DNA of 64,000 nucleotides from Octopus vulgaris (Eukaryota): positions 122,264,001 through 122,328,000 of the forward strand of contig OX597819.1 in the NCBI GenBank assembly GCA_951406725.2, written 5' to 3'. The position numbers and the translations under genes were made by a program. The number at the start of each line of letters is the position of its first letter. Within the stretch, counting starts at the first letter, position 1. The notes under the pieces were generated by a model. That model searched no databases. It was not told the DNA's origin and saw nothing but the letters and a program-made list of their open reading frames with translations. This document shows positions 1 through 64,000 of this stretch, piece by piece.

Positions 1-136
1 TATATATATACACACACACAATCATACATTCCTTGATACACATAGAAATAGATATGTTCTCTAATACATTCACACATCCATTTCTTATTTACATAACAGC
101 AGCATTATATTTCTCCAAAATTCCATGTCCCCCTTA

Positions 137-9769
<9,633 letters not shown>

Positions 9770-12700
9770 GCTCAACGTAAACCTCTAATTAAGGGATGTT
9801 GTGTGAAGAAGAAGCACATGTCACGGCGGCGATTTAATTAACTCACCGGCTGGAGTGTAAGGGAGATAACTCACAATTCCATAACCTTCAGATTTGAGAT
9901 TTTTTGGTGGACCGTGGGAAGAATTCCAGTTGTACAATACTTTACGTTACCTTCCGGCAGTCATCATCATCACTCCATAATCTGCTGCTACTGCTGCTGT
10001 TGTTGTTGTTGTTGAGCGAACGGTCTTCGTCCCAGAGCTCGCAAGATAGGAGAAGTCCGAAACGTGGTCCTTTGCTATTCGTAAGACCCGCAGAAGAGAA
10101 AGCAGGTCAACCCCCGACACCGAGAGCATCGACGGATGGATGAATGCGCATCCAGGCTCAGCGGTTGCGTAGGAAGTCGGAGACAAGAAACAGGAAGAAA
10201 GAGTGAGAGAAAGTTGGAGCGAAAGAGTACAAGAGGGGGTCACCACCACCCCCTGTACTTATTTAATCGACCCCGAAAGGATGAGAGGCAAAGTCGACCT
10301 CGGCGAAATTTGAACTCAGGACGTAACGGCAGACGAAATACGGCTACACATTTCGACAACGTGCTAATGTTTCTGCCAGCTCACCGCCTGTTACTTGCTG
10401 CTGCCTGGTTAGAGACTGCCGCTGCTAAAGCGCAACAAATACTTTGTTGGGGTTAGGCTCAAATAATTTCAAGGTACTGATGGTAATGTGAAACAAGAAA
10501 AATCTGGAATTTCTTGGCTGGAAATTTGTAGATGAATTAAAAATCATTCTTATTTAGATTCATTGTGTGTTTCTTTGAGATTTAAGTTCTTTGGGGAATT
10601 CAAGCTGGTCACTCCCAGAGTAACAATGGCCTTTGTGTTTGGATCCATACAACATCAGGAATTTGTGAATTAGTATGTGTGCATGTGAAGGTATATACTT
10701 GCACACATATAATAGATACACATAAACACATACATAATCACACTATTGTACTAAAAGGGTGTGCACATATGATCATTTTAGGAAACTCGCCCCTTTAAAA
10801 CATGCCTGTGCCATCACAAACAATAAATAACAGATGAATAACAAATGTCATTTCTCCAAGCCACTTCTATCACTCTTACATGCACCCCTCCATACTGATA
10901 TTTCCTATCAATCACACCTCCACCCTTCTTCATCAATCTCAACATCCACCTCTACACCCGCATCTTTAACCATCTGTCACTCTGATCCCACATTCTTATG
11001 AAATTACTCACACTTTTTTTCCCTCCTGATTCACTGTGGCTAACTGGCTTCCGTACCCGTGGCACGTAAAAGACACCATTCGAGCATGATCATTACCAGC
11101 GTCACCTTACTGGCACTTGTGCTGGTGGCAGGTGTAAAAACATTCGAGCGAGTTCGTTGCCAGCACCGCCCAACTGACCCCCGTGCCGGTGGCACATAAA
11201 AGCACCCACTACACTCTTGGAGTGGTTGGCGTTAGGAAGGGCATCCAGTTGTAGAAACTCTGCCAGATCAAGATTGAAGCCTGGTGCAGCCATCTGGTTC
11301 GCCAGCCCTCAGTCAAAATCGTCCAACCCATGCTAGTATGGAAAGCGGACGTTAAACGATGATGATGATTCTTTCTCATACTCACTTTCTTGTGTCTTGA
11401 AAGTATGTTCTGGTATTCCATCACTATCATCTTTATCTTTATCATAGCTATTCTCACCTGCTCTCATGTATAACGCAGGGCAGCCCTGTATCTCCTGTAT
11501 AGCAAGACACCAGTGCTTGACCCACTATCATACTTTAGTCTTCAACAGCCGGCATGAAGCCACCTCCTCTCTCAAACACCCCCTCCCTCTCATGTCGCTG
11601 GTGGGGTGTCTTTTCCCTTTACCTTTCTCTTGCAAGTTATTTGGTGGCATCAGTGGTGCCAGTCGGAATGGCATCCAGATGTATAAATCATACTGGAGAT
11701 GACATTAGAACCCGATGCAACCCTGTGACTCGTCAGATCCAGTCAAACCGTCCAACACATGCCAGCATGGAAAATAAGCAATAAATGATGCTGAAATCAG
11801 TTTGCTGTGTTCTTTGTTGGAAAATCTCTATGTTGCAAAGCTTTTATGCACAACTCATCATCATCATCGTTTAACGTCCGCTAGTATGGGTTGGACGATT
11901 TGACTGAAATCTTGCGAACCAGAAGGCTGCACCAGACTCCATCTGATCTGGAAGAGTTTCTACAGCTGGATGTCATTCCTAACGCCAACCACTCTGAGAG
12001 TGTAGTGGATGCTTTTACATGCCACCGGCATGAGGGCCAGTCAGGTGGTACTGGCAACGCCCATGCTCAAATGGTGCTTTCTTTGTGCCACTTACACAGG
12101 AACCAGTCCAGCGGCACTGGCAACAACCTCACTCGAATGTTTTTTCACATGCCACTAGCATAAGTGCCATTAAGGTGACACAGGTAACGATCACGCTCGA
12201 ATGGCGCTTTTCACGTACCACCGGCACGGAGGCCAGTTTGCTGCTAACTCTCTGTGGCAATGTAATAAGTACAGATGAATATCTGTAGATCACATACAAG
12301 ATTTGTAACTGCTACATAAGTTACCCCATAGATGCTTGTTTCCATCCCACCCAACTTAAAACATATTCATATTTCCTGGGCATGATTTCGTTCCTTGTGT
12401 CATACAACAAAATCATGTCAATTTTGTTTGACTGGATTGCTGTTTTCATTGGAATATTCCATCAACATTCTTTATTCTTAAAGTTGTAGACACGTTCTCA
12501 TTCTGGCATGTGGAGGCGCATGGCTTAGTGGTTAAGGTGTTGAACTCATGATCGTAAGGCTGTGGTTTCAATTCCTGGACCAGGTGATATGTTGTATTCT
12601 TGAGCAAAACACTTCATTTCACATTGCTCCAGTCCCTTCAGCTGGCAAAAGTGAGTAATCCTGTGATGGACCGGCGTCCCGTCCTGGTGGGGAATTTCTA

Positions 12701-14111
12701 CACCACTGAAACCGGAAAACCGGCCCTTATGAGCCAGGCATGGCTCGAGAAGGAAGGATTCTAGCATGCCATGGCAATCTATCTTGTAGATGGAATTGTA
12801 AATAGTTTTAGCATCATACAAAGGGTGTTGTTAATTTTCAGTCTTCTGAGGGAAGATGTGCAACCATGGGGAAAAATACAGGTGAGTATTGGCAACAAGA
12901 AGGGCATCCAGCCATAGATAATCCGCCTCAATAAATTCTATTAGACCCATGCAGGCATGGAAAAGTGGTCGTTAATACGATGGTGGATCTCACCCAAGAT
13001 TTTTCTAGGTAATCCTAAGACATTATTTACTTTTATTATTATGCACACAATTAATGTACTAATTGACTTTTACTGTTCTGTAGGTGTTGTTTAAGAGATA
13101 CAATGCAGCAGTACTTAATGGTCATTTGAATTGCCCTTATCCTTCTGACTTACCATGAATGGGATTTCCACCACCAAGAGGATATTGTACTCGATACAAG
13201 ATATTCATTGAAGTTTACTCTTTTACTGTTTTACTTGTTTCAGTCATTTGACTGTGGCCATGCTGGAGCACCGCATTTAGTCAAGCAAATCGACCCCGGG
13301 ACTTATTCTTTGTAAGCCTAGTATTTATTCTATCGGTCTCTTTTGCTGAACTGCTAAGCTACGGGGAAGTAAACACACCAGCATCGGTTGTCAAGCGATG
13401 TTAGGGAGGGGACAAACACAGACACACAAATGTATACGCACACACATACATACATATATATGCCCCAGCATTCGGACTGAAACATTTTTAAGGATTTAAA
13501 GATATATATACATATATACGATGGGCTTTTTCAGTTTCTGTCTACCAAATGCACTCATAAGGCTTTGGTCAGCCCAAGGCTATAGTAGAAGACACTTGCA
13601 CAAGATGCCACGCAGTGGGACTGAACCCAGAACCATGTGGTTGGTAACCAAGCTACTTACCACATAGCCACAGACACAGGAAAGGGTCGTTCATCAAATA
13701 TCAAAATCAACAATAAATACAAACAAATTAAAAAATAAATATAAACATATTTTTTTATTTATTCAGAAACAATTTTGAATTTATTTACAGTAAATTATCG
13801 ATATTAAAAAAAAGTATTAATATCACAGTGATTCACGGAATATCTCACTATTCTAATAAACAGCACACTCTATCATGTGATATGCTATTGTTCTGACATA
13901 TATCTAGTTTTTATGTGATATGTGTGTTCTCAAAAAAAAAAAAAGGAATATTGTTGACAGCGGCTTCAGAGTTTTGGTCAGTTAAGCCATCATCCGATGA
14001 CTGCTAAAGTGGCTAAAACTTAGAAAGAAAAACTGTATTATAACTAAACATAAAAACAAGCATTAACACACACATATATATACATTTATATGTAAGTATG
14101 TATATATGCAT

Positions 14112-14152
<41 letters not shown>

Positions 14153-14198
14153 ATGATTACGCCATGCATCCATTTCCAAGTAAGTTTATCTATCTATA

Positions 14199-14258
<60 letters not shown>

Positions 14259-15373
14259 CTAGCTGAAGGTCATCCGCTCTACGCGTGGGTAAGAGTGTGG
14301 TATATATATAAATGTATACAAATTATATATATATATATAAATACAGATATATACACTTTGTATATATACATTATATATACATATTTATATATAGATACAC
14401 ACACACACACATATATAAATTAACCCAATAAATATCTGATTCATAATATTTGTTCTCATGATTGTGCGCTTCCAATTATTGTTGTTGTATGTGTAATATT
14501 CCGGTACTTCAGGGTAAATGAGAGTAGCAGCAAACTCATTGACTGAACACAATTTAAAAAACGCTGTAAGTGTAGTCCCTTTTAGATTTTCAATGACTTG
14601 ACGTGCATTTTTCTCTGTGAAGTAAACCAGCTGTCTCTTCTGTAAATGAACATTCAGGTAGAAAACTGATGGTGAGCTTAGATGAATCTCGTATCGAAAA
14701 ATGCGCCACGCTGCATAATTGGAGGATACATACCTACCCAAAACGAATTGTTTAATTTCGTCATGTCTAAGGTCTTCATCACTGAACACAAACACGGCCA
14801 TATCATCGCCCTTATTAATGTACTTGTAGAGGTATTGTATGCATCTCACCGAACTGCAGTACTCAACATTAATGTGTGCATTAAATGTTTTGGAAAGCAA
14901 AGGGTTGAATGGAACAATCCAGGCATTATCAACATCGAATGTTATTAACCGTTGTCTAACTCTAGCTGTGTGGCCATCCAAACCTGTGTGGTGGTGGTGG
15001 CGATGATAATTGTCTGTATGAATGCAGACAGATGTGTAGAGAGAGAGAGTGTGAAAGCACTGTAGAATGCCGTTTGACGAATCGATGTTATATATAGAAA
15101 GTGATGGGAAGGGAGGAAATAGAGTGAGTGAGTGAGGAAGACAGATACATAAAAGACTGAGAGTGGACTTGTCAAAGTGGGTTTTTGGCCCTAGCAACGA
15201 CACCTTTTAAGATAGGGATTTCTAACGTAGCCCACGGGCATCGTCACCTCATTTTACATGTTCCTGTAAATTTTGGAGTCAATCCGACGGGATGTAGTGG
15301 CGTTGAAAGCAGGCCAAGCGGTTGAGTCAAACAAACAAACAAACTTTTCGCATTTCAGTTTTATAAATAGAGA
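14259..15373 (-). mobile_element. Internally deleted Helitron carrying a Rep/helicase fragment
   Basis: 5' TC at 15373, 3' CTAG at 14259 with a GC-rich subterminal segment, A|T insertion site; ORF VDNAWIVPFNPLLS...HINVEYCSS...YLYKYINKG...RYVSS..AAWRIF (Helitron Rep motif with catalytic tyrosines). Confidence 0.9.
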
Positions 15374-15409
15374 TATATACATATACACACATCTCTCTCT
15401 CTCTGTCTA

Positions 15410-16208
<799 letters not shown>

Positions 16209-16544
16209 CACATATGTGTCGGTGGCACGTAAAAAGCACCATCCGAATCGTGGCTGAAGCCAGTGCCGCCTCGACTGGCTTTCGTGCAGGTGGCACGTAA
16301 AATGCACCAATCCGACCGTGGCCGATGCCAGCCTCGCCTGGCACCAGTGCAGGTGGCACGTAAAAAGCACCCACTACACTCACGGAGTGGTTGGCGTTAG
16401 GAAGGGCATCCAGCTGTAGAAACATTGCCAGATAAGACCGGAACCTGGTGCAGCCTTCTGGCTTCCCAGATCCCCGGTCGAACTGTCCAACCCATGCTAG
16501 CATGGAGAACGGACGTTAAACGATGATGATGATGATGATGATGT

Positions 16545-17911
16545 TGTTCCAGTTTGGTGAGGACTTCTATTTTTGTTAGGCAGTCTTCAAACATGCCTGT
16601 GTGATTTGGGGCATCCGGTGGGCGATATGTAGTACATATGACGATATTCAGTTGTCTTGTGTGTACAATTTGAGAGTCACACACTGAGTTTGAATATGAG
16701 AGCAGGACCTGGGGCGTAAGGTCATCTCGGATGTACACTGCAACTCCAGCATCACTCCTCCCTTTTCTATCTGAGCATATGACAACATATTGCGGTATGT
16801 TTATTTCTGCATCCCCTATATCGGGGCCAAGATACGTTTCTATGAGTGTCATGCATAGAGCTTGATTGCATGCCGCAAGGTCTCTCAGGAATGAGATTTT
16901 GCTTTTACAGTTGCCACGCAGCAGCCCTCCCACGTTCAGTAGAAATATTTTTGTGACGTGTGTGTTGGTGTTTGTGGTGGCCACCCTGCATCTGTTGGTG
17001 ATGGCCTTGTGTGGTGGTAGTTCCAGCTTTGTGTTTGTAGCCAGGTCAGCTGCTGGACAATTCTTTGTGCCATGCACAAAAAAAGATTGCTGTTCAGCTG
17101 CTGCCCTTCTCACATCTGGGTGAAGCTGGCCATTTCTTGGGCCATGCAGTATCCTTTTTGGACCGTGCACTACATCCGCATATTGTCTTTCGGGAGTAGT
17201 CAGTGCGCCATTTTCCCTTCTTTGGTATTTTTCTTTTTCTTTTTGTCCTCCTCATGGGAAGGATTGTTGTCTTGGGCCCATGCGGTTTTGGCAGGGCTTC
17301 TGATGTGCAAAACGACAGTTTGCACCATCGTCGCCATGCCAGCAGTTTCCTTGTAGGTAAAATTTGCAGATACTCCTGTTTTTGCCCTTGAAACTCCTGT
17401 AGCTCTTGCTGGGGCTCTTCTGTTTTTTTCTGAACAGTTTTTGTTATGTTCTTTTTATTTTTCTTTTCTTTTACCTCTTGCTTCTCATTGCCTTTGCCAG
17501 CTTTTGTTCTGTCGGGTTTAAGGTGCTTTCCTTTTTCGGCCATCACACCCCTTTGGTCTTCAGGTGTGTTGGGGTCTGAGCAAGTGCCATTGTTTCCCTT
17601 GGTTGCAGGTCTCTCGGTTGTGTCTTTGGATTTGCTCTTCTGAGGGATTGTTGGGTCCTGGATGCTTTCTCCATCCTTTTTGTCATCCCTGGTGCAGTCA
17701 CCTCCCAAGATGATGTCAAGTGTATCCATATGTTGTCTAATTAGAGCATGTGAACGGAGGAATTCGCATTTCTTCCGCTCTATCTGGGGGGTGGTCCTGG
17801 AGAAATCATTACTTTTAAGTGCCGCTGCAATGATGTTGAGGAGTCACCTTCAGCAATCTTCCAGGCACGGACAAACAATTGCAATTCTTTTGTGGACCAG
17901 TTCTGTGACAT
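16545..17911 (-). mobile_element. LINE copy B, homologous to copy A: Myb/SANT-like + CCCH ORF1 and partial APE endonuclease; 3'-truncated
   Basis: MSQNWSTKELQLFVRAW /frameshift/ IIAAALKSNDFSRTTPQIERK...HMDTLDIIL; CKFYLQGNCWHGDDGANCRFAH; APE LLNVGGL, LIETYL, SDRKGR..GVAVYIR, YRPP. Confidence 0.85.
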
Positions 17912-17929
17912 CTTTATTTGGGATACAGT

Positions 17930-18256
17930 GAGAGAGTGAAATAGAGGAACAGAGAGAGGAGGAAAGATAAGGAGATTGACCTGAGAGGGAGAGGAGAGAA
18001 GAGAAGAAAAAAGATGAAGGGGAGAAAGGGGGTGGCAGATTAACCGGGGAGAGAGAGAGAGAAACAAGGGGATTGACCTGAGAGGAGAGAGAAAGAGTGG
18101 CAGATCAACAGGGAGAGAGAGCGGAATAGAGGTGTGGTAGAGAGAAAGAAGTAAAGAGACAAAGAGAGGAAGAGAGAGATAAGGGGATTGACCTAAGAGG
18201 GAGCGGAGAGAAGAGAGAAAAAAGAGAGAGGGAGAGAGACAGGGCGGGATAGTGGT

Positions 18257-18310
<54 letters not shown>
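17930..18310. repeat. Purine-rich (GA) tract with three GATTGACCT-anchored subrepeats, ending in pure (GA)n
   Basis: Direct reading; lies between LINE copies A and B. Confidence 0.8.
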
Positions 18311-18314
<4 letters not shown>

Positions 18315-18334
18315 ATAAAAGTTAAAGAGAACAG

Positions 18335-21300
18335 TGGTTCTATGCTTATTTGCATAAGAATAGAATACTTTTGGGTTCTGTTTGATGTTTTTGATTACCC
18401 ATTGTTCCTCCACAGCTCTTTGATTTTCAATGGAGGTTTTCATGTCGGCCTGCAGTTTTTCCAACTCTAGCCTTTTCATTGTTGTTGAATGTGGATGTTG
18501 TATGTGGGAATATTTTAATTAGTTGATTTTTTTATTGAGTCTTTTGATATGCTTGATGAGTGTTTTTTTCTTTTTAGGGAGCCGGTTTCTGTTTGTGTTA
18601 GTAGATTTCGTGGGAGTGTGTTTAGAGCATGTATAGGTGACAATGTTCTCAAAGTGCTGCCATGCGGTCTCAATTTGGGTGGAATTGAGAGTAAAAGACC
18701 AGTCGATGAAAGACAGATCCTTTCTGATTGCTCCCCAGTCCGCTTTGTGGAAGTTTATGTTGTCAAATGAGTGCCATGGAGTGGGATTGGCTGGTTTGGT
18801 TTTTATATGTCGGGAATTAAAATTGCAAAGTACCATGTCGTGGTCTGAGAGGAGAGTTTTTTCAACTGAAATACTGTGAACGGAGCTAGAGTGGTTAATA
18901 TTAGATCCAAGATCGTTTTATTCTGTCTTGTTGATTCGAGCACTAGCTGAGTCAGGAAGAATTTATCCATTAGATTAAATAGTAATTCTGCTGCTGCTTT
19001 ATCTGATGTAGAGCATTTGCCTAACTTCAGAGTATTTGTGGGCCAGTTTATATGAGGGAGGTTAAAATCACCCATCACTAGTATGTTTGCGGAGTTGTAT
19101 TTTTGAAGGAAAGGCTTGATTTTGTTAAGGCACTCTTCAAAGCACTTTAGAGGTGCTTGGGGAGGCCTGTAAAGACCAACAATGATTATGTCTTTGGCTT
19201 TGTTGAACAGTGATATAGATTCACAGTAGCCATTGGAAAATATGTCCTTGGCATCAAGTGGAAAGGAGTCATGGATAAAGATGGCTGTCCCTCCTTTATT
19301 TTGGTCTGTGCAATCTGCACGAACAATGGTGAAATCTTTTATTTTCACCTCGGCAAATCCATATGGGTGTTGTTCAGGTGAGTTTCGGTAAGGATAAAGA
19401 AAGGGAAGCAATGTGCCCTTTCGGCAAGCCAACTCTTTTTATATGGGATCTTCCATTTTTGGGGCAGTGATTGACGGGTTGATGCCACGTACATTTAACA
19501 GGAATGTCGAGGTCAGGGTAGTTTGATGTTTACATTGTTCTGAGTTATGTTTTATGTTGTTCAGTGGTAACAATGTGGGTAGTTCTTGTATGGAGCTGTG
19601 TGTGTATGATTTTCTTGTTGGTAGTGGGTGTGTGGTCCTTGTGATTTGCATAAATGGTTGCTGACAGCTCGTTGGATCTCCTGGCTTAGGTCGGCTTTCA
19701 TATTTTCTAGGTAAGTCAGTAAAAAAGAGTTGCCTCTTTGGTTTGCCACTTGGTCAGAGGATACATAGTTCATGTTTATGTTTTTTGGTGTTATGGTTTT
19801 TTCATAGTTCTGTCTTCGTTGTTTGATTGTAGGAGGGGAAACGTGGTTGTATTTTGTTTTTATTGTTGTCGAAAATCTCCTCTGTTGCTGTTTATATTTA
19901 TTTTGTGATCGTTTTGTGCCCTTCAGATGGTGGTGGTTGCATTCTGGGTTCAAGCACATCCTTAGTGACACAGAAGTTTGGCACAGTTTAGGATGGAAGA
20001 AGGTGCATCCATTGCCTTTTGTGCATCCATATTTGGGATCAGGACCATGGACTCTGTATTTAGGACAGTATTTGGGGTGGAGGTGAGGGCAGTTTTTTCC
20101 CGTTATACCATATGAACAGGCGCCCTTAACAAGTCTGCGACATAAAGTAGGATGGAAAAAAGCACAGCGTCCCTTGTTGTTGGTGCCGCTGGGGCCAAAT
20201 CTACAGTTGCCTTGAGAATGGTAACGACAGGGTGTTTGACGTAGGTGTAGTAGAGGTTTTTCTATTCTGGCAGGCTCGTTGGTCAGTGGTCCTATTGTAG
20301 TAGCAGTAACAGAGTGTTGTTGTTGTTGCTGTAGCAGCAGTGAAACTTGACTTGCAACAGTATGGCTGGGTGGAATCAGGTCAGATACTGGTGCCAAACA
20401 AGGTGCTGCCAATGTAGTAGCAGAAGCAGGTTGTTGTTGTTGTGACAGTGAGTCCTGGCTTGCCAAGGTAGTGTTGGGTGTAATTAGGTCAGATATCAAT
20501 GAGGATGTTGTTTGTTGTTTGTTGAAGTGACCCCTGACTTGTTGGAGTTGGGTCATTTGGTGCACTACATCCATTGACAAGTATGGCTTCTAGTGTTGCC
20601 ATGTCATCATCATCATCATCGTTTAACGTCCGTTTTACGCGCTAGCACGGGTTGGACGGTTCGACCGGGATCTGGGAAGCCAGGGGCTGCACCAGGCTCC
20701 AGTCTGATCTGGCAGAGTTTCTACAGCTGGATGCCCTTCCTAATGCCAACCACTCCGCGAGTGTAGTGGGTGCTTTTTACATGCCACCTGCACAGTGCCA
20801 GGGGGGTCCGGCATCGGCCACGATCGGTTGGAGCTTTTAACGTGCCACCGGCACGGAAGCCAGCCATGGCGGCGCTGGCATGTGGAAAATAGGAAATGAT
20901 CTTGAGATCTCTTTTATTTTATTTTCGATCTGTTTTACAGATCTGTGAAATGATTGTTTTGCTAATTTTTCAGCGATTTTACTGTAAACATTAGCTTTTA
21001 CACAATCGTTATGGTGAGTGTACCAAGCGTTTATCAGTGCACTGATTTCATTTTCAACCCAGTGGCGTTTTGGAATATTATTGGCCATATTCAGTGGGAC
21101 AGTATTATACACTGTACGCCAGTTATTGATGGCTTGATGTATAAAAGTGAATGCACCGTTGAAAAGTTTGTGCCAATATATTCAGAAATGCATGGCTATA
21201 TCTGGGTGTGTGTGAGAGAATTCAGTGTATTTAGTACAAATCAGAATGAGAAAAGAATTGTACTCACGGGACTAGTTTTAGAACTAGTCTTGGGTTTAGT

Positions 21301-21430
21301 TTTAGTTTATATTTGTTTCTCCAGGTTGTATATAGATTTGTATAAATTTATATCCTCCGATGGTAGTAAAAGAGTAGAATAGTAAAATAGTAGAATTCAA
21401 AAGTTCTGGAACTGAAAACAAGGAAAGTTA
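18335..21430 (-). mobile_element. LINE copy A (APE-type, CR1/L2-like group), 5' half: ORF1 = Myb/SANT-like + 4 CCCH fingers; ORF2 APE endonuclease; no RT; decayed, SINE-interrupted
   Basis: ORF 21112-20884 WVENEISALINAW...KIAEKL...RSVKQIENK; ORF 20580-19561 with four CCCH units; APE motifs LLNVRG, ILTETHL, YRPP, MGDFNLPHINW, LDLIL, SDH across frameshifts; linker KQNPKVFYSY. 5' boundary approximate. Confidence 0.88.
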
Positions 21431-21520
21431 CTGCTGGCTTGAGTTGAAATATGCTTCTTTGGCTACTGACTGGCCAGAGCTATGAAAAGTACGTCTTGTC
21501 ACAACGAATGCCTGGACATA

Positions 21521-21570
<50 letters not shown>

Positions 21571-21637
21571 CCGGAGTAAACACATAAATGTGAAACAAGG
21601 TGGAAAAAAGAGTACTCAAATACCAGTGTTAGAGAAA

Positions 21638-21810
21638 TATGCTTTATTTAAAGCAGCAGAAAATTCAACAAAACCTGTTACTCTGAGTTTCACGTTCCCG
21701 TTCGTCAGACAGTTTTTTTGCTAGTTTAGCAAAAACTGTCCGATGAACAGGAACGTGAAACTCAGAGTAACAGGTTTTGTTGAATTTTCTGCTGCTTTAA
21801 ATAAAGTATA
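21638..21810. mobile_element. Penelope-like fold-back (about 85-bp inverted arms), each arm with a minimal hammerhead
   Basis: Arms 21638-21723 and 21727-21810 are near-perfect reverse complements; flanked by (TA)n. Confidence 0.75.
21675..21712 (-). ncRNA. Minimal type-I hammerhead ribozyme motif
   Basis: Minus strand: CTGT-CTGACGA-ACG-GGAA-CGT-GAAA-CTC-A-GAG-TA-ACAG. Confidence 0.75.
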
Positions 21811-23044
21811 TATATATATAGATAGATAGATATACACCCATACATATGTGTGTGGGTGGGGTGTATATATCACAGCCTTATCTCAGATTACATTAATCTG
21901 ACAGATATCAGTTTCCAGAAAATATCCCACTGTTTTCACAGATACTCTTTATTCTTATTCTTATACTTTTTTACTTGTTTCAGTCATTTGACTGTGGCCA
22001 TGCTGGAGCACTGCCTCTAGTCAAACAAATCAAACCCAGGACTTGTTTTTGGCAAGCCTAGTGCCTATTCTATCGGCCTCTGTTTTTGTTGAACAGCTAA
22101 GTTATGGGGACATAAACACACCAACATCAGCTATCAAGCGATAGTTGGCGGACAAACACAAACACACACATATACGGTGGGCTTCTTTCAGTTTCCATCT
22201 ATCAAGTCCACTTAGAAGGCTTTGGTTGGCCTGAGGCTATTGTAAAAGACACTTGCCCAAGGTGCCACACAGTGGGACTGAACCCAGAACCATGTGGTTG
22301 GTAAGCAAGCTACTTACCACACATCCACGCTGCATATGTCATTTCAATAGTTATCACATGCTTCCACAAGTCCCACCACCAAAACAAGAGCTATATTCTG
22401 TGGCTGAACTATCCAAAGAATCTTATTACAGTTTGGATAGTTCTTCAGTAAATTTATATATTTGCAATTAATTTGTTGGAGCAAGTCCCACTTTCATACC
22501 TGGGGGGACAGACAGGGACACACACACTATTTCTTGTAAATTTCCAACTTAATTAAGAAGCTGGAATAAGTTGATGAAAACAAGTACAGAACAACTGCTC
22601 TGATAATATGCAAATATTCCAAAATTTAATTAATTAACAAATCATACCAAAAAAAAAAATATTTACAAAAACCTGCCCTTCTTAATACTGGTTTCAAATT
22701 TTGGCACAAGGCCAGCAACACACACACAAACACTCACACACACAAGCAGACACAAACATGTCCCTTCCCTACACACACAATATCCATGAACTCAGGCTTT
22801 GCAACCTCAATTTGCTTGACCGCCAATCAACTTCTCCCTGCCCATACAGTATGTATATACTGTTTCAATGGACATATATATGTATACATTCACACAAAAC
22901 TACACACTTGTATATAAACACATACACACACACACACTCTCACATATAAAACAATGGGCATGAGTTCGCATCTATGCATGTGTGTCTCTGGACGCAGACA
23001 CAAAAACGGAGTGTCATTGTGCATGGGTTGGCACTCTGGATGCT

Positions 23045-54286
<31,242 letters not shown>

Positions 54287-54859
54287 CTGAAAATATAATT
54301 GAAGGGATCAAATTACCGTTAGTGAATGAAACAGACATCAGCTAACAGTTTGTGCTGGACTAGATGGGAAGCAGATGCATTCAGTAACTGCACTGGACAT
54401 TAATTAACAATAGTTAATAGTGGACAATGATTGATGAAGACAACAGCAGGCTGAAATACAGAATCCAAAAGTTGATACACACAATTATTTACAGCTTTAG
54501 CTACTTTGAATTCCAATGACAAAAATGAATGATTTCACGTTCTCTTGAAGTTTCTAAATTCTTATGACATGAACAACATAAATTCTCATTGATAAGAGCA
54601 AGATTTCTAAAATAGAGAAATTGAAAGGGTTGCTTTGGTCCAATGGTAGAACATCTGTCATATTTACAAAAGACGTTGCTTCAAATCCTATGAGCAACCT
54701 TAGACTTTTGCTATTCAAAAAAGTATTTTTCAACCCCAAATTTACATGCCATTATTTATGGTTTTATCTCCTTTGAGTTCCATCATTAAAAATGAATAAT
54801 AATTAATTTTCAATGATAAATTTTCACAGGTGCAGGCATGGCTGCGTGGTAAGAAGCTG

Positions 54860-55088
54860 GAAGGCGGCGAGCTGGCAGAAACTCTAGCATGCCGGGCGAA
54901 ATGCTTAGTGGTATTTCGTCTGCTGCTATGTTCAAATTCTGCTGAGGTTGACTTTGCTTTTCATTCTTTCGGGGTCGATGAAATAAGTACCAGTTACGCA
55001 CTGGGGTCGATATAATCGACTTAATCCATTTGTCTGTCCTTGTTTGTCCCCTCTGTGTGTAGCCCCTTGTGGGCAGTAAAGAAATAAG
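54860..55088 (+). mobile_element. SINE family 2, representative copy (also 358-572, 7950-8170, 25180-25537, 51843-52240, 56454-56870 on -)
   Basis: GGCGGCGAGCTGGCAGAA...GTTCAAATTC...CTTTCGGGGTCGAT...AAGTACCAG; many copies, often in tandem. Confidence 0.85.
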
Positions 55089-55406
55089 AAGCTTACTTCC
55101 TAGCCACTTGGTTCCGGGTTCAGTCCCACTGCATGGTACCTTGAGAGAGTGTCTTCTACTATAGCCCCAGGTTGACCAAAGCCTTGTGAGTGGATTTGGC
55201 AGACAGAAACTGAAAGAAGCCTGTGGTATACACATGCATATAAATACCTATGTGTGTGTCTTTTTGTCAGTGTTTGTCCTCTGCCATCACTTGACAAGCT
55301 GGTAGTGGTGGGTTTATGCCCACATGATCTAGCGGTTCAACAAAAGGGATTGAGAAACTAGGTACCAGGCTTGAAAGAAAACCAAATACTAGGGTTGATT
55401 CATTTG

Positions 55407-57850
55407 GGGCCATGTCTTTTCATTTGACATCAGTTCGTCAGACATCTTTTGGTCCGACGTCACTTCGTCAAACGTCTTTTCATCCACGTCTTTTGGTCAG
55501 ACATTTTTTCATCATCATCATCATCATCGTTTAACGTCCACTTTCCATGCTAGCATGGGTTGGACGATTTTGACTGAAGGCTGGCAAACCAGATGGCTGC
55601 ACCAGGCTCCAATCTTGATTTGGCAGAGTTTCTACAGCTGGACGCCCTTCCTAACGCCAACCACTCCGAGAGTGTAGTGGGTGCTTTTTACATGCCAGAT
55701 TTTCTTTGTCCAACGACTTTTTGTCCAATTTTAAATAAATTCTTTAGAAAACAAGGTGAAATATCTCTAATGATATATTCACAGAACTATAACGAGCCTC
55801 GTTAAAGGATTATTATTATCGTTCTTTTTCCTTCTCTGTTAATAGTTTTACTTCCTCTTTTTCCTTTTCTCTCTTTAATACGGTGCTGTGTATAGAGAGT
55901 GCTGCAAATTTAGTGTACACATTTTTAATTTACCCATCCTGAAATGACAAAATTCTTAGTATCGACCAAGAGCAAAAGAAAAGTCGATGAAAGTAATTAC
56001 AGCCATGATTTTCATTCAAGCAATACAAAACTAGGAAAAGAATACTGGACATATGAAAAAAAGAAGGCTGTATTCAGTGCGAATTCACATGGTAACGGAA
56101 AACAATGAGCCGAAAATTATTTATTTTTCTAGTGAGCACATCCATCTAGTTGATGAAGATTCATTAAATGCAAGGAAAACAGTTTCAGAAATCAAGCATG
56201 AAGTGGTGGAAAACATAGCAGCAAGTTCGTGCAGCATAATAGTGGCTAAGTTTACGCAGCTAACAGAAAATACTTGCCCTTAACTTCCTCATTTGCCTGT
56301 ACTTTCAAGGACTGTTCAAAGGAGCTGACAAAAAAATTCTGAATTTGGTAAACTTGATAATGGTAAACAGTTTCTGCGATACAAATCAGGTATTGAGAAT
56401 CAACGGCGCATACTAGTATTTGCATGAGAAAGTGCTCTTCGGGATATAACACCTATTTCTTTACTACCCACAAGGGGCTAAACACAGAGGGGAAGAACAA
56501 GGACAGACACACGGATTAAGCCGATTACATCAACCCCAGTGCGTAACTGGTACTTATTTAATCAACTCCTAAGGGATGACAGGCAAAGTCGACCTCGGCG
56601 GAATTTGAACTCAGAACATAGCGATAGATGAAATACCTATTTCTTTACTACCCACAAGGGACTAAACACAGAGGGGACGAACAAGGACAGACACACGAAT
56701 TAAGTTGATTATATCAACCCCAGTGCGTAACTGGTACTTAATTTATCGACCCTGGAAGGATGAAAGGCAAAGTCGACCTCAGTGGAATTTGAACTCAGAA
56801 CGTAACGGCAGACGAAATACCACTAAGCATTTCGTCCGGCGTGCTAACGTTTCTGCCAGCTCGCCGCCTTCGGGATATAACACCTTTTCATCATTGGGCA
56901 TGTGGTGCCCCAGCATAGCCACAGTCTAATGATTGTAAAAAAATAAAAGCCAGTAATCAGGAAGTTTTTTTTTTATTAATTTCTTAATTATTTTCAAAAT
57001 TAGTTAGAAAAAATTAAGAACATGTTTCAACTGATATACCCTCCAGCCTTCATCAGGTGTCTTGGGTGTTATATCGAGAAGATACGTCAAATACATGTAC
57101 ATGATATTGAAGAATAACTGAACATCTCAAAAGATTGGTCATTGAATATGGGTCAACAAGAAATATTGATTTTTCAAAGAGTGTGACATAGAATTTGCAT
57201 CAGTTTTAAGTGATCACAATAAATCATTATTTATATCTAATTACTTTTTTAATTAAACTTTTTTCCATAGTATTTTATTTCAATCCTATCAATAAAATTC
57301 TCAATGATTGACACACAAATTCGTGAAGCATTCCATATTTTTATTCGAGGGCCTCCGTGCTGGTGGCACGTAAAAAACATCATTCGAGCGTGATTGTTAC
57401 CAGCATCGCCTTACTGGCACCCGCGCCGGTGGCACGTGTAAAAGATTCGAGTGAGGTCGTTACCAGCATTGCCTTACTGGCACCTGTGCCTGTGGCATGT
57501 GTAAAATATTTGAGCGAGGTCGTTGCCAGTGCCGCCTGACTGGCCCCGTGCCGGTGGCATGTAAAAGCACCCGCTACACTCTCGGAGTGGTTGGCGTGAG
57601 GAAGGGCATCCAGCTGTAGAAACTGTGCCAGACCAAGATTGGAGCCTGGTGCAGCCATCTGGTTCGCCAGCCCTCAGTCACACGTCCAACCCATGCTAGC
57701 ATGGAAAGCGGACGTTAAACGATGATGATGATGATTTTCCTCTTGTTTTCTAATGAGTTTATTTACAATTGGACAAAAAAATTATCAGACAAAAAGACGT
57801 TGGACCAAAAGACATGGCCAAAGTGACATCGGACGAAAAGTCAGATCAGG
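55407..57850 (+). mobile_element. Decayed Mutator-like element with a FLYWCH-like ORF remnant (~55943-56450) and nested SINEs
   Basis: Inverted subterminal repeats (TCTTTTGGTCC.ACGTC); flanks GATTCATTTG/GATTCCTTTG split a SINE; remnant KEYWTYEK.RLYSVRIH...SEHIH. Confidence 0.55.
57350..57734 (+). mobile_element. SINE/LINE-tail family 3 with (GAT)n tail and internal GGTGGCACGTAAAAAGCACC repeats, representative copy (also 1585-1910, 16216-16541, 20605-20878, 45134-45485, 59090-59465)
   Basis: Common 3' end CCAACCCATGCTAGCATGGAAAGCGGACGTTAAACGATGATGAT; variable 5' truncation; source of most spurious [11 protein letters not shown] ORFs. Confidence 0.85.
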
Positions 57851-60575
57851 GATTCCTTTGACTAAAATTCTGCAAGGTGGTGCCCCAGCATGGTCGCAAT
57901 CTAATGACTAAAACAACTTAAAGATAAAAGACAGAAGATGAAAATGATGAAGAATTAAAAGCTACACATTTAGTAATTAAACTTTGTTGTTAATTAATAT
58001 CATTAAGCTGGTGTTGGGAAGCAAAATTATTTTGGAAGGTTTTCAATTAGCCATATTTCTGCTGAAATACACAACCTTTTGTTTTTCTTAATTAATTTTG
58101 AAAATAATTAAGAAATTAATAAAAAAAAAAACTTCCTGATTATTATCTTTTACTTTTTTTTACAGTCATTAGTCTGTGGCCATGCTGGGGCACCACCTGG
58201 AAGAATTTTGGGATGAATGAACTGACCCTAGTATTTATCTATTTTTTATACCTGGTACTTATTCTATCAATCTCCTTTTGCTGAACTGCTAAGTTATAGG
58301 AACATAAAAACACCATGTGTTACCAGGTGCTGGTGGGCAAACATAGACATGACAGTTCTTTATTTAAGAGATGAGAAATTATTTACATTATTTACATTTG
58401 ATGGATATTTGTCCTCATCTTGTTTGTTGTTAACACAACGTTTCGGCTGATATACCCTCCAGTCTTCACTTCATCGGGTGTCTTGGGGAAATTTCAAACC
58501 TGGGTTCTCATTCCTAAGGTATTTTTCAATGTTATTATTATTATTATAAATAATAATAATAATATTATTAAGGGGTAGCTGGAGTCGGAGTCAGTTGGCA
58601 CTTCCAACTCCGACTTCTCTTTATGTAATCAAGTGATTGTGGTCTCCACACCTCATAAAGCATATGCATACGCTTGTACTTTGAGTAGGCCTAAATGTTA
58701 ATACTGGTTTGTATTAAAGAATAAGGGGCATTGTGAGTCAGAGTCAAAGTCGGTATAGTTTTACTAACTCCCGACTCCAGCTACCCCTTAATTGTTTCCG
58801 ACTCTGACTCCACAGCCCTAGTTGAGACAAGTGTTCTTAGACACCACACTACCAATTTCTTCTACAAAATCATGATTACTGTAGCTCATCTTAGATATGA
58901 GCCCCAGGAGGTGAGATGGCTGTTGCAGCAGGTGTTGATGGCCATTGTCAGCACCAATGCCATTGAGGTCATGTCCATTTGTTCTGGGGTGTACATTCTG
59001 TTACTCCCTACCCCCCCCCCCATCTTCTGCTACTCAATCCTCACCCCACCACCAATTTTTCTTTTTCTTTTTCTTGTTTTCTTATTATGATCATCATCAT
59101 CATTTAGCGTCCGCGTTCCATGCTAGCATGGGTTGGATGGTTCAACTGGGGTCTGGGAAGCCAGAAGGCTGCGCCAGAAGGCTGCGCCAGGCCCAGTTTG
59201 ATCTGGCAATGTTTCTACGGCTGGATGCCCTTCCTAACGCAAACCACTCCATGAGTGTAGTGGGTGCTTTTACGTGCCACTGGCACAGGTGCCAGACAAG
59301 TCTGGCAAACGGCCACGATCGGATGGTGCTTTTTATGTGCCACCGGCACGGGGGCCAGGCGAGGCTGGCAAACGGCCACGATTGGATGGTGCTTTTTATG
59401 TGCCACCGGCACGGGGGCCAGGCGAGGCTGGCAACGGCCACGAACAGATGGTGCTTTTTATGTGCTAGTTATGGTTTTTCTCTCAATAATTTGACCTTTT
59501 AGACTTTTAATATCTTTTCCCTTTCTTTAACAGAACTGGAGGGCAGGAACAAACCAAGATGTGGGCAGTAACTGGACAGTGGGCAACAGAAGTGAGTAAC
59601 TGGACATCAGCTAAAAATGGAAGTTGGCAGTTTAGTAGCTGAGGGCTGGGTACTAACTGGACAATAACTAACAAGCCAAAGTGGATAGCAATTCAGAGCC
59701 TATAGCAGAAATGGGCGGTAATTAAATGAGGGCAGGGCAAAAAATAGGAATACTCAATAGTGAAAATGGGCTGGAACAAACAGATGAATGGATGGTCAGT
59801 AACAACCAATAGGATGAGGGGAAAATAGTTTCATCAATAAGTGAAAAGGAATTATTGATCAACCCAGTTCCTTCTTGCTACTGTAACATAACAAAAACTT
59901 GTTATCTCTAAAAAATAGCATATCAGTAGAATATTTTTAATACTCTTACTCTAGTTTATATAACACTGGTTATAAAATATTCATTAGAGATAATATCATT
60001 GAGAATAATACAATATTGGTATACTTTATAATTAGATATACTGTTTACAGCAAGAAATTACTTATCTTTACTTGTTTCAGTCATTTGACTGCGGCCATGC
60101 TGGAGCACCACCTTTAATCGATCAACTCGACCCCGGGACTTATTCTTTTGTAAGCCCAGTACTCATTCTATCGGTCTCTTTTGCCGAACCACTAAGTGAC
60201 GGGGACGTAAACACACCAGCATCGGTTGTCAAGCAATGCTAGGGGGACAAACACAGACACACAAACACACACACACATACATATATACGACGGGCTTCTT
60301 TCAGTTTCCGTCTACCAAATCCACTCACAAGGCTTTGGTCGGCCCAAGGCTATAGTAGAAGACACTTGCCCAAGATGCCACACAGTGGGACTGAACCCAG
60401 AACCATGTGGTCGGTTAGCAAGCTACCTACCACACAGCCGCTCCTCAACCTAATACTGACTCTAGTTTATATAACCTGGTTATAAAATATTCATTAGAGA
60501 TGATATCATTGAAAATTATACAATATTGGTATACTGTATAATTAGATATACTGTTTACAGCTGGAAATTACTTAC

Positions 60576-60601
60576 AGATATTTTATGGTGAAATGTGTCA
60601 T
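60576..60601 (-). CDS. GUF1: Candidate GUF1 start exon (MTHFTIKYL)
   Basis: ATG followed after 26 nt by gtaagt; the phase-2 end matches the 54286 exon. No homology support. Confidence 0.3.
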
Positions 60602-61185
60602 GTTATACACATACATACATATCTGTGTGTGTGTGTGAGTATGTAGATAAGAAACTCAATTCCAAAGATGATATCTTGGGTTCAGTTCCACCATATGGCA
60701 CCACTTTAGGCAAATGTCTTCTACTGTAATTCTAGGCTGACCAATGCCTGCCTTACAAGTGGATTTGGTGGATAGAAACTCAAAGAAGCCTGTCATATAC
60801 AGGCATAGCTGTTGTGGTAAGGAGCTTGCTTCCCAGCCACATGGTACCGGGTTCAGTCCCACTGCGTGGCACCTTGGGCAAGTGTCTTCTACTATAGCCT
60901 TGGGCTGACCAAAGTCTTGTGAGTGGATTTGATAGAGGGAAACTGAAAGAAGCACATTGCATATATATATATGCCAGCTTTGTCTGGCACCTGTGCAGGT
61001 GGCACGTAAAAAGCACCCACTACACTCACGGAGTGGTTGGCGTTAGGAAGGGCATCCAACCGTAGAAACACTGCCAAATCTGACTGGGCCTGATGAAGCC
61101 TTCCGGCTTCACAGACCCCAGTTGAACCGTCCAACCCATGCTAGCATGGAAAGCGGACGTTAAACGATGATGATGATGATGATGA

Positions 61186-61234
<49 letters not shown>

Positions 61235-61376
61235 AATGTTTATGTACATATCTATACGCATGTATGTATACACACTGAAACATCTACCAGTGTAGACTGA
61301 AGCTATTTAGCTGAGAGGAAGAATCAATAACATTTTTGTTTCGCTTCTACTGACCCTTCTCTTGTAGCTTTAACAG

Positions 61377-61411
<35 letters not shown>

Positions 61412-61885
61412 AAAGTTGTTGGTCTGGCCCAGAATGAGAGCAATGTTGCTGCTCAGAGTTACAAAGAAATCTGCCACAAGAGATTTTTCAAGAAGGATTA
61501 GCAGCTATTTCTGTATTTCTTTCTTGGTGTTTGTTTTCTTTTTCTTTCTTTCTTTTTCTTTTTTTTTTTTGATTTTTTTTTTGTAAACATAGTCCACTTG
61601 TTTTGTTAGATGGAAGCTCAATAATAACAACAACAACAACAACAACGATAATGATGATGGTGATGATGATAACAATAATGATAAAAAGAAGCACAACAAA
61701 GATAATGATAATAAAAACAAACAAAAGACATCAACAACAACAATAATAAAAATTTTAAAAAAAAAGCAAAAAAAAAGCGAAGGAGAGGAATGCCATAATG
61801 ATGATTGAACACAGCTGGTTTATTGTTTAAATTCTGAAGAGAGATTAATCACATGCAGCTTAATTTTCAACTTGATTGAGAAAAG

Positions 61886-61886
61886 A

Positions 61887-61922
<36 letters not shown>

Positions 61923-61926
61923 AACA

Positions 61927-61961
<35 letters not shown>

Positions 61962-61992
61962 AACTACTACTACAACTACTACTACAACAACA

Positions 61993-62033
<41 letters not shown>

Positions 62034-62098
62034 TACCACCAACACCACTACCACTACTACTACTACTACTACTACTAATAATAATGATAATAATAATA

Positions 62099-62129
<31 letters not shown>

Positions 62130-62180
62130 TAATAATAAAATAATAATAATGATAATAATAATAAAATAATAATAATGATA

Positions 62181-62213
<33 letters not shown>

Positions 62214-62358
62214 AAAAATAATAATAATGATAATAATAATAATAATAATGATAATAATAATAATAATAAAATAATAATAATGATAATAATAATAATAATA
62301 ATAATAAAATAATAATAATGATAATAATAATAATAATAATAATGATGATGATGATGAT
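61886..62358. repeat. Compound (ACT)n/(AAT)n/(GAT)n microsatellite
   Basis: Direct reading. Confidence 0.95.
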
Positions 62359-62824
62359 AAAAACAGAAACAAACAAAAAGGAAAAAGAAGAAGAAAAAAC
62401 TCAAAGCTGTCATTTTTGGTTAGTTATAGGTATTATTAGAGAAAATTGGTATCTGGCATTGCAGTTCATTGGCTAGTTCTTTCTCACCGAATTAAGTCTA
62501 CAAGAGCGAATGCCAGATTCCAGATTGAAACAATTTTGCTTGTATCAATAATGTCTTGGGAAAAGAATGGATGTCACAGCTTTCATGTTTAATTCTCTAT
62601 AAACCTAAAACCCCATGTCCCTACCCTTGAGAGAAAGAAGGAAAAAAAAAAAAATGGAATTTAGAATTTATTGCTTAACCCTTTAGTGTTTAGAGTAACC
62701 ATATCTGGACCAAATGTTCTACCTGTTTTGTTTTAACCAGCCAGATCCGGTCTCTTGTGCCTACCTTAATGTGATTTTTCATTCTAAAAATGAACAATCA
62801 CATTAAAGAAATCTTGAAGCAAGA

Positions 62825-64000
62825 TTAACCCTTTCGTTATTTCTTTTGAGATGATCTGTTTCTTTCAGTTAATTTTAAATATAACAAAGAATTTAGTAAA
62901 ATAACTTGGTTATCATTCAGCTAGTGTTAGGAGCATAAATTGTGACTAAGGTTTGGTGGAAGATTTTAATTCAAAACTTATGAAAACAAGACATTTGTAC
63001 TCAGAACCAGAGCCGGTTTCAGCCAGGTTGGTATCAAAAGGGTTAAATTAATCATTTTTTAACCCTTTTGTAACTATATTTCTATTGAGACACTCTGTGT
63101 TTCTTTCAATTAATTTTAAATATAACAAAGAATTTAGTAAAATAACTTAGTTGTCATTAAGCTAGATTTAGGAACATAAATTGTGACTAAGGTTTGGTGG
63201 AAGATTTTAATTCAAGACTTTATGAAAACAAGGCATTTGTATTACATAGCCAGAGGTGGTTTCAGCAAGGTTGGTATCAAGCGGGTTAAGAATTGTTTCT
63301 CTGTTATAAATTTTCACACTTTTGTTAACATATTTCATTTTTTCATTTAATTTTAAATATAACAAAGAATTTATTAAAATACCTCAGTTATCATTAAGCT
63401 AGTGTTAGGAGCATAAATTGTGACTTAGGTTTGGTGGAAGATTTTAGTTCAGAACTCATGAAAACAAGACATTTGTACTACAGAACCAGAGTCAGTTTCA
63501 GCCAAGTTGGTATCAAAAGAGTTAAGAATTGTTTCTCTTTTATATATTTTCCCACTTTTGTTAACATATTTCTGTTGAGACGCTGTGTTTTTTTTCATTT
63601 AATTTTAAATATAACACAGAATTCAGTAAAATAACTTAGGAACATAAATTGTGACTAAGGTTTGGTGGAAGATTTTAATTCATAACTAATGAAAACAAGA
63701 CATTTGTACTACGGAGCCAAAGGCGGTTTCAACCAAGTTGGTATCAAAAGGGTTAAGAATTGTTTCTCTATTATATATTCTAACCCTTTTGTTACCTTAT
63801 TTCTGTTGAGACATTCTGTGTTACTTTCAATTAATTTTAAACTTAACTAAGAATTTTAGTAAAATAACTCAATTATCATTAAGCTAGTGTTAAGAACATA
63901 AATTGTGACTAAGGTTTAGTGTAAGATTTTAAATCAGAACTTATGGAAACAAGACATTTGTACTACAGAACCAGAGGTGGTTTCAGCTGGGTTGGCATCG
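62825..64000. repeat. Tandem array (~5 units, ~230 bp) of a TTAA-flanked, piggyBac-like MITE
   Basis: Units start TTAACCCTTT and end GGTATCAAAAGGGTTAA; a shared core AAATTGTGACT(A/T)AGGTTT recurs at ~62937, 63178, 63415, 63646, 63901. Confidence 0.75.

Follow-up and report, generated by a model that had tools for sequence, protein, structure and literature searches.

What kind of ORF1 precedes the endonuclease fragments of this octopus locus, and how would such an element translate its second reading frame? The window, that is, the whole stretch of 64,000 nucleotides from Octopus vulgaris that was analyzed, carries on its minus strand (16545-21514) two LINE copies from two families, both 3'-broken and each with a Myb_DNA-bind_4 domain, CCCH fingers and an APE endonuclease. 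We propose that they are decayed copies of an abundant group of octopus elements with a Myb-linker-CCCH-helix ORF1 and a -1 frameshifted APE-RT, in which Myb is a replacement module exchanged between lineages. Taken as a whole, this model appears to us quite probable.

Layout and decay of the two copies

A preliminary description had reported two diverged copies of one family. The peptides that it quoted for both copies are present in the minus-strand translation: HWVENE (21064), KIAEKL (20980) and SVKQIE (20941) for copy A; NWSTKE (17902) in frame 0, and IIAAAL (17834), TTPQIE (17795) and HMDTLD (17732) in another frame, for copy B, in agreement with the single frameshift proposed there. The finger spacings are also exact, with C7C12C3H, C7C8C3H, C13C5C3H and C8C4C3H in copy A and one C7C8C3H in copy B. 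The CATGT-flanked SINE in copy A, which has more than 20 relatives within the window, was rightly read as an insertion, since the intact copy L032 reads through uninterrupted. Copy A has further lesions, a stop and a frameshift, between Myb and the fingers. The Myb domains are indeed homologous (copy A piece versus an intact family-B copy, 29% identity, pair E 8e-9), but the copies represent two families rather than one; the APE domains share about 35% identity and fall into different subclades in our trees. The APE reported after the fingers is present, but it is placed in the -1 frame and overlaps ORF1; this conserved junction, absent from the preliminary description, is in our view the stronger finding. 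The ORF2 of copy A has several frameshifts and stops and breaks at 18331, before the RT, and copy B breaks at about 16542-16544; the RT of either copy is not inside the window. Copy B looks like an ORF1-ORF2 fusion because of one extra T in its T run (Table 1).

Table 1. Features of the two LINE copies, in positions of the window
Feature	Position	Strand	Basis or remark
Copy A 5' UTR	21089..21514	-	Aligned with intact copies of family A; a (TA)n(GA)n microsatellite flanks the 5' side
Copy A ORF1 start and Myb/SANT (trihelix-type) domain, helices 1-3	20879..21088	-	Pfam PF13837
SINE inside Myb helix 3	20605..20878	.	CATGT duplicated at 20600-20604 and 20879-20883
Myb helix 3 end and Q/T/S-rich linker	20230..20604	-	Contains one stop and one frameshift
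Copy A four tandem CCCH fingers	19927..20229	-	Spacing count from translation; weak Pfam zf-CCCH
Copy A slippery heptamer (putative) T_TTT_TTA	19720..19726	-	Ser-Phe-Leu in the ORF1 frame; -1 frame is open from one codon upstream
ORF1 C-terminal helix (FL..M/L..D motif) and tail	19561..19725	-	Overlapped by -1 frame ORF2 linker
Copy A ORF2: linker, APE, tether start	18331..19729	-	Exo_endo_phos_2 E 4e-11 (Pfam); tblastn with intact ORF2
Copy B 5' UTR, pyrimidine-rich, partial	17912..18310	-	blastn match to intact copies of family B
Copy B ORF1 start and Myb domain	17700..17911	-	One frameshift near 17840
Copy B single CCCH finger	17303..17368	-	Pfam zf-CCCH E 1.4e-5, above cut-off
Copy B slippery site (putative), T7G	17077..17084	-	Intact copies have T6G; extra T fuses both frames
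Copy B ORF2 linker and N-terminal APE part	16544..17083	-	Ends at second SINE (16260-16537)

Intact copies and element class

Intact genomic copies join Myb, CCCH, APE and RT. We sampled five families, one of which is nearly identical among its copies, and in intact copies of all five Myb and CCCH share one open frame with APE-RT overlapping it. The linkage asserted earlier thus holds genome-wide. Among the chosen loci, where the selection is biased to long frames, APE was found in 55/55, CCCH in 54/55 and RT in 48/55; among the best matches picked regardless of frame length, CCCH was found in 26/29 (family A) and 11/11 (family B). Stand-alone Myb_DNA-bind_4/5 ORFs do occur in the genome (L097, L098, L100, L101), so that the Myb segment might be thought a separate element, either Harbinger-type or a host Myb gene, that happens to precede fragments of a LINE. 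The shared frame in five families refutes this reading, to which we give practically no credence.

In Pfam, 3/3 intact ORF2s matched both Exo_endo_phos_2 and RVT_1 (the latter at E 1e-29 to 1e-31), and the best PDB match is L1 ORF2p. With APE followed by RT, the elements are APE-type non-LTR retrotransposons. The copies are dispersed, with 150 scored matches per genome search for five queries, the matches of related families overlapping. Elements of the CR1 group have no RNase H, and their 3' ends carry short tandem repeats instead of poly-A. Likewise, the octopus elements contain no RNase H domain and end in short tandem-repeat tails, with no LTR and no poly-A. Pfam confirmed Myb_DNA-bind_4 and zf-CCCH in the ORF1s, as had been expected, and found no RRM, CCHC, Tnp22, esterase or PHD at E 0.1 in 4/4 intact ORF1s, a level at which a very remote RRM might escape. 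The octopus ORF1 fits none of types I-IV (Khazina/Weichenrieder; Metcalfe/Casane).

The N-terminal domain of ORF1

The Myb/SANT-like identity put forward earlier is borne out by Pfam, by the predicted fold and by the ESM Atlas. Window copy A matches PF13837 at E 4.2e-11 and 43.5 bits (cut-off 27); L032 (35.4) and family C (27.7) are also above the cut-off, family B (22; intact copy, E 2e-4) and family B' (14.1) are below it, and family D gave no match. The AlphaFold model (pLDDT 87.6) has three helices (12-25, 31-41 and 48-74), the third one being long. The best Foldseek rows for this model are 2jmw, 2ebi and 5cqq (probability 0.97-0.99, E 0.2-0.6). In VIA, the comparison with GT-1 gave a Z of 8.1 and an rmsd of 3.2 over 68 residues, tied with the DNAJC2 SANT domain. 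The trihelix domains of GT-1 and Zeste (PF13837) are the nearest folds to the model, although identity is only 16-20%, and for such a small helical fold a Z near 8 is modest. Two residues of the PF13837 consensus, a Cys and a Trp, are presumably missing from helix 3 of the octopus domain. The ESM Atlas gave Myb/SANT-like leads of 0.85-0.90; for the whole ORF1 it gave no usable match, and a word search with the whole ORF1 yielded one homolog. The PDB sequence search with the Myb profile reached GT-1 at E 0.13 only, ranked below spurious S8 matches. The alternative that Myb is a diverged pre-PHD helical domain was not supported (hhalign probability 1.3%).

The domain is basic (pI 8.9-9.9, with 5-6 K/R in helix 3), and a dN/dS of 0.16 between A subfamilies indicates purifying selection. 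In this LINE position it is seen only in Octopus-named proteins, and the elements explain mis-annotated Octopus 'hypothetical proteins'.

The ORF1/ORF2 junction

The two ORFs overlap, with ORF2 in the -1 frame relative to ORF1 from a T_TTT_TT(A/G) site that is kept across distant relatives. The junctions (n=16) were chosen on amino acids only, as the first ORF1 Phe-Leu after the -1 frame opens, in elements whose APEs mostly share 27-62% identity, and 70-94% in related pairs. The Phe codon is TTT in 16/16, the preceding base is T in 14/16, and Leu is TTA or TTG in 12/16, against backgrounds of 42% for TTT, 21-25% for third-position T and 14% for TTR; the families share ancestry, so that binomial p-values overstate this bias. 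At the start of the overlap, read in the upstream frame, T_TTT_TT(A/G), a heptamer of the X_XXY_YYZ form, occurs in ten junctions, G_TTT_TTA in two and T_TTT_CTN in four, the last two forms, which are not canonical heptamers, being found among the 12 marine junctions. The fifth family (D), fetched afterwards, has T_TTT_TTA in 13/14 loci. Phe-Leu is conserved at the protein level as well, with 114/162 related proteins fitting a loose pattern.

The -1 frame is stop-free for 45-118 codons up to the APE in 16/16 elements, the chance of such an open frame under synonymous recoding being 0.01-0.55 per element. Purifying selection acts on ORF1 within the overlap (pS 0.36-0.77), with a dN/dS of 0.03-0.07 for the C-terminal helix in four related pairs, and the -1 frame has a dN/dS near 1, yet is stop-free. 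No AUG precedes the APE Asn in 13/16 junctions, and family C has none over 200 codons. These sequence features suggest that ORF2 is likely made by programmed -1 ribosomal frameshifting. In this scheme ORF1p would be the product of most ribosomes; its CCCH fingers would coat the element RNA and its terminal helix would oligomerize. A minority would slip by -1 at U_UUU_UU(A/G), just before the terminal helix, giving an ORF1-APE-RT fusion that carries Myb but not the helix, in the manner of retroviral Gag-Pol.

Translation by termination-reinitiation, or by internal initiation at an AUG or non-AUG codon near the ORF1 stop, would instead make the T run a by-product of Phe-Leu. In its favor, an AUG in frame with the APE precedes it in octopus families A, B, B' and D, 6/16 junctions have the ORF1 stop a single codon ahead of the APE Asn, SART1 uses stop-start coupling according to excerpts of PMC3894237 and PMC3708506, and no RNA stimulator was found. 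Such initiation would leave unexplained both the invariant TTT, whose neighboring synonymous sites are strongly diverged, and the long stop-free -1 frame; moreover, the positions of the AUGs (codons 5, 25, 26 and 36) are unrelated, and 13/16 junctions have none. We consider it unlikely.

The frames might also be joined at the RNA level, by splicing or by a polymerase slipping and adding U in the T run. Some polymerase does slip there, given that frame-fusing indels exist at the run (L031, L063, L083-L087, L199 and window copy B). The T run, however, is only 4-7 T long, and 4 T long in families with T_TTT_CTN; in contigs from eight public runs, where rare variants are dropped and RNA status is guessed, the two frames are again separate, and the junction contains neither an indel nor a splice joint; and the fused family-C copies, which were picked for their long frames, are not a clade. 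RNA-level joining therefore seems very improbable. A single-ORF reading (L031 has a 1,439-codon frame) was rejected, as intact copies are two-framed and fused copies carry T-run indels.

The frameshift reading has partial precedents. The gag-pol -1 frameshift site of HIV-1 is U_UUU_UUA, identical to the heptamer of octopus families A, C and D and of 6/12 marine junctions. By analogy with gag-pol, a structural protein would be made in excess of the fusion enzyme. The octopus element differs in being non-LTR and in the folding-energy test, which gave no excess folding downstream: no stimulatory structure 3' of the site is conserved (mean z 0.04 and -0.47, with 1/16 below -2 per folding window). 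Likewise, no Watson-Crick run of at least 9 pairs the slip site with the region near the 3' tip in 15 loci (3 without a true 3' end). Closer in element class are Dictyostelium TRE5-A and TRE3-A, APE-type LINEs whose ORF2 is said to need a -1 frameshift in excerpts of PMC5911963, where ORF1p of TRE5-A contacts TFIIIB, which is proposed as a guide for targeting. They differ in lineage and host, in their poly(A) tail, ORF2 zinc finger and tRNA-gene targets, and those excerpts mention neither CCCH nor Myb. LINE ORF2 translation is treated as an open question in excerpts of PMC3894237, where frameshifting is not among the options, and the excerpted Atkins review names only HeT-A and TART for non-LTR frameshifting. 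The seven-base site, kept across 14 families, allows a direct reporter test. If frameshifting is used, the ORF1 reader domain would be physically fused to the endonuclease, a simple reason for the repeated N-terminal module swaps in CR1-group ORF1s.

A wider CCCH clade and probable exchange of the Myb module

The CCCH-ORF1 profile retrieved 1,534 clusters. Judged by these sequences, CCCH-ORF1 is the mark of a large invertebrate clade, mostly PHD-bearing, that we call CR1-like on the assumption that the grouped unnamed elements resemble CR1 in ORF1 and C-terminus. The distinct ORF1 class claimed earlier stands only for Myb, which is unusual, as CCCH occurs throughout the clade and mostly together with PHD. 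Unnamed PHD+CCCH LINEs from marine metagenomes (L104-L117; P0124 onward) have the same CCCH array, Phe-Leu helix and -1 overlap, as well as short tandem-repeat 3' tails, and form one RT clade with the octopus LINEs (support 1.00 and 100 in two trees built with a quick method, the first of which leaves out 13/133 sequences without an RT anchor). They differ at the N-terminus, which is a helical domain plus PHD in 57/86 long proteins (strict pattern) and rarely MBT/Tudor or PWWP. Myb was found in none of 162 related clade proteins (best E 0.13).

An AU test rejects a single clade of Myb-bearing ORF2s (p-AU 3e-67). The presence of Myb on two non-sister ORF2 lineages points to module exchange; an exchange between two octopus ORF2 lineages is the most likely explanation, its direction being our inference. 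Myb would most likely be a replacement chromatin- or DNA-contact module where the wider clade usually has a PHD finger.

The CR1-lineage PHD-ORF1 LINEs (types IIIA, IIIB, IC, IIC and V; Metcalfe and Casane 2014, PMC4120745) likewise have two ORFs, an APE+RT ORF2, an ORF1 built of modules that begins with a reader domain, and reticulate ORF1 evolution. The octopus elements differ in having tandem CCCH, Myb in place of PHD, and no RRM, CCHC, Tnp22 or esterase. The suggestion that the architecture was undescribed agrees with this ORF1 catalogue, whose main text does not mention CCCH, myb, SANT or frameshift and whose Table 1 is without such domains; a CCCH-type ORF1 class can now be added to it. 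Zenon is also a CR1-group invertebrate LINE, but excerpts of PMC13343379 give it no ORF1 and a poly-A tail, in contrast to the ORF1 and tandem-repeat tails of the octopus elements. Titles and abstract beginnings in the literature yielded no Myb or CCCH LINE ORF1 and no CR1 slippery site; in the portions covered, myb is absent from PMC4120745, PMC13343379, PMC9115989, PMC10294476, PMC5203782 and PMC3708506, and CCCH is absent wherever sought.

Insertion next to (TA)n

The element 3' ends adjoin (TA)n in 38/51 cases, compared with 11/36 SINE ends (Fisher p 7e-5) and a background of 7.9%; (TA)n also lies at 14/16 5' flanks in family C and 4/9 in family A. Of the SINEs, one whose tail resembles that of family B is (TA)n-adjacent in only 3/14 cases and another control SINE in 8/22, so that part of the preference is general. 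The PHD-type relatives (0/4) are uninformative, their contigs being almost without (TA)n.

Myb may contribute to this preference. That it is the main target-site selector, binding (TA)n DNA directly, is a tentative possibility, compatible with the frameshift model. The (TA)n at both flanks, a preference common to non-sister ORF2 lineages that share Myb, the low count for the family-B-like SINE, and the basic, constrained domain would fit such a role. On the other side, the second SINE is often (TA)n-adjacent, and young copies preserve repeats better than old SINEs do. In known microsatellite- or telomere-targeting LINEs, moreover, it is the APE domain that sets specificity. More speculatively, and in our view rather doubtfully, a large undescribed invertebrate LINE clade may use a stimulator-free -1 frameshift to fuse a swappable reader (PHD, MBT, PWWP or octopus Myb) to its endonuclease-RT, with the octopus Myb having spread between lineages and steering still-mobile elements into (TA)n as a natural plug-in targeting system. 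The copies of family C differ by 0-4.5 substitutions per kb (14 copies), an example of the very young families identified in this cephalopod genome.

Two decayed copies with a Myb-type ORF1

Six-frame translation of the window recovered, each at its place, all peptides that the preliminary description had quoted from copies A and B, two decayed minus-strand LINEs. The SINE thought to interrupt the Myb segment of copy A was borne out, together with its target duplication. The linker after this Myb domain carries one more stop and a frameshift, and the fingers are followed by a short helix and then APE, before the element is broken at 18331. Copy B consists of a pyrimidine-rich UTR, an ATG, a Myb domain with one frameshift, a single CCCH finger and APE, and is broken near 16542, at a second SINE. 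The RT of either copy is absent from the window. A 273-codon minus-strand frame at 14388-15206, with no Pfam match, looks like a Helitron Rep/helicase fragment.

Features of copies A and B in the window
Feature	Position	Strand	Remark
Copy A 5' UTR	from about 21514	minus	
Copy A ORF1 ATG	21088	minus	
SINE	inside copy A Myb segment		274 bases, CATGT duplication
Copy A four CCCH fingers	19927-20229	minus	
Copy B ORF1 ATG	17911	minus	pyrimidine-rich UTR before

The Myb/SANT-like identity proposed for the first domain is supported by the copy A piece, which scores 43.5 bits against PF13837 (Pfam cut-off 27), and by an AlphaFold model with three helices (pLDDT 87.6, 6-sequence alignment), for which Foldseek ranked GT-1 and Zeste first, no match reaching E 0.001. 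A VIA comparison of the model with GT-1 gave Z 8.1, and a SANT domain ties. Among the intact relatives, families A (35.4) and C (27.7) pass the cut-off and families B (22) and B' (14.1) do not; Pfam gave no PF13837 match in family D. The domain is basic, and is conserved between two A subfamilies (dN/dS 0.16); comparisons across families give a pN of 0.28-0.42 at saturated pS.

Intact elements and the ORF1 class

Five genome searches each listed the best 150 of 644-1,362 candidates, and we sampled five octopus families (A, B, B', C and D). Intact copies have an ORF1 frame of 298-467 codons and an ORF2 frame of 1,019-1,043 codons with APE and RT. The linkage of Myb to CCCH and APE holds in these other genomic copies: CCCH lies downstream of Myb in 54/55, APE in 55/55 and RT in 48/55 chosen loci, a set biased towards long frames. 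Among top matches not picked by frame length, CCCH lies within 1.5 kb in 26/29 (A) and 11/11 (B). Only 0-4.5 substitutions per kb separate fourteen family-C copies, one pair of which shows no difference across about 3.7 kb, indicating that this family was mobile very recently. Several copies of these families cluster at G000:C5:118836600-118860000 (L083, L088) with (TA)n between them, and elements are nested in one another at L036, L087 and L095.

All seven database proteins found with the LINE-type Myb are Octopus-named hypothetical proteins, although their absence elsewhere is weak evidence; we conclude that an octopus is the host. An Octopus-named gene model (P0272, 462 aa) begins with a family-B' Myb segment and continues as an unrelated coiled-coil protein; it is either mis-joined or an exonised element.

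The CCCH array is not octopus-specific, since its profile collects 1,534 clusters at 50% identity. Among the 102 of the best 150 CCCH-array matches scanned with Pfam, PHD-like matches are common, MBT occurs in two and PWWP in one, and Myb_DNA-bind_4 is listed in none (best five families per protein). A custom Myb profile reached only E 0.13 at best against 162 CCCH-type proteins. A PHD pattern is present in 57/86 long CCCH-type proteins and a PHD is visible in many of the remaining ones; metagenome loci identify PHD+CCCH proteins as LINE ORF1s. Three CCCH-type ORF1 relatives (P0157, P0249, P0231) have N-terminal MBT/Tudor-like or PWWP reader domains. In the part of the Metcalfe and Casane catalogue considered here (PMC4120745), the ORF1 domains are RRM, CCHC, Tnp22, PHD and esterase only, with neither Myb nor CCCH; the ORF1 may be present in Repbase or Dfam without annotation. 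The distinct ORF1 class of the preliminary description thus stands for the pairing of Myb with CCCH but not for the widespread array, and the pairing is a real, apparently uncatalogued ORF1 variant within a known kind of element.

RT phylogeny and probable module exchange

All CCCH-type elements fall in one RT clade (in a tree built from 120 of 133 sequences; a second tree agrees), which is putatively CR1-like. Families A and C branch with PHD-bearing elements and B and B' in another subclade, so that the LINE family of the preliminary description is not a single one. Grouping A, B, B' and C together was rejected (p-AU 3e-67; 14 rows, LG+G4). Therefore, either Myb was exchanged between lineages, or an ancestral Myb gave way to PHD repeatedly. 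The restriction of Myb to Octopus speaks against an ancestral Myb, and we favour its movement between two LINE lineages sharing one host. Possible donors of the LINE Myb are four ORFs that carry Myb_DNA-bind_4/5 on its own and are either Harbinger-like or host genes (L097:5764-6675, L098:5092-6372, L100:2316-4352, L101:1980-2873).

The ORF1/ORF2 junction

ORF1 and ORF2 overlap in all families, with ORF2 in the -1 frame. This frame becomes open ahead of a Phe-Leu pair of ORF1, by 1-4 codons in octopus and by 1-17 in the marine relatives. We located this junction by amino acids alone in four octopus families and 12 metagenome loci (80 reduced to 15 close relatives, less one cut before the junction and two near-duplicates). 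The Phe codon is TTT in 16/16 (background 42%), the preceding base T in 14/16 (21-25%) and Leu TTA or TTG in 12/16 (14%). Counted over 14 families including D, the figures are 14/14, 13/14 and 12/14, with binomial p values of 5e-6, 2e-6 and 9e-9 whose significance is overstated owing to shared ancestry. In family D, which was added only when the pattern had been set, 13/14 loci carry T_TTT_TTA. U_UUU_UUA is the slippery heptamer of HIV-1.

The -1 frame is free of stops for 45-118 codons up to APE in 16/16, while upstream of the site stops occur about every 5-35 codons. Five related pairs, compared over the helix right after the site, have a pS of 0.36-0.77 and a low pN when read in the ORF1 frame; their -1 frame remains open while its amino acids show no constraint. 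An AUG before the conserved APE Asn is missing in 13/16 junctions. An assembly error was ruled out by the same unfused junction in contigs of 8 public runs. Against frameshifting count the lack of 3' RNA structure at the 16 junctions and of pairing between slip site and 3' tip, non-canonical slippery sites at six junctions, and AUGs upstream of APE in four octopus families. On balance, ORF2 is probably made by a programmed -1 ribosomal frameshift at U_UUU. LINE translation poses a standing question, which can be tested directly at this conserved slippery junction.

In the portions of the literature considered, a -1 frameshift is said to be needed in Dictyostelium TRE5-A and TRE3-A (PMC5911963), and a +1 shift or reinitiation is proposed for Paramecium LINEs (PMC5405496). 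Seven CR1-like loci outside the CCCH clade (L123, L129, L139, L144, L146, L149, L156) also have a -1 overlap, a PHD-like finger in ORF1 and A_AAA_AAC 5-22 codons past the -1 opening, and their earliest Met lies at APE or within it; most are mutually related, and the Lys-Asn pair could be a motif of the protein. In L122 and L132, a D(V/I)xxNPGP motif ahead of APE in the ORF2 frames resembles the 2A-type sequences known from LINEs (PMC3708506).

We infer that ORF1p would be in excess, packaging the element RNA through its CCCH fingers and oligomerising via the terminal helix. Some ribosomes would slip at U_UUU directly ahead of this helix to yield a reader-finger-APE-RT fusion, whose reader (Myb here, PHD elsewhere) may touch chromatin or DNA at the target.

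Insertion sites and 3' ends

Tracts of (TA)n (four or more units within 45 bases of the element end) adjoin 38/51 3' ends (A 7/12, B 12/17, B' 2/4, C 17/18), against a background of 7.9% in the same loci and 3/14 and 8/22 at SINE control ends (Fisher p 7e-5 for the LINE excess). They also flank 5' ends (C 14/16, A 4/9), and their presence on both sides indicates insertion into existing (TA)n microsatellites. The excess may be due to Myb, APE or copy age. In known microsatellite- or telomere-targeting LINEs, specificity is determined by APE; direct selection of (TA)n by the Myb domain seems to us rather unlikely.

The tail of an abundant SINE, at 21996-22011 of the window and 15 other sites (16 matches, 0.08 expected), resembles B and B' 3' ends (L073, L079), with a hairpin of the same shape and different sequence; of the 16 matches, at least one belongs to a LINE 3' fragment. 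By this likeness, the Myb-LINE group may be the partner of the SINE. A 3' motif, GGTG...ATGGCC-like...hairpin...GAAAC, precedes 6-9-base tandem repeats in L040, L073, L079, L093 and L110, which range from octopus to a marine relative.
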